In this document: positions 1 through 64,000 of the stretch, piece by piece
How positions within the stretch are numbered: position 1 is the first letter of the stretch
Layout of the letters: the number at the start of each line of letters is the position of its first letter
Source of the DNA: Dehalococcoidia bacterium
GTDB taxonomy: Bacteria; Chloroflexota; Dehalococcoidia; Plut-88900
Direction of reading: 5' to 3'
Assembly: GCA_965207225.1 (NCBI GenBank)
Contig: CBDBLV010000004.1
Coordinates: forward strand, 544,001 to 608,000
Length of the DNA stretch: 64,000 bases
Position numbers and translations under genes: made by a program
The notes under the pieces: model-generated
The model's input: the letters and a program-made list of their open reading frames with translations, nothing else
Told to the model about the DNA's origin: nothing
The model's database searches: none

Positions 1-2
1 CC

Positions 3-1043
3 TTATAGCGGCAACGACACTGCTTTCCGAAGCTGCGCGCTCCGGGTCACCGCCTCGGTGAATTCCATGTACTTTACTCCGTCCTGAAACGAAGTCAGTT
101 TTATCTGCTCCTCACCCCTGATTGCCCCGATGAACTCTTCTTCCACCCTCCAACCCCCTCTCTTTTCAGGTGCAATCTCTATCTCCTCCAGACCCAAGTC
201 CCCCTTCTGACCCCCCATCAGCTTCTGCCCCGACTCGCCAATGAACAGGCTCCCATCCGTACCGTTTATCCAGATCCCCGACTCTTGCCCCATCCCGATA
301 ACCGTGCTTATCCTAATCCTGGCCTGCGCCCCGATTGCCATACGGCAGAGCACATCAATGTGGTCCGGCACGTCTGTATGAACAAGATTCCCATCGTCGT
401 CCCTGCGAATGGGCACGTTAACCGAAGTCATAGCCATCACCTCGGAAGCCGGGCCCACCCACCGCATTAAAGCCTCATACCAGATCCCCATGTGCATAAT
501 GTTCAGTCCACTCAGCGCCCTGTCCTGCCGCCACGACATAGGCGCTTCCCGCTCCAGGAACTGGTCGCCGTTCACGTTCACGTCGATTGCAAGAACATCC
601 CCAAGATAACCGTCAAGGACCATCGACCGCACGGCCTCGTCTACTGCGAATGTAAAGGGAGACGGGACTATCTGGGTGACCAGGCCTGGGTGCTCCCTGG
701 ATGCATCGAGCATGATGTGGGCCTCGTCGGCGTTCATAGCCATCCGGGCCTCAGTCATCACGTGTTTCTCGTTTTCCAGCGCCGCCAGCGTCATGGTGCA
801 GTGCAGGTACGGCCAGGTCCCGATGCACACTGCATCAATTTCATCGTCCTCCACCACGTCCCACCAGTCTTCAAATACCTTCGGGATACCGAACTGGTCG
901 GCCACCCTCTGGCTAGACTCCCGGGACCTGTTACACACGCTTACCACCTCTACACCCTCGATGGCCTGAAATCCCGGAATATGCCGGTCCCGAGTGTTTT
1001 TGCCCGCTCCGATCAAGCCGATTCTGACTGATTCTGCTCCCAT
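3..1043 (-). CDS. Gfo/Idh/MocA family oxidoreductase
   Basis: Rossmann start RIGLIGAG, DAVCIGTWPYLH, KHVMTEARMA (EKP-like motif). Confidence 0.9.
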   Translation of the reverse strand: MGAESVRIGLIGAGKNTRDRHIPGFQAIEGVEVVSVCNRSRESSQRVADQFGIPKVFEDWWDVVEDDEIDAVCIGTWPYLHCTMTLAALENEKHVMTEARMAMNADEAHIMLDASREHPGLVTQIVPSPFTFAVDEAVRSMVLDGYLGDVLAIDVNVNGDQFLEREAPMSWRQDRALSGLNIMHMGIWYEALMRWVGPASEVMAMTSVNVPIRRDDDGNLVHTDVPDHIDVLCRMAIGAQARIRISTVIGMGQESGIWINGTDGSLFIGESGQKLMGGQKGDLGLEEIEIAPEKRGGWRVEEEFIGAIRGEEQIKLTSFQDGVKYMEFTEAVTRSAQLRKAVSLPL

Positions 1044-1235
1044 ATCAACTTCCTCCAGGGGTCTTTTCTAAGGGGTTTGCCCGCTTACACGAGCCTGGCG
1101 ATTATAGCACGCACCCCTCCCCACCCCGACCCTTTTCCAGTGCCCCTTGAGATGATTCATCACTTCCCGCTTGTTAGACTATGTTGCTTCCCAGCCAACG
1201 GTTAGGACAACTAGAAGAAGGAGCAGATCCCAAAA

Positions 1236-1697
1236 ATGGACATTGAATTCTCGACCACTCAGGTGGAATCCCAGCCCGTCCTGGGCATAAGGACCCAGGC
1301 AAAGATGCAAGACTTGCCAAAAATAATGGGCGACCTCTTTGGAGAAGTCTTCGGATACGTCAGTCAGGGCGGACAACAGCCCGCCGGAATGCCTTTCTCC
1401 CGATACCACTCCATGGACGACGAATCCGTGGATATGGAGTGCGGGTTGCCCGTAACCTCCCCCAGAGACGGCACCGCCCGCATCAAGGCGGGCGAGCTTC
1501 CCGGTGGAACGGTCGCCACGGTCATCCACGAGGGCCCCTACGAAGGTCTTCCCCAAACGTGGGCTGCGCTTTTTGAGTGGATTAATAGACAAGGTCTTGA
1601 GCCAGCAGGCGCTCCGTGGGAGGTCTACCTCACCGACCCCGGCGCGGAACCCGACCAATCAAAATGGCGCACTCAGATCTTCTTCCCCGTCCAATGA
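1236..1697 (+). CDS. GyrI-like small-molecule-binding domain protein
   Basis: ATVIHEGPYEGL and PWEVYLTDP motifs; AAGGAG RBS upstream. Confidence 0.85.
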   Translation: MDIEFSTTQVESQPVLGIRTQAKMQDLPKIMGDLFGEVFGYVSQGGQQPAGMPFSRYHSMDDESVDMECGLPVTSPRDGTARIKAGELPGGTVATVIHEGPYEGLPQTWAALFEWINRQGLEPAGAPWEVYLTDPGAEPDQSKWRTQIFFPVQ

Positions 1698-1738
1698 CTT
1701 GCGTCTGCCCTGGTTAACTGTCCACTAACCCACCCGCC

Positions 1739-1939
1739 ATGTACATCACCCGAGGCGCTATTGCACTCCTGGTCTTTTTCCTGACCTCGATTATCTGTGG
1801 CATCGTAGGGACCATCGGCGTGCTGGTGGTACTCTACGGCGACCTCTGGTGGGGCATAGGCTATCTGGTCGGGACACTCTTGATCGCCGTGGTGGGCTCA
1901 TTCTGGGCCTACAGGATAAACAAGGGTCCCAGCCCCTGA
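1739..1939 (+). CDS. small two-TM membrane protein, hypothetical
   Basis: 66 aa with two hydrophobic stretches; fills the intergenic gap. Confidence 0.55.
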   Translation: MYITRGAIALLVFFLTSIICGIVGTIGVLVVLYGDLWWGIGYLVGTLLIAVVGSFWAYRINKGPSP

Positions 1940-2040
1940 TTTCATTCAGGCCGCTAGGAAGACGTGCAATGGCCTTGCTACGTACGCCTATTGCGTTAAC
2001 ATTTAGGTAGAGGCCCCGGCCAACAGGAAGGAGCGAACCC

Positions 2041-2163
2041 ATGGCAAACATCGAATGCGCAGCCTGCAAACGGAAATTCGAGACCCAGCTTCTCCAGCTC
2101 AACAACAAGCTCTACTGCGTAGACTGTTTCAACGTCGTGAAGGCCAAGGAGCAGTCCCAATAG
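2041..2163 (+). CDS. 40-aa CxxC...CxxC zinc-finger microprotein (not in ORF track)
   Basis: MANIECAACKRKFETQLLQLNNKLYCVDCFNVVKAKEQSQ; AAGGAG RBS upstream; hairpin downstream. Confidence 0.65.
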   Translation: MANIECAACKRKFETQLLQLNNKLYCVDCFNVVKAKEQSQ

Positions 2164-2210
2164 CGCTCACATAACAGACTTCTGCTTTTCTGTAGGAGCA
2201 GGCTCTCCAT

Positions 2211-2250
2211 AGGCCGCCCGGGCTAAGGGCCGCGGGCGGCCTTCTCTTCT
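2211..2250 (+). terminator. probable intrinsic terminator
   Basis: AGGCCGCCCG...CGGGCGGCCT inverted repeat followed by a pyrimidine tract. Confidence 0.5.
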
Positions 2251-2289
2251 CCACGACTTCCTCCATTTCTGCCGCTCTCCGGCCACTTA

Positions 2290-2317
2290 TTGACAAATTT
2301 TGAACAAATCCTAAAAT
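2290..2317 (+). promoter_or_regulatory. sigma70-type promoter
   Basis: TTGACA-16 nt-TAAAAT upstream of the GHKL gene. Confidence 0.55.
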
Positions 2318-2363
2318 TGTCATAAGGTTTCGTATAGCTACCCGTTCCGAAAGGGGGTTTACA

Positions 2364-3848
2364 TTGGAAAAGATAGTAGATGTCGAACTCAACAAGGCCA
2401 ATGCCCTCATCACCCTCGGCTCCATGTACCGAAGTGCCGCCGACGCCATCAAGGAGTACGTCAGCAACGCCCTTGACGAATGGGCCATGGCCCGCTCCCG
2501 AGGCGCCGCCATCCAGCAGTGCCAGGTCACCTTCACCCTCGAAAAGAAGGCTATTACCATCGGCTACAATGCTCCAGGCATGGATGCCGACTCCTTCGAA
2601 ACTGCTCTGCGTCACGTCGTTGACTCCGCTAAGCGGGACTCCGCCGTACCCCAGATTGGACGTCTTGGAATCGGGCTCTGGGCTTTCAACCAGGTCGGTA
2701 CCCAAGCGACATTCCTCAGCAAACGCTCCCCAGACTCCCCCACCCTCAAGGTCATCCTCTCTCGGGAATCCGCAGAGGCCCGCTTCTTCACCCCCAACCC
2801 CTCCGAGGAGCGCTCTACGCCCGGCATGACCATCAAGATCACCGGTCTATTCCAGGACCCCACCCGACGCTATGGCCCTCTTTCCCAGGCCCGGCTCAAA
2901 CACGTCCTCGCTGACAGGTTTGACACGTATCTCAGGACGGACCAGTTGAAGATCAGCATCAAGTCAGGCAGCAGCGAGACCGAGGTCGTTCCCGTCCAAC
3001 TTGACCTCCCGGAGATCGGGGCCCGCTTCCAGAAATCTCACATCCCAAGCGATTCCGCGAAGACCTTCACCACCCGGTTCTGGTTTGATCCTTCCGGGCA
3101 AGGCCGCGTCTCCATGCGACATACGGGCGTCGTAGTAATCGAAGATATTCGCGAACTGTTCGACTTCGAGCTCTCCGGCAGCATCCTCATCAGCGGCCTT
3201 ATCAAGGGCTACGTCGACGCCGACTTCCTTTCCCCCCTCCCCGCCCGGAGCCAGTTTCTCGAAGACGACAACCTCGCCAAGCTCCTGGACGCCCTAAAGA
3301 CCACCGGCGAAGAGCTCGACTCCGAGATTACCGGCTTCCGCGACGAAGCCGAAAACGAGCGACTTCAGGCCCTCTTCCGCCGCGCAACCAAAGTCGCCCG
3401 GGAGATTTTGAGCCAGGATGAGTTCATGGACCTGGAGCTTATCGACGGATTGCGCCGAGTCAGCAGGGCCAACGGCGACGCCCAGGTCGCCAACGGCGCC
3501 AAGACCAACGGACATGAAGTCAACGGACACGAGACCAACGGACACCGACGGATTGGAGGGAACGGACACCACACCCGCCCCACCCGACGCCCCGTCATCC
3601 GCCGTTCAGACTTCGGAGGCGACGTTCGACACCGCAGCCGCCTCAACGACGGCGCCATCGAAATCAACATCAACAGCCCCGACTTCCTCGCCCTCTCCCG
3701 TGTCCCCCGCTCCCACCAGGTCGCCTACGTCGCCATGCTCCTCGGCAAGGAGATAATCGCCTACAACGACTCCAGCCGCGCCAGCGATGAGGCACTCGAA
3801 AAGATGGCCGCCTACGGCACCAGGGTCCTTTCCAACGTCCTGCGCTAG
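2364..3848 (+). CDS. GHKL (HSP90/MORC-like) ATPase domain protein
   Basis: N-box AIKEYVSNALD, G2 box IGRLGIG, PGMTIKI motif; TTG start; low-complexity NGH repeats. Confidence 0.75.
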   Translation: MEKIVDVELNKANALITLGSMYRSAADAIKEYVSNALDEWAMARSRGAAIQQCQVTFTLEKKAITIGYNAPGMDADSFETALRHVVDSAKRDSAVPQIGRLGIGLWAFNQVGTQATFLSKRSPDSPTLKVILSRESAEARFFTPNPSEERSTPGMTIKITGLFQDPTRRYGPLSQARLKHVLADRFDTYLRTDQLKISIKSGSSETEVVPVQLDLPEIGARFQKSHIPSDSAKTFTTRFWFDPSGQGRVSMRHTGVVVIEDIRELFDFELSGSILISGLIKGYVDADFLSPLPARSQFLEDDNLAKLLDALKTTGEELDSEITGFRDEAENERLQALFRRATKVAREILSQDEFMDLELIDGLRRVSRANGDAQVANGAKTNGHEVNGHETNGHRRIGGNGHHTRPTRRPVIRRSDFGGDVRHRSRLNDGAIEININSPDFLALSRVPRSHQVAYVAMLLGKEIIAYNDSSRASDEALEKMAAYGTRVLSNVLR

Positions 3849-3874
3849 CTGTTTTCTAGCGCTTTAAGACAATC

Positions 3875-3907
3875 AACAGGCCGGTCGGCAAGACCGACCG
3901 GCCTGTT
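3875..3907. terminator. hairpin/bidirectional terminator between convergent genes
   Basis: AACAGGCCGGTCGG-CAAGA-CCGACCGGCCTGTT, perfect 14-bp stem. Confidence 0.7.
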
Positions 3908-3936
3908 CCATTCGGGGTGCGGGAATCCGACCCTAG

Positions 3937-4365
3937 CTACTTCCCCTTAGTCTGCGAAAGGCTTGAGGCCCAGGACTCCACCTGTTCGAGCCGCGCCTGC
4001 ACCAGGTCATGGTCCAGCCCTCTGGCCACGTCCGCGTGTCCTGCCCTTACCAGCATCGGCACTATCCGGCGCCGCAGCTTGTCCAGGGCCCATGGTATCG
4101 GCGCCCCGTTGGTTGTGCAGTCCAGGAATAGTCGTTCGTCTTTGCCGTCTGGGCCGTAATGATAGTGTGGGGCGTCATCAAAGCAGTCGAACCTCAGTAG
4201 CTCCGTTTCTTTCCCCTCCAGGTCCGCATAGACATGAATAGCCACACCTTGGTCCCCACCGAAGTGCCGGTAGTCCAGCCCAAAGTTGATGTTCCCGGCG
4301 TCTATCTTCTCCATCTCTCCCACAACTATCTCGTGGTTCATGTGGTCGTGAGCTTCTTCTGCCAT
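3937..4365 (-). CDS. hypothetical protein
   Basis: 142-aa ORF with GGAGAAGG RBS and protein-like composition (LLRFDCF, PHYHY). Confidence 0.7.
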   Translation of the reverse strand: MAEEAHDHMNHEIVVGEMEKIDAGNINFGLDYRHFGGDQGVAIHVYADLEGKETELLRFDCFDDAPHYHYGPDGKDERLFLDCTTNGAPIPWALDKLRRRIVPMLVRAGHADVARGLDHDLVQARLEQVESWASSLSQTKGK

Positions 4366-4452
4366 TTGTCCTTCCTCCCAAGTCTTGTTACTGCCCGATA
4401 TCTGTAACCCGAATAATCCACAAACCCCTTTTCCCAGTCAAGCACCCGACCC

Positions 4453-5427
4453 CTAGTACCCCTTCCGCTTGTCGATCACCCCCGTCAACTGTCTCCCGTC
4501 CAGGTACCGCCTGAGATTGTCGCAAAACACGTCCACTATCCGAGCCACCCTAACCGGAGACCCGCCAGCCGTGTGCGGTGTCACCACCACGTTCTCCATA
4601 TTCCACAGTGGATGGTCATCCTCCAGAGGCTCTCCCGGCGATGTATCCAGCCCCGCCCCACCGATCTCCCCAGATTTCAACGCCTCCAAAAGCGCCGGCC
4701 CGTCGACAATATCCCCACGGGTCACGTTTATCAGCAGCGCATGCTCCCGCATGTGCCTGAAAGCCTTCGCATCGAAAATACCCCTCGTGTCATCCGTAAG
4801 CGGCAGGCAGATCACCACTACGTCCGACTCCTCCAGCAAGTCGTAGAATCTATCGGGCGCCCACACCTCCTCCACGAAGGGCGGTTTTTTCACGTCCTCG
4901 GTGTCCAGCGCCAGCGTCCGCATCCCGAACCCTTGCGCCCGACGCGCCACCTCCACCCCCGTCCCCCCCAGCCCAAACACCCCCAATGTCATCCCCGCTA
5001 ATTCCCACGACCTCGCCCTTATCGGCATCCGCACCCGCCAGTTCTTCTCTCTTAAGGCCGTGTGAATCCCCCGGGTCAAGGCCAGAAGCAGTGCCCACGC
5101 GTGGTCGGCTAAATGAGTTCCGACCGTTCCTTTCGCACTTGTCAGTATCACGTCACTCTCCACGAATTCATCGAACAGCACCCCGTCAATCCCCGACCCT
5201 ATCGACTGCACCCACTTCAACTTCCCAGCCGCGTCAAACATCTCCCGGGAGAAGTCCCCGAATACCACTTCCGTGTCCCTCATCGCAGCCTGGGTCTCCT
5301 CCACCGACTGTGGCACCACAATGTCCACTTCCTCCGAAATCGCCTGGATCTTGTTGAGGTATTCCTGCGTGAATCCTTCCGTGACGACAACATTCTCCTC
5401 TAGACGCACATTGATCATTAGCTTCAT
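4453..5427 (-). CDS. D-2-hydroxyacid dehydrogenase
   Basis: GLGGTG, LINVTRG, LDTSPGEPL, VTPHTAG motifs. Confidence 0.9.
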   Translation of the reverse strand: MKLMINVRLEENVVVTEGFTQEYLNKIQAISEEVDIVVPQSVEETQAAMRDTEVVFGDFSREMFDAAGKLKWVQSIGSGIDGVLFDEFVESDVILTSAKGTVGTHLADHAWALLLALTRGIHTALREKNWRVRMPIRARSWELAGMTLGVFGLGGTGVEVARRAQGFGMRTLALDTEDVKKPPFVEEVWAPDRFYDLLEESDVVVICLPLTDDTRGIFDAKAFRHMREHALLINVTRGDIVDGPALLEALKSGEIGGAGLDTSPGEPLEDDHPLWNMENVVVTPHTAGGSPVRVARIVDVFCDNLRRYLDGRQLTGVIDKRKGY

Positions 5428-5466
5428 AGTCGTTCCTCAGTCAAGAGCTACCGACCGCCCGACACC

Positions 5467-6648
5467 CTAGAAGAGCGCTGCCAGTTTGGATATCCCCTCC
5501 CGTATCGTCTCCTCGTCTTGGTGGGCAAAAGCCAGCCTCAAGTAATTATTCCCTTTTCCTGACGGCGAGAAAATCGGCCCCGCCCCGAACCGAATCCCCT
5601 GCTCCTTCGCCTTTTCCAGCACGGGCATCACGTCGGTCCCTTTCGGGAACCGCAGCCACAGGAACATCCCACCTGGGGGATTGGAGCACTCCACCCCTGG
5701 CCCGAAACTTTCTCTTATCGCCGCCAGCATCACATCCTTTCGGGACTTGTAAAGCTCGATCACTTCAGAAACGTGCTGGTCTCGGTGTTTTTTCAGGTAG
5801 TTGTACGCCGCCAGTATCGAAAACTGGCTCGGCGTTGCTCCCTGCTGCAGCATACCTACCCTCTCAGTAATCTCCGGCGGCGCCACTATCCAACCCAGCC
5901 GCATCCCCGGCCCGATTATCTTCGAAGACGACCCGCAGTACATCACCGAACCCGTATCGTCCATCGAGTGTATTGCCGGCTTCATTTCCCCCTCGAACCT
6001 GAGGTCAGCGTAACAGTCGTCCTCGAATATCGGGGTCCCGTACTTCCTCCCGACCGCAAGTATCGCAGCGCGCCTCTCCGTGCCTACATCCAGCCCGGTC
6101 GGATTCTGGAACGTGGGTACCGTGTAGATGTACTTGACCCGTTCGCCTGCTGCCTTCAGTTCAAGAATCTTCTCTTCCAGTTTGTCCGGGCGCATCGCTT
6201 CGTCGTCGCCCTCCACCTCCACTATGTTTGCCTGGAACCGACGCATCACCCTGATCGTCCCGTTGTATATGAACTCGTCTGTCAGCACCGTGTCCCCGGG
6301 GTCGACGAACAGCTCAGTCAGCAATACCAGGGCCTGCATCGATCCCGCCGTGAGCGTCACGTCGTCTCCCGAGACCCTCATCCCCCTGTTTCGCCCCAAA
6401 TTATCCGCCACTAACTCCCGCATCCCCGGATGTCCCTGTGGGTGTGGGTATACCGCCAGCTTCTCGCCCTCCTCCTCCACCCCCGACTGCAATGCCTCAA
6501 CCAGGTGGTCCCCTGGAAACGTCTCCCCGTCTGCAAACGCTATCGCAAAATCATAAGGAAATTGCTGTGCTAGTGGGTTCACGGCGTCCGGCTTAGGTGG
6601 CGTGGTGGAAGCAAATAAGGCCTCATAATCAAGCTGGGAAGCGGTCAT
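5467..6648 (-). CDS. PLP-dependent aminotransferase class I/II (2-aminoadipate transaminase-like)
   Basis: PTFQNPTG, EDDCY, SSSKIIGPGMRLGW; start moved to ATG 6648 behind AAGGAG. Confidence 0.88.
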   Translation of the reverse strand: MTASQLDYEALFASTTPPKPDAVNPLAQQFPYDFAIAFADGETFPGDHLVEALQSGVEEEGEKLAVYPHPQGHPGMRELVADNLGRNRGMRVSGDDVTLTAGSMQALVLLTELFVDPGDTVLTDEFIYNGTIRVMRRFQANIVEVEGDDEAMRPDKLEEKILELKAAGERVKYIYTVPTFQNPTGLDVGTERRAAILAVGRKYGTPIFEDDCYADLRFEGEMKPAIHSMDDTGSVMYCGSSSKIIGPGMRLGWIVAPPEITERVGMLQQGATPSQFSILAAYNYLKKHRDQHVSEVIELYKSRKDVMLAAIRESFGPGVECSNPPGGMFLWLRFPKGTDVMPVLEKAKEQGIRFGAGPIFSPSGKGNNYLRLAFAHQDEETIREGISKLAALF

Positions 6649-6770
6649 CTGATGCTCCTTACAGAACAGGTGGGACCCGGCACTATAGTACCACCTATTC
6701 CCCTGGTGCTCTTCGCTCGATTGACAACCGATACTGCTAGCCATAGACTTTCTACAAAGAGAAAGCCGAA

Positions 6771-6862
6771 TAAGGGGAGCTTGGCGAGCCAGGCTGAGAG
6801 GGCGGCCCAACCGATGCCGCCGACCCCTAGCACCTGAACTGGGTAATGCCAGCGGAGGGACA
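6771..6862 (+). promoter_or_regulatory. TPP riboswitch aptamer
   Basis: GGGGAGC...GGCTGAGAG...GACCC...ACCTGAACTGGGTAATGCCAGCGGAGGGA fits the THI-box consensus; directly upstream of thiG. Confidence 0.92.
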
Positions 6863-6874
6863 GCGTTCCGAGTT

Positions 6875-6905
6875 GAAGCCGCCTCCGTCAGGCGGTTCTT
6901 TTGTT
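6875..6905 (+). terminator. riboswitch expression-platform terminator
   Basis: GCCGCCT-CCGTC-AGGCGGT hairpin followed by TCTTTTGTT. Confidence 0.7.
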
Positions 6906-6943
6906 ATTGCACCTTGCCTGCTCAAGGATGGGAGGTTTCGGAA

Positions 6944-7723
6944 GTGAAAATGGACGACACCCTGACCATCGGCAACCGGACATTCAAGTCTCGGCTTATC
7001 CTCGGCACCGGAAAATACCGTAGCTACGAGGAGATGAACGCCTCCTTCGAGGCCTCCGGCGCGGAGATGATTACCGTCGCCCTGCGTAGACTCGACCTTG
7101 ATGACCCATCCAAGCGCACTCTCCTCGACTACATCGACTGGAACAAGTACGTCATTCTCCCCAACACCGCCGGCGCCCGGACCGCCGGGGAAGCAATAAG
7201 GACCGCCCGGCTTGCAAGAGCCATGGGCCTTTCCGACCTCGTTAAGCTGGAAGTCATCCCCGACTCAAAATATCTTCTCCCAGACCCCATCGGCACCCTT
7301 GAAGCCGCCCGCACCCTGGTCGATGAGGGGTTTGTTGTCCTGCCCTACATCAACGCCGATCCCGCCCTTGCCATGCGACTTCAGGAAATAGGCACAGCTA
7401 CCGTGATGCCCCTCGCCTCACCCATTGGCTCGGGGCAGGGGATGGTCTCCTTTGAGCAGATCAAGATAATCATCGAACAAGCCACGGTACCCGTAGTAGT
7501 CGACGCCGGAATAGGCGCACCTTCCGATGCCGCCCTCGCCATGGAGATCGGCGCCGACGCCTGCCTCATCAACACCGCCGTCGCCCAGGCCGGCAACCCT
7601 GCCATGATGGCCGATGCCATGGCCCAGGCCGTCAGGGCAGGCCGCAGTGCATTCCTTGCTGGCCGCATCCCCAGGAAGTCCTACGCATCCGCCAGCAGTC
7701 CCCTGGAAGGCGTCGTGCGTTAG
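6944..7723 (+). CDS. thiG: thiazole synthase
   Basis: SRLILGTGKY, LPNTAG, VKLEVI, VMPLASPIGSGQG, VDAGIG; GTG start after GGAGG. Confidence 0.97.
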   Translation: MKMDDTLTIGNRTFKSRLILGTGKYRSYEEMNASFEASGAEMITVALRRLDLDDPSKRTLLDYIDWNKYVILPNTAGARTAGEAIRTARLARAMGLSDLVKLEVIPDSKYLLPDPIGTLEAARTLVDEGFVVLPYINADPALAMRLQEIGTATVMPLASPIGSGQGMVSFEQIKIIIEQATVPVVVDAGIGAPSDAALAMEIGADACLINTAVAQAGNPAMMADAMAQAVRAGRSAFLAGRIPRKSYASASSPLEGVVR

Positions 7724-7802
7724 CGCTTCACCTAAAGTGCTATCATAGCCCGGCATACCACCACCAGGCCCCGTGCCCCGACGTTTCCCCAGGGAGGTTC
7801 CC

Positions 7803-8954
7803 GTGCCCAATTCATCCGACGTTCTCATAGCCGGCGGCGGCATTATCGGCTGCTCCATCGCCTATCACCTTGCACAGCTTGGCATCAAGAGCACCATCAT
7901 CGAACGGGAGTCCGTGGGAAGCCAGGCATCGGGGGCTGCGACAGGCCTCCTGGTCGCGCTGAAAGAGAGCGGGGCCCCCGAGTACTTCACCCAACTTGTT
8001 GAGGAGAGTTGCAAGCGCCACAAAGAGATAGTCCCGGCGGTTGAAGAGCTATCAAAGATAGACGCTCGATACGGCGAATTCGCATGGACGGAACTTGCCT
8101 GCTCTGATGAGGAAGATTCCGGGCTGAAAGAGGCTTTCGCCGAGGTTCTGGCCTCACCTACTGCCCATTGGCTCTCGGAACCCGACCTCCGGGAGATGGA
8201 GCCCCGAGTTACCCAGGAAGCAATTGGCGGGGCCTACATCGGCGGGCAGGCTCAGGTAGACGCTTACCGCTTAACCTTGGCCTTCGCCCAGGCCGCCGAG
8301 GCTCTCGGCTGCACAATCCGTTACGCCGAGGTCACGGGTCTTCGAACCGAAGCAGGCCGCGTTACTGGCCTCAACACATCCCTCGGCCCCATGGATTCCG
8401 ACACAGTGGTTCTGTCCATCGGATCCTGGAGCAAGCGTATAGAGGAATGGATAGGCATGGACGTACCGGTTGAGCCCCTCAAGGGCCAGACCATCCACGT
8501 CGAGATCCCGGGCCCCGACCTACCCTGTATGATCCACCACGTCGATAGGTACGTTGCCCCTAAGATCGGCGGCACGGTCATAACCGGCACCTACGACGGA
8601 TTCATGGGATTTGACACCTCTATTCACGACCAGGGTGTTGCCAAGATATCCGAAGGCGTCCAAAGCCTCTGCCCCGGTATTCTCGAAAGTAAGGTCGTCA
8701 GCCATGTCACCGGCCTCCGGCCCGCTTCCGCCGATTGGCTCCCGATACTGGGCGCCGTGCCCTCGATTCAGGGCGCATACGTCGCCACGGGCCACCAGCG
8801 CTTGGGCATTACCCTCAGCGCCATCACCGGAGAACTCATGTCCCAGCTGATCAGTGGCGCAACCCCGAGGTTGGACCTCCACCCCTTCCGCCTGGACCGC
8901 TTCGAAGGAGCCACCGTGCAAATGGTGAGAGACCGCTTCGGCGCCGTCCACTGA
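7803..8954 (+). CDS. thiO: glycine oxidase ThiO-like FAD oxidoreductase (copy 1)
   Basis: GGGIIG FAD motif, PLKGQ, GLRP, GHQRLGI; thi cluster context. Confidence 0.75.
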   Translation: MPNSSDVLIAGGGIIGCSIAYHLAQLGIKSTIIERESVGSQASGAATGLLVALKESGAPEYFTQLVEESCKRHKEIVPAVEELSKIDARYGEFAWTELACSDEEDSGLKEAFAEVLASPTAHWLSEPDLREMEPRVTQEAIGGAYIGGQAQVDAYRLTLAFAQAAEALGCTIRYAEVTGLRTEAGRVTGLNTSLGPMDSDTVVLSIGSWSKRIEEWIGMDVPVEPLKGQTIHVEIPGPDLPCMIHHVDRYVAPKIGGTVITGTYDGFMGFDTSIHDQGVAKISEGVQSLCPGILESKVVSHVTGLRPASADWLPILGAVPSIQGAYVATGHQRLGITLSAITGELMSQLISGATPRLDLHPFRLDRFEGATVQMVRDRFGAVH

Positions 8955-8965
8955 GAATCCATCCC

Positions 8966-9184
8966 ATGGCCACCCTCCTCGTAAACGGTAAACGCCGCGA
9001 AGTCGAGACCCCCGTTGCCCTACTCGGCTATCTTGCGTCCCACAAGATTGAGCCACGCCTCATCGCCATTGAATACAACGGCGAAATAGTGAAGCGGGAC
9101 CGGTGGGAAGGCATCACCCTCCAGGACGGCGACAAGCTCGAAATAGTCCACATGGTCTCCGGCGGAGCCCCGATACCCCAATGA
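8966..9184 (+). CDS. thiS: sulfur carrier protein ThiS with 5-aa extension after GG
   Basis: MATLLVNG...IAIEYNGEIV...GDKLEIVHMVSGG-APIPQ. Confidence 0.88.
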   Translation: MATLLVNGKRREVETPVALLGYLASHKIEPRLIAIEYNGEIVKRDRWEGITLQDGDKLEIVHMVSGGAPIPQ

Positions 9185-10314
9185 TCTCCTCCCCTGACGT
9201 AGTTATAGTCGGCGGCGGGATAATGGGCGGCTCCGTCGCCTATCATCTGGCCAAACTTGGCATAAGGCCCTTAATCCTCGAGCGGGAGTCCATAGGCTGC
9301 GAGGCGTCGGGCGTCGCAACAGGCATGATCTCCGTCATGTCCATCGACTCCCCGGGGCCCTACCTCGACCTCGCCAAGCTCTCCTTCGAGAAGTACAAGA
9401 CCCTCATCCCTGAGATGGAAGAGGCCTCCGGCGTCAACACTTTCTACGGCAACATCACCTGGCTTGACCTGGCCTTCGATGAAAACGACGAGGCGGACAA
9501 CCGCCATGCCATGGAGTGGCGCAAGACTCTCATGCCAAGGGTCTCCTGGGTTCAGCCCGACGACCTTATCCACATCGATTCCCGCATAACCCCTGAGGCC
9601 ATCAGCGGCCTCTACTTCGAAGACCTCAACCAGGCCGACGCCTACCGCCTCACCCTCGCCTACATCGGCGCCGCCGAATCCCTTGGAGTGGAAGTCCGGT
9701 ACACTGACGTCACTGGTCTGCAGAAGGACAGAGATAGGATCACCGGGGTATGTACTGCGGATGGCGTTATCCCCTGCGATGCCGTTGTCCTTGCAATGGG
9801 GGCCTGGACTGCAAACGCCTCCGACTGGATCGGGATCCCCATCCCCGTTCGCCCCTACAAGGGTCAGATGCTGGAGCTCCAGGCCCCCGGCCCGCCCCTC
9901 GGTGCCAACATCCACCACGGCCGCTCCTACGTCACCTCAAAGCTCAACGGCACTATCCTTTCCGGCAGCTACGACGGCTTCCAGGGCTACGACAAGTCCG
10001 TGTCCCAGGATGGTATCCAGCACGTGCTGGAAGGAGCACTAAAGGTCTGCCCGGCCATGGAGGAAGCCCACATTACCTGGCCCATCACGGGACTCCGACC
10101 CGCCACCCCCGACGAAGTACCAATCATCGGCCCGGTCCCGGGACTGGATGGCGCTTACATCTCCGCCGGCCACCAGCGCAAGGGTATCACTATGGCCGCC
10201 ATGACCGGAGAGATGATTGCCGACCTAGTGGCCGGCAACGATACCCGAATACCCGTGGAGCCCTTCTCCATCGCCCGCTTCGACGACATCCCGGACCCCT
10301 GGGCCGACTCCTAG
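9181..10314 (+). CDS. glycine oxidase ThiO-like FAD oxidoreductase (copy 2)
   Basis: GGGIMG, PYKGQ, GLRP, GHQRKGI; ATGA overlap with thiS stop. Confidence 0.8.
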   Translation: MISSPDVVIVGGGIMGGSVAYHLAKLGIRPLILERESIGCEASGVATGMISVMSIDSPGPYLDLAKLSFEKYKTLIPEMEEASGVNTFYGNITWLDLAFDENDEADNRHAMEWRKTLMPRVSWVQPDDLIHIDSRITPEAISGLYFEDLNQADAYRLTLAYIGAAESLGVEVRYTDVTGLQKDRDRITGVCTADGVIPCDAVVLAMGAWTANASDWIGIPIPVRPYKGQMLELQAPGPPLGANIHHGRSYVTSKLNGTILSGSYDGFQGYDKSVSQDGIQHVLEGALKVCPAMEEAHITWPITGLRPATPDEVPIIGPVPGLDGAYISAGHQRKGITMAAMTGEMIADLVAGNDTRIPVEPFSIARFDDIPDPWADS

Positions 10315-10363
10315 CCCTCCACTCCTGTACAATACCCCGACACCCTACCGGAGGCCCTCCACC

Positions 10364-11296
10364 ATGCTTATTGCGGGCAAAAAGACCAGGGTAGGCATCG
10401 CCGTACCCCAGATGTTTCCATACGGACCTGTCGACATGAATCTCGTTGCCGAGCACCTGGCTCTAGTCGAGTCTCTCGGATATGACAGCGTGTGGACGCA
10501 AGACTCGGTCCTCGGCACCATGGACACTCTCGATCCTTTTACACTACTCGCTTACGCTTCCACCGTCACCGAAAGGGTTGGGCTCGGTATCTCCGTCCTG
10601 GTTACACCCTTCCAGAACCCCATCCATCTCGCCAAGATTTCCGCCAGCCTCGACCAGCTGTCCAGGGGCCGGCTCATCCTCGGCGTAGGCATCGGTGGCC
10701 ACGAGGAGAAATACCCTGCCTTCGGCTTTGATGCCCGGCACCGGGTCACCCGCTTCGAACACACTCTTGAGCTTGTGAAACGCCTCTGGACCGAGACCTC
10801 CGTCACCTTCAAAGACCGATTCTGGAACCTCCGGAACGTCAGCATCAACCCTAAGCCTCTCCAGTCTCCCCGACCCCCCATCTGGTTTGGCGCTCACGCC
10901 GAGCCCGCATTGGAACGGGCCGTAAGAGTCGGCGACGGCTGGATGGGCGCCGGTTCTTCCTCGACCAATGCTTTCAAGCGCGCCATCGGACACATCCGCT
11001 CCTACATGGCGGAGGTGGGTCGGGATCCGACCACCTTCCCCCTCGGTAAGCGCGTTTACGTTGCAATTGACAACGACAAAGAAAGGGCCGCCCGACGCCT
11101 GGAAGAATGGTTCGACGGCTACTACCACGACGCTGAACGAGCCCGTGAGGTTGCAGTCTTCGGTTCCGAGGAAGAGGTGATTGACGGCCTGGGCCGGATC
11201 ATGGAGGAAGACCCCGACATGATTATGTTCAATCCCGTCTTTGACCTCATGGATCACGCCAAGCGTATCGCCGCCGACATTGTGCCCAAGCTTTAA
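10364..11296 (+). CDS. LLM-class flavin (possibly F420)-dependent oxidoreductase
   Basis: GYDSVW, ASLDQLSRGRLILGVGIG, PKPLQSPRPPIWFG. Confidence 0.9.
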   Translation: MLIAGKKTRVGIAVPQMFPYGPVDMNLVAEHLALVESLGYDSVWTQDSVLGTMDTLDPFTLLAYASTVTERVGLGISVLVTPFQNPIHLAKISASLDQLSRGRLILGVGIGGHEEKYPAFGFDARHRVTRFEHTLELVKRLWTETSVTFKDRFWNLRNVSINPKPLQSPRPPIWFGAHAEPALERAVRVGDGWMGAGSSSTNAFKRAIGHIRSYMAEVGRDPTTFPLGKRVYVAIDNDKERAARRLEEWFDGYYHDAERAREVAVFGSEEEVIDGLGRIMEEDPDMIMFNPVFDLMDHAKRIAADIVPKL

Positions 11297-11304
11297 GCCG
11301 ATTC

Positions 11305-12342
11305 ATGCGCATCATCGACTTCCGCAGCGACACTGTAACCCACCCCACCCCCGAGATGTACCAGGCCATGCTCAACGCCGAGCTTGGTGATGATGAATAC
11401 GGCGACGACCCCACCGTAAACCGACTTGAATCCCTCGCCGCCGAAAAGCTCGGCAAGGAGGCTGCCCTTTTCACTGTCTCCGGCACCATGAGCAACCTCG
11501 TCGCCATCCTCACCCACTGCCGCAGGGGTGACGAGCTTCTCGTCGGCGACAAGTCCCACATATTCCTGGAGGAAGGAGGTGGAGCTTCCGCCCTGGGCGG
11601 CGTCCATCTCCAGACCCTCTCCAACGACGACCACGGTATGCTCGACCCCCAACTTGTCCAGGAAGCCATCCGCCCCGACGACCCCCACGACCCCCGCACC
11701 GGCCTCATTGCCCTGGAAAACACCCATACTTTCTGCGGAGGATCGGTCCTTACACAGGACGACATAGCCTCTGTGTCGTCCGTCGCCCACGAGCACGACC
11801 TCCCTCTACACGTAGACGGGGCCCGCATCTTCAATGCCGCCGTCTATCTGGAGACCCCAGTTTCGGAACTCGTCAAGGACGCCGACTCGGTGAGCTTCTG
11901 CCTCTCCAAGGGCCTCAGCTGTCCCATAGGCTCCATGCTCTGCGGCTCCGCCGACTTCATCAACCGCGCACGCTACTGGCGCGAGACTGTAGGCGGTGGC
12001 CTCAGGCAGGTCGGGATCATAGCTGCCGCGGGTATCGTGGGTCTGGAGAGCATGGTGGACCGCCTCGCCGAGGACCACGCCAACGCCCGACGCCTCGCCC
12101 TCGGCCTCAGCCAGATCCCCGGCATCGAAATCGAACCTGACCGCTACCCCACCAACCAGGTCTACTTCGACGTCACCGCCGGCCCTCCTGCCGACATTGC
12201 AGCCAAACTAGACAGCTCGGGCATCAAGGGCGGCACCGGTGACAAGAACTGGAGATTCGTCACTCACTACGGCCTCGGCTCCGAGGATATTGACTACGCT
12301 CTGGACATAGTCGAATCCCTCTTCCGGGAATACGCTTCCTAA
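11305..12342 (+). CDS. ltaE: low-specificity L-threonine aldolase
   Basis: IDFRSDTVT, HVDGARIFNA, FCLSKGL. Confidence 0.92.
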   Translation: MRIIDFRSDTVTHPTPEMYQAMLNAELGDDEYGDDPTVNRLESLAAEKLGKEAALFTVSGTMSNLVAILTHCRRGDELLVGDKSHIFLEEGGGASALGGVHLQTLSNDDHGMLDPQLVQEAIRPDDPHDPRTGLIALENTHTFCGGSVLTQDDIASVSSVAHEHDLPLHVDGARIFNAAVYLETPVSELVKDADSVSFCLSKGLSCPIGSMLCGSADFINRARYWRETVGGGLRQVGIIAAAGIVGLESMVDRLAEDHANARRLALGLSQIPGIEIEPDRYPTNQVYFDVTAGPPADIAAKLDSSGIKGGTGDKNWRFVTHYGLGSEDIDYALDIVESLFREYAS

Positions 12343-12701
12343 CCCTGCAATAAACAAAGTTCGTTGCCGTCCGGGTCCTCCACGACCGTCCAGCCCTCCC
12401 CGTCCTCTAGGAATGCCGCCAGCCTTCTGCCTCCCAACTCCTCCACCCGCGCCAGCGACCATTCCATATCCTTCACCGTCACATCCAGGTGCACCCTGGT
12501 CTTGCTCGTCTTCTCCTCCGGCACTTTTTGCAGATACACGGTCAACTCGCCCGGTAAGGGTTCGAAGTTCAGGTAGTTGTCATGTGCAGCGAAGCGCTTG
12601 ACCCCCAGCAACGCTGAATAGAAAGCCTCCGCCCTACCCAGGTCTGATACATCTATCCCCACCTGCGTCAAGATTCCTATCGCCTGGCTCTGTTCTGTCA
12701 T
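12339..12701 (-). CDS. VOC/glyoxalase family protein
   Basis: KTRVHLD, DPDGNELC. Confidence 0.85.
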   Translation of the reverse strand: MTEQSQAIGILTQVGIDVSDLGRAEAFYSALLGVKRFAAHDNYLNFEPLPGELTVYLQKVPEEKTSKTRVHLDVTVKDMEWSLARVEELGGRRLAAFLEDGEGWTVVEDPDGNELCLLQG

Positions 12702-12738
12702 CGGTTCAACTCCTGGTGATTCTGCACTTTTGAAGGTT

Positions 12739-13131
12739 TTAGCAGTTTACTGGCACGGCATCCAGGTCAAAGTTCAGCAGGCAGAATTCGTTCCCGTCAG
12801 GATCGGCAAACACGGCGAGCCCGTCGGTCGGTTCTCCGTATTCTTCGACCAGCAACCTGGCACCGAGCGCCTGGACCTTTGGCACCGTCGCCTTGACGTC
12901 GGATACCGTCAGGTCTACATGCACCCGAGTCTTGCTCGTCTTCTTATCCGGCACCTGCTGCAGAAAGACGATCATTCCGTTAGGAAGCGGCTCCAAGGCT
13001 ACATATTCGTCCCACGCCCTATACCTCTTGACTCCCAGCAACGCTGAATAAAACTCCTCCGCCCGGCCCAAGTCCGAAACGTCTATCCCCACGTGCGTGA
13101 GCGCCGCAATTGCCTCAGCTTGCTCCGCCAT
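12739..13131 (-). CDS. VOC/glyoxalase family protein (paralog of neighbour)
   Basis: KTRVHVD, DPDGNEFC; start aligned to paralog. Confidence 0.85.
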   Translation of the reverse strand: MAEQAEAIAALTHVGIDVSDLGRAEEFYSALLGVKRYRAWDEYVALEPLPNGMIVFLQQVPDKKTSKTRVHVDLTVSDVKATVPKVQALGARLLVEEYGEPTDGLAVFADPDGNEFCLLNFDLDAVPVNC

Positions 13132-13257
13132 AGCCAATACTCCAAACGTCAAATTCGAATTGGTCATTCCGCGCAGGGGCGACCCATTGTTAGTTGCCCA
13201 GGCCGGTTCGATAGTTGGCGATCCTATGCAACCACCGGGCGCATAAGCGTTGCTTTC

Positions 13258-13968
13258 CTAGTACGCCGCCATAATCAGCTGCATCCCTGGCCGCAGCCGT
13301 ACCCTCCACTTCCTCTCCAGATCATCACTCCACTCTGGATCCAGCTTGCTCGCCGCTTCGCAGATGCTATCCAGCCACAGCTCGTACAGCCTCGGGTGTA
13401 TGTCTCTCCACGCCCGACTGTGTATCCGACCCAAGTTGTTCATCATGTCCCGCATCCCCGGGTCTGTCACGTCGTTAGCCACCATCATGTAGACCGACTG
13501 CCGAAGCACTTTCCTCTGCCTCTCGAAGTTGGTCGCAGAGAAATACGGGGCGATCTCCGGCGAAGAGTTCAGGAAAATTCCATAGAACGTCTCCGCAAAG
13601 TTGCCGTTCTCCTCGCACCTGTCGAAGCTACTTCTGACATCCTCATCCGCAAACCCACCCGGCGCCGCTCCAGACTCCCCCACTCCCTTTTCGCGGAAAA
13701 GGTCTAGCCGACAGCTCACCGGCCCATCTGCGGCCACCCGATGCGGTACTTCCGGGTGAATCGTAACTAGTTCCGGCGCCTCGATTGTCCGCTCTTCCCC
13801 ACTCGCAATATCAACAAATTTCAAGCTGCCCTCAAAAACGTGCAGAACGCCCCAGTGCCCCGACGCCAGCTTATGCTCCTTCTTGAGCGCTTCCGGTATC
13901 ATGTCCTGCGTGAATACGTGCGAGCCACTGCTCGGGATAAGGTCTGTGGGTATGCGGTCAACGGCCAT
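13258..13968 (-). CDS. YeaR/TehB-type cupin (DUF1971-like) fused to a single-domain globin
   Basis: N-term FTQDMIPEAL..H...GHWGVLHVFEGSL...PHRV; C-term FAETFY..F...F..Q...LGRIHS globin pattern. Confidence 0.75.
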   Translation of the reverse strand: MAVDRIPTDLIPSSGSHVFTQDMIPEALKKEHKLASGHWGVLHVFEGSLKFVDIASGEERTIEAPELVTIHPEVPHRVAADGPVSCRLDLFREKGVGESGAAPGGFADEDVRSSFDRCEENGNFAETFYGIFLNSSPEIAPYFSATNFERQRKVLRQSVYMMVANDVTDPGMRDMMNNLGRIHSRAWRDIHPRLYELWLDSICEAASKLDPEWSDDLERKWRVRLRPGMQLIMAAY

Positions 13969-14158
13969 TCAAACTCTCCTTAAGGGCGCAATGCGTGGCC
14001 CCGATTATAGGTGCGACACATCCCTTCTTCAACCGCAATACCTCCTTCAGTACCTTGGACACGACACAATGCACTCCCTCGCTTGCGCCCTTGACCTTCC
14101 GGTGGGAAACTTAATATTCGGCGATGGTTTCCTGCTACGTCGCCTATACCCGATCTGT

Positions 14159-14243
14159 GCGGAAGTGTCGGAACCGGTAGACGAGCATGACTTAGGATCA
14201 TGTGCCTTCGGGCGTGTGGGTTCGAGTCCCACCTTCCGCACCA
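14159..14243 (+). tRNA. tRNA-Leu (anticodon TAG)
   Basis: acceptor GCGGAAG/CTTCCGC, anticodon arm CATGA-CTTAGGA-TCATG, long variable arm, GGTTCGAGTCC T-arm, encoded CCA. Confidence 0.96.
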
Positions 14244-14251
14244 CCCCAACT

Positions 14252-14731
14252 ATGCCCCGTCGACGAAACACCCAAACACAAGAACTGGACCTCCACGGCC
14301 TCTCCTGGCCCGAGGCCCGAAGGCAGTTCATCGACTTCTATAACAACGCCTTAGCTTCTGGCAAGAGACGAACCCGGCTGGAGATTATTCACGGATGGGG
14401 AGCGTCTGGGCAGGGTGGCGTCCTGCGCAATCGGTTGAGACGATTCCTGGTCGGCTGCCGAGACAGCCTTGAATTCACCCCCGGTGAAGACGCCGACGGC
14501 AACAGAGGCTGCACCTACGTCACCCCCCTCGAACCTCTCCCGGACGCCAATAACACCCTCGCCGAAGCGATCTGGGACTTCTGTCGGCGCCCCCGCGCCA
14601 TGAGCAAGGTAGCCGGCCAGTTCCGCCGCCACGGCGATCCCCAGGTGTTGGCCGCAGTCCGTTACCTCAAGAAACAGGGCCGTCTCATTGAGACCCAAAA
14701 AGGCAGCGCAGCTCTCCTCGAAGCGCGCTAA
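14252..14731 (+). CDS. Smr/MutS2-type nuclease domain protein with C-terminal extension
   Basis: LDLHG, IIHGWG, GVLR, NRGCT motifs; start placed after the tRNA. Confidence 0.8.
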   Translation: MPRRRNTQTQELDLHGLSWPEARRQFIDFYNNALASGKRRTRLEIIHGWGASGQGGVLRNRLRRFLVGCRDSLEFTPGEDADGNRGCTYVTPLEPLPDANNTLAEAIWDFCRRPRAMSKVAGQFRRHGDPQVLAAVRYLKKQGRLIETQKGSAALLEAR

Positions 14732-14742
14732 CCCTTTCGGAT

Positions 14743-15150
14743 CTATCTTAACTTGCTGACGGCATCCGCCGGGCTGACGGCTGGTATGGGAGACTGCTTG
14801 TAGTCCTTCAGGTTCCTTGTGACTATCATCGTTGCTCCGCACGCCCGGGCTGCTGCGACCTGCAGGGCATCTTCGAAATCCCTCATTGGGAGCGAGGCGG
14901 CGTACCTGACTCCTTCAGTATCAGTCTTGGCAACATCTACTATGTGGGTCAGGTCCACAATGAAGTCCAGGATGCTGAAACCTTTATGTCTTGAGGAGAC
15001 TAGGTAGTACAGGCTGGAAACGCTGTGCCAGGCTATGGAGGCCCTTTCATAGCCCAGCTCCACAAGGTCCAGAACTTTGGCGGATGCTTCTGCGAAGGGC
15101 TGCTGGTCCAGGGCCACATCGACCAATACGTCGGTATCTATGAGGATCAT
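14743..15150 (-). CDS. PIN-domain (VapC-like) toxin
   Basis: ILIDTDVLVD, DFEDALQ, IVTRNLKDY. Confidence 0.9.
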   Translation of the reverse strand: MILIDTDVLVDVALDQQPFAEASAKVLDLVELGYERASIAWHSVSSLYYLVSSRHKGFSILDFIVDLTHIVDVAKTDTEGVRYAASLPMRDFEDALQVAAARACGATMIVTRNLKDYKQSPIPAVSPADAVSKLR

Positions 15151-15371
15151 TTAAGGTATTTTCGGGCCAGGGCCTCATATCGCGGGTCGTCGCCTTCGGC
15201 TGGCCTGAACCGCCCTCTCCACTTCGATGACAATGTCGGCTCGTATTTGACGGCGGCTTCCCTCAATTTCCTCTCTACGAGGGAGGATAGGGATTCCCCT
15301 TTGGAGTAGGCGAATTTCTTGGCCTTCGGTATTAGTTCTTCGTCAACTGTTATTGTGAGTTTCTTTTTCAT
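15147..15371 (-). CDS. RHH-type antitoxin (DUF6364-like)
   Basis: MKKKLTITVDEELI..AK..A...G.SLS.LVE; 4-nt overlap with the PIN gene. Confidence 0.82.
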   Translation of the reverse strand: MKKKLTITVDEELIPKAKKFAYSKGESLSSLVERKLREAAVKYEPTLSSKWRGRFRPAEGDDPRYEALARKYLK

Positions 15372-15465
15372 GGCTCGCATTCCTTACGTGTGCCGTATAC
15401 GTGTATTATATTACCGTATACTCCCCTTTTCAACCCCTCGTCCGTTTTCGTTTTCCCCCGAGCCT

Positions 15466-16299
15466 TTACCCGTCCTTTTTCACCCGTATGCCGCCAAATC
15501 TTTCTGCTCTCCACTCCAGGGCAGCTCTTAGCCCTTTCTCATCAATCATGTCAAGAAATTCCCGCACTTGGGGAGCGAGGTGCGTGAAGGCAGAGTTCTC
15601 TGTCGCCAGCCTCTGTGAGGCAGCGTACCCCATGTTGTCCAGCACTTTGTTGACCAGCGATTTGTTCGGCTCCAGCAGATCAAGTGGTTGCAGCGCCAGC
15701 TTCTGTGCCAGTTTGTCCACTTCGGCCTCAAGGTCTTCCTCCGGCACTGACTTGAACGTGAGCCCAATCCTCTCCGCCGTTTTCCCATCAATGTTATCCC
15801 CCGTCAACAAGACGTACTTCGCCCATTGCGGCCCGACCAGATATGTCCACGCGTGCCTGAGCACGCTCTGCATGCCCTTGACATCCGGACACCCTATCTG
15901 CGCGTCCTCTGCCGCTATGATGAAGTCGCATGTCAGGAACAAGTCCGTGGCCCCGGCCAGGAAATAGCCATGCACCTGCACAATCGTAGGTTTGCTTATC
16001 CCTCGAATCATGTCGGCGGTCTCAGTCCAGATTTTGGTTACTTTCTTGTAATCGTAGGCATTCTTGGCATCTCCGGAACGATCTGTCTGGTCGGGTGCTA
16101 GGTCTGCCCCCGCCGTGAAGGCCCTTCCATTCCCTTTTATCACAATCACCGTCACATCGCGGGCATCGTCCATGTCCTTCAGCGCATCGAAAATCTCCCT
16201 GACGAACGGCTTGTTTAGCGCGTTCAGTTTCTTGGGACGGTTCAATATTAGGTACCCTATGTTGCCTTTCCTTTCGGTCAGCACGTATTCGTAAGCCAC
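15466..16299 (-). CDS. enoyl-CoA hydratase/isomerase family protein
   Basis: LNRPKKLNAL, GRAFTAGADL, KPTIVQVHG. Confidence 0.9.
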   Translation of the reverse strand: MAYEYVLTERKGNIGYLILNRPKKLNALNKPFVREIFDALKDMDDARDVTVIVIKGNGRAFTAGADLAPDQTDRSGDAKNAYDYKKVTKIWTETADMIRGISKPTIVQVHGYFLAGATDLFLTCDFIIAAEDAQIGCPDVKGMQSVLRHAWTYLVGPQWAKYVLLTGDNIDGKTAERIGLTFKSVPEEDLEAEVDKLAQKLALQPLDLLEPNKSLVNKVLDNMGYAASQRLATENSAFTHLAPQVREFLDMIDEKGLRAALEWRAERFGGIRVKKDG

Positions 16300-16350
16300 G
16301 TTTTCCTCCGTTGCCTGTTTTCACCTGCGCCTGACTATGTCCGACGTCTA

Positions 16351-17502
16351 CTATTGGCCATTCTCTTTCCGGAATCTCGGCACGACCTCCGTGCCGAACA
16401 ATTCGATACTTTCCATGTACTGGTCGAATTCAATGAACGGTATGCTAGGAAATATCTGGAAATGCTGGAAGTTGATCTCCCTGTTCAACCTGTCCAGCTG
16501 CTCTGCGAGATGGTCCGGCGTCCCGATCATGATGACGTTGTGTTTCCACAGGAAGTCAAACCAGTCGCAGTTCAGATCGTCATTAGTGAGTTCTTCGTTG
16601 GACCCCAGCAGGCCCTGCCGCACCCGACCCATGTGCGCCTCTATGTTTCCATAAAGATCATTGATGCCCGGCCTCGCTACTTCAAACGCCTCTTCCATGG
16701 TCTTCGCGCAGAACGTCATATACTGGATGGATGTCTTCTCACCCAGTGGCAGACCCTTGCAAGCACTTTCGGTGCCCCTCTTGTACGCTTCGAAGCCCTC
16801 CCTGACCCCTTCCAAGGACCTGGCCGACCCCATGCCAAAGAGCCCCCTGGCCCCGGCCACTTCCCACGAACGGTTGCTGGTCACCATCTGAGTGATTGGA
16901 GGATGGGGCTTCTGGTACGGCTTCGGCAACACCGATACTTTGACCAACTCCCCGTCAGGCGTATAGTGTGGCGGCTCCAGGGGTACGCCGGGATCCGTCT
17001 CCATCCAGCCCGGTAGGGGGATTGTATAAAACCTTCCTTTATGGCTGAAAGCGTCCTCAGTCCATGCCTTGATAATGATGTCCAGGGACTCCGTGAACAA
17101 GGCATAGTTCTTCTCGTTGTCCCGGCGGTCAGCCTCCGGGTTCAACTGAGCGCCCCATCGGCTATTGAACCCTCTCCCTATGCCGAACTCCGCCCTACCC
17201 TTCGTCATATGGTCCAGGGTGGCGATGTCCTCCGCCACCCTGATCGGGTGCCAATCACATATGGATGTAGGGCTCTGTCCAACTTTCAATGTCTTGGTAT
17301 GAAGGGCAATGTCCAGTCCCGTCATAATCGGATTCGTTGCGGTGGAGAAGAACCCATCGTGCCAAAGGTGGTGCTCCGCCACCCACGCGGTTTCAAACCC
17401 GAGAGCCTCCAGCGCCCGACCGTATTCCCGATATTCGTCTACCTGGATATGCCATGGAATCACCTTCTTGGTATGCCAGTAAATTGAGCTGTCGAATCTC
17501 AT
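16351..17502 (-). CDS. LLM-class flavin-dependent oxidoreductase
   Basis: WVAEHH, PIRVAEDIATLDHMTKGR, PKPYQKPHPPI. Confidence 0.9.
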   Translation of the reverse strand: MRFDSSIYWHTKKVIPWHIQVDEYREYGRALEALGFETAWVAEHHLWHDGFFSTATNPIMTGLDIALHTKTLKVGQSPTSICDWHPIRVAEDIATLDHMTKGRAEFGIGRGFNSRWGAQLNPEADRRDNEKNYALFTESLDIIIKAWTEDAFSHKGRFYTIPLPGWMETDPGVPLEPPHYTPDGELVKVSVLPKPYQKPHPPITQMVTSNRSWEVAGARGLFGMGSARSLEGVREGFEAYKRGTESACKGLPLGEKTSIQYMTFCAKTMEEAFEVARPGINDLYGNIEAHMGRVRQGLLGSNEELTNDDLNCDWFDFLWKHNVIMIGTPDHLAEQLDRLNREINFQHFQIFPSIPFIEFDQYMESIELFGTEVVPRFRKENGQ

Positions 17503-17562
17503 CCGGGTCCTCTTCTTTGAATCTCTTAAGTGCCCACCGAAGGCTCAGGTGCGTCAGTGGAT

Positions 17563-18639
17563 TTACAAATCAGCTGCCGCTGGCTCCGCAAATGTTAACG
17601 CGCGTTTCGGGTTGTCTACCAGTATCCTCTGGATATCTTCTTCCTTAAATCCCTTGGCCCGCATCCTGGGGACCATGTATTCAAGAAAATAACAGTATCC
17701 TTGGCCCCCGTACTTTACCAGTTGGCTCTTCCTTGCTATGTCATGGGAGACCAAAAGCTGACCCCCGTGCCCCTCGCCTGTCAGCCACAACATCATGCTC
17801 AGCCGGTGAGCATCATTCATTATGTCTATATGAGGTGCCGACGGAAAATACGATGCCTCCTCTCCAAAGAAGTCGTACTCCAAGAAACATCCTGTCTCCG
17901 CCAGTTTCTTCAGTATCCTCTTGTCGAATACAGTCCGATCCAGGTGACCGATGATCACCCGAAAAAGGTTTGCCTCGGCTTCCTGAAGCACTTCCATGAT
18001 CTCTCCCGGAGCATTCTGATCTCTTCCTGGGTGTATCAAGATCGACGCTCCCGTAACCCTCTGCGCCCGAGCCGTAGCCCTTAACACCTTCCGTTCATTA
18101 GGCAGCAATGGCCAGGAACACCCGACCTCTCCCATTATCCCAGCCTTTACGCCCGTCCTGCCCACCCCTCTCATCACATCCCCGGCTATCTGCTCGGCGA
18201 GCGAGTCTTCACTCCTGTCATCCATATCGGGGGGATGCGTAGCACCGACATAGAAGGAGGAACCCATGATCACGTGCACCCCAGTGGCCCGGGAAATACG
18301 AGCCAGACCAACCGGGTCCCGACCGATACCAATGTTCGTAGCATCCACCAACGTCGAGCCGCCATACTGCTTGTACAACCCCACCTCAGCGATGATCGTC
18401 GATATGTCATCTAGCTTGGAATTGTCCTTGTTGTCTCCCTGCCCGTGATAAAGCCGACCCAGATCCTCCATGCTCACAGGAGCTTCGTATAGCCACCTCA
18501 GGCTTGCTCCCTGTGGCTCTTGTGATACCCCATCGAAAGACGACAACAGATGCTCATGGGTCATGGTCACCCCCAGCTCTTCCGGCTCTATCGGCCCGAG
18601 CACCGTCTGAACCTTTCCTGCGAGGCTCACTCCGTTCAT
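17563..18639 (-). CDS. phosphotriesterase-related (PTER-like) amidohydrolase
   Basis: THEH, GEVGCS, IHPGR, GHLDR, SHDI metal-ligand motifs. Confidence 0.9.
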   Translation of the reverse strand: MNGVSLAGKVQTVLGPIEPEELGVTMTHEHLLSSFDGVSQEPQGASLRWLYEAPVSMEDLGRLYHGQGDNKDNSKLDDISTIIAEVGLYKQYGGSTLVDATNIGIGRDPVGLARISRATGVHVIMGSSFYVGATHPPDMDDRSEDSLAEQIAGDVMRGVGRTGVKAGIMGEVGCSWPLLPNERKVLRATARAQRVTGASILIHPGRDQNAPGEIMEVLQEAEANLFRVIIGHLDRTVFDKRILKKLAETGCFLEYDFFGEEASYFPSAPHIDIMNDAHRLSMMLWLTGEGHGGQLLVSHDIARKSQLVKYGGQGYCYFLEYMVPRMRAKGFKEEDIQRILVDNPKRALTFAEPAAADL

Positions 18640-19700
18640 CCAGGCTCCGCAAATGTCAGCGCTCGCTTCGGGTTCTCCACCAGAATGCGCTGGATGTCGT
18701 CCTCCCGAAACCCTTTGATCCGCATCCTGGGTACCATGTATTCCAGGAAATACCCGTATCCGTGACCGCCGTATTTCACGAGGTGAGCCTTCTGGGCTAT
18801 GTCATGTCCCACCACTATCTGGCCCCCGTGCCCCTCGCTTATCAGCCACTCGATCACATTCAGACGCTGTGCGTCATTCATGATGTCTATATGAGGCGCC
18901 GGTGGATAATAGCTGACCTCCTGCCCAAAGACGTCGTACTCTAGGAAGCACCCCGTCTCAGCCAGCTCCTTTATCAGCCTTCTGTCGAATAGTGTCCTGT
19001 CCAGATGTCCGACTATCACCCGCGTTAGGTCAGCTCCTGCTTCCTTCAGAATCTCCATTATCTCCGCAGGGCACGACTGGTCCCGACCCGGGTGAATCAA
19101 TATCGGCGCCCCCGTCTCCCTCTGCGCCCGAGCCGTGGCTCTCAACACCTTCCTCTCGTTGGGATGTAGCGGGAAGGAACACCCCACCTCCCCCAGCACC
19201 CCCGACCGAACACCCGTGATACCCACACCATTCCTTACGTCTCTCACCATCTGACCCGTCAATGAATCCTCGGTCCTTTCGTCCATGTCCGCGGGATGCC
19301 GTGAAGCTACGTAAAAGGATGACCCCATGATGATGTGCACCCCTGTACCCCGGGAAATGCGAGCCAGCCCTACCGGGTCACGTCCGATGCCTATGTTCGT
19401 GGCATCCACCAGCGCAGAACCGCCGAATTGCTTGTATAGCTCTACCTCCTCGATGAGGGTCGAGATATCATCCAGCTTGGCGTTGTCGCTGTTAGGCCAT
19501 CGACCGTGATGAATCCAGCCTAGTATGCCCAGGCTGAACGGAGCTTCATATCTCCCCCTGTAGCTGGCCTCCTCGGGCACTGGAAACACGCCGTCAAAGG
19601 ATCCCAGGATGTGCTCGTGGGTCATGGTCGGCCCCAGGTCCCCAGGGTTTATCGGCCCGAGAACCGTCTGCACTCTACCGGCCTGGCTGACGCCCTTCAT
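18636..19700 (-). CDS. phosphotriesterase-related (PTER-like) amidohydrolase
   Basis: same motifs; tandem paralog. Confidence 0.9.
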   Translation of the reverse strand: MKGVSQAGRVQTVLGPINPGDLGPTMTHEHILGSFDGVFPVPEEASYRGRYEAPFSLGILGWIHHGRWPNSDNAKLDDISTLIEEVELYKQFGGSALVDATNIGIGRDPVGLARISRGTGVHIIMGSSFYVASRHPADMDERTEDSLTGQMVRDVRNGVGITGVRSGVLGEVGCSFPLHPNERKVLRATARAQRETGAPILIHPGRDQSCPAEIMEILKEAGADLTRVIVGHLDRTLFDRRLIKELAETGCFLEYDVFGQEVSYYPPAPHIDIMNDAQRLNVIEWLISEGHGGQIVVGHDIAQKAHLVKYGGHGYGYFLEYMVPRMRIKGFREDDIQRILVENPKRALTFAEPG

Positions 19701-19789
19701 GACCGCGTCCCCATGTTCGCTAGCTTGTATATATCAGAAGCTGACTGAACAGTCTTTCCTCAACCGGAGGAGACAAGCTGAAAGCCTTC

Positions 19790-20860
19790 TCATTCCTCCA
19801 CCGGCTCCACGAACGCCAGCGCCCGCTTCGGGTTGTCTATCAATATCCGCCAGATGTCCCTTTCATCAAATCCCTTGATACGCATCCTCGGCACCATGTA
19901 TTCCAGGAAGTAGCAATACCCGTGGCCCCCGTACTTCACCAGCCGGTTCTTCCGGGCTATGTCGTGCGAGACAAGCAGCTGACCCCCGTGCCCCTCGCTG
20001 ATGAGCCAGGCCAGCATGTTTAGCCTTTGTCCATCGTTGGGCATGTCGATGTGCGGCGCGGCCGGATAGAGCGAAGTCTCCTGCCCGAAGACGTCGTACT
20101 CCAGGAAGCATCCGGTCTCCGCAAGGTCTTTGAGTAGTTTCTTGTCGAAGATGGTCCTGTCCAGGTGGCCAACAATCACCCGCTTGGGGTCAGCCCCTGC
20201 TTCCAGCAGGATGGACATTATTTCCGCCGGGCTTGACTGGTCCCGACCCGGGTGTATCAGGATCGGAGCACCCGTTATCCTCTGGGCCCGGGCCGTGGCC
20301 CTCAGCACTTTCTGCTCGTTCGGGCGTAAGGGCCACGTGCACCCCACCTCCCCCATCACCCCCGACTTGATTCCCGTATTTCCCACACCTGTTAGGACAT
20401 CACTTACTATCTGATCGATGAGCGACTCCTCGCTTCTGTCATCCATGTCCGCGGGATGCGTCACCCCGACGTAGAACGACGACCCCATGATGATGTTCAC
20501 CCCCGTGGCCCGGGATATTCGCGTCAGGCCTATCGGGTCCCGACCCAGTCCCATGCTTGTGGCATCTACCAGCGCCGTGCCGCCGAACTGCTTGTAGAGG
20601 TTCACCTCTTCAATGATCGTAGGGATGTGGTCCAGCTTGGAGTTGTCTTTGTTTATCCCTCGACCGTGAAGCAGCCATCCTAGGATCTCGATGCTGAATG
20701 GGGCTTCCCACCTTGCCCTCTCACTCGCCTCCGTCGGCTCCTTGTACACCCCCACCGTCGAGACTAGCAGGTGTTCGTGGGTCATGGTGACCCCGAGATC
20801 ATCCGGGTCTATAGGCCCGAGTACCGTCTGCACCTTCCCGGCTAGGCTTTCACTATTCAT
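19790..20860 (-). CDS. phosphotriesterase-related (PTER-like) amidohydrolase
   Basis: same motifs; tandem paralog. Confidence 0.9.
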   Translation of the reverse strand: MNSESLAGKVQTVLGPIDPDDLGVTMTHEHLLVSTVGVYKEPTEASERARWEAPFSIEILGWLLHGRGINKDNSKLDHIPTIIEEVNLYKQFGGTALVDATSMGLGRDPIGLTRISRATGVNIIMGSSFYVGVTHPADMDDRSEESLIDQIVSDVLTGVGNTGIKSGVMGEVGCTWPLRPNEQKVLRATARAQRITGAPILIHPGRDQSSPAEIMSILLEAGADPKRVIVGHLDRTIFDKKLLKDLAETGCFLEYDVFGQETSLYPAAPHIDMPNDGQRLNMLAWLISEGHGGQLLVSHDIARKNRLVKYGGHGYCYFLEYMVPRMRIKGFDERDIWRILIDNPKRALAFVEPVEE

Positions 20861-20890
20861 GGATTGCCCTCAACGCGTACGCAATCGGCC

Positions 20891-21604
20891 CTAGTCCCTG
20901 ATGTTGAAGCCGCGATAGACCTCTGCGTATTTCAGACCCCTCGGCTTTCCGTTTTCGCTGCGCCATAGCCTCATGTATTTTTCGGCGTCCTCTGGCCTGA
21001 CCTGGCTTCTGTGTTGCTTCAGGGCCTCGATAGCCGTTTCAATGGTGTCCGATACATCAATGACTGTGTTGGCGTCGTCTCCCCGGTCCAACACCAGCAA
21101 CGTGGCAACCTTGTGTGGTTCGAATCCTTCATCCAGGAGCTCCGGGAACGTGAGCCGGTCCCGCGCCGCTGGGTACACCGCCGACAACGTCGCTTCTCCC
21201 ACCGCTATGTGGTCCGGATGCCCAATGTAGTCCCCGTGATCGAAGCTGCGTATCGGGCAGGGAGCGATCAGGATGTCGGGCCTGTGCCTTCTGATCTCCC
21301 TGGAAATGTCCTTTCGCAACTCAAGGGATGGGGTAAGCATCGCATCTTCATAGTCCAGGAAGATAACGTCTCGGACTCCGAGCACGACCGCTGCGTCCCT
21401 TTGCTCCTGCCTTCGCATTTCGGCAAGTTGCTGGTTGTTTATCTCCGGTACGTCGGTACCCTTGTTTCCGTTCGTGCATATCACGTAGACCACATCCATC
21501 CCCTCCCGACACCACTTCGCCACCGTCCCCGAGCATCCCCACTCCGCATCGTCGGGATGGGCCACTATCACCATCCCGCGCTGAGGCTTGATATCGTCTT
21601 CCAT
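20891..21604 (-). CDS. PIG-L family deacetylase
   Basis: AHPDD, HPDH, HRSQ motifs. Confidence 0.9.
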   Translation of the reverse strand: MEDDIKPQRGMVIVAHPDDAEWGCSGTVAKWCREGMDVVYVICTNGNKGTDVPEINNQQLAEMRRQEQRDAAVVLGVRDVIFLDYEDAMLTPSLELRKDISREIRRHRPDILIAPCPIRSFDHGDYIGHPDHIAVGEATLSAVYPAARDRLTFPELLDEGFEPHKVATLLVLDRGDDANTVIDVSDTIETAIEALKQHRSQVRPEDAEKYMRLWRSENGKPRGLKYAEVYRGFNIRD

Positions 21605-21655
21605 GCTCCTTGTACCTCTGTGTTCGATTAGTTGATTTGAAAGTAGGCCTTGACG

Positions 21656-22405
21656 TCAGCCGTACCGGTCTATCAGTTCACGGGTCAGGAGAGTCAGGCC
21701 GGAGATGATTATGACCGCAACCACCGCAAACCTCAACATCGACTCCCGCATCTTCCCCACCAACCGGGAAGCCACCCAGAACCCGACCAGCGTCGCCGGC
21801 AGCAGCATCAGGTTGAGCAGCCATCTCTCTCCCGTGTACACACCGAATATCACGTACAGCACGATCGCAAAGACCGCAACTGTCGAGTAGTAGACCGCTA
21901 TCGTCACCCGGATAGTCCGTGGCCCGTGACCCTGGTTGAAAAGGTGCCACGCCACAATCGGGATTCCGACCCCCAGTCCCGTTACCAGCGCCGCCCCGCT
22001 GAACCCGAAAACCGCATCCGAGATCTTGGACTTTGGTATCGGGACTCTCCTTCTCGCAAGGCTCACCACGGCCAACACTACTATCACCGCCCCAATGAGT
22101 ATCTTTAGGGCATCGGGTGCAAGGGTCTCCAGGACCAACAGACCCAGGGGTACCCCGCACAGCCCTGCGATCACCAGCGGCCGGGCCGTCTCCCCGGACA
22201 CCTCCTTCCTGTTGCGCACCCCGATCATCGCCAGCCCCACAAATGACAGGCTGTTGACTGCCAGTACTACCGGCTGCGGCTCCAGCACCAACAGAAGTAG
22301 CGGTGACAGCATCATCCCCATACCGAACCCCACCAGCCCCGCCACCACCGAGCTTGCAAACACCGCCGCCAGGGCGAAAGCAAGCTCTCCACCGGAAAGA
22401 AGCAT
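21656..22405 (-). CDS. TauE/SafE family sulfite/sulfonate exporter
   Basis: GLVGFGMG motif, about 8 TM segments, 249 aa. Confidence 0.8.
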   Translation of the reverse strand: MLLSGGELAFALAAVFASSVVAGLVGFGMGMMLSPLLLLVLEPQPVVLAVNSLSFVGLAMIGVRNRKEVSGETARPLVIAGLCGVPLGLLVLETLAPDALKILIGAVIVVLAVVSLARRRVPIPKSKISDAVFGFSGAALVTGLGVGIPIVAWHLFNQGHGPRTIRVTIAVYYSTVAVFAIVLYVIFGVYTGERWLLNLMLLPATLVGFWVASRLVGKMRESMLRFAVVAVIIISGLTLLTRELIDRYG

Positions 22406-22480
22406 TATCCGGTGCTCTCCATCCCGACCGCTGGTTCTTCAGTTCCCACCCGACCCTCGTTCAGGTAGAATCCAACTACC

Positions 22481-23851
22481 ATGTCTATCCTTCTGACCGA
22501 AGCCACAATAGTCACCTCCAACCCAGACAGCGAAGTCCTGTACGACTCCTCCCTCGCGGTGGACAAGGGCCGCATCGCCGCCCTCGGCTCCACCACAGAT
22601 CTCCTCTCTCAATTCCCTGACGCAGAGCAAGTCAATTGTCGGGGCAAGACCATATTTCCAGGGCTGATAAACGCCCACACTCACCTCATGCGCACCGTGG
22701 GTCGGGGCATCCTGGAAGATACGGGTTACCCTAGCACTCTGCAACATCCTGAGGACATCCGGGACATCCTCACCCCCGACGAGACCCTGGCCATGACCAC
22801 CCTCGGGGCCCTGGAGTCTATCAAGAGCGGGGCCACCGCCGTGCTGGAAATAGGTCGGAACGTCGCATCCTATGCCCGCGCCCTTTCCAGCACGGGTCTG
22901 CGTCTGGTCCTCTCCGAAGTCATCGATGACCTGGACCCCGGGCCCGCCCGTCTGGGTAACTACGAGTATTCCGAAGAAAAAAGAGAATCCCGACTCGAAG
23001 TCGCCGAGGACCTGGTCAAGGAGTGGCACGGCGCCGCTTACGGACGAGTCACCTGTTTCCTCGCCCCCGGCACCCCCGAGTCCTGCTCCCCCCAAATGCT
23101 CCGCTCCGTAAGGGAGATGGCCGAGCGCTACCACATCGGCTACACCATCCACCTCTGCCAGAGCATGGTCGAGATGAATTCAATTTACCGCATCCACGGC
23201 ACCCGCCCTACCCACTACCTCTTTGCCAACGAGTTCCTCTCCCCCCGACTCCTCACAGCCCACAACCGCTACGTAGACCACTCCGAAATCGCAATGCTCG
23301 GCTGGGGCAAAGTGAACATCTCCAACAACCCGGCCATCGCCGCCCGACGCGGCACTGCCGCTCCCGTTCTCGAACTGGAAGCAGCGGGGTGCAACATCGC
23401 CATGGGCTCCGACAACATGACCCATGACATGGTCGAGGTCCTCCGTTCCGGCGTTTTCTACGAGAGGGTGCGGCGCAACTCCCAGATGCACCCCATCCCC
23501 GAGGACGTCCTCCAATGGGCAACCATGGGCTCGGCCCGTGCTCTCCGCATCGACGACAAGGTCGGGTCCCTGGAGCCGGGCAAGCACGCCGACCTCTTCA
23601 TCATCAACTCCTCCCGCGCCCATCTCGTCCCCAACCTCCGAATCGTCTCAGCCTTCGTCCATAACGGCCAGGCTGGCGACGTTGAGTCGGTCATGATAGA
23701 CGGCAAGTGGGTCATGCGCGACAGAGAAGTCCTCACCATCGACGAGCCTAGAGTCGTGGAAGCCGCCCAGGAAGTCGGGACCCGAGCCTGGCAAAAGCTC
23801 CTCGAACACTACCCCAACGTCCCCTTCCCCTTCACCCTCACCCCAAGCTAG
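22481..23851 (+). CDS. metal-dependent amidohydrolase (MTA/SAH deaminase-like)
   Basis: PGLINAHTH, IHLCQ, MGSD, GSLEPGKHADL. Confidence 0.88.
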   Translation: MSILLTEATIVTSNPDSEVLYDSSLAVDKGRIAALGSTTDLLSQFPDAEQVNCRGKTIFPGLINAHTHLMRTVGRGILEDTGYPSTLQHPEDIRDILTPDETLAMTTLGALESIKSGATAVLEIGRNVASYARALSSTGLRLVLSEVIDDLDPGPARLGNYEYSEEKRESRLEVAEDLVKEWHGAAYGRVTCFLAPGTPESCSPQMLRSVREMAERYHIGYTIHLCQSMVEMNSIYRIHGTRPTHYLFANEFLSPRLLTAHNRYVDHSEIAMLGWGKVNISNNPAIAARRGTAAPVLELEAAGCNIAMGSDNMTHDMVEVLRSGVFYERVRRNSQMHPIPEDVLQWATMGSARALRIDDKVGSLEPGKHADLFIINSSRAHLVPNLRIVSAFVHNGQAGDVESVMIDGKWVMRDREVLTIDEPRVVEAAQEVGTRAWQKLLEHYPNVPFPFTLTPS

Positions 23852-23891
23852 CGCTCAATTCTATGTTTGTCCCAAAGGGGGAAGGGGCATT

Positions 23892-23918
23892 CCGCTCGCC
23901 CTGAGCGAAGTCGAAGGG
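23892..23918 (+). repeat. REP-like repeat family R1 (CCTGAGC..GTCGAAGG)
   Basis: CCGCTCGCCCTGAGCGAAGTCGAAGGG; related copies near 37852, 44950, 54590, 55146. Confidence 0.7.
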
Positions 23919-24014
23919 TCTCAAGAGCGGCGTAGGGTAGGTGGGGCAGGGCGCAATCACACGCTATAATGCCTCCACCGCGAGCCCTCTCACCCGACCA
24001 AAAAGGAGGCCCTC

Positions 24015-25544
24015 ATGCGCGTAAGACCCCCGTCCCTCGACACCCTGGCCGCCATCGCCGAATCCTTCGGCATGGAACTCTCCGAGGAGGATCTGGATTC
24101 CTTTCACGGCCTGATCGCACCCATAATGGCCTCCTATGAACGGCTCGACCAGCTCCCCGAGCCTTCTCTCCCCGTCAAGTACCCCAGGACCCCCGGCCAC
24201 CGCCCCGCCGCCGAGGACAATCCCCTCAACGCCTGGTACTGGCGCAGCGAGATCAAGGGTGCATCAGAAGGCCCATTGGCCGGCAAGACCATTGCCATCA
24301 AGGACAACGTTTCCGTCGCCGGTGTTCCCATGATGAACGGCACTGCCATCCTGGAAGGCTACGTTCCCGACTCCGACGCCACAATCGTCACCCGAATCCT
24401 TGATGCCGGTGGCACTATTCTCGGCAAGGCCGTCTGTGAAAGTCTGTGCATATCCGGCGGAAGCCACACTTCGGACACCGGTCCCGTCCGCAACCCCTAC
24501 GACCCCACCCGCAGCGCCGGGGGCTCGTCCAGCGGCAGTGCTGCCCTGGTCGGTGCGGGCGATGTCGACATGGCCATTGGCGGTGACCAGGGAGGTTCCA
24601 TCCGCATCCCCGGCTGCTGGTGCGGGATCTACGGCCTCAAGCCCACCTACGGACTGGTCCCATACACCGGCATATTCCCTATTGAGATCACCCTTGACCA
24701 CACCGGCACTATGGCCCGCTCCGCTGCCGACTGTGCCCTCCTTCTGGAAGCCATCGCCGGCCCCGACGGCCTGGACCCCCGCCAGAATGCCAACCTCCAG
24801 CCCCAAGCCTACGCCCAGGCCCTTACTGGTGACATCTCGGGCCTACGCATCGGGGTGCTGGAGGAGGGTTTTGGAATAGACGGCCTTTCAGAAGAAGACG
24901 TCGATGAGTCGAACCGGGAGGCCGCCGCAGCCTTCGAAAAGCTAGGCGCGAGCGTCACCAGCGTTTCCGTACCCTGGCACAAGGACGGCGTCCATGTATG
25001 GAATGGTATCGGCATCGAGGGCTTGACCCTCCTCATGATCGCCGACAACGGCATGGGCACAAACTGGAAGGGCCACTACTCCACCTCCCTCCTCGACGCC
25101 TTCGCCCGAGGCCGCCGCACCCGCGCCAACGACTTTTCGGAAACCGTCAAGATGGTCATCCTCCTCGGCCAGTATCTCCACGACGACTATCACGGGCGCT
25201 ACTACGCCAAGGCCCAGAATTTAGGCCGTAGCCTGAAGGCCGCCTACGACCAGGCCTTTGAGGACGTTGACCTCCTGTTAATGCCCACCCTCCCACTCAA
25301 GGCCACCAGGATCCCGGGCCCCGACGCCTCCCGCGAAGAGTATGTCGCTAGAGCCTTGGAGATGATCCCCAACACCGCCCCCTTCGATATCACAGGGCAC
25401 CCTGCCATGACCGTACCCTGCGGCATGTCGGAGGGGCTGCCTGTGGGATTGATGCTGGTCGGGCGCACGGGAGAGGATGCCACTGTCTTACGCGCGGCCG
25501 ACGCCTTCCAGCGCAACATCTACTCCCCCGACTACCCATCCTGA
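24015..25544 (+). CDS. amidase (amidase-signature family)
   Basis: IKDN, GGSSSGS, GDQGGSIRIP catalytic triad motifs. Confidence 0.93.
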   Translation: MRVRPPSLDTLAAIAESFGMELSEEDLDSFHGLIAPIMASYERLDQLPEPSLPVKYPRTPGHRPAAEDNPLNAWYWRSEIKGASEGPLAGKTIAIKDNVSVAGVPMMNGTAILEGYVPDSDATIVTRILDAGGTILGKAVCESLCISGGSHTSDTGPVRNPYDPTRSAGGSSSGSAALVGAGDVDMAIGGDQGGSIRIPGCWCGIYGLKPTYGLVPYTGIFPIEITLDHTGTMARSAADCALLLEAIAGPDGLDPRQNANLQPQAYAQALTGDISGLRIGVLEEGFGIDGLSEEDVDESNREAAAAFEKLGASVTSVSVPWHKDGVHVWNGIGIEGLTLLMIADNGMGTNWKGHYSTSLLDAFARGRRTRANDFSETVKMVILLGQYLHDDYHGRYYAKAQNLGRSLKAAYDQAFEDVDLLLMPTLPLKATRIPGPDASREEYVARALEMIPNTAPFDITGHPAMTVPCGMSEGLPVGLMLVGRTGEDATVLRAADAFQRNIYSPDYPS

Positions 25545-25586
25545 TACGGCCTCGTTTGCAGGCACACATGGCAAAGGAGCGGACCA

Positions 25587-26222
25587 GTGGAGATGAACGA
25601 AAGCCGCCGTCGACTCGCTGCAGCCTACGCCTTGGAGAGCGAGAGTCAGCTCCTGGAGCAATATGATTCCTGGGCCGACGTCTACGACGCCGATCTCGCA
25701 TCCTACGGATACCGCATGCCCCCGGTTGTTACCGGTCTGATAGTGAGACACATACCCGACACAAGCAGCCCAATATTGGATGCAGGGTCCGGTACAGGCA
25801 TTCTCGGGGAGGGTCTGCATGTCCTCGGCTACTCCAATGTCACCGCCCTGGACATATCCGAAGGCATGCTAAGGGTGGCCGCAAACAAGGGTATCTACCG
25901 CGCCACCCGGCAAATGGCCCTCGGCGAACACTTGGACTTCTCCGACGATTACTTTGCCTGTATCGCCGCAATGGGCGTTCTCACCGTCGGCCACGCGCCG
26001 CCCTCGTCCCTGGATGAGTTCGTGAGGGTTACCAGGCCCGGAGGCGTCATCATCTTCAGCATGCTCCACCAGGAACCGGTCGAGTCCGACTTTAGACGCA
26101 AACAGGACGACCTTGAGCACCGAGGCCTATGGCGGCTCGCCGAAGATACTTCTTACTTCCAAAGCCTCCCCTACGGCGAACCCGACGTCTCCCACAAAGT
26201 CTACGTCTACCGAGTCCTCTAG
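25587..26222 (+). CDS. class I SAM-dependent methyltransferase
   Basis: YDSWADVYD, ILDAGSGTG, LDISEGML. Confidence 0.85.
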   Translation: MEMNESRRRLAAAYALESESQLLEQYDSWADVYDADLASYGYRMPPVVTGLIVRHIPDTSSPILDAGSGTGILGEGLHVLGYSNVTALDISEGMLRVAANKGIYRATRQMALGEHLDFSDDYFACIAAMGVLTVGHAPPSSLDEFVRVTRPGGVIIFSMLHQEPVESDFRRKQDDLEHRGLWRLAEDTSYFQSLPYGEPDVSHKVYVYRVL

Positions 26223-26231
26223 GAGGGGCCT

Positions 26232-27224
26232 TCACCCCCCAAACACCGCATTCGCAAACCTCTCGATAATCTCCTCAAATGTTGGGTAAGGGCCCCCCGC
26301 CCCGGGCAGTGTAATCACAACCTCGCTGATCTCCGGCATCTCAGCTAGCGCAGCAACTTTCTCTCTGACCTCTCCGGCATCTCCTGCAACCGCAAACCTA
26401 TCTATGAATGAGCCGAGCCCTGGCACAGGAGGCATTTCTGCTCCTCCAAGGCTCGCAAAGTTGTAGTCCCTCCTGAACACTTCTATCGCCCGTTTGTCCT
26501 CCTCGCTGAACCGACTCTTGTCCACCATGTTCAGCATAGTCAGCACCCGACCCTGCACATGCGAACGCGCCACCGCCCCGTCCTTCGCCACCGACGTTAT
26601 CACCCACGCCGCTCTCTTCACCACACCCGACTCCCTCCCTGCCTCCGACTCCCCCTCGCTCACTAGATCCATACCGTCCTTCACCTGTGACGGCACCGCT
26701 CCGTAGTGAAGCAAAACGCCATCCGCCACCCGCCCCGCCGACTTCGTAATCCTCGGCCCGGACACCGCAAAATAAATCGGTATCCCTGTAGGCTTATCCA
26801 AGTACGAGATGCCACTGCTGACCCCCCTCCCGAACTCCACCTCCCCACCCGACAGCAGACCCCTCACCTTCCCCGTGTACGCCTCCAGCGATGCAATGGT
26901 TGACCTCTTAGCCCCGATGCTATTCACCAGCGTGTTCCCGACACTCATCCCCAGTATCAACCTGCCCTGAGCAATGTCATTCAGCGAAGCGAACGCCCCC
27001 GCCGTCACGCTGGCATGTCTTGTCCGGGGTGCCGTGACCCCTGCCGCCAATTTGATCCGGGACGTAGCCAGGGCGCAGGCCGTAAGCGTTACGTAAAGCT
27101 CCCGACACGTTAGCTGTGAGTCGATCATCCACGCGCTTTCGTAGCCCAGGTCTTCAGCCAGCTTCACCTGTTCCACCACCCGGGGCACGGGCAAATTACT
27201 CACGATGCCAACGCCGTATTTCAT
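26232..27224 (-). CDS. LLM-class (Mer-like, probably F420-dependent) oxidoreductase
   Basis: AEDLGYESAW, GRLILGMSVG, IPIYFAVSGP, GRVADG. Confidence 0.85.
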   Translation of the reverse strand: MKYGVGIVSNLPVPRVVEQVKLAEDLGYESAWMIDSQLTCRELYVTLTACALATSRIKLAAGVTAPRTRHASVTAGAFASLNDIAQGRLILGMSVGNTLVNSIGAKRSTIASLEAYTGKVRGLLSGGEVEFGRGVSSGISYLDKPTGIPIYFAVSGPRITKSAGRVADGVLLHYGAVPSQVKDGMDLVSEGESEAGRESGVVKRAAWVITSVAKDGAVARSHVQGRVLTMLNMVDKSRFSEEDKRAIEVFRRDYNFASLGGAEMPPVPGLGSFIDRFAVAGDAGEVREKVAALAEMPEISEVVITLPGAGGPYPTFEEIIERFANAVFGG

Positions 27225-27332
27225 ATCGCTTCGTCCTGATTCCAGAGTTCAACCAAATGGGCGCGTTGATGTAAGGTGATGATTATAGTGGGTCTATGCC
27301 TAAACGGCCGGGAGTTGGCGAACGGCCCGGAG

Positions 27333-28445
27333 CTACATGTCCCGGTAGATCGCCAGCCCTTCCGTAAGCCTGTCGGTCCGGTCCAGCCCGACGTAACGCG
27401 CATTACCCAGATACGTCCGCACGAAGTCCCCCAGCAGGTTCCCGACCCGCCTCATCCCCGTCCTCACCCCCTCCACCCCGTGGCCCATGATCACACCCAG
27501 CGACTCCGGCAGCACCGGGTCTTTCAGGTCCCTAACCATCTGGGTCTCCGCAATGTCCAGGACTCTATGGAACACCCTCTCTTTCTTTGGCTGCTCCGAC
27601 AGCGAGTACTTGACGTGGGCCAGGCTGTAGGTCAGGTGTCTGGCCTTATCCTGAAGGCATCGCGCGAATATCGCCTTCTCTGCAGGATTGTGCGCAAACA
27701 TCTCTCCGTATCTGTAAAGCGTCTGCGTGAACGACCCCCTGAGAACGTGCAGGAACAGGCATGTCGAGGTCCAGTCGTTGTTGCTTTGCAGTATCACCCT
27801 GTCCACTTCAGCCCGGCTCTCGAGTCCCAGGCCCCCGCCGTTGCTCAGCGCCCGCTTCCTGAACGCGTCGAAGTGTCGGGCCGCATCGAAAACTTCTGAG
27901 GCTAGGAACACCTTCACCTCGTGGAAGCCGTAGGACATCTGCTGTATCCAGCCTGCCACGGTCTCGTATTCCACGTTGGCCTGCTGGCACAGCTCCGTGC
28001 ACAGCTGGCACATGGCGCGCTCAACGTCGTCCGGCAGCGGTTCAATAGTGTCCCAGGGAATGTCGGTAGCCGGCACCCATCGTTTCTGAATGGTCTCCTC
28101 GTACAGGTCGGCGGCGTTGTCAGCCCACAGTTCCCGCTTGTGCCTCAGGTTGATGTTGGCGATGAATGGGCGCTCTGCACTGGGATAGGCCCCGCGCAAA
28201 GCCCGAGTCCGGTCTTCGTGGTATTCCGGGATCTCGCCGTAGATCCCTACGTTCAGAGACCCGATCGTCATGCCCTTCTTGCCGGGCTTTACCCTTACTC
28301 CCCACTCCAGGTTGTGCTCCATCCAGTCAAGCGACAGTTGGGGAGTCTCGGACTCTTCTTCCTCCACTATCTCCTGCAGGATACGCTGGTGCCTCTTAAC
28401 ACCAGCTTTCTGTTGACCCTCGGTTCTTTCTTCGGATTTGGGCAT
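27333..28445 (-). CDS. ferritin-like protein lacking the Glu iron ligands (putative structural subunit)
   Basis: paralog of 28526..29620 (LYEE..Q..W..ATDIPW, RKRALSNGGGL) but with DAARH and DKARH. Confidence 0.75.
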   Translation of the reverse strand: MPKSEERTEGQQKAGVKRHQRILQEIVEEEESETPQLSLDWMEHNLEWGVRVKPGKKGMTIGSLNVGIYGEIPEYHEDRTRALRGAYPSAERPFIANINLRHKRELWADNAADLYEETIQKRWVPATDIPWDTIEPLPDDVERAMCQLCTELCQQANVEYETVAGWIQQMSYGFHEVKVFLASEVFDAARHFDAFRKRALSNGGGLGLESRAEVDRVILQSNNDWTSTCLFLHVLRGSFTQTLYRYGEMFAHNPAEKAIFARCLQDKARHLTYSLAHVKYSLSEQPKKERVFHRVLDIAETQMVRDLKDPVLPESLGVIMGHGVEGVRTGMRRVGNLLGDFVRTYLGNARYVGLDRTDRLTEGLAIYRDM

Positions 28446-28525
28446 GTTTAGACAACCTGTGGTCTAGTTTGTGTCGCAGGTGCGGAGCGCCTGGCGCCCG
28501 ATTAGGACACCCGCGCCCGACGCTA

Positions 28526-29620
28526 TCAGTTGCGGAGCAGCTTCAGGACCTCGGGGTGCGCCCGGCCGTTCGTGAATCGCTCCTCGAACCCCGCCGACTT
28601 CACCCTCTGCACCCATTCCCTCATCTGGCGCCTGTTGATTGCCATCAGCAGACGCCATCCTTCGTCGATCTTGTCCTTGCCACCGCCCAAGAGTACCGCC
28701 ATCGAAGCCGTGCTCGACCTGTCCGTCCCCGCAGACCCGACCGCTGAGCCCGAGAACAGGTACTCTTCTCCCTCGTCCAGGTAGGTCTGGATCTCCTCCC
28801 GGCGCTCCGGCTCGGTCTGTCCAATGTAGCGCATGTGCATGATGCCAAAAGCCACGTGTCGGGACTCGTCCTGTGCCGCCAACCGGTATATCCGTTTTTC
28901 GGCTTCATTCTTGGCCAGCAGCTCACCGGTCCGGAAGATGGTCAGCACGGGCGACTCGCCTATGACGTGCACCCGGGCGGACATCTCCGAAAAGTCCCGT
29001 GCCATGTCGATGCTTACCACCCCGCCACCCATAGTATCCTCGGAGGAGCGCATCAGTCCGCCGCCGTTGGATAGTGCCCGCTTGCGGAACACGTCCAGGT
29101 GTCGGGCCTCATCCATCATCTGGGTCATCAGGAACATCCGGGTTTCCAGGTAGTCGGGGCTGATGGTGGCGACCCACCGTCCCGGGATGTCCGCGGCAAC
29201 GAACTCAATGTCGCTGAGGAAAGTCGTAAACTGGCATGCCGCCCGCTCGATGTCATCGGGAAGGGGTTCGATTGTCTCCCATGGAATGTCGGTAGCCGAG
29301 CTCCACTGCCTTTGCAGGGCCTCTTCGTACAGGCCGCCGGCGTTCCTCAGCCAGACGTCTTGCTTGGAGTTGACGTAGTAGGCGCCGCTCCGGTAGTTCC
29401 ACTCCCGCGCCGCCGACCCCCGCTGCCGCCCCGACCTTATGGAGCTGCTTTCGGGGGCATCTCCGTAGGACTCCATCTGGATATCTTCAAGGGTCAGCCC
29501 GTGCTTGCCCGGTTCGGCCTTCATTCCCCACTGACCCTTGGAGTCCATCCAGTCCAATGTGGGTTCGTAATGCTCGTCGTAAGCTACGCCCGGACCCGCA
29601 GAGATGGTGGTGTTCGGCAT
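28526..29620 (-). CDS. ferritin-like di-iron carboxylate protein (putative catalytic subunit)
   Basis: complete E...DEARH...E...DESRH ligand set. Confidence 0.8.
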   Translation of the reverse strand: MPNTTISAGPGVAYDEHYEPTLDWMDSKGQWGMKAEPGKHGLTLEDIQMESYGDAPESSSIRSGRQRGSAAREWNYRSGAYYVNSKQDVWLRNAGGLYEEALQRQWSSATDIPWETIEPLPDDIERAACQFTTFLSDIEFVAADIPGRWVATISPDYLETRMFLMTQMMDEARHLDVFRKRALSNGGGLMRSSEDTMGGGVVSIDMARDFSEMSARVHVIGESPVLTIFRTGELLAKNEAEKRIYRLAAQDESRHVAFGIMHMRYIGQTEPERREEIQTYLDEGEEYLFSGSAVGSAGTDRSSTASMAVLLGGGKDKIDEGWRLLMAINRRQMREWVQRVKSAGFEERFTNGRAHPEVLKLLRN

Positions 29621-29803
29621 GTCTTTACTCCCTGAATTCCACTACCCTATCCGAGACCAATGTACCACGCTCAATATACTTGCTGGCCTGAACTCGTGTC
29701 AAACCCGACGTTAGGCTCGATAAGCCTTTCATCCCCTCATGGTACAATCCACCCCTCCATCCCCTCTCGCCAAACCTGTGGATATGAAAGAGGAACCCGT
29801 GGC

Positions 29804-32629
29804 ATGACAACTACCTCCCCAATTTCCCTCAACGTCAATGGTTCGACCCATACCATCGACGCCCCGCCCGACAGCACTCTCCTCGAAGTCCTTAGAAACG
29901 ACCTCGATCTTATAGGCGCAAAGCAGGCCTGCGACGTTGGCGAGTGCGGCAGCTGCATAGTCATGTTCGGCGGCAAGGGCGTCATGTCTTGCCTTCTGCC
30001 CGCTCGTCGGGCACAAAACAAGCCCATCGTCACCATTGAGGGCCTCGCTGAATGGCACGCTGAATCCACTGAGACCTCAGACCCCCAGCCCGACTCCCTT
30101 CATCCACTTCAGCAGGCCTTCATAGACCTTGGCGCTTCCCAGTGCGGCTACTGCATACCGGGCATAATCATGGAGGCTTCGGCCCTTCTCGCGAAGAATC
30201 CCAACCCTACCCGTGAGGACGTGGTCAAGCGGCTGTCCCGGAACATCTGCCGGTGCACGGGCTACGTAAAAGTTGTCGAGGCAGTCCTCGGGGCTGCAGA
30301 AGCCATCCGTGATGGTACCCTGACCGCTAGAGAATTGACCAATGGCGGCTCCACTGTCGGCGCCAGCATCACCCGGCTCGACGATAGAGACAAGGTTACC
30401 GGCGTCGCCCGCTACGCCGCCGACCTCAAGATGCCCGGCGTCCTGTACGCAAAGGTCCTCCGCAGCAAGGTCCACCATGCCAACATCATTTCCATCGATA
30501 CCAGTGCCGCCGAGGCAGTCCCGGGCGTCGAGGCCATCGTCACCGCCAGGGATATTCCGGGAAGCCCCGTAATGATCAATGCCAAGCCCCAGAGATTCCT
30601 GTTCCCCAGCGACAAAATCAGGTTCATGGGCGAGGCCCTTGGCGCGGTAGCCGCTGACTCCGAAGAAGCCGCCGAAGAAGCCCTGTCGAAGATAGTAGTC
30701 GAATACGAGGAGCTTCCCCCAATACTCGATTTCCGCAAGGCCGATGACCCCGATGCACCGCTCATCAATCCCCCCGAACCCAACACGATATTCTCCAGAA
30801 GAGTGATTTCGGGAGACGCCAGTGCGGCCATGGAAAAGGCCGACGTTGTGGTGCGAAACACCTTCTCCAGCCCAAGATGGGAACACTTCTACATGGAGCC
30901 CGAGGCTGGTCTCGGCTATATCGATGAAGATGGCCGTATCTTCCTCAACTTCCCATCCCACGAGCCCTTTGAAGGACACGCCTTCATCGCCAGCCTTCTC
31001 GGCATCGACGAGGACCGCATCAGGATAGTCTGCCCGACCATGGGCGGAAACTTCGGAGGTCGGGAGGACTACGTCACGGCCGGAGTTATGGCCGTCCTCG
31101 TGCACAAGACTCGCAAGCCCGTGAGGGTGGTGTTGAGCCGGGAGGAGTCGTTGTTCGGTTCTTCCAAGTGGTTTGGCTTCCAAGTGGACTGCACCACCGG
31201 CGCAACCAGGGACGGAAAACTCGTCGCTGTTGACACCCAGGTCCTGGTCGACGGCGGCAACTGGAGCCACGAGCCCGGCCAAGAGATCAACGACTGCGTG
31301 GGCCGAAACTCCTACTTCCTCACCGGCCCCTACCTCGTCCCCGACGTCAAAATCGAGGTGATGGAGGCCTGCACCAACAGCGCCCGGGCCATCCCCATAC
31401 GCGGCATTACCAGCATCAACTCCGCCCTGGTCCACGAGACTCAGATGGACCTCCTCGCCGAGAAGCTGGGCATGGACAAGCTGGACTTCAGGATCAAAAA
31501 CGCCTTGGTGGCAGGCGACACCCTCCACACCGGCATGCTCCTTGAAGAGAGCGTGGAGGTAAAGGCCACCCTGGAGCAGTCCAGGAGGCCCTACGCCGAA
31601 GCCCGTGCCCGCACAGAGTCCGACCCACCTCCCGCACCATGGAAGCGGGGCATTGGCATCGGCACCGGATGGAGGGCCGTGGGTGTTGGGGGAAGGTACT
31701 TCTCTGCGGCGGAGCTGTTGGAATCGGGCAAGGTAAAGGTGTATCTCGGTGCGGTTGAAAAGGGCCAGGGGAGCAAGACTGCCATGGCCCAGATTGCCGC
31801 CGGAGAACTCGGGCTGCCACTGGACGCCATCGAGGTAGTGATGGGCGACACCATCGCCGCACCCTACCATCACATAACCGCATCCCAGGGCACTATAACC
31901 ATGGTCGGCGGGGCGCTCCACCAGGCCACGATAGCACTAAAGAAGGCGCTGGTAGAGGCCGCTTCGGAGATTCTTGAGGACTCTGCTGACAACATCGAAT
32001 GCTCAGGCGGGAAGGTCTTCTCCACCCGGGCCCCGGCTGAAGTCCTCACCTTCACCCAACTGGCCCGGCACCTGCATGAAAACGACCTCCCGACCAAGTA
32101 CGAAGGCTCCTTCGCCTACAAGTTCGCCAAGACCTACAGCGAAAAGTCCAAGCAGCAAGCCTTCGACCCGGTGACCGGTCAGGGCTCCAACTGTGACGTG
32201 TTCGCCTACGCAACCTGTCTTGCAGAGCTGGACGTGAATACGGAGACCGGGCAGGTGAAAGTCCACCGCGTCACCTACGTCGCCGACTCCGGCAAGATCA
32301 TCCACCCCCTCAGCTTCGAGGGCCAGTGCCAGGGAGGGGTTGTGTATGGCCTCGGGCTTGCGCTCAGCGAACAGTACATCCCCGGCGAGACCCGCACCAT
32401 CAAGGACTACGGCCTCACATCCATCAAGGAAGCTCCCGTGGACATTGATGTCATTACGGTAGAAGGCAGCTACTCCCAGGGGCCCTTTGGGGCCAAGGGC
32501 GGCGGCGAGATGAGCGATGTTCCCATCGTCGGGGCCATCATCAACGGCATCGCCGACGCCACCGGCGCCCGGGTCTTCGACCTCCCCGCCACCCCCGAAA
32601 GGGTCCTCGAAGCCCTGGCACGGCGTTAG
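29804..32629 (+). CDS. xanthine dehydrogenase/aldehyde oxidoreductase family, 2x[2Fe-2S] fused to Mo-cofactor domain
   Basis: CDVGECGSC, QCGYC, CRCTGY, GGNFGGR, AKGGGE; start moved to ATG 29804. Confidence 0.9.
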   Translation: MTTTSPISLNVNGSTHTIDAPPDSTLLEVLRNDLDLIGAKQACDVGECGSCIVMFGGKGVMSCLLPARRAQNKPIVTIEGLAEWHAESTETSDPQPDSLHPLQQAFIDLGASQCGYCIPGIIMEASALLAKNPNPTREDVVKRLSRNICRCTGYVKVVEAVLGAAEAIRDGTLTARELTNGGSTVGASITRLDDRDKVTGVARYAADLKMPGVLYAKVLRSKVHHANIISIDTSAAEAVPGVEAIVTARDIPGSPVMINAKPQRFLFPSDKIRFMGEALGAVAADSEEAAEEALSKIVVEYEELPPILDFRKADDPDAPLINPPEPNTIFSRRVISGDASAAMEKADVVVRNTFSSPRWEHFYMEPEAGLGYIDEDGRIFLNFPSHEPFEGHAFIASLLGIDEDRIRIVCPTMGGNFGGREDYVTAGVMAVLVHKTRKPVRVVLSREESLFGSSKWFGFQVDCTTGATRDGKLVAVDTQVLVDGGNWSHEPGQEINDCVGRNSYFLTGPYLVPDVKIEVMEACTNSARAIPIRGITSINSALVHETQMDLLAEKLGMDKLDFRIKNALVAGDTLHTGMLLEESVEVKATLEQSRRPYAEARARTESDPPPAPWKRGIGIGTGWRAVGVGGRYFSAAELLESGKVKVYLGAVEKGQGSKTAMAQIAAGELGLPLDAIEVVMGDTIAAPYHHITASQGTITMVGGALHQATIALKKALVEAASEILEDSADNIECSGGKVFSTRAPAEVLTFTQLARHLHENDLPTKYEGSFAYKFAKTYSEKSKQQAFDPVTGQGSNCDVFAYATCLAELDVNTETGQVKVHRVTYVADSGKIIHPLSFEGQCQGGVVYGLGLALSEQYIPGETRTIKDYGLTSIKEAPVDIDVITVEGSYSQGPFGAKGGGEMSDVPIVGAIINGIADATGARVFDLPATPERVLEALARR

Positions 32630-32651
32630 TTTCAAGCCTTTCGGCAATGCG

Positions 32652-33884
32652 TTGAACACCATCCTGGCGATCCGGGAGAAGCGGGCTTACGGCTGGGCCG
32701 TCCTGGTCTCCTTTACCGTCAACTACGCCTTCGTCGTTGTGGTGTTCATGACCCTCGGCCTCCTCCTGCCTGACATACGGGAAGACCTCGGCATCGACGT
32801 GCGGGGCGCCGGGTGGCTGGCGTCATCTCTACTCATCGCTAACCTTTTCCTCGAAATCCCCCTGAACTGGACCCTGTCAAAGTTTCGTCCGTGGCGGGTG
32901 TCCGTTGTCGCGTTTTTTGGCACCCTCGCCATGGTCCTGCTTCATGCCTTCTCACCCACTTTTGCCGTTCTGATCGTTGCAAGGGTTGGACTGGGCATCT
33001 TCTACCTGTCATCTCAGCCTCCCAGGACCCTCCTGATCCTCATGTGGATCCCAAAGAAGAACGTAGGGTTGGCCAACGGCGTACTTTTCGGCATCATGGC
33101 CGTTTTCGAAGGCCTGGGCTTTGTCCTGATTCCTCGGATCAATGACTGGACCGGAGACTGGCGGGAAACTCTCCTGGTCTGGGCAATCCTGTGCGCCGTG
33201 GGCACTCTCGTCTGGACCATCATCGGCGTCGATCGAAAGTCCATGCAGCTCGAACCCAGCCCCGAGCCCCCTCCCGCAAACCAGACCCCGCTCAGGGCGC
33301 TGGTAAAGTACAAGGAGCCTTGGGTACTGGGATTTGGCATCGCTGCAACGATTGCCGGCAGGCTCACCTTCGACACCTGGTGGCCTACCTTCATCACCGA
33401 GACCTATGGTATTGAGAAAACGACCGCCGGACTCATTCTCGCCGTAATTTCTGTTTCCGGGTTCCCGTCGTCCCTCGGCCTCTCCGCTATTCCCTTCCTC
33501 GTCCGCTACCCGGGGATCACGATGATCGGTGGGGGAATCGTCCTTGCGGCCACCTACATGGGCATGCTTTTCACGGGGTCGCTGCCGCTATTATTCCTGC
33601 TAGGGCTGGGGAACGGTTTGGGCTTTGGATTCTTCGCCATAATGATGGCTTCCTTCTACACATTGCGCGGGATACAACCCAGGGACCTGGCAATAGTCGT
33701 GGCCGTTTTCTACACCATCATGTGGGGTGGAGCAGCCATAGGACCTGTCCTTGCGGGCTTCATCGCCGGAGAGGACGAGAACCTCAGGCTCGGCCTCTTT
33801 GTTCTCTGCTTGGCGCCACTTGGCCTCTCCGTCGTCGGTTTGTGGCATCTGCTCCGCCGACGCCCTCCCATACCCGACTCTTAG
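32652..33884 (+). CDS. MFS transporter
   Basis: about 12 hydrophobic segments; start uncertain (TTG). Confidence 0.82.
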   Translation: MNTILAIREKRAYGWAVLVSFTVNYAFVVVVFMTLGLLLPDIREDLGIDVRGAGWLASSLLIANLFLEIPLNWTLSKFRPWRVSVVAFFGTLAMVLLHAFSPTFAVLIVARVGLGIFYLSSQPPRTLLILMWIPKKNVGLANGVLFGIMAVFEGLGFVLIPRINDWTGDWRETLLVWAILCAVGTLVWTIIGVDRKSMQLEPSPEPPPANQTPLRALVKYKEPWVLGFGIAATIAGRLTFDTWWPTFITETYGIEKTTAGLILAVISVSGFPSSLGLSAIPFLVRYPGITMIGGGIVLAATYMGMLFTGSLPLLFLLGLGNGLGFGFFAIMMASFYTLRGIQPRDLAIVVAVFYTIMWGGAAIGPVLAGFIAGEDENLRLGLFVLCLAPLGLSVVGLWHLLRRRPPIPDS

Positions 33885-33913
33885 CATGACAACCTGGATT
33901 ACCATTTAAACCT

Positions 33914-35158
33914 ATGGCCTCCCAACCCGAATACATAGGTCCCTACCGCTGGGTAATCGTCAGTTCCGTCACCGCTCTGACCGGGGCACATCTGGCACTT
34001 ATCTACATCATTGGCCTGCTGCTCCCGGACATAGTCGATGACCTCGGCCTCTCCCCAACCGAGCAGGGCTGGCTCGGCTCTTCCGTACTGCTGGCCAACC
34101 TCGTTCTTGCCATCCCCCTTAACACGCTGATATCCAGGTACAGGCCCTGGCGCGTGATAGCCATAATGTCCCTGGCCGCCGCCTGCTTCGGGCTCCTTCA
34201 AGGCTGGTCTCCAATACTGGCCGCCCTGATCATCGGCAGGGTAGGCGTGGGGTTGTGCTTTGCCGCCACCATGGCCCCCCGAGCCCTGATGCTCCAGCAA
34301 TGGTCCACCCAGCAGCGCATTGCCCTTACCAACGGCGCCTGGGTCTCCGGCGTCGACGTCGTGATGGGTATAGGGTTCCTGGTCACGCCTTTCATCCTGG
34401 ACTGGGTCGGAAACTGGCAGGGCGTGTACTACTTCTGGGGGTTCTTCAGCCTCGGCCTGGCCGTAGTCTGGCTCGTGTTCGGGAGAGAACGGTCCACCGG
34501 CGAGTACCGACAAAGGATGGAGTCCCAGCTCGAAAGTCCACTGACCGTCTTCCGCAGGTATCCCGAGCTTTGGATCATCGGCATTGGCATGTTCGGAGGC
34601 ATGACCGCCAACACCGGCTTCCAGACCTTCTGGCCCCGACTCGCCGACGAGCAGCTGCTCATAGACCCGAAGATTGTCGCCTTGACCCTCGCCCTACAGG
34701 CCATTGCCACGGCCCCTCTCGGCTTCCTGGTCAATGCCGTCCCCCGATTCGTCGGGAGGCAGACCCTCATCCTTGCCGTTGGCGGGGTGGCGGTTTCTGC
34801 TTCCTACATCGCCCTGCTGTTCGCCACCTCCACGCCTCTTGTCCTTCTGCTCGGAGTGGCGGAGGGCCTGTCCCGAGCCTACTTCCCCGTCCTGATGACG
34901 ATGGTATTCCTCCTCCCGAGGGTCAAGCCCCGGGAGGCGGGTATTGGCCTGGCCTTCATCGAGACCTGCATCTGGGGAGGCGGGGCGCTCGGGCCCGTGA
35001 TAGTCGGGTTCGTGGAAGAGGCTACCGGCGACCTCCGGACCGCCATCATGGTTATCTGTTTCGCACCCCTGGTCCTCGTCCCCGCATCCCTGCTTCTCGT
35101 CTTCCGACGCTGGGACCCCTTCGCCAACTTCACTACAGCCCGTGCCGCCGAGTCCTAA
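33914..35158 (+). CDS. MFS transporter
   Basis: about 12 TM segments; paralog of neighbour. Confidence 0.85.
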   Translation: MASQPEYIGPYRWVIVSSVTALTGAHLALIYIIGLLLPDIVDDLGLSPTEQGWLGSSVLLANLVLAIPLNTLISRYRPWRVIAIMSLAAACFGLLQGWSPILAALIIGRVGVGLCFAATMAPRALMLQQWSTQQRIALTNGAWVSGVDVVMGIGFLVTPFILDWVGNWQGVYYFWGFFSLGLAVVWLVFGRERSTGEYRQRMESQLESPLTVFRRYPELWIIGIGMFGGMTANTGFQTFWPRLADEQLLIDPKIVALTLALQAIATAPLGFLVNAVPRFVGRQTLILAVGGVAVSASYIALLFATSTPLVLLLGVAEGLSRAYFPVLMTMVFLLPRVKPREAGIGLAFIETCIWGGGALGPVIVGFVEEATGDLRTAIMVICFAPLVLVPASLLLVFRRWDPFANFTTARAAES

Positions 35159-36399
35159 CCCACGAATCTCCAGTCGAAGGGCGCCTGGGATATCACCTCT
35201 GGGCCGTTGCTGGTGATGATAACCTGCTCTTCCAGCTTCACCTGCTCCAGCCCATTCTCCCGACCCCAGCTGGACTCCACCGAAATTACCATGTTCTCTT
35301 CCAGGTGGCCGGGATAGTTCCCCAGCCCCGTGTCGCTCCTGTCCGGGAAGAAGATCGCCGGATATTCGTCGGACATCCCGTCCCCGTGAGCGAGAATCGT
35401 GTACCGGTTGGCCTTGTACTCGTCGGGCACCTCCGGGGACTTCTCCGCAATCTCCTGGAAGCTCGCTCCGGCCCGGTATAGCGGCAGACACCGCTGCAGG
35501 AACTCGTAGGCTCGCTTGTAGGCATCGTCTTGCTCCTCGCTGGGGGTGCCGTCTCCACACAGATACGTGCGGGAAATGTCGGCGAAGTAGCCGAGCGGTC
35601 CGGCCATGTCCGTGTCTATGGTTATAAGGTTGCCCGGAAGCACCAGCCTGTCCGACGCCTCTCTCTTCAGCCACGGGTTCGTGTTGCCTCCCGCGCAAAG
35701 CAGCTTGGAGTCAGTTCTCTCTCCCCCGAATCTCAGGTTGGTAGCGGCCAGAACTGCGTACAGATCGTTCTCGGTTACGCCCGGTTCGATGGCACCCTGA
35801 ACGTTGGCCAGGGCCACGTCCCCTATGGCACTCGCCTGCCTGATGAGTACCAGCTCGTCCTCGGTTTTCACTGCCCGTGCCCTGTCCATAGGCAAAAGCC
35901 CGTCTTCTAATACAACCCCCTGCTCCTCCAGGGCACGTATGGTCGCCATATCACCCTTATCTAGTCCTATCGGCTCACCGACGATATGTAGCTCCGTCAA
36001 CAGGTCCTTGAACTCCACTGCCCACCGTCTGGTTGCATCCCACATGAACTCCGCCGTCCTCCACGACGCCATGTTGAACACCGGCCGACCTATCACGTCG
36101 TCCCCCAGCACCGGGGCCTCCGTGATCGATGGCATGAACAGCACCGGCTTACCTTCCCGAGGCACCAATGCGTGCCGACCCTTCAAATGTAGAAAGAAGG
36201 TCTCGAAATTCCGGGTTCCAGTAGCGTAGCGCACGTTTATCGGGTCGAAGAGAAGCAGCCCTCCCAGGTCGGCCCGGGCCAACTCTGCCTGTATCCGCCC
36301 TATCCTTTCCAGCCGCAGCCTCCGCACGTCCACCCGCTCCTCGAAATCGACCACCTGGGTCCCGACAACATCCCTTTCGTGCAACTGTTTGGCACACAC
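35155..36399 (-). CDS. M24B peptidase-fold protein, DddP-like
   Basis: LFDPINVRYAT, TNPW, DTDMAG...DISRT, HGDGMSDEYP, VKLEEQV. Confidence 0.82.
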   Translation of the reverse strand: MCAKQLHERDVVGTQVVDFEERVDVRRLRLERIGRIQAELARADLGGLLLFDPINVRYATGTRNFETFFLHLKGRHALVPREGKPVLFMPSITEAPVLGDDVIGRPVFNMASWRTAEFMWDATRRWAVEFKDLLTELHIVGEPIGLDKGDMATIRALEEQGVVLEDGLLPMDRARAVKTEDELVLIRQASAIGDVALANVQGAIEPGVTENDLYAVLAATNLRFGGERTDSKLLCAGGNTNPWLKREASDRLVLPGNLITIDTDMAGPLGYFADISRTYLCGDGTPSEEQDDAYKRAYEFLQRCLPLYRAGASFQEIAEKSPEVPDEYKANRYTILAHGDGMSDEYPAIFFPDRSDTGLGNYPGHLEENMVISVESSWGRENGLEQVKLEEQVIITSNGPEVISQAPFDWRFVG

Positions 36400-36576
36400 T
36401 TTGCTAGCCCTCGATTCTTGTTTGTTGGGACCATATCCGCCGGTGCGATTCTAGGAGTGGGGTAGCGTGTGGTCAATGAACCATGGTTTGCCATTGCCTC
36501 TCAGCATTGCGGCCTGTAGGATTGTGCAATCCGCCCTGACGGGCTCGAAAATAAGGTAACAACAAGGGAACACAAC

Positions 36577-37740
36577 ATGCAGCAGAAAGTCGTGTCCGCC
36601 GACTGTCACATTGACCTTAGCTGGCTGCCCGAGGACCTGTTCACCACCCGGGCCCCGGCCCACCTGCAGTCCTCGATGCCCACGGTCCAGGAGACTGACG
36701 ACGGACGCTGGTGGAAGATTGACGACGCTGTCATCTCCCGGGTTGCCGGCTCGGGCTTCAGCGGGACCGCCGAAAAATACGTCCCGGGCGCATCCCTGCA
36801 CCTTGACCGGATGGAGCAGGAAGGCTTCTTCTCCGATGCAGCCAGGGGCCTCTACCACCCCACCACCCCCGAGCTCCGGCTCCGCGACCAGGACATCGAC
36901 GGCATTAGCGGCGAGGTGATCTACGGCATTCTCGGGGTTGCCAGCGGCTTTGCAGCAGGCGGAGACGCCGTACGCAACTCCGAGGTCCTGGCAACCGTTT
37001 ACGACATCTACAACCAGTGGGCCTCCGAGTTCTGTTCCACCAACCCCGAACGCTTCATAGGACTGGCCTGCCTCTCCAGCCACGACCCCCAGGTCGCCGC
37101 CCAACAGCTGTCCAGGGCCGCAGATCTCGGCCTACGCGGCGCCGAGTTCAACGTTTCCAGTGCATCCTCCCCCATCTACCAGCCGGAATGGGACGCCCTG
37201 TGGACCGTCTCAGCTGAGCGAAACATGCCCATCTCCTTCCACACCGTGGGCCTTCCATACCGAAAGCCCGACCCAGGCGCCCCCGAATACTGCGGCTACG
37301 TCGCTATGGGCATCAACTTCACCTTGTTCCAGCTCTCAGGCGCGGAGTTCTTGACCAGCATCATCCTCTCGGGCGCATGCTCCAACCACACCGACTTCAA
37401 ATTCGTGCTTGGGGAGTGTGGAGTGGGGTGGATTCCCTACGTCCTCCACAGGCTCGACCAGGAGTACAAGGACCGGCTTTTCCACCTGGAGCTGGAGATG
37501 GAGCCCAGCGACTACTGGCGTCGGCAGGGATACTCCACCTTCCAGGACGAGGTGATCACCCAGGAAGTCGTAGACCTCGTCGGCGAGTCCAACATCATGT
37601 GGGGCTCCGACTACCCTCACCCCGACGGCATCTGGCCCGAGTCCCGGCAGCTCCTCGAAACCAACCTCGCCAACCTCGACGAGGAGACCCGCACCAACAT
37701 AACCTACCGCAACGCCGCCGAACTCTACCGCTTCAACTAA
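36577..37740 (+). CDS. amidohydrolase_2 family protein
   Basis: SADCH, ISFH, GECGVGW, MWGSDYPH. Confidence 0.9.
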   Translation: MQQKVVSADCHIDLSWLPEDLFTTRAPAHLQSSMPTVQETDDGRWWKIDDAVISRVAGSGFSGTAEKYVPGASLHLDRMEQEGFFSDAARGLYHPTTPELRLRDQDIDGISGEVIYGILGVASGFAAGGDAVRNSEVLATVYDIYNQWASEFCSTNPERFIGLACLSSHDPQVAAQQLSRAADLGLRGAEFNVSSASSPIYQPEWDALWTVSAERNMPISFHTVGLPYRKPDPGAPEYCGYVAMGINFTLFQLSGAEFLTSIILSGACSNHTDFKFVLGECGVGWIPYVLHRLDQEYKDRLFHLELEMEPSDYWRRQGYSTFQDEVITQEVVDLVGESNIMWGSDYPHPDGIWPESRQLLETNLANLDEETRTNITYRNAAELYRFN

Positions 37741-37811
37741 CCCCTCTCCATCATCGCCCCCACCCTCAAGTTGGAATCGATCCCTTGGGGTCTGGGGCAG
37801 CCCCATCCCTC

Positions 37812-37899
37812 GTAGGGGCAGGTTTCATGCCTGCCCTCCCCGGTGGCGGGGCCGCTCACCCTGAGCGCAGTCGAAGGGTCGAGCGGGGGGAGGCTCGCG
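37812..37899 (+). repeat. REP cluster: GTAG-type REP plus R1 copy
   Basis: GTAGGGGCAGGTTTCATGCCTGCCCT hairpin, then CCGCTCACCCTGAGCGCAGTCGAAGGG. Confidence 0.65.
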
Positions 37900-38038
37900 C
37901 CCGCTAATCCGTAACGTTCTATCAGCAGACCGGGACGCCTACGCTTTCATCCCATAACCCCGCGAGGGATATCTCACGCCTGCCCTTAAGACCCACCTAT
38001 ATTCAACTACCCTCCCCACGCGGTATATTCCCCTCCGC

Positions 38039-39268
38039 ATGAGCGCACAGCCCACCCACCCCGACGCGCCCCAGTCATCCAACTACCGGTTTGTCGTAAT
38101 AGCCGCATGGATGATTCCCCACGTATTCGGCTTCATTTTGCTGGAAAGCCTGGGCCTCATGCTGCCCAGCATCAACAGGGAGTTCAACCTCACCGCTACG
38201 GAGGAGGGCATTCTCGGCTCCGCCCCGAGGGTCGGAATGATGCTCCTGGCGCTACCCGCCGGATGGTGGCTGTCCAAGTGGAACGCCAAGCGTACAACCA
38301 CGATAACCTTTGTCGTAGGGGCGCTGCTCGTGGTGCTCCAAGGCTGGTCGCGCTCCTTCTACCTCCTGGTCCTCGCGCGGGCCATGTACGGCATCACCAT
38401 GGTCGTGCGGGAGCCGGTCAGGGCCATGCTGGTGCGCCAGTGGGCCCTGCCCAGAGAGGTCGTCATCGTCAACGCCATGTCCAACATGCTCTGGGGAGTC
38501 ACCGCACTCGGTTTCATCCTCGTGCCCGTCCTCCTCGAAGTCCTTGACGACGACTGGCGCACTACCTTCTACATCTTCGCCCTAGGCACCCTCGGCCTCA
38601 CAATCATCTGGCAGGTCTTGGGCAAGGAACGTACCTCACCCCAGTATCTCGCCGAGATGCGAGACCAGACCTGCAGCCCCCTGTCCTCCATAGTCCGTTA
38701 CAAGGAGATATGGTTCCTGGCCTTGGGCCTCATAGGTAACTCCATGGCTTGGTCTGCCTTCGCCGTTTTCTGGCCGACCCTGATGCTGGAGCAGTATGGA
38801 GTCAAAGAGCTTACATCCGGCATCATCATTGCTATTGGCGGTGGAGTGTCTTCTTTCGCAGGAATCGGTGTTGGGCTCCTTACCAACAGAATCGGCAAGA
38901 AACGCGTCATACTATGGTGGTGCGGGGTGGGGATGGCGGCTACACAGGTCGGGTTCCTGTGGACCGGGTCCTTTGGGTGGCTGGTGCTTCTCACCGCCGT
39001 GAACGGCGTAGCCTGGACCTACTTCCCCATCACCCTCTCCATCCCCTTCCAGCTACCCGGAATCAAGCCCCGGGAGATAGCCACTGCGATAGGTTTCCTG
39101 GAAACGGCCGTATGGGGCGGCGCATTGATCGGCCCTCTGCTGACCGGTGTGCTGGAAGACTACGCCCTGGAGCCCCGCCTCGCGCTCATGGTGGCATCCT
39201 CCATGCCTATCAGCCTGTCCATTTGCGCGATGCTGCTGCCCAAGAAGTGGGACGAGATCAGGTACTAG
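38039..39268 (+). CDS. MFS transporter
   Basis: about 12 TM; shares the LP.IKPRE-like motif with the 32652 and 33914 paralogs. Confidence 0.85.
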   Translation: MSAQPTHPDAPQSSNYRFVVIAAWMIPHVFGFILLESLGLMLPSINREFNLTATEEGILGSAPRVGMMLLALPAGWWLSKWNAKRTTTITFVVGALLVVLQGWSRSFYLLVLARAMYGITMVVREPVRAMLVRQWALPREVVIVNAMSNMLWGVTALGFILVPVLLEVLDDDWRTTFYIFALGTLGLTIIWQVLGKERTSPQYLAEMRDQTCSPLSSIVRYKEIWFLALGLIGNSMAWSAFAVFWPTLMLEQYGVKELTSGIIIAIGGGVSSFAGIGVGLLTNRIGKKRVILWWCGVGMAATQVGFLWTGSFGWLVLLTAVNGVAWTYFPITLSIPFQLPGIKPREIATAIGFLETAVWGGALIGPLLTGVLEDYALEPRLALMVASSMPISLSICAMLLPKKWDEIRY

Positions 39269-39281
39269 CGGCGCCGGCGGG

Positions 39282-40409
39282 CTAGTTGCTGTTCAGCTTC
39301 ATGTCGAAGAGGCGGATGGCATTGTCCCGGGTGATCTTCTTCTTGATCTCGTCGGACACCCCTTCAAAGTTCCGGGCAATGTATTCGTGGGACTTGGGCC
39401 ACGTGCTCTCCCAGTGGGGGTAATCATTGGCCCAGATGTAGTTGTCTGCCCCGATGATGTCCGTGTTCTTCACCCCGACCGGGTCGTCCATGAAACAGGC
39501 ATAGATGTTGCGCTTGAAGTAGTCGCTCGGGGCCATGTCCGGTACCTCCACCCGAGAGTCCTGCCGCATCCGGTATTTGTCGTCGGCCAGCCAGAGGTAG
39601 TGGGGAATCCATCCTATGTCCATTTCGGCCAAAACGACCTTCAACCCCGGGTACCGGTCGAAGACGCCCCAGTAAATCAGGTGAGACAGAGACCTTTGCC
39701 CCGGGTGGTGGAGGCAGGTCTGGCTGATCCGGTCCTGGCCCAGCTGGTCCTCCGGCCCGAAACCCGTGAAAGCGTGCAGGCTTATTGGAATGCCTGCTTC
39801 CTGGGCCGCGGCCCAAAGCGGCTCGTACATAGGTTTTTCATAGGTGTATTCGGGCTCCGGCCACGAGTTTATAAGCGCACCCCGAAGACCCATGGCAGCA
39901 CAACGCTCCAACTCCGCTACGGCCTGGTCCACATCGTATATCGAAATCAGCCCGATCCCCAGCAGTACATCCGGCGCGTGGGAGCAGAACTCGGCCAGCC
40001 AGTCGTTGTAGACGGAGAACAGCGCCCGCTGGAAGGGCGGGTCCTGTAGCCGGTACAGTGTGAGGGCATAGGAGGGGTATAGCACCTCGGCCTCCGTCCC
40101 ATCTATCTTCATGTCCTCCAACCGAGCCGCGGGGTCGTATCCCCCGGCCCGCCCGTCCCGATACGAGACTTCCTCAATGTGTGACTCAAACTCCGAGTAG
40201 CTCTCCCGACTCGCCCCCGCAAAAAAGGCCATGGACGCTGTTACAGTCGGCAGGTCCTCGCATACCCACCTATCCCCCTTCTCTCCGGGCGGGTCCTTGA
40301 CGATTCTCGGGGCCCGGTCCCTGAACTCCAGCGGCAACCGCTCAGTCCACAGGTCCGCAGGGTCGGTGACGTGGGAGTCTCCCGAAATGATCTTGTAGTC
40401 GGCCATCAT
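39282..40409 (-). CDS. amidohydrolase_2 family protein
   Basis: SGDSH, ISLH, AEMDIGW, WANDYPH. Confidence 0.9.
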   Translation of the reverse strand: MMADYKIISGDSHVTDPADLWTERLPLEFRDRAPRIVKDPPGEKGDRWVCEDLPTVTASMAFFAGASRESYSEFESHIEEVSYRDGRAGGYDPAARLEDMKIDGTEAEVLYPSYALTLYRLQDPPFQRALFSVYNDWLAEFCSHAPDVLLGIGLISIYDVDQAVAELERCAAMGLRGALINSWPEPEYTYEKPMYEPLWAAAQEAGIPISLHAFTGFGPEDQLGQDRISQTCLHHPGQRSLSHLIYWGVFDRYPGLKVVLAEMDIGWIPHYLWLADDKYRMRQDSRVEVPDMAPSDYFKRNIYACFMDDPVGVKNTDIIGADNYIWANDYPHWESTWPKSHEYIARNFEGVSDEIKKKITRDNAIRLFDMKLNSN

Positions 40410-40427
40410 CGCTCTCCTCAGCCCCGA

Positions 40428-40478
40428 GTCCCCTCTTATCCCCTCTCCCTTGATGGGAAGGGGTTAGGGTGAGGGTGG
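40428..40478 (-). repeat. CCCTCACCC/CCCTCTCCC-type palindromic repeat
   Basis: CCCCTCTCCCTTGATGGGAAGGGGTTAGGGTGAGGG, related to the purine-rich hairpin of element E. Confidence 0.55.
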
Positions 40479-40533
40479 TCCTATTCTGGGCTTCTTATTG
40501 TTGGATTATAGTCCCGACCCCCAGGTCGGGCCA

Positions 40534-41283
40534 CTAGGTGTTCACCCGACCCCCGTCTATTGGCAGCTCCACCCCCGTCACGTAAGAAGATTCATCCGAC
40601 GCCAGGTAAAGCGCCCCATACGCAATCTCCTCCGGCGTCCCGATGCGTCCCATCGGAATGTTCCCAATAGCGTCGCCTTGTTCGGCCATCTCTCGGGTCT
40701 GGGCGTGGAGCATGGGCGTGTCTATGGGGCCCGGGTGGATGGAGTTGGCCCGGATCCCTTCTCTGGCGTACTGGTGGGCCGTCGTCTTGGTCAGAATCCT
40801 GATCGCGCCTTTGGCCGGGCCGTAGGCCGTCCCGTCGGCATTACCCACTATCCCCGCACCCGACGACATGTTCACAATCGATCCCCCACCCGACCTCTTC
40901 ATCTCCGGTATAGCATGCTTGCTCCCGAGAAACGTCCCTGTAGCGTTCACCGCCATTATCCGCTCCCAGGTCTCCAGAGGGGTGTCGGCGACCAACTCAG
41001 GGCTGTAGGCCCCTGCATTGTTCACCAGCACGTTCAGCCCCCCGAACCGCTCCACCGTTGTCGCAACGGCCCGCTCCCAGTCCTCTTCTTTGGTGACATC
41101 CAGGTCTATGTAGATGGCTTCACCACCCGACCCCGTGATCTCCGTCACCACCCCCTCCCCCCGCCCCGAGTCCACGTCCGCCACTACAACCTTCGCCCCT
41201 TCTGACGTAAACAGCCGGCAAATCGCCGACCCTATTCCCCCCGCCCCACCCGTCACCAGCGCTATCTTCCCTTCCATCCTCAT
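40534..41283 (-). CDS. short-chain dehydrogenase/reductase
   Basis: TGGAGGIG, NNAG, YGPAK, IHPGPIDT. Confidence 0.93.
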   Translation of the reverse strand: MRMEGKIALVTGGAGGIGSAICRLFTSEGAKVVVADVDSGRGEGVVTEITGSGGEAIYIDLDVTKEEDWERAVATTVERFGGLNVLVNNAGAYSPELVADTPLETWERIMAVNATGTFLGSKHAIPEMKRSGGGSIVNMSSGAGIVGNADGTAYGPAKGAIRILTKTTAHQYAREGIRANSIHPGPIDTPMLHAQTREMAEQGDAIGNIPMGRIGTPEEIAYGALYLASDESSYVTGVELPIDGGRVNT

Positions 41284-41328
41284 GGCTTGACTAACGCCCG
41301 AATGCCAAAAGACCTTACTCTTGATCGG

Positions 41329-41571
41329 CTAACGTAAATGCTTCCTGAAATCATCCGCCGTAATCTCCAGGTCGGTAAGCACTGACTTCAAAATCCGCTT
41401 TGGAACCTCTTTTCTCCCTAAGACAATCGTCGATGTCACCTTACGACTACCCACGTAACGATAAACGAATTGATGGCTGCCCCTGCTTGACCTGTTCATT
41501 TCGCATCCCAGCTGTAGGAGACAGGCCAGAATGCTTTTGCCCAAACATAGCGGAAGGTCAGTGTATTTCAC
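41329..41571 (-). CDS. hicA: HicA-like toxin
   Basis: 80 aa, basic, RGSH motif, adjacent to HicB-like gene. Confidence 0.7.
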   Translation of the reverse strand: MKYTDLPLCLGKSILACLLQLGCEMNRSSRGSHQFVYRYVGSRKVTSTIVLGRKEVPKRILKSVLTDLEITADDFRKHLR

Positions 41572-41573
41572 CT

Positions 41574-41900
41574 CTAAACGGGCACGGCCAATTTATACGT
41601 GTTGAGTTGCTTTGACCGACCCACGTGCTCGAAGGTGGAAAGTGATAAAGGCTTGTCGACATCTGCGGAATAATCCGATTCTCGCTCTATCCTGACACCC
41701 TTCTCCCCGAACACCTTGTCCCGCTCCCCAATCTCCTCCAGCCCCTCGATATAGACTTCCAGAGCATCAAGGAGATTCGCCTTTGCCTCCTTTATCGTGT
41801 CTCCGCAAGTGATGGTTCCCAACTCCTTGCAGTAAGCCAGGTACACATCCCCTTCCTTTTCGATGATTACCGTCAAACGAATGAAGACGGCATCGCTCAT
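41574..41900 (-). CDS. hicB: HicB-like antitoxin
   Basis: YLAYCKELGTITCGDTIKEAKANLLDAL. Confidence 0.8.
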   Translation of the reverse strand: MSDAVFIRLTVIIEKEGDVYLAYCKELGTITCGDTIKEAKANLLDALEVYIEGLEEIGERDKVFGEKGVRIERESDYSADVDKPLSLSTFEHVGRSKQLNTYKLAVPV

Positions 41901-41955
41901 CCTTCAACCTCCGTCAGGATTTTGCTCATGTCTTGCCCCATCATACCTTGTAAGG

Positions 41956-43038
41956 CTACCCCTGCTCCGTCATCACCTTCCGGCAGAACGTCGCAGCATT
42001 CACCAGGTCCGGTATCACCACGAACTCCCTGACAGTGTGCATCTCGTTTGTCGCCATCCCGACCACTATGCACTCTATCCCCTTCTGCCTCATCACGTTG
42101 GCATCCGTCCCTCCCCCCGAGGGCTCCAGCCTCAACGGCAGCCCCATCGAGTCCAGTGTGCGCCTCGCCATCTCCAGCATCTTCTCGCCAGGCTTCACAG
42201 TGTAGGTGTTGAACTCCACGGTGAACCCGTCCTCGATAATCGCTTCTTTGTACCGGTCACGCACCTGGTCGAAGATGCCCCGGGCCTGGAGCTGCAGCAG
42301 GTCCAGGGTCTCCAGGTTCACGCTTCGGAACTCGCCCGTGAAGGTCGCCTGCTCCGGGACGGCGTTCCGGACGCTTCCCCCCGAGATAGTCCCCACGTTA
42401 AACGTCGTCTCCTCGTCCAGCCGACCCTGCGGGAGCTCGCTGATGATCTCCGCAGCTATCTTGATGGCGGATAGGCCCTTCTCAGGCTCGACACCCGCGT
42501 GCGCCGACCTCCCGATAACCTTCACCTCGAAGCTCACGTAGGTCGGGCTGGACGCCGTGAGCTTGTTGACCGGGCCATTCCCGTCAAAGACCACAGCCTC
42601 GTTGGAAGTAATCATGGAGTAGTCCATGTTCCGGGCCCCGACCAGCCCGATCTCCTCGCCCCTGGTGAAAGCAAGCTGAATGTTCCGCCGGGGTAGATCG
42701 TCCTCAATGGCTGATTCCAGGCCCTCCAATATGGCTGCCACCCCGGCCTTGGCGTCGCCCCCGAGTATCGTAGTCCCATCGGAAACGATACGATCGCCCT
42801 CCACCCTCGGCTTGATCCCCCGGCCCGGCTCTACGGTATCCATGTGCGCCGAAAGCAGGAGTGGGTTCTCTCCCTCCTCCCGTGCGATCAGGTTCCCGTG
42901 GGCGTCCCTCAGCACCTCGAATCCCAGCTCCGACAGCCTTCGCGTTAGGTCTTGCGCAACTTCCTCTTCCTCGTCCGACGGGCTGTCTATCTGCACAAGG
43001 TCGCAGAAGGTCTTCACCAGGCGGTCTTCTTTGATCAT
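41956..43038 (-). CDS. M20 family peptidase T-like protein
   Basis: SAHMDTV, GGDAKAG, GEEIGL, AHAGVEPEKG, GGGTDAN. Confidence 0.9.
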   Translation of the reverse strand: MIKEDRLVKTFCDLVQIDSPSDEEEEVAQDLTRRLSELGFEVLRDAHGNLIAREEGENPLLLSAHMDTVEPGRGIKPRVEGDRIVSDGTTILGGDAKAGVAAILEGLESAIEDDLPRRNIQLAFTRGEEIGLVGARNMDYSMITSNEAVVFDGNGPVNKLTASSPTYVSFEVKVIGRSAHAGVEPEKGLSAIKIAAEIISELPQGRLDEETTFNVGTISGGSVRNAVPEQATFTGEFRSVNLETLDLLQLQARGIFDQVRDRYKEAIIEDGFTVEFNTYTVKPGEKMLEMARRTLDSMGLPLRLEPSGGGTDANVMRQKGIECIVVGMATNEMHTVREFVVIPDLVNAATFCRKVMTEQG

Positions 43039-43051
43039 CGTTGCTCCTCGG

Positions 43052-44236
43052 CTATTTGCGAAACTCGTTTATGCGGGACATGCGGTTCCGGACTATCTCC
43101 AGGGTTTCCAGTTTCTTGGGAAAGGCGAAGCGCACGAACTGCTTGCCATGCTCCGGACTGCGGTAGAACGCCCGACCCGGCACAGGCGTCACGCCTATGG
43201 TCTCGGCCATGAACATGGCGAAGGCCAGGTCGTCGTCATAGCCGCAGTCCGGGTATTCGGTCATAACGTAGTAGGCCCCCTGGGGCGTGACGTAGTCGAA
43301 TCCCGACTCCCTCAATATTTCCAGCGTCACGTCCCGTCGTGCCTGGTATTCGGCTGCCAGTCCCTCGAAGTAGCTCATTGAAAAGCTCATACCCTTGGCA
43401 GCAGCCATCTGCAAGGGGTGCGCCGCCCCGACCGTCAGGAAATCGTGCGCCCGACGTATCGCCGTGCACAGCGTCGCATCCATCACTATCGCCCACCCGA
43501 TGCGCCAGCCCGTAACGCTGTACGTCTTGGACACGCTGTTGACAGTCACGGTCCGCTCCGCCATCCCCGGCAGCGACGCAATGCTCCGGTGCTTCAGCCC
43601 GTCGAAGATGATGTGCTCGTAGGGTTCGTCGGAGAAGACCAGGGCGTCGAATTCCTGGCAGAGCTCGGCAATGACGCCTAGTTCCTCGTCTGAGAACACC
43701 TTGCCGCACGGGTTGTGAGGGGTGGTGATTACCATCGCCTTCGTCTTGGATGAAAAAGCTTTTCGGAGCTCATCGGGGTCGAACCTGAACTCGTCTCCCA
43801 CCCGACGCAGCGGCACGTACACAGGCTTCCCGCCTGATATCAGTGTGTCCGGCCCGTAGTTCTCGTAGAACGGCTCGAAGATGATGATCTCATCGCCCGG
43901 GTCCACCAGCCCGAGCATCGTGGCCATCATCGCCTCGGTGCCGCCGCAGGTAACCGTCACGTGGGCGTCGGGCTCGGGTGTCAGGCCGTTATACCACCCG
44001 AACTTCTCCGCAATCGCCTCCCGCAGAGGCCCGGCCCCCCACGTGTTGGCGTACTGGTGGAAGTCGCCCCTCAGGGCCCCCTCTGCAGCCTCCACCAGAG
44101 CTGTGGGTGGCGGAAAGTCGGGAAACCCCTGCGCCATGTTCACCCCGCCCAGGTTGTTGTTTATCCGAGTCATGTCCCGGATTATCGACTCGGTAAAATG
44201 CTGGACCCGGTCCGCCGTGTGTCTTTCGCTGGACAA
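43052..44236 (-). CDS. PLP-dependent aminotransferase class I/II
   Basis: NMAQGFPD, PHNPCG, SDEPY, SKTYSVTGWRIG. Confidence 0.92.
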   Translation of the reverse strand: MSSERHTADRVQHFTESIIRDMTRINNNLGGVNMAQGFPDFPPPTALVEAAEGALRGDFHQYANTWGAGPLREAIAEKFGWYNGLTPEPDAHVTVTCGGTEAMMATMLGLVDPGDEIIIFEPFYENYGPDTLISGGKPVYVPLRRVGDEFRFDPDELRKAFSSKTKAMVITTPHNPCGKVFSDEELGVIAELCQEFDALVFSDEPYEHIIFDGLKHRSIASLPGMAERTVTVNSVSKTYSVTGWRIGWAIVMDATLCTAIRRAHDFLTVGAAHPLQMAAAKGMSFSMSYFEGLAAEYQARRDVTLEILRESGFDYVTPQGAYYVMTEYPDCGYDDDLAFAMFMAETIGVTPVPGRAFYRSPEHGKQFVRFAFPKKLETLEIVRNRMSRINEFRK

Positions 44237-44422
44237 AACAACCCCAAACTTCTAGCCCGTGAAATCGGCCCATTCTAACACGTACCCTCCTTCATCCCCG
44301 ACACCAACCCGTAAACCCATCCCCGGATCAAGGCCGCCCATGCTGGGATCTGCATCAATGGGAATATGATGAGGGTGAACCTTGAGCTAATTGGTGTACA
44401 ATGGACGAATAGGTGAGCAGCA

Positions 44423-44623
44423 ATGACTAGTCTGGCCGAAATCAAGGAAGCCATCCAAAACTTGCCCCCCGCCGACTTCGCTGAAATAGCCCAGTGGTTC
44501 AATGACCTGCAAGAGGACTTGTGGGACCAGCAAATCGAAGCCGATGCAGATGCCGGCCGTCTTGACTTCTTCAAAGAACAAGTCGAGCAGGCCCTGGCAG
44601 CCGGCACTGTGAGAGACCTGTAG
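44423..44623 (+). CDS. small acidic protein, putative antitoxin
   Basis: EIKEAIQNLP...WDQQIEADADAGRLD pattern; directly precedes a ParE-like frame. Confidence 0.7.
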   Translation: MTSLAEIKEAIQNLPPADFAEIAQWFNDLQEDLWDQQIEADADAGRLDFFKEQVEQALAAGTVRDL

Positions 44624-44877
44624 CGCACCGTACCATACCCCAGTTTTGGGAACACCTCGCCTCCCTGCCCGAGCCGATTCAGCAGGTCGCCCACCGTAAC
44701 TTTCAACGCCTCAAGGAAGACCCTGCCTACCCATCCCTCCGCTTCAAGAAAGTCGGAGACTACTGGGTAGCTCGCGTCGGACCTAATTGTCGTGCCCTCG
44801 CCGTGACCAGGGGGGCAGACCTGTTTTGGGTCTGGATCGGCCCTCATGACGCCTACGAACGAATAATCAGTTCCTGA
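44620..44877 (+). pseudogene. ParE/RelE-like toxin reading frame with no canonical start codon
   Basis: frame reads (GTA)AHRTIPQFWEHLASLPEPIQQVAHRNFQRLKEDPAYPSLRFKKVGDYWVARVG...WIGPHDAYERIISS*; in-frame TGA at 44563 and no ATG/GTG/TTG before the domain. Confidence 0.65.
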
Positions 44878-44901
44878 TTCCCCCATCCCCGTCTCCCCAT
44901 C

Positions 44902-45105
44902 CCGTCATCCCCGCCACAGAGAGTCGGAATCCATCCCCGGGCGGTGAGGCCGCTCATGCTGAGAGGCCCTCTTAAGCATGCCCCGAGTCCCTCGAGGGGT
45001 ATGAGCGGGGGGGAGGCTCGCGTACAGTCCACCCGTCGCGCCCTTCCACATCCACTCCCCTCTCTGTCATCCCGAGGCCCCGCGAGGGATCTAGGACTTG
45101 CCCAC
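44902..45105 (+). repeat. ordered REP-like cluster R3-R1-R2
   Basis: GTCATCCCCG..GGAATCCA (44902), CCGCTCATGCTGAG..TATGAGCGG (44950), GTCATCCCGAGGCCCCGCGAGGGATCT (45064). Confidence 0.75.
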
Positions 45106-45159
45106 CTACATCTTTCCATGTCATACCTTCCCTTCTCCCCCGACCCCACCTCCCACCTA

Positions 45160-45194
45160 TTGATTTTGTAAATGTATGTGCTATACTTATGTTC
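45160..45194 (+). promoter_or_regulatory. sigma70 promoter with extended -10
   Basis: TTGATT-16 nt-TATACT with a TGn extension, in an AT-rich island. Confidence 0.6.
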
Positions 45195-45379
45195 GTGGCA
45201 CCGGCCTCGTTACCCGGGCCACCAAACCAGGAAAGGACTAAAGGAGTCCCATGAGCCGCATAGGCCTCACATGGCCCCGTCGCACCCGGTCGGTATGGGA
45301 CCGACCCTCTGCCGACACGCACCTCCTCCCCACTACCTTTCCGCCTACCGTGTCCCTCAGCCCTTCACCCTTCCCCCGT

Positions 45380-45808
45380 GGAAGTTCAAAGCCCAGCGCC
45401 CCCTCTCGACCACTGTCGTCCGGCGTCACTAAGGAGCCGCAACTTACCTTGCTGCCCCACCCGGACGTGGATGCCCGCGGTTTTCCGCGGAAGGACCCCA
45501 CCTGCGCCCATAGCGGCGTACGGATGGATGCCTGCTTTCACTCGCTGCAGATGTTCCCACGGCTAACCCCCGCGAGTGCCCCCCTCCGCCGTGGATGCCT
45601 GCCCAGGCTCGCCGCAGATGTATTTCCCACAGCTAACCCTTTGCGAGCTTTCCCCTCCGCTGTGGATGCCCGCGCCTTTGCGCGGAGGTACGCCCGCAAC
45701 GCCCTACCCGGCCTTGCGAAGATTGCCCGGGCCAACGCCCAGGCGATTGCCCACGTTCCAACCCCCGACGCCCCGGCTTACGCCGCAGAGGGGGCGCTGG
45801 CAACTTCC
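45380..45808 (+). ncRNA. candidate structured ncRNA domain (cassette 1)
   Basis: closing helices 45380-86/45802-08 and 45393-406/45787-800; tandem modules with covarying pairs. Confidence 0.5.
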
Positions 45809-45853
45809 TCATTTAGTTCCTCTTCCTCCTACGCCATCCCCTCCCTTATTCCT

Positions 45854-45970
45854 AGTACTGAACTAGAGGCAAGCGCCTGCGCCATGGCGCAGGCGCTTGC
45901 CTCTGTTTTTTCCTCCCCCTCTCCCTTGAAGGCCCTAAGGGAGAGGGGGATCAAGGGGGTAAGGGTTCCC
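45854..45970 (+). repeat. element E copy A
   Basis: AGTACTGAACT + perfect 40-bp palindrome 45865-45904 + CCCCCTCTCCC/GGGAGAGGGGG hairpin; homologous to 53789-53905 and 54905-55044. Confidence 0.85.
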
Positions 45971-46175
45971 CTCCCCGCCCCTTAAACAATCAAACCCATG
46001 CCTGAAACCCCAATTCAATCAAAACCTCCCTAGAATCCGGGAGTCCCTTCCCCCACAATTGAATGCCCCGGCCACCGTCCGACCCCCGGCCGCTTGACCT
46101 GAACGCCCATAGGCGTAACAATGGCGCCCACAGGCCGGTCTTTACCCAATCGACTAGACGCAGGGGGTGAACGGG

Positions 46176-47276
46176 ATGGGATACCGGATTATTTCAGCGG
46201 ACAGCCACCTCGATCTGCAGTGGCTTCCCCACGACGCCTTTACTTCCAGGGCCCCGGCTGAGTGGAAGGACAAGGTCCCGTACGTCGAGGCCCGCCCCGA
46301 CGGCAACTACTGGATGGTCGAAGGCCGCACCATGACCCGCGCCGGCTGGTATGGCCCGGGCGTCAACGGCGGCAAGCGCGGCGAGATGCTCGAAAGGGAG
46401 GGCTTCACCGTCGGCGACCTCCGCTGCTCCGACTACCAGCTCAGAAAGGCCGACCAGGAACGCGACGGCGTCGACGCCGAGGTCATCTACGGCATCCTCA
46501 CCACCGACCGCAGCTTCGACGACAAGGAAGCCCTCGCCGCCACCTACCGCGCCTACAACGACTACATCTCCGAATGGCAGCAATACGACCCCGACTGGCT
46601 CGTGCCCCTCGGCGAGATCCCCAACCATGACGGCAAGGCCGCCGGCGGTGAGCTCTCCCGCCTGGCCGAGATCGGTGTCCGCGGCGCTGAGTTCGCCCCG
46701 GCAACCATGACTCACCCCTTCTGGAGCGACGAGTGGGAGCCCCTCTGGGATGCCGGCGAAGAGACTCAGCTTCCCGTCTCATTCCACGCCTTCAACATCT
46801 CGACCACCTTCTCCGACAAGGACCACCCCTCCGCCGCCGCCGTCAGCCTCTGTCTCGCCCCATCACGCGCCGACGAAGTCCTCTGCGCCCTCATCTTCTC
46901 CGGCGTCCTCGAACGCCACCCGAGACTCAACGCCATCCTCGGCGAGAGCGGCATCGGCTGGCTGCCCTTCATGCTGGAGCGCATGGACTACTCTTACGAC
47001 CGCCGCCTCACCGACCTCGAACTCCCCCTCCTCCCCTCCGAGTACTTCAAGCGGCAGGTCTACGCCAGCTTCATCATCGACTACTGGGGCACAAAGGCCA
47101 TGTGGGAGCTCGGCTACCTAAAGAACATCATGTGGTCCACCGACTACCCCCACCGCGATGGCTCCTGGCCCGACTCCCAGGAGATCATCGACCGCACCTT
47201 CAAGGACCTCCCTGAGGACGTCAAGAAGGCCTGCGTCCACGACAACGTCGTCCGCCTCTTCAACCTCAACGACTGA
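46176..47276 (+). CDS. amidohydrolase_2 family protein
   Basis: SADSH, VSFH, GESGIGW, MWSTDYPH. Confidence 0.9.
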   Translation: MGYRIISADSHLDLQWLPHDAFTSRAPAEWKDKVPYVEARPDGNYWMVEGRTMTRAGWYGPGVNGGKRGEMLEREGFTVGDLRCSDYQLRKADQERDGVDAEVIYGILTTDRSFDDKEALAATYRAYNDYISEWQQYDPDWLVPLGEIPNHDGKAAGGELSRLAEIGVRGAEFAPATMTHPFWSDEWEPLWDAGEETQLPVSFHAFNISTTFSDKDHPSAAAVSLCLAPSRADEVLCALIFSGVLERHPRLNAILGESGIGWLPFMLERMDYSYDRRLTDLELPLLPSEYFKRQVYASFIIDYWGTKAMWELGYLKNIMWSTDYPHRDGSWPDSQEIIDRTFKDLPEDVKKACVHDNVVRLFNLND

Positions 47277-47299
47277 CCTCTACATTCCCACCAACGACA

Positions 47300-47331
47300 A
47301 ATCGGCGGGTGCGATATCGCACCCGCCGATT
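47300..47331. terminator. palindromic hairpin between convergent genes
   Basis: perfect 32-bp palindrome AATCGGCGGGTGCGATATCGCACCCGCCGATT. Confidence 0.65.
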
Positions 47332-47359
47332 CATTTGTTGAACTTATCGAAGCTTAGGG

Positions 47360-48274
47360 CTATCCGATTGCCGGCGCGGCCTCTCGGGCCAGGACGCCCA
47401 AGTCGCTCATCAGACCTTCCAGCCTCGATTCCTGCTCCGCGGTCAGGGGCCTGAACGGGGAGCGCGGAATGCCGATGTCCACGCCAGCCATTGCCGTGGC
47501 GGCCTTTGCGGTAGCGGCGTATCCCTCGGTCTCGAAGAAGTGGTTCAGGCGGTACAGCGGTCTCCACAGTTCGCGGGCGGCGTGCCAGTCCTTGCGCTCA
47601 ACCACCAGCTCGAAGAGCTCCACACAGCGCCCGGGAGTCGCATTGGCTACGCCCCACACGCAGCCCTTGGCCCCGTGCAGCAGCCCGGCCAGAGAACCGG
47701 TGTCCGAGCCGTTGAAGATGATCAGGTCTTCAGACCTCTCCTCCAGCACCCGTTGGAACTGGACTAGGTCCCCGGTGGAGTCCTTGATCATCTGGACGTT
47801 GGGTATTTCCACCAACCGGGCCAGGACCTCGGGGGTGAGATTGACCTTCGAGTGGGCGGGGATGTTGTAGACCATGATTGGCAGGGGGACCGCATCGTTG
47901 ACGGCCTGGTAGTGGTCGACCAGCTCCTGGGTGGTGGGCACCTCGTAGAAGGGCGGCACGATCATCAGGGCGTCGCAGCCTGCGGCCTCGGCGTGCTTGC
48001 TCAGCTCTATCACTTCCCAGGTGCTGCATGCGCCCGTGTGGGCCATGACCGGCACCCGACCCGCCACCTGGTCTACGGTCATCTCGGTGACCCGCTTCCG
48101 CTCCTCGAAGCTCAGGCTTGCGAACTCGCCGGTGCCGCCGCATGGGATGATCCCGTGGACACCGTTCTCCAGCTGGAACTCGATGAGCCTTCTCAAGCTC
48201 CCCTCATCGATGCTCTGGTCTCCCCGGGAGAAGGGGGTACAGATAGGGGTATAGATACCTCTGAATTTGCTCAC
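47360..48274 (-). CDS. dihydrodipicolinate synthase/N-acetylneuraminate lyase family protein
   Basis: GGTGEF, MVYNIP, IKDSTGD; GTG start behind AAGGAGG. Confidence 0.88.
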   Translation of the reverse strand: MSKFRGIYTPICTPFSRGDQSIDEGSLRRLIEFQLENGVHGIIPCGGTGEFASLSFEERKRVTEMTVDQVAGRVPVMAHTGACSTWEVIELSKHAEAAGCDALMIVPPFYEVPTTQELVDHYQAVNDAVPLPIMVYNIPAHSKVNLTPEVLARLVEIPNVQMIKDSTGDLVQFQRVLEERSEDLIIFNGSDTGSLAGLLHGAKGCVWGVANATPGRCVELFELVVERKDWHAARELWRPLYRLNHFFETEGYAATAKAATAMAGVDIGIPRSPFRPLTAEQESRLEGLMSDLGVLAREAAPAIG

Positions 48275-48431
48275 ATTACTCCTCCTTATTGGTGCAGTCC
48301 CGTTGGACTGCCCTTGCGGTCTCAGTGGTTGAATGCTAGCAAAGCCCGACACCCCTGACAACTCCGCAATAGGCCGTGCTAGAATCCTCCCGAATGGCCC
48401 GAAGACTATACCCACCTTTTGGAGGAATAAC

Positions 48432-48884
48432 GTGCAGGTAGAACAGAAGCTGCAAGAACTGGGCATAACCTTGCCCGAGGTCCGGGACCCGGTCGGCAAC
48501 TACGTCCCGACCGTCCGAACCGGGAACCTTCTCTACGTCTCAGGCCACATAGGAGACCTGACCGACGCCCTCGGCCAGCTGGGCACGGATCTCACGGTGG
48601 AGGAGGGGTACGAAGCCGCCCGAAAGACGGCAATTGCACTCCTTGGTTCAGTGAAGGGCGCCATCGGTGACCTGGACAAGGTTAAGAGGGTGGTCAAGCT
48701 GCTGTGTATGGTCAATGCGGCAGTCGGGTTCACGCAGCACCCCTCGGTTGCCAACGGATGCTCGGACTTGCTGGTGGAGGTATTCGGGGAAAAGGGTCGG
48801 CATGCCAGATCAGCCATAGGCTTCTCCGGCCTTCCCGGCAACGGCTGCATCGAGATAGAGATGATCCTCGAAATCGAGGATTAA
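48432..48884 (+). CDS. RidA/YjgF family protein
   Basis: GNYVP, VANGCSDLL, GRHARSA; GGAGG RBS. Confidence 0.88.
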   Translation: MQVEQKLQELGITLPEVRDPVGNYVPTVRTGNLLYVSGHIGDLTDALGQLGTDLTVEEGYEAARKTAIALLGSVKGAIGDLDKVKRVVKLLCMVNAAVGFTQHPSVANGCSDLLVEVFGEKGRHARSAIGFSGLPGNGCIEIEMILEIED

Positions 48885-48908
48885 GGAGTGCCTTCCTAGG
48901 GAGCCGGC

Positions 48909-49208
48909 ATGGATATCAGTGCCCCGATACATCCCAGAGAACATTTGGCCGAAATCATAGAAGAGTTGGATATAAGCCAATATCGCCTTGCCGTCACTAT
49001 TGGAGTGCCGCCCAGACGAATCAACGAGATTGTGCATGGCAGGCGCTCCATAACTGCCGACACAGCACTCCGAATTGGCAAGGCCCTTGACATGACTCCC
49101 GAGTTTTGGCTCAACCTCCAGCGGATGTTTGATCTGGATGTCGCTAGTGCGACAACGGATGTCTCCGGGATTGATACGCTCGTCCCGAGTCCGAAAGGCT
49201 CCCCGTGA
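48909..49208 (+). CDS. higA: HigA-family HTH antitoxin (orphan)
   Basis: PIHPRE.L, RINEIVHGRRSITADTALR, FWLNLQ. Confidence 0.88.
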   Translation: MDISAPIHPREHLAEIIEELDISQYRLAVTIGVPPRRINEIVHGRRSITADTALRIGKALDMTPEFWLNLQRMFDLDVASATTDVSGIDTLVPSPKGSP

Positions 49209-49231
49209 AAGCAGGTCTTCCTCGATTTGCG

Positions 49232-51916
<2,685 letters not shown>

Positions 51917-51998
51917 TGGTCTCTCGTTTACGAAGTTTGTGGAAAGGCATCGGCGGGACGGCTCACGGGTGGGAGTATATCACGCAGCACCGAGCAGA

Positions 51999-53372
51999 TT
52001 AGGCGAGCTCTCGTTCCACATCCGAGAGCACCTTGTCCACCTGCCCGACCACGTAGTCGATCTCGTCTCGGGTGACGATGAGCGGGGGAATCAGGAATAT
52101 GATGTCGCCCCTCTGTCGGGCGAGGAGGCCGTGGCGGAGGAAGGCTGCGGTAATCTTTTGGCCGAGAGCTGCGTCTGCCGGGAAGCGCTCGCGGGTGTTC
52201 CTGTCCTTGACCAGCTCAATGCCGCAGAGGAGTCCCAGGCCGCCACGTATGTCTCCGACTATGGGGTGTTCGTAGAGGGTCTGTAGCTGGTCGAAGAGGT
52301 AGGCGCCCATCCTGGCGGAGTTCTCGACCAGGCCTTCGCGGTCGAGGATGTCCAGGTTGGCAAGCGCTGCGGCACAGGCGGCCGGGTGTCCGCCGAAAGT
52401 GAAGATGTGACGGAACATCTCGCGGTCGCCGCCAATGAAGGTGTCGGCGACTTTCCTGGTGGCGATGGCGGCGCCGATGGGCTGGTACCCGCTGGACAGG
52501 CCCTTGGCCCCGACCAGGATGTCGGGCACGAGGTCCCAGTGGTCGGAGGCGAACATCTTGCCCGTGCGACCAAAGCCTGTGACCACTTCATCGGCGATGA
52601 TGAGGACGCCGTAGCGGTCGCAGATGGAGCGGACGGTGGGCCAGTAGTCGGGGTGGGGGACGGTACAGGTGGCGGCGGAAAGGGGTTCGGCGACGAAGGC
52701 GGCGACAAGCTCGGGACCCTCGTCGAGGATGGCCCTCTCCACGTCCTGGCCGCACTGCAGGGTGCATTCGCCCATCTGGCTGCAATAGAGGCAGCGGTAG
52801 GGGTTGGGCATGGAGACGTGAACGTTGCCCGGCATCAGGGGTCCGAAGTCCTTGTCACCAGCGCCGGCCCCTCCGCCGAGGCTGATGGTGGCGAGGGTGC
52901 CGCCGTGGTATGAGCCGATCCTGCTTATGACCTTGTAGCGGCCCGGTTCGCCGCGGAGCTTGTGGTATTTCTTGGCCATTTTGAGGGCGGTCTCAATGCC
53001 CTCGGAGCCGCCGCTGACCAGGAAGACCCGGGACTCCTTGTCGGGGGCGAGGGAGGCGAGCTTTTCGACGAGGCGCAGTGCTGGCTCGTTGGTGGTGTGT
53101 TCCGGGGAGTAGTTGATCTTCACCAGCTGGTCTGCCACTGCGTCTGCGATCTCCCGACGGCCGTAGCCTACATTCTGCAGCTGCATCCCGGAGATGAGGT
53201 CGAAATAGCGGTTGCCGTGGATGTCCTCGACCCAACAGCCCTCTCCCCTTTCGACGATGTTGAGGCCGCCGGGCTGGGATAGCTCCGCGACCTGTTGGGA
53301 ATGAGGCCAGAAGTGGTCGGCGGCGATCTGCTGGAGCCGGTCGAAGCGTTCAGATGGGGTCGGGGATATCAC
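51999..53372 (-). CDS. aminotransferase class III (omega-amino acid/taurine:pyruvate-like)
   Basis: SGGSEG, SYHG, DEVVTGFGRTG, AKGLSSGY; start uncertain. Confidence 0.88.
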   Translation of the reverse strand: MISPTPSERFDRLQQIAADHFWPHSQQVAELSQPGGLNIVERGEGCWVEDIHGNRYFDLISGMQLQNVGYGRREIADAVADQLVKINYSPEHTTNEPALRLVEKLASLAPDKESRVFLVSGGSEGIETALKMAKKYHKLRGEPGRYKVISRIGSYHGGTLATISLGGGAGAGDKDFGPLMPGNVHVSMPNPYRCLYCSQMGECTLQCGQDVERAILDEGPELVAAFVAEPLSAATCTVPHPDYWPTVRSICDRYGVLIIADEVVTGFGRTGKMFASDHWDLVPDILVGAKGLSSGYQPIGAAIATRKVADTFIGGDREMFRHIFTFGGHPAACAAALANLDILDREGLVENSARMGAYLFDQLQTLYEHPIVGDIRGGLGLLCGIELVKDRNTRERFPADAALGQKITAAFLRHGLLARQRGDIIFLIPPLIVTRDEIDYVVGQVDKVLSDVERELA

Positions 53373-53451
53373 AACAGCAACCCTAAGATGCCGGTTTCCT
53401 GAGGAACGTTCGGAAAGGAGGGCAAGAAGCAGACTCAAAGAAAAAAGGCAC

Positions 53452-53567
53452 CCGGCGGCGACCTATTTTCCGCGGAGAGTTGCCCCTCTAGTATCGTCGG
53501 CGCAGAGGTGTTTCACTTCCGTGTTCGGAATGAGAACGGGTGGGCCCACCTCGCTATAGCCACCGCA
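53452..53567 (-). rRNA. rrf: 5S rRNA (stand-alone)
   Basis: GCGGUGGCUAUAGCG...CACCCGUUCUCAUUCCGAACACGGAAGUGAA...AAUAGGUCGCCGCC, canonical 5S motifs. Confidence 0.95.
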
Positions 53568-53587
53568 GTGCCTTTATTCAGGGACGA

Positions 53588-53616
53588 ATTCTACTATGAC
53601 ACCGATGTCGGCGCAA
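53588..53616 (-). promoter_or_regulatory. sigma70 promoter of the 5S gene
   Basis: TTGCGC-17 nt-TAGAAT on minus strand, about 20 nt upstream of 5S. Confidence 0.6.
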
Positions 53617-53788
53617 GGGCTTGTGTTCGTTCCGGAGGTTGGCGACATGCTAAGTCTCTATTCAGTTGTGGGGGGTGGGGTTTTGGTTGAACGTTGATTG
53701 AACTCGTAGCTGGTTTGATTGAATGACGCCTAAAGGGATTGCTGAGAATTTCGCGTGGTGCGGGGAGGGGATGCCTCCAGCCCCGCGG

Positions 53789-53905
53789 GGGAACCCTCAC
53801 CCCCTTGGTCCCCCTCTCCCTTGGGGCCTTAAAGGGAGAGGGGGAGAGAAGAACAGAGGAAGAGGTTGGCGCTGCAGCGCCAACCTCTTCCTCTAGTTCA
53901 GTACT
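53789..53905 (-). repeat. element E copy B
   Basis: perfect 40-bp palindrome 53855-53894 within conserved flanks. Confidence 0.85.
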
Positions 53906-54036
53906 GGTAAGAGGGGAGGGTATGACGCATAAGGAAGCGCAGGGCGTGGATTCCCGCTTGGGGGCCGGAATAGCGGGATTGGAAGTTATTCAGTTTGGGG
54001 GCACGTTGTCGGTTCTGTCTGTTGGGGTTTAGGGTC

Positions 54037-54495
54037 GGCGATGGAAGACGCACCTGGAGCGGTGACCCCGCAGGGTGTCGCTGGCCCGGCCGTACGGGGT
54101 CGGTCAGTCCGGTCCCGCCTCACTGGACGGTCGGACTGCGGCCGGCAGAAGCCCCTTTCTTTAGTGTCGGCTTGGAGGCGTCCCAGGGCTGGGGACGTGT
54201 CTCCGCCGCTGCCTAGATCTGGCTGTGTAGGCGGACATACGGGTCCGTCATCCGTCACAGGTTCCAATAAACGGGTTAGCTGCGCTGTAAGTGAATACAG
54301 GAAGGGGAATGTCCAGAGTCATGTCCCCACGCAGGAGTACGGGGTTTCCAGTTCGCCGCCTGTATCCAGGAACCCGGAGTGGCGGTCTGCCCAGTTTCAT
54401 TTGCTGAAGCGGACGGAGAGCCGAGCGGTCCTCGGCTACGGGCGACCCCGTTCCGCTCCTTAGGTCGGGTTGCTCCAGGGCGTCTTTCCATCGCC
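54037..54495 (-). ncRNA. candidate large structured ncRNA domain (cassette 2)
   Basis: 24-nt bulged closing helix 54472-95/54037-60; many internal helices with G-U pairs on the minus strand. Confidence 0.55.
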
Positions 54496-54534
54496 TGGGG
54501 GGACAGGGGAATGTGATGGGTCGGGACGATGTGG

Positions 54535-54771
54535 AGGAGATGGCGCCTTTCGCTTGTGCCGCAGGCCTCTCTTTTATCCGTTCTTAATACCCTTCGACAA
54601 GCTCAGGGCGAACGGAACGGAGAAGGCCGTTGGGATGGGCCAGGACGTTGAGTCCTCCGGGCGCCGGGATAGGAGATGGCGTCTGTCGCTTGTGCCGCAA
54701 CCTGTCCGCCTCACAAGGGAGGGGAGAGGCATTGGGATGGGCTTGGGCGTTGAGTCCTCTCGGGCGCCGGG
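54535..54771 (-). repeat. imperfect tandem duplication in cassette-2 leader
   Basis: AGGAGATGGCG..TCGCTTGTGCCGCA at 54535/54671; TTGGGATGGGC..CGTTGAGTCCTC..GGGCGCCGGG at 54630/54732. Confidence 0.8.
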
Positions 54772-54825
54772 GTTGTTCCCCTTGGGTTTTCGGGTTCCTC
54801 CTTAAGGTGGTGTCGGGTCTAGACT

Positions 54826-54861
54826 TAGAACAAATATAAAGCTCAAGTGTTTGCATGTCAA
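54826..54861 (-). promoter_or_regulatory. near-consensus sigma70 promoter
   Basis: TTGACA (54861-56)-17 nt-TATATT (54838-33); no credible CDS downstream. Confidence 0.7.
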
Positions 54862-54904
54862 GGGGTATGTTACGTTTATGGAGGGAATATCCCCCGGTCC
54901 CCCA

Positions 54905-55044
54905 GGAAACCCTCACCCCCTTGATCCCCCTCTCCCCCTCGAGGGACTCGGGGCAGGCTCTTAGGGCCTTTAAGGGAGAGGGGGAAAGAAGAACAGAGAC
55001 AGACGTGGGTGCGTTGCACCCACGTCTGTCTTTAGTTCAGTACT
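54905..55044 (-). repeat. element E copy C (with 24-nt insertion)
   Basis: 39-nt hairpin 54995-55033 within conserved flanks; insertion at 54937-54960. Confidence 0.85.
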
Positions 55045-55065
55045 GAGGGGACAGAACCCCGCCCC

Positions 55066-55357
55066 AGATTCCTCGCGGGGCATCGGAATGACAGTGAGGG
55101 GTGTGATTGGCTATGGAGGGATGCGACGGGTCGGCAGGATGTGGGCCTCGCCCCGCTCATACTTCGAGGGCCTCAGCACGAGCGGCCCCACCCCAGGGCA
55201 ATCCTTTGTGATTGCCGCTACGCGGGAGGGGATACCCCCAGCTCCACGGGATGGATTCCCGATCGGAGTCGGGAATGACGGATGTGAGGAGGGATGCCAG
55301 GGGTGAGGGACGTGAGTGGGCAAGTCCTAGATTCCTCGCGGGGCATCGGAATGACAG
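55066..55357 (-). repeat. ordered REP-like cluster R2-R3-R1-R2
   Basis: reverse-complement copies of the 44902-45105 repeats at 55316-57, 55248-81, 55146-85, 55066-94. Confidence 0.75.
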
Positions 55358-55479
55358 GGGAGAAGGGGGCGGGGCGATGGGGAAGGCGGTAGTGATCCAG
55401 GCAGAACATGGATTGTTCCCGTAGCTGTATGATTGTTTTCGAGAAAACTCTCTATGAGATTAGGAGAAGGGGGTTTGGA

Positions 55480-56274
55480 GTGTCGGGTAGAGATGAGTGT
55501 CGGGAGGGAATCCTGGACTCGGCGGAGTTTCCCCGTTCGGCGAAGTATGATCCTGAATGGGTCCTGGAGAACATGATGGGGCCGAACGCCCTGTGGTTGA
55601 CGGAGTCCCTGGCAGGGTGCATGAATTTCGAACCGAATATGCGGGTCCTGGACATGGGCTGCGGCAAGGGGCTCAGCTCCATATTCCTGGCGAAGGAGTA
55701 CGGGGTGGAGGTCTGGGCGACGGACTTATGGGTAGATGCGAGCGATAACTTTCAGCGCTTTTGTGCGGCAGGTGTTGAAGACAGGGTGTACCCCATACAT
55801 GCGGAAGCGCACGCACTGCCATACGCCGACGGCTTCTTCAACGCCATTGTGAGCGTGGACGCCTATCACTATTTCGGGACGGATGACCTCTACCTACAGA
55901 CCCACATGGCGAGGCTTATCAAGCCCGGTGGCCAAATGGGGATTGTGGTCCCCGGGTTGGTGGAAGAGCTGACAGCGAACGAGCCCCCGGAACACCTAGA
56001 GAACTATTGGGAGCCCGCCTTGTTCAGCCTGCACAGCCCGACCTGGTGGAGGCGTCACTGGGAACGAAGCGGCCTCGTGACAGTCGAACTTGCCGATTTG
56101 ATCCCGGATGGATGGAAGCTCTGGATGGTGTCGGACCGGGCCTGGTCTGAGCGGCTGGGCAAGCCCAGCGAAGAGGCCGATATGCTGGCCCTGGATGGGG
56201 GTCGTGCCCTGGGGTTCACACGCATGGTTGCCCGCAGGAACGAAAGGCCGGCGGCGCGGCTGGATGCGCTGTAG
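55480..56274 (+). CDS. class I SAM-dependent methyltransferase
   Basis: MGPNALWL, VLDMGCGKG, AEAHALP; start uncertain. Confidence 0.85.
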   Translation: MSGRDECREGILDSAEFPRSAKYDPEWVLENMMGPNALWLTESLAGCMNFEPNMRVLDMGCGKGLSSIFLAKEYGVEVWATDLWVDASDNFQRFCAAGVEDRVYPIHAEAHALPYADGFFNAIVSVDAYHYFGTDDLYLQTHMARLIKPGGQMGIVVPGLVEELTANEPPEHLENYWEPALFSLHSPTWWRRHWERSGLVTVELADLIPDGWKLWMVSDRAWSERLGKPSEEADMLALDGGRALGFTRMVARRNERPAARLDAL

Positions 56275-56415
56275 CAGGGAAGGGATCAAGTCGGGCAGGG
56301 TTCGCGGGCCAATAGGGGATTGCGTGGAGGCGTTGTCGAGAGCAGGCAATGGGGAAGGGGTTGGGCCCGGACTACTAAGTGCTGGGCCAGCAGGCTTCGG
56401 TAAGCGGGGCCGTCA

Positions 56416-56706
56416 CTACATCTTTTCAATCAGCTCTACGGCCTGGGACTTGGGGAAGGCTTTTAGGGTAGTGAAGCGGATGTTGCCTTCTTTGCCGGTG
56501 CCCATGGAGAAGGTGAGCATTGTCTCGTCGTCGGGGAATTCGAAGATGCCTACGAAGTCGTGGGCGCCGAGGGTGAAGTAGATGGCTTCGATCCTGCCGC
56601 CCAGCTTTTCGACCCTGGCAGCAGCGCTAGCCATCCTGTCGGGCGCTGCCTTGACAGCCTGAATGCCCTTGTCGGTGTAGTTTCCAAGTACCACGTAATA
56701 CGGCAT
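56416..56706 (-). CDS. GYD domain protein
   Basis: YTDKGI, YFTLGAHD, IRFTTLKAF; AAGGAG RBS. Confidence 0.85.
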   Translation of the reverse strand: MPYYVVLGNYTDKGIQAVKAAPDRMASAAARVEKLGGRIEAIYFTLGAHDFVGIFEFPDDETMLTFSMGTGKEGNIRFTTLKAFPKSQAVELIEKM

Positions 56707-56757
56707 GTTTTGCTCCTTATGTTCAGCGCGCCGAAAGTTCAGTCGGGTATAGGCCCA

Positions 56758-57819
56758 CTATCCGGGACTCGTGAAGGCCAGGGCCCGGGCGGGGTTCCCC
56801 ACCAGAATCTGATCGATCTCCTCTGCGAGGAAACCTTTGCGTCGCATGATGGGCATGACATTCTCGATGATATGGGCGTAGCCGTGGCCACCGTACTGAG
56901 TTAGACGGTGCTTGTTACAGATATCGTGGGCCATGAGGGCCTGCCCTAACCGGCCCGTGTCCCGAAGGTGCAGGAAGTAGTCCAGCCTCTTGCCGTCGTT
57001 GGGCATGTCGATGGGGGAGAAGGGATAGAAAGTAGTCTCGGAGCCGAATAGGTCGAACTCGATGAAGCAGCCGGTTTCGGCGAGCTTATCGAGGGTGTCG
57101 TTATCAAAGATGGTGCGGTCGACGTGGCTCATTATTGAGCGGGTCGGGTCTCCGCCCGACTCCCGGACAATCTCCATGATCTCGAGGGGTGCCTGGGGGT
57201 TGCGGCCGGGGTGGATGAGGAGGGGGGCGCCGGTGATGGTCTGGGCCCGGGCGGCGGCGCGCAGGCTCTTGCGTTCGTTGTCGTGGAGGGGCCACGTACA
57301 CCCGACCTCGCCAATGACACCCGACTTGATTCCCGTGTCCCCAACGCCTTCGGTGATGTCGCGCACTATTTCCTCGACTATCTCGTCCTCGGACTTATCG
57401 TTAATGCTGGCCGGCTGGTATTCGTGGACGTAGTAGCCGGAACCCATTATGACGTTGAGGTCGGTGGCCCGGGCTATACGGGCCAGGCCGAGGGGGTCGC
57501 GCTTGATCCCGACGCTGGTGGCATCGACGATGGTCCGGCCACCGGACCTCCTGAAGCGGGCTGCTTCCGTTACGGCAGTGTCTTCGTCCAAAAGCTCCAT
57601 GTTGTCCTTGTTGCCACCATAGTTGTAGCGGACCCACCAGAGGTTATCCATGGTAACGGGCTGGTAGGCGAAGGAGTAGCTGGAGGCATCGTCGGGGGGT
57701 TGGAAGGTGGAGCCGAGGTCGACCAGCAGGTGTTCGTGGGTGAGGGAGATCCCGAGCTCGTCCGCGGCTACGGGACCCAGGACGGTCTGAGCTTTTCCGG
57801 CGAGTCCTGAATCAGGCAT
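56758..57819 (-). CDS. phosphotriesterase-related (PTER-like) amidohydrolase, fourth paralog
   Basis: THEH, GEVGCT, IHPGR, SHVDR, AHDI. Confidence 0.9.
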   Translation of the reverse strand: MPDSGLAGKAQTVLGPVAADELGISLTHEHLLVDLGSTFQPPDDASSYSFAYQPVTMDNLWWVRYNYGGNKDNMELLDEDTAVTEAARFRRSGGRTIVDATSVGIKRDPLGLARIARATDLNVIMGSGYYVHEYQPASINDKSEDEIVEEIVRDITEGVGDTGIKSGVIGEVGCTWPLHDNERKSLRAAARAQTITGAPLLIHPGRNPQAPLEIMEIVRESGGDPTRSIMSHVDRTIFDNDTLDKLAETGCFIEFDLFGSETTFYPFSPIDMPNDGKRLDYFLHLRDTGRLGQALMAHDICNKHRLTQYGGHGYAHIIENVMPIMRRKGFLAEEIDQILVGNPARALAFTSPG

Positions 57820-57923
57820 GGTCAAGCCTCGATTCCCTTATAGCGACCGTAGTGGACGGCCGCGACTGCATGCGACACCAATTGCGAGCTGGCCCCACTA
57901 AGCTCCAAGTTGTACGGTGGGAT

Positions 57924-59219
57924 TTAGCCTCGGGCCTGGTCGAGGGCGTAGTCCATGGCCTCGATGGTCTTGGCGATGTCGTCGTCGGAGTGGGCGCTGG
58001 CGGTGTAGAACTTGGAGTCGCCCTTGAGAACCCCGGACTCCAGCATGGCGTGGTTGAAGCGGCCCATCATCGAGCTGTCGGCCTTGAGGGTGTCACGGTA
58101 GTTCTCCACTTCATCAACGCCGAAATAGACATCGAAGCAGGGGGCTTCACCTACGACGGTACCGTGGATCTCCTTCTCTTTTAGCATCCTGTCCATCTCG
58201 GCCATCAGCTTGTTGCCAGTGGACCAGAGCCGGTCGACTCCACCTTCCTTGAGGATCTTGAGGGTCGCCAGGCCAGCGGTTGCTGCAACCGGGTTGCCGC
58301 TCAGGGTTCCGACGCCGGGGACGAAGGTGCCGTCCTCCTTGGAAACGGGGTCGAAGACACGCATGATCTCTTCACGGCCTGCGACCGCGGAGAGGGGGTA
58401 ACCGCCGCCCACTGCTTTGCCGAAGGTAGCCATGTCGGGGGTGACGCCGTAGTACTGCTGGGCGCCGCCGTAGGACCAGCGGAATCCGGTTACGACCTCG
58501 TCGAAGATCAAGGGGATCTGGTAGTGGCTGGTGATCTCGCGGAGGCCCTGGAGGAAGCCGGGTTTGGGCGGGATGATGCGCTGGCAGCACTCGGTGATGA
58601 CTGCGCCGAGCTCATCGTGGTGCTTTTCGATGACTGCCTGGGTGGTTTCGAGATCATTGAAGGGGCAGATGAGGACCTCGTTCTCCAATACCGCGGGGAT
58701 GCCGGCGGAATTGCGGCTGGGTCGGGGGAAGTCGCGCATTTCGGTCGGGGTTACGCTCATGAGGGCGTAGTCGTTGGTGCCGTGATAGCCGCCTTCGAAC
58801 TTGAGGATCTTGTCCCGGCCCCGGAAGGCCCGAGCTGCTTTCATGGCGAAGTAAGTGGCCTCGGAGCCGCTTGAGAGGAATTTCACCTGCTCGGCGCAGG
58901 GAATGGCGTTGACCATTTCCTCGGCGAGGTTGACGGCTGCGCCGCCGGTGGCGAAATAGGTGCTTCCCTTGCCAATAACTTCGGAAACGGCGGCAACGAC
59001 GTCCGGGTGGGAGTGACCAACGAGCATGGGGCCGGAGCCCAGCAGGTAGTCTATGTACTCGTTGCCGCTGTAGTCCCAGACCTTGGAGCCCAGGGATTCT
59101 TTGATAATCAGCGCATCTTCAGGTTTGAAAAAGATGTTGCCGGTCGAGCCTCCGGGGAGGTACTTGGCGGCCTTGGCCATCATGGCTTCTTCTTCGGGTG
59201 TCCTCTGCTGTCTCGACAT
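57924..59219 (-). CDS. glutamate-1-semialdehyde aminomutase-like class III aminotransferase
   Basis: SSGSEA, KFEGGYHG, FDEVVTGFR, FGKAVGGG, GTLSGNP. Confidence 0.88.
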   Translation of the reverse strand: MSRQQRTPEEEAMMAKAAKYLPGGSTGNIFFKPEDALIIKESLGSKVWDYSGNEYIDYLLGSGPMLVGHSHPDVVAAVSEVIGKGSTYFATGGAAVNLAEEMVNAIPCAEQVKFLSSGSEATYFAMKAARAFRGRDKILKFEGGYHGTNDYALMSVTPTEMRDFPRPSRNSAGIPAVLENEVLICPFNDLETTQAVIEKHHDELGAVITECCQRIIPPKPGFLQGLREITSHYQIPLIFDEVVTGFRWSYGGAQQYYGVTPDMATFGKAVGGGYPLSAVAGREEIMRVFDPVSKEDGTFVPGVGTLSGNPVAATAGLATLKILKEGGVDRLWSTGNKLMAEMDRMLKEKEIHGTVVGEAPCFDVYFGVDEVENYRDTLKADSSMMGRFNHAMLESGVLKGDSKFYTASAHSDDDIAKTIEAMDYALDQARG

Positions 59220-59356
59220 GGCTTCTCCCTCGGGGCTGGATTTGCCCATAGAATATCACGGGGGGAGTCGGTAAGGAACCGATGGGCAGACTTGACACTG
59301 TATTCCCCCTTTACCTATGTTTAGCGATGCACTCGGGCAGTAAGAGGAGGTCCAAA

Positions 59357-59809
59357 ATGCTAAAGGCCGGAGACCAGGCCCCCGATTTCGAGGCGGTGCT
59401 GGACAATGGAGAGAAAGTATCGCTCAGTCAGTTCAAGGGCAAGAACGTGGTCCTATACTTCTATCCTAAAGACAACACGTCAGGTTGAACCAGGGAAGCA
59501 TGCGACTTCCGGGACAATATCTCGTCCCTGGAAGACAAGAACGCCGTGGTTCTCGGCGTCAGCCCCGACAGTGTGAAGTCTCACCAGAAGTTCAAGGACA
59601 AATTCGACCTGCCATTCCCGCTCATTAGCGACGAGGCCAAGGACGTAGCGCAGGCCTATGGTGTGTGGCGAGAGAAGAAGATGTACGGGAAAACGCGCAT
59701 GGGGATCGTGCGTTCGACCTTCATTATTGATGGCGATGGCATGATTGCCAAGGCCTACGATTCAGTGAAGGTTGCCGGACACGCAGATGACGTGATAGCG
59801 AGCATCTAG
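59357..59809 (+). CDS. bcp: BCP/PrxQ peroxiredoxin with in-frame UGA (probable selenocysteine)
   Basis: [13 protein letters not shown](59486-88)-TREACDFRD continues in frame; joins the two split ORFs of the track. Confidence 0.85.
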
Positions 59810-59839
59810 CCTTCAGATTGCCTACCGCCGGAGGACACT

Positions 59840-60631
59840 ATGAGGCCGAACAAGATTAAACAGCTCTGGAGAGAAGGCAAGCCTGCGGCGATAGCGTGGG
59901 TCGGGAGTGCGGACCCTTACATGGCCGAAGTGCTGGCCAACGTGGGCCTCGATGCGCTGGTGCTGGACATGCAGCACGGCATGGGCATCGGGCCCGACAG
60001 AGCCGCGCAGTGGTTCCAGGCAGTCAGTACGACGGGCACCGTACCGATGGCCCGGGTCCCGTGGAACGATCCGGTCTGGTTCCAGTGGGTGCTGGACGCG
60101 GGAGCGTACGGGGTCATCGTGCCCCTGGTGAACGACGGTGAAGAGGCGGCGAAGGCGGGCATGTCCTGTCGATATCCGCCCATCGGGTTCAGGAGCATCG
60201 GGCCGAACAGGGCCACGCTGTACGCAGGCTCCGACTACCTGGCGCAGGCTAATGAAGAGATCATCTGCCTAGTGATGGTAGAGAACATCAACACGATCCC
60301 TAACCTGGAGGAGATGGCAAAGGTCCCGGGAATCGACGGGTTCTACATCGGGCCGGCGGATTTGGCTATTTCTATGGGGGTCAATCCGCGGGACTACCGG
60401 TCGAGTAAAGAGCACGCGGAGGCTTCTCAAAAGGTGCTGGACGTGGCTCGGGCGAACGGGATCGTTGCAGGAACGCATTGCGGAAGCCCTGAGGAAGCGA
60501 AGGAGCGGTTCGAGCAGGGATTCGTGATGTGCCCTGTGCTTTCGGATGCGGGGTTGCTGGCGTCGGCGGCTCGGAATGCGCTGGAGAGAGCTAAGACCCC
60601 GGAGGTCGACGCGGCGAAGCCGTTCTACTAG
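59840..60631 (+). CDS. HpcH/HpaI aldolase family protein
   Basis: DMQHG, RYPPIGFRS, MVE, IGPADL. Confidence 0.9.
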   Translation: MRPNKIKQLWREGKPAAIAWVGSADPYMAEVLANVGLDALVLDMQHGMGIGPDRAAQWFQAVSTTGTVPMARVPWNDPVWFQWVLDAGAYGVIVPLVNDGEEAAKAGMSCRYPPIGFRSIGPNRATLYAGSDYLAQANEEIICLVMVENINTIPNLEEMAKVPGIDGFYIGPADLAISMGVNPRDYRSSKEHAEASQKVLDVARANGIVAGTHCGSPEEAKERFEQGFVMCPVLSDAGLLASAARNALERAKTPEVDAAKPFY

Positions 60632-60635
60632 GCCA

Positions 60636-61889
60636 TTAAGGCATTCGGTTCTTCGGTCGTTGGAAAGGCACGCCCCTGGAAGCGATGGCGAAGGGGGCTG
60701 CGACGATCGTCGCAATCCCGAAGGCTACGAACACCCAGGTGTATTCCCCCATACGGTCAAAGGTCAGGCCTGCGAGGTAGGGGCCCAGGATTGCCCCAAT
60801 GGCATAGGGCGCCGATAGCATTCCTTGAATTGCGCCGATGTGCCTGTGGCCGAATTCGTCGGCCAGGAGAGGGTAGAGGACCGACCCGTAAGACTGCGCC
60901 GACAAACCGAAAATGCCTATGAACAAGGCAAGGGTCCAAGTGCTTTCCACGTTGGCGAGGGCCAATATGCCCAGCCCTTGTAGCAGATATGAGGCCGCCA
61001 GTACGATTCGCTTGTTCAACACGTCTCCCAGCCAGCCAAAACCCATCTTGGGCACAAGCCCGAGCACAGTGTAAGACGCGACTACCCAACCGCCCGTAGT
61101 GGTGGAAAGGCCCTCGGCTTCCAGGTGGGGCAAAACGTGGACGTAGACGGCGGCCAGCCCGAATATGGCCAGGAGCTGCCCTATGCCGAGGGCCCAGAAG
61201 GTCCACGTTTTCAGGGCTTCCGCAAGGGTGTAGTCTTGACCCTCGCCGCGGGTGAGGGCCGGTGCGACCGGAGGGGGACGGTCCAGGCCGTCCGGGTGGT
61301 AGCCGTACTGCTCGGGTTTGTGGCGGAGGGCCGCGGAGGTCGGGATTCCGACTATGACGAGGCCAATGGCAGCGGCCACGGAGGCCGTCCTCCAGCTGTA
61401 GGCGTCGATTATCCAGACAAGAAGCGGGGCAAGGAGGCCCCCGACATTCGATCCGCCCAGCAGTACACCATTGGCCTTGCCCCGGTGCTTGCGGAACCAA
61501 ATCGCCGCCAAAGCCGGGCCGATGCCAGCGAAGAAGATGGTCCAGCCGACGGAGAGGATGGCAAAGTCGAGGTAGAAGCTCCATGCGGAGTCGCTAACGG
61601 CTAGAAGCAGCAATGCTCCCGCGCCCAGGGCCGTGGCGATGAACATGAGGAGTCGGCCCCCGATACGGTCGAAGAGCAGGCCGACAACCACAGACCCGAC
61701 TCCCGCCATACCCTGTTGCATGGAAAAGGCAAGGGAAGTGGCTGCGCTGGAAAGTCCGAAGGTCTCCTTCCAAGGGTTGAAGAATGCCGTGAACCCGGAC
61801 CCCATCACGCCCGACCAGTAGAAGTTGATAAAGAAGAAGGAGATGGCTATCCACCATCCGTAGAAGATGCGGGGTCGGCGGTCCGGCAT
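60636..61889 (-). CDS. MFS transporter (OFA/monocarboxylate-like)
   Basis: IFYGWWI, DRIGGR, WFRKHRGKA; about 12 TM. Confidence 0.87.
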   Translation of the reverse strand: MPDRRPRIFYGWWIAISFFFINFYWSGVMGSGFTAFFNPWKETFGLSSAATSLAFSMQQGMAGVGSVVVGLLFDRIGGRLLMFIATALGAGALLLLAVSDSAWSFYLDFAILSVGWTIFFAGIGPALAAIWFRKHRGKANGVLLGGSNVGGLLAPLLVWIIDAYSWRTASVAAAIGLVIVGIPTSAALRHKPEQYGYHPDGLDRPPPVAPALTRGEGQDYTLAEALKTWTFWALGIGQLLAIFGLAAVYVHVLPHLEAEGLSTTTGGWVVASYTVLGLVPKMGFGWLGDVLNKRIVLAASYLLQGLGILALANVESTWTLALFIGIFGLSAQSYGSVLYPLLADEFGHRHIGAIQGMLSAPYAIGAILGPYLAGLTFDRMGEYTWVFVAFGIATIVAAPFAIASRGVPFQRPKNRMP

Positions 61890-62003
61890 AGGGGTGTTTC
61901 TCCTGAGGGACACTCAGGGCCGCGTGCGGGTCACGGGCATGATAGACACAAGGCCAGTCGGCAACAAGGGGAAGGGAGGCGTTGGGGAAGAAGGAATGGG
62001 GGG

Positions 62004-63302
62004 TTAAGTCGGGGCGGGGGCGGGGTTGCCGGTCCAGTAGATGCGGCGCATGGTGGGCCCTACTCCACTGACAAGGACCACCGCAAGGAATGCCAAGCCA
62101 CCGACGGCAAGGAGCCAGAAGGGATCGAACAGCTCGGCCAGGGCCCCATTGCCGAAGTTGGCGAAAGACATGATGCCGCCTGCGTGGATGATGTAGATGC
62201 TGGATATGCGGCCGCGTACGGCGTCGGGGACCATGGACTGCATCATGGTGAGGGTAATGACCATGTAAGCGGTCTGGGTGGCGCCCATGGCGCTGGCAGC
62301 AAGCATTCCGATGGCCATATTGGGGGCGAAGGCGAGCGCCAGGGGTGCAAAAGCGCTGAGGACTCCGGTGGTCAGAAGCAGTTTGCCTCTCAACCTGTCC
62401 GACCGTATTCCAGCCAGGTAGATGGACGAGACCATTGCCCCAGCCCCGACGGCCATCATCAGGTAACCCACACCGCTGCCTCCCCACCCGAACCGTTCGT
62501 CGGAGAGGACAGGCAGGAGGGCCTCGAAGGACATGGTGAGTCCGCAGTGGAAGGTTATCAGCAGGACTATCATCGTCAGCGGCGGTCTTTGATATACGTA
62601 TTTGAACCCGGCGACGAGGTTGAACAGGAACCCTTTTGTCTTCTCCATGACGCCGGATGACACCGTGCGGATGTTGAATACCAGCAGCAAGCTGAGTACA
62701 AATGGAGCGTTGCATGCGGCGAAAACCCAGCCGGGTTCCACGGTCGCCAACAGGGGAGCAATCAGTCCCGCACCGACAAGCCTGGATGCGTGGAATGTCG
62801 CCGAATTCAAAGCGTAGGCGTTGACCATCAAGTCCCTGGGGACCAGGTTTGGGACCAGGGAGAAGGCGGTTGGAGTCTGAACGGCCCGCGCTGAGCCGTT
62901 GACAAATGACAGGAACACGAGGTGCCAGAGCTCCAGGGCCCCGACGAGCGCGAGCCAGGTCAATGCGACACTTTGGGCCAGGGCCAGGACGAAGGTAAAG
63001 GCGAGGACGTGTTTTCTCACGAAGCGGTCGGCGAGATAGCCAGCGATGGGCGGGACAAGGATGAAAGGGATCATTCCGGCGAAGACGACGACGCCCACCC
63101 ACAGGTCGCCCAGCTCGTCCGCTATGTCACGGGCCACGACGGCCCGGGCGGTCATCAGGGCCCAGGTGCCCGAATCTGAAGCGAGAATGGCCGTCCAGAG
63201 GAGACGAAAGTCCCGGTGGCCGAGCGCCGGGAAGTAGCGACGGCCAACCCCACGGCTAATGTTGTCTAAAGAAGTCAATCGCCCCGGGCCTGCCTCGGGC
63301 AT
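62004..63302 (-). CDS. MFS transporter (EntS/MFS_3-like)
   Basis: ALGHRDFRLLW, GYLADRF, VPDAVRGRI. Confidence 0.87.
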   Translation of the reverse strand: MPEAGPGRLTSLDNISRGVGRRYFPALGHRDFRLLWTAILASDSGTWALMTARAVVARDIADELGDLWVGVVVFAGMIPFILVPPIAGYLADRFVRKHVLAFTFVLALAQSVALTWLALVGALELWHLVFLSFVNGSARAVQTPTAFSLVPNLVPRDLMVNAYALNSATFHASRLVGAGLIAPLLATVEPGWVFAACNAPFVLSLLLVFNIRTVSSGVMEKTKGFLFNLVAGFKYVYQRPPLTMIVLLITFHCGLTMSFEALLPVLSDERFGWGGSGVGYLMMAVGAGAMVSSIYLAGIRSDRLRGKLLLTTGVLSAFAPLALAFAPNMAIGMLAASAMGATQTAYMVITLTMMQSMVPDAVRGRISSIYIIHAGGIMSFANFGNGALAELFDPFWLLAVGGLAFLAVVLVSGVGPTMRRIYWTGNPAPAPT

Positions 63303-63315
63303 TCAGGGTTGATGT

Positions 63316-63816
63316 CTATTGTTTCCCCCAGCCGGGATTGTCGCCCCGCATTCGATTCAGCCAGTCGTCTCTTTTCTCGGGGGTGAAGATCTGTGCGGAG
63401 GCGTCGGCCATTACACCTTCTGTTAAGTCTATACGCTTGTCGGCCCCGGCCAATGAGAGGAGGCCAGGAACCGAGTATTTGCCGTAGGCACGATGCTCCC
63501 CCTCGAACCGGCCGCCGATTATGAGGGTGTCAATGCCCGAGTTCATGATGGCCCCGCAGCACATGGGGCAGCATTCGAAGGTGATGTACATGGTGCAACC
63601 GGCCAGGTAGGGGGAGCCGATGTTGGCGGCTGCATTGCGGATGGCGAGGAGCTCGGCGTGGGCGGTGGGGTCGGAGTCAACCATGACGCGGGGCTCGCTC
63701 TGTCCGATTATTTCACCGTCCTTCAGGATGATTGCAGCGACGGGGACGTCACCGTGGGACTCGGCTGTCTTGGCCAGGTCCAGGGCTTTCTGCATTATTT
63801 TTTGGTCGATTGCCAT
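63316..63816 (-). CDS. TadA-like nucleoside deaminase
   Basis: DPTAHAE and ECCPMC zinc motifs. Confidence 0.85.
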   Translation of the reverse strand: MAIDQKIMQKALDLAKTAESHGDVPVAAIILKDGEIIGQSEPRVMVDSDPTAHAELLAIRNAAANIGSPYLAGCTMYITFECCPMCCGAIMNSGIDTLIIGGRFEGEHRAYGKYSVPGLLSLAGADKRIDLTEGVMADASAQIFTPEKRDDWLNRMRGDNPGWGKQ

Positions 63817-63825
63817 GATTGCCTC

Positions 63826-63999
63826 CTATTGCCAAAACCGGTTGCAATACTCCTGTAGGGAGTCCCTGGTACTAGGAAATGCCAGGTCGTCCCAAGGGAT
63901 TTCGTCTCGGTTGAAGAATTCTATGCCAATGGACTCGTCCAAAGCTCGGGGTTCTCCACCTACAATCTCCCCCGCATATACGATGATCACTACGGGAGA
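63826..63999 (-). CDS. NUDIX hydrolase C-terminus (truncated by window edge)
   Basis: VIIVYAGEIVGGEPRALDES...EIPWDDLAFPST. Confidence 0.7.
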   Translation of the reverse strand, partial: SPVVIIVYAGEIVGGEPRALDESIGIEFFNRDEIPWDDLAFPSTRDSLQEYCNRFWQ

Positions 64000-64000
64000 G

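What the first reader, a model, noticed from the sequence alone, without database searches (positions are those of the whole stretch)
54037..54495. 459-nt highly structured domain with strand-diagnostic G-U pairs
Seen on the minus strand: closing helix GGCGAUGGAAAGACGCCCUGGAGC / GCUCCAGGUGCGUCUUCCAUCGCC, whose arms differ by indels (like RNA bulges, unlike transposon TIRs). Internal helices: GGAGCGG-A-ACGGGG/CUCCGU-CCGCUUC enclosing AGCCGAG/CUCGGCU; GGGUUCC/GGAACCU around UGGAUACAGG/CCUGUAUUCA; CGUCCC/GGGACG; CAGUCCG/CGGACUG; CCGGCCG/CGGCCGG. A distal 9-nt match ACGGGGUCG/CGACCCCGU could be a switch or pseudoknot. Several pairs are G-U on this strand and A-C on the other, agreeing with the TTGACA-17-TATATT promoter. 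High GC content produces some helices by chance.
Basis: partly seen in the sequence, partly recalled or inferred. Interest (0 to 1): 0.8.

Follow-up and report, generated by a model that had tools for sequence, protein, structure and literature searches.

The report
Repeated promoter-driven structured-RNA cassette family
The 459-base folded stretch is real, but it is one of about 48 look-alike units in this uncultured sponge-associated bacterium, each with its own promoter, the same closing stem around one of a dozen different folded interiors, and a C/A-rich tail, a kind of repeated RNA gene not yet described.

Summary
The domain at 54037-54495 (minus strand) exists and folds far better than shuffles, but on both strands (z -4.9 and -4.5). 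It is not unique. The genome holds 48 units bounded by the invariant helix base GGCGAUGGA/UCCAUCGCC, with at least 12 unrelated interiors. This one has a 97% twin. All 9 species of this uncultured Dehalococcoidia genus carry 17-33 pattern matches; 3 neighbouring genera carry none.

Each unit reads: terminator-like repeat, sigma-70 promoter (three unrelated variants, 40 of 48 units), AAGGAGG box, leader, closing helix, interior, G-poor C/A tail.

For this interior type, 37 copies support the minus-strand fold: 99.4% of cells paired, 5 compensatory pairs, and recurrent variants 20 compatible to 2 not (6 to 5 on the other strand). Contigs from RNA libraries of three studies cover it.

Units are present or absent at orthologous sites, and interiors differ between species at one site. 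No Rfam family, conserved ORF, target duplication or transposase partner was found.

Best reading: a new, recombining family of independently transcribed structured RNAs. Their function is unknown.

The parts
54880..55045 (-). Upstream copy of the abundant 'R1' repeat. It contains a terminator-like palindrome at 55031-54997. It probably insulates the unit from upstream transcription.
   Evidence: Direct repeats D1, D2 and D5 match 53764-53906. This stretch has 80-113 BLAST copies in the genome. The terminator-like hairpin has 16 pairs plus a T-rich tail on the minus strand.
54833..54861 (-). Sigma-70-type promoter TTGACA-17-TATATT (variant P1). The -35 box is 54861-54856 and the -10 box is 54838-54833. 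The inferred transcription start is near 54826.
   Evidence: 11 of 12 matches, and the only such site in 53400-55200. The module has 12 copies in the genome. A promoter-like site lies 130-366 nt before the 5' arm in 40 of 48 units, against 87 of 2000 random 600-nt windows. It comes in three variants with unrelated spacers. The transcription start is inferred, not measured.
54797..54803 (-). AAGGAGG box (Shine-Dalgarno-like) near the predicted 5' end of the RNA. No start codon follows it.
   Evidence: Present upstream of 41 of 48 units, about 58-64 nt after the start of the -35 box. The sequence was read. Its role is inferred only: a 5' stabiliser, or the partner of the UCUCCUC box at 54535-54545.
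54496..54826 (-). Leader. It carries the family-wide modules TGCGGCACAAGCG...GCCAUCUCCUC and ...CCCCUGUCCCCCCA. In this copy it has an internal duplication and an unrelated, widespread motif at 54589-54623.
   Evidence: Internal direct repeats are D3 (54619-54657 and 54721-54759) and D4 (54535-54563 and 54671-54699). The leader modules are shared with other units. The promoter lies 366 nt before the arm here, against 252 nt in the twin.
54472..54495 (-). 5' arm of the closing helix (GGCGAUGGAAAGACGCCCUGGAGC). The first 9 nt are invariant across the family.
   Evidence: (I2). Identical 22-mers occur at 7 places in the genome. All 48 units begin GGCGATGGA, preceded by ..CCA.
54061..54471 (-). 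Interior of type A, a multi-branched fold. The conserved core is element positions about 20-327. A 3' extension at about 328-444 is found only in this genome and G005.
   Evidence: 97% twin at G000:C5:911761-912219. 37-copy alignment A1. Consensus structure and pair counts. 6-copy alignment A2. RNA-library contigs cover 54049-54485 and parts of it.
54037..54060 (-). 3' arm of the closing helix (GCUCCAGGUGCGUCUUCCAUCGCC). The last 9 nt are invariant across the family.
53986..54036 (-). C/A-rich, G-poor tail (GACCCUAAACCCCAACAGACAG...AAACUGAAUAA). Homology among family members ends about 55-60 nt after the arm.
   Evidence: Flanks are conserved in all copies. The mean composition of the 60 nt after the arm in 48 units is C 23.7, A 23.3, G 8.3, T 4.7, in a genome of 60.6% GC. 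A Rho gene is present. Its function as a rut-like site is inferred.
53764..53906 (-). Downstream R1 repeat with two palindromes (53895-53854 and 53845-53809). It is the likely intrinsic terminator of this unit.
   Evidence: I1, 20-nt perfect arms; I4. (19 pairs plus tail TTCTTCTCTC on the minus strand). 100-123 copies in the genome.

Best explanation
The 459-nt domain is the stem-enclosed cargo of one member of a genus-specific family of self-contained non-coding transcription units. There are 48 units in this genome.

Each unit is built from interchangeable modules, in this order:
- a terminator-like repeat;
- one of three sigma-70 promoters;
- an AAGGAGG box and leader;
- a closing helix whose outer 9 bp never change;
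- one of at least 12 unrelated structured interiors of 200-550 nt;
- a G-poor C/A-rich tail.

Proposed working:
1. The promoter fires. This is inferred from conserved hexamers and spacing in three otherwise unrelated promoter sequences.
2. The RNA folds on the minus strand. For type A this is shown comparatively.
3. The long closing helix brings both ends together. Either it protects the interior from exonucleases, or it is cut by RNase III, as in rRNA precursors and Correia elements. Either way a stable, stem-capped RNA is released. This step is inferred.
4. The unstructured C/A tail with Rho, and/or the next R1 hairpin, ends transcription. This step is inferred.

The invariant helix base and its fixed flanks (CCA before, GACCC after) most likely form one common handle for a single protein or nuclease. 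The interiors would be alternative effector domains.

The family spreads and reshuffles by recombination between its conserved flanks, not by classical cut-and-paste transposition. Present/absent sites and swapped interiors are shown; the mechanism is inferred.

What the RNAs do in trans is not known.
For: Family:
- 48 units in at least 12 interior types.
- The pattern CCAGGCGATGGAWGR occurs 17-33 times in each of 9 of 9 genus genomes and 0 times in 3 other genera of the family. Reversed-pattern controls gave 0.
- All 20 of 20 sampled pattern hits in relatives were complete units.

Transcription unit:
- 40 of 48 units have TTGACA-like/16-18/TAnnnT 130-366 nt upstream, against 87 of 2000 random windows. 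The three spacer sequences are unrelated and are shuffled among interior types.
- This copy scores 11 of 12.
- Terminator-like hairpins flank the unit.

RNA-level constraint on type A:
- 99.4% of 3386 cells are paired. 5 pairs and 20 cells show double changes, against 1.9 and 3.6 in shuffles (0 of 500 as high). Slid controls give 34-44% paired.
- Recurrent variants are 20 compatible to 2 incompatible on this strand, and 6 to 5 on the other.
- Distal hairpins differ in length and sequence between lineages but stay hairpins.
- Differences from the 97% twin in CAGUCCG/CGGACUG and GACCCCG/CGGGGUC give G-U pairs on this strand.

No coding:
-.

RNA libraries:
- Contigs of 430, 194, 162/208 and 243 nt from 4 runs of 3 studies lie on the interior.

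Turnover:
- 5S site: units in G000, G001, G006 and G008; none in G002 and G005.
- nusA site: a block of about 990 nt lies between a tRNA gene and the nusA promoter in 4 species and is absent in 5.
- recA site: three different interiors in three species, with 91% identical flanks.

Enzymes:
- Rho and RNase III genes are present.
Against: - No transcript ends, strand or abundance were measured. The RNA-library contigs are shallow (depth 3-9, against thousands for 5S) and DNA carry-over is not excluded.
- 58 of 92 type-A pairs never vary, so covariation rests on few events among related copies.
- Three other interior types (E1, E2, B) show no strand asymmetry, and for E1 the opposite strand has the lower consensus energy.
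- Restriction to one genus, copy-number swings and presence/absence polymorphism are what selfish DNA repeats show.
- The absolute invariance of the outer helix could equally be a DNA recognition site.
- No partner protein was found.
- 33 of 47 units point the same way as the next gene (using my own crude gene caller). This also fits a cis role.
Confidence: 0.5

Rival explanations
1. A purely DNA-level selfish repeat (MITE-like or BIME-like mosaic). The arms are terminal inverted repeats read by an unidentified transposase or recombinase. The folded interiors and promoter-like boxes are by-products with no RNA function.
For: The same arms bound 48 elements. The family is restricted to one genus and copy number per type differs widely between species. 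Sites are present or absent at orthologous positions. The outer 9 bp are invariant. E1, E2 and B fold equally well on either strand. Units cluster with another abundant repeat, R1, as pneumococcal repeats do (PMC10969869, passages).
Against: No target-site duplication: 0 of 48 for k of 3 or more. No ORF-bearing element has these arms. No TnpB or Y1 transposase is present. Conserved sequence runs beyond the arms on both sides, and no leader-tail junction occurs without arms. Structure is conserved along the whole length, with compensatory and G-U-preserving changes and strand asymmetry in type A. Three unrelated promoter sequences keep the hexamers and spacing.
Confidence: 0.2
2. A cis-acting mobile promoter or 5' module. 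The unit supplies a strong outward promoter and a structured, nuclease-resistant 5' domain to the gene downstream, as Correia elements do, and is kept for that reason.
For: 33 of 47 units are co-oriented with the next gene downstream, while the upstream gene is co-oriented in 21 of 47. Units sit 40-600 nt before start codons of often highly expressed genes: nusA, recA, def, a class-I Glu/Gln tRNA synthetase, mnmA, ribF, katG, fbp and 5S rRNA. Correia elements carry sigma-70 promoters and lie upstream of genes (PMC10969869, passages).
Against: In this copy a 19-pair terminator-like hairpin lies between the tail and the 5S gene, and 5S keeps its own promoter-like box. Downstream genes keep their own promoter-like sites. 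The 12 genes read downstream of type E1 units fall in 11 Pfam families, so no ligand- or pathway-specific control is evident. A promoter donor does not need a dozen conserved 200-550-nt folds. Orthologues in 5 of 9 species do without the unit.
Confidence: 0.15
3. Chance helices in GC-rich DNA, or a decayed protein-coding gene.
For: The genome is 60.6% GC. An open frame of 140 aa spans the element on the plus strand.
Against: z is -4.9 and -4.5 against dinucleotide shuffles. The element is conserved at 75-97% in 37 copies from several species. The open frame shifts strand and frame among copies. The only Pfam match is at E 0.09, below cut-off.
Confidence: 0.01

Closest known systems
Correia elements of Neisseria (promoter-bearing MITEs)
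   Same: Both are dispersed intergenic repeats bounded by inverted repeats. Both carry sigma-70-type promoters and are mostly found just upstream of genes. In Correia transcripts the paired inverted repeats are cut by RNase III (PMC10969869, passages seen).
   Different: Correia elements are about 100-200 bp with one interior. They have target duplications and promoters inside the element (partly recalled). Here the unit is 0.6-1 kb and the promoter lies outside the inverted repeats. There is no duplication (0 of 48). One invariant helix encloses at least 12 unrelated interiors. RNase III cleavage was not tested here.
Pneumococcal BOX / RUP / SPRITE repeats and enterobacterial ERIC / BIME mosaics
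   Same: Both have modular build, cluster with terminator-like repeats, are transcribed and have stable predicted RNA folds (PMC10969869, passages). Type B here has 2-3 tandem inner modules, like boxB repeats. R1 resembles a SPRITE-like terminator repeat.
   Different: Those modules are tens of bases long and lack their own promoter-to-terminator layout. That ERIC evolves under RNA-structure constraint is recalled, not checked. No sequence relation is known or was tested beyond Rfam.
Y RNAs with Ro60 (Rsr)
   Same: Works-like only. The 5' and 3' ends form a conserved helix that serves as a protein handle, while the interior varies between paralogues (recalled).
   Different: No TROVE/Ro60 gene is present in this 92% complete genome. 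The RNAs here are 2-5 times larger and 48-fold repeated. No Rfam Y RNA match was found.
Multi-copy large structured RNAs tied to mobile elements (HEARO/IscB and TnpB omega RNAs, group II introns)
   Same: Both have hundreds of nucleotides of conserved structure present in many copies per genome.
   Different: No Rfam match to HEARO or to group I or II introns, even at E up to 10. No TnpB or Y1 transposase gene is present. The four RT genes lie elsewhere. The sequence after the fold is a conserved tail, not a variable guide.
rRNA precursor processing stems
   Same: A long helix formed by sequences flanking a structured RNA, a classical RNase III substrate (recalled). This unit lies next to the 5S gene.
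   Different: The arms are not found beside the 23S or 5S genes. The flanks of the 16S gene were not located or checked. The units are separate from the rRNA genes, and two species lack any unit at the 5S site.

Membership tests
MITE (miniature inverted-repeat transposable element) | Terminal inverted repeats shared by many short non-coding copies | tested here: met
   Arms of 24 nt. 48 copies share GGCGATGGA...TCCATCGCC. No conserved ORF.
MITE (miniature inverted-repeat transposable element) | Target-site duplication directly flanking the inverted repeats | tested here: not met
   0 of 48 units have identical flanking k-mers for k = 3-8, and 2 of 48 for k = 2. Instead the flanks themselves are conserved (CCA before, GACCC after).
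MITE (miniature inverted-repeat transposable element) | A related autonomous IS with the same termini, or a transposase able to act on them | tested here: not met
   No arm pair 0.8-6 kb apart encloses a candidate: 4 hits, all chance or spanning separate units. PF07282 and PF01797 gave 0 matches in the genome. Other transposase families were not searched.
MITE (miniature inverted-repeat transposable element) | Insertion polymorphism between related genomes | tested here: met
   5S site: 4 of 6 genomes filled. nusA site: 4 of 9. recA site: 3 of 9. The block between the tRNA gene and the nusA promoter is seen.
Any curated RNA family (Rfam 15: ribozymes, group I/II introns, HEARO, OLE, GOLLD, ROOL, raiA, RNase P, tmRNA, 6S, Y RNA, riboswitches) | Covariance-model match at or near the gathering score | tested here: not met
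   Whole window at gathering score: only 5S rRNA and one tRNA. Region 53300-55100 at E up to 10: only weak hairpin-type matches in the R1 palindromes. Other interior types: none.
Riboswitch or other cis-regulatory leader | One fold associated with one functional class of downstream genes | tested here: not met
   12 genes downstream of type E1 units fall in 11 different Pfam families: NusA, Amidohydro_2 (twice), MoaA-like, peroxidase, PrpD, CoA-transferase, deformylase, Amidohydro_3, FBPase, ATP-grasp and M24. Type E2 is equally mixed.
Invertible promoter segment (inverton) | The segment between inverted repeats is found in both orientations relative to its flanks | tested here: not met
   Same-strand-only clustering, with units oriented by the tail, puts all 14 E1, 10 E2 and 5 B copies in single clusters. 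All 25 type-A rows with flanks keep leader and tail on the same sides. Population-level read data were not examined.
Y RNA / Ro60 particle | A Ro60 (TROVE) protein encoded in the genome | tested here: not met
   PF05731 gave 0 matches in G000 (92.3% complete), while the control rings in Deinococcus.
IS200/IS605-type elements and their omega/reRNAs | TnpA (Y1) and/or TnpB/IscB gene in the genome | tested here: not met
   0 matches each.
Independent bacterial ncRNA gene | Own promoter and terminator, a conserved structure with covariation, and a detected transcript with defined ends | tested here: inconclusive
   Promoter and terminator-like sites are met. Structure with modest covariation is met for type A. 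A transcript is seen only as contigs from RNA libraries, with no ends or strand.

The most novel reading that the evidence does not exclude
These bacteria run a natural cassette system for structured RNAs. A fixed expression and processing scaffold (promoter, AAGGAGG 5' box, invariant closing helix read by one dedicated protein or nuclease, Rho-type tail) is loaded with a dozen or more unrelated 200-550-nt RNA folds. The folds are exchanged between about 20-50 chromosomal sites by recombination at the helix. This would make the family a new class of large bacterial ncRNAs or RNPs with interchangeable effector domains, not a transposon relic.
Probability: 0.3. Interest if true: 0.85.

Novelty: new variant of a known kind. 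Interest (0 to 1): 0.6.

Why it matters
If the units are what they look like, one uncultured symbiont genus spends about 48 strong promoters on at least a dozen large, conserved RNA folds that no database knows.

Large structured bacterial RNAs are rare and have usually turned out to be ribozymes or cores of RNP machines. A dozen new folds with a common handle would therefore be a rich source of new RNA biology, and a natural model of an RNA scaffold.

Even on the more sober reading, a selfish repeat, the family is unusual. It has no target duplication and no transposase. It has fixed flanks, three swapped promoters and swapped interiors at one site. That shows a way in which intergenic DNA is built and reshuffled in Chloroflexota.

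For annotation, these about 48 loci per genome, and the more than 100 R1 terminator-like repeats, should not be called as genes or pseudogenes.

Tried and rejected
- Known RNA families: Rfam at gathering score and at E up to 10 gave nothing for any interior type.
- Protein-coding or pseudogene reading: rejected.
- TnpB, Y1 transposase and Ro60: absent. RT genes are present but not near units.
- Riboswitch-like control: rejected because downstream genes are mixed.
- Inverton: rejected.
- Master element with an ORF, and target duplications: not found.
- An 'empty' leader-tail junction that would mark the stem-bounded part as an insertion into a larger repeat: none found.
- UNCG tetraloops in the variable hairpin of the relatives: I considered them as an RNA-specific mark and dropped the idea. 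On reading the register, the loop is a 3-nt loop closed by CCGCC/GGCGG.
- Strand by folding energy alone: undecided.
- Naive G-U count on a structure predicted from the same strand: biased, because each strand's own prediction uses its own G-U pairs and only 28 pairs are common to both.
- Strand asymmetry in types E1, E2 and B: none seen.
- Metagenome scan with a type-A 19-mer: one contig only (L160), not examined further.
- Genome-collection scan with the arm pattern: 62 of 80 listed loci are Dehalococcoidia MAG records. The 18 single hits in other taxa were not examined and may be chance.
- Literature: four full-text searches listed nothing on such a family in Dehalococcoidia or sponge symbionts. 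I saw listings only, except PMC10969869, of which I saw the passages. Supplements are closed. That the family is not in print rests on these four searches only.
- RNA lay: the bins over the promoter (54825-54881) and over most of R1 had no cover, and several contigs stop near 54474-54485. The many near-identical copies also break assembly graphs there, so I draw nothing from them.
- Runs labelled sponge or coral metagenome hold 0.20-0.40 of the sampled words.
- The binomial figure for 33 of 47 (about 0.004, one-sided) is my own arithmetic on my own crude codon-usage gene caller.
- Recalled and not checked here: STAB-SD-type 5' stabilisers, rut-site features, Y RNA anatomy, ERIC RNA constraint and Correia TA duplications.
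Full report
**The observation.** The arms 54472-54495 and 54037-54060 are 24 nt long and 75% complementary without gaps. With bulges they form 22-23 pairs. The minus strand folds at -209.5 kcal/mol, against -179.4 +/- 6.2 for dinucleotide shuffles (z -4.89, 0 of 100 as good). The plus strand does nearly as well (z -4.49). The structure is therefore not chance, but energy does not name the strand. The promoter is the only sigma-70-like site in 53400-55200: TTGACA-17-TATATT at 54861-54833 on the minus strand, with 11 of 12 matches.

**It is not alone.** BLAST of the element against its own genome found a 97% twin (G000:C5:911761-912219) and five further exact copies of the first 22 nt. Each of those is matched by the 3' arm 440-550 nt away, but around a quite different interior. 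A search with the invariant 9-mers GGCGATGGA and TCCATCGCC gave 50 pairs. Of these, 48 are units with family flanks. They fall into at least 12 interior types:
- E1, 14 copies, 307-311 nt;
- E2, 10 copies;
- B, 5 copies, with 2-3 tandem inner modules;
- F, 7 copies;
- A, 2 copies (this one and its twin);
- several pairs and singletons of 198-462 nt.

All of these are preceded by ..CCA and followed by GACCC and a C/A-rich stretch. The organism is an uncultured Dehalococcoidia MAG (record titles). The pattern CCAGGCGATGGAWGR occurs 17-33 times in each of the 9 genomes of the genus and not at all in 3 other genera of the family. Reversed-pattern controls gave 0. All 20 of 20 sampled hits in relatives were complete units of types E1, E2, s330, F or s428.

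**Anatomy of a unit.** Alignment of flanks shows that conservation runs well beyond the helix. Upstream lies a promoter-like site 130-366 nt before the arm in 40 of 48 units, against 87 of 2000 random 600-nt windows. It comes in three versions, P1, P2 and P3. Their spacers are unrelated, but their hexamers and spacing are kept, and they are shuffled among interior types. An AAGGAGG box follows in 41 of 48 units, with no start codon behind it. The leader ends in TGCGGCACAAGCG...GCCAUCUCCUC...CUUCCCUG..CCA. After the 3' arm, homology among copies lasts about 55-60 nt and ends near ..CCCCACAACNGAAUAA. These 60 nt average C 23.7, A 23.3, G 8.3, T 4.7, in a genome of 60.6% GC.

This copy is bracketed by two copies of a further repeat, R1 (54880-55045 and 53764-53906; more than 100 copies per genome). 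The perfect palindromes of R1 score as terminator-like on the minus strand (55031-54997 and 53895-53854). The leader of this copy has an internal duplication (D3 and D4). This explains why the promoter is 366 nt before the arm here and 252 nt in the twin.

The single 5S rRNA gene (53567-53450) lies downstream with its own promoter-like box. The 23S gene is on another contig.

**Is the fold selected, and on which strand?** Thirty-seven type-A copies from several species of the genus align at 77% mean column identity. RNAalifold gives 92 pairs. Of 3386 cells, 99.4% are standard pairs. Five pairs and 20 cells show changes on both sides, against 1.9 and 3.6 in shuffles (0 of 500 as high). Slid controls give 34-44% pairing. 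However, 58 of the 92 pairs never vary, and the structure was derived from the same alignment.

The two strands compare as follows:

| Measure | Given strand | Reverse complement |
|---|---|---|
| Pairs | 92 | 75 |
| Consensus energy | -91.7 | -72.4 |
| Compensatory pairs | 5 | 2 |
| One-sided compatible cells | 106 | 23 |
| Unpaired cells | 19 | 23 |
| Recurrent variants, compatible : incompatible | 20 : 2 | 6 : 5 |

This holds although the given strand is the C-rich one. The GGGUUCC/GGAACCU helix carries a CG to UA change (pair 153:272). The helix UAUG../..CAUA carries an AU to GC change (pair 276:307).

Distal hairpins differ in length and sequence between lineages but remain hairpins. One example is the tip after CCUGCA. 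Another is the hairpin inside CAGUCC/GGACUG in G005 compared with this genome. Against the 97% twin, the changes in CAGUCCG/CGGACUG are A-U to G-U and C-G to U-G.

For types E1, E2 and B the same crude test shows no strand asymmetry, and for E1 the opposite strand has the lower energy. The strand claim therefore rests on type A and on the promoters. No reading frame is conserved and no Pfam family matches.

**RNA evidence.** Of 23 public runs holding part of the stretch, four are metatranscriptomes from three studies. Laid at 85% likeness, their contigs cover the interior:
- a 430-nt contig lying wholly on 54049-54485 (X20, depth 8.7);
- 194 nt (X21);
- 162 and 208 nt (X22);
- 243 nt (X23).

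The 5S gene stands at depths in the thousands. These are contigs. They show neither strand nor ends, and DNA in the libraries is not excluded.

**Turnover.**
- Upstream of 5S, G000 and G001 have type-A-like units and G006 and G008 have other types. G002 and G005 have none, only about 240 nt of spacer.
- Upstream of nusA, a block of about 990 nt (R1, promoter, unit, tail) lies between a tRNA gene and the nusA promoter in G000. G008 and G007 also have E1 there, and G005 has another type. Five species have the tRNA gene about 30-45 nt from the nusA promoter region.
- Upstream of recA, G000 has E2, G008 has E1 and G007 has an s330-like interior. The G000 and G008 flanks are 91% identical over 1.2 kb up to about 57 nt inside the unit, and again from about 21 nt before its end.

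There is no target duplication (0 of 48 for k of 3 or more), no ORF-bearing element with these arms, no TnpB and no Y1 transposase. No leader-tail junction lacks arms. Interiors never appear flipped relative to their flanks.

**Neighbours.** 33 of 47 units point the same way as the next gene downstream, and 21 of 47 the same way as the upstream gene (my own crude gene caller). The 20 downstream genes I read are mixed: NusA, RecA, deformylase, a class-I Glu/Gln tRNA synthetase, MnmA, RibF, KatG-like peroxidase, FBPase, amidohydrolases, transporters and others. A type-specific cis-regulator is therefore unlikely. This copy lies between a methyltransferase gene (divergent) and 5S rRNA, an aminotransferase and aconitase.

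**How it most likely works.**

Shown:
- a conserved, repeated unit with promoter-like and terminator-like parts;
- a fold under constraint on the promoter strand for type A;
- presence in RNA libraries;
- gain, loss and interior exchange at fixed sites.

Inferred:
- The unit is an independent gene for a stable RNA.
- The closing helix joins both ends and either blocks exonucleases or is cut by RNase III. The RNase III gene is present.
- The C/A tail acts as a Rho entry site. The Rho gene is present.
- The AAGGAGG box stabilises the 5' end or pairs with the UCUCCUC box.
- The invariant 9 bp with fixed CCA/GACCC flanks are the handle of one unknown reader.
- Spread and exchange go by recombination between the conserved flanks.

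I give this reading 0.5, a pure DNA repeat 0.2, and a cis promoter or 5' module 0.15.

**Comparison with what is known.** The nearest kinds are promoter-bearing MITEs such as Correia elements and the modular pneumococcal BOX/RUP/SPRITE repeats (PMC10969869, passages). The family shares with them the inverted repeats, promoters, position before genes, clustering with terminator-like repeats and insertion polymorphism. It fails two defining MITE features, target duplication and an autonomous partner. It differs in size, in having the promoter outside the repeats, and above all in one invariant helix around a dozen unrelated, conserved folds. It works like Y RNAs in plan, but Ro60 is absent. No Rfam family fits. 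Four literature searches found no description. I therefore file it as a new variant of a known kind, dispersed transcribed intergenic repeats. A bolder reading, a cassette system for large structured RNAs, is left open at about 0.3.

Noticed in passing
window 53764-53906, 54880-55045; also 45819-46026 and 37773-37917: R1 is a repeat of about 150 nt with more than 100 copies in the genome. It holds perfect palindromes of 20 and 14 bp that score as terminator-like on the minus strand. It looks like a dispersed terminator module, comparable to pneumococcal SPRITE.
   Followed up: partly
window 53450-53567; G000:C5:49658-52796: The rRNA genes are single and unlinked. 5S stands alone here with its own promoter-like box, and 23S is on another contig. 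In G005 and G002 the 5S gene is preceded by TTGACC-17-TAGCAT only about 30 nt upstream.
   Followed up: partly
window 54589-54623: A short motif in this copy's leader (..CUGAGCUUGUCGAAGGG..) matches at 94-100% over 26-34 nt in genomes of other families of the class (L018-L020). It had the highest summed depth in the RNA-library contigs. It is a separate and much more widespread repeat.
   Followed up: no
G000 units, e.g. C5:1035557-1035866, C5:104961-105362, C5:1120495-1120712: Three promoter modules with unrelated spacers (P1 ..tgcaaacacttgagctt.., P2 ..cacctgtccgaccgtac.., P3 ..tctattacacccgtgc..) are combined freely with the interior types. The shuffling is modular.
   Followed up: partly
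G000:C3:216515-216588 (L003): An isolated 74-nt fragment, 85% identical to positions 246-319 of the type-A interior, lies outside any unit.
   Followed up: no
window 36777-37749, 44881-45802, 23878-23930, 40434-40481, 17582-20848, 10391-10695: Further stretches of the window are repeated elsewhere in the genome, from 2 to 46 copies. The 17.6-20.8 kb block is repeated 2-4 times and may be an IS or a gene family.
   Followed up: no
G000:C2:158087-158773, C5:1548409-1549095, C5:1553608-1554405, C5:1671488-1672288: Four reverse-transcriptase genes are present. Two sit in identical 586-aa open frames. None is next to a unit.
   Followed up: no
L184/L188 positions about 1925-2053; G000 nusA-upstream 983-1105: A conserved tRNA gene on the opposite strand marks the left edge of the nusA-upstream insertion site. 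In five species it lies about 30-45 nt from the nusA promoter region.
   Followed up: partly
G000 type F units, e.g. C3:167328-167681, C5:1005080-1005543: Seven units share the helix base but have different flanks (..CACCCUUUCCUCCA before, UACACCCC after). They lack the promoter module and the C/A tail. They may be a sister family or decayed copies.
   Followed up: no
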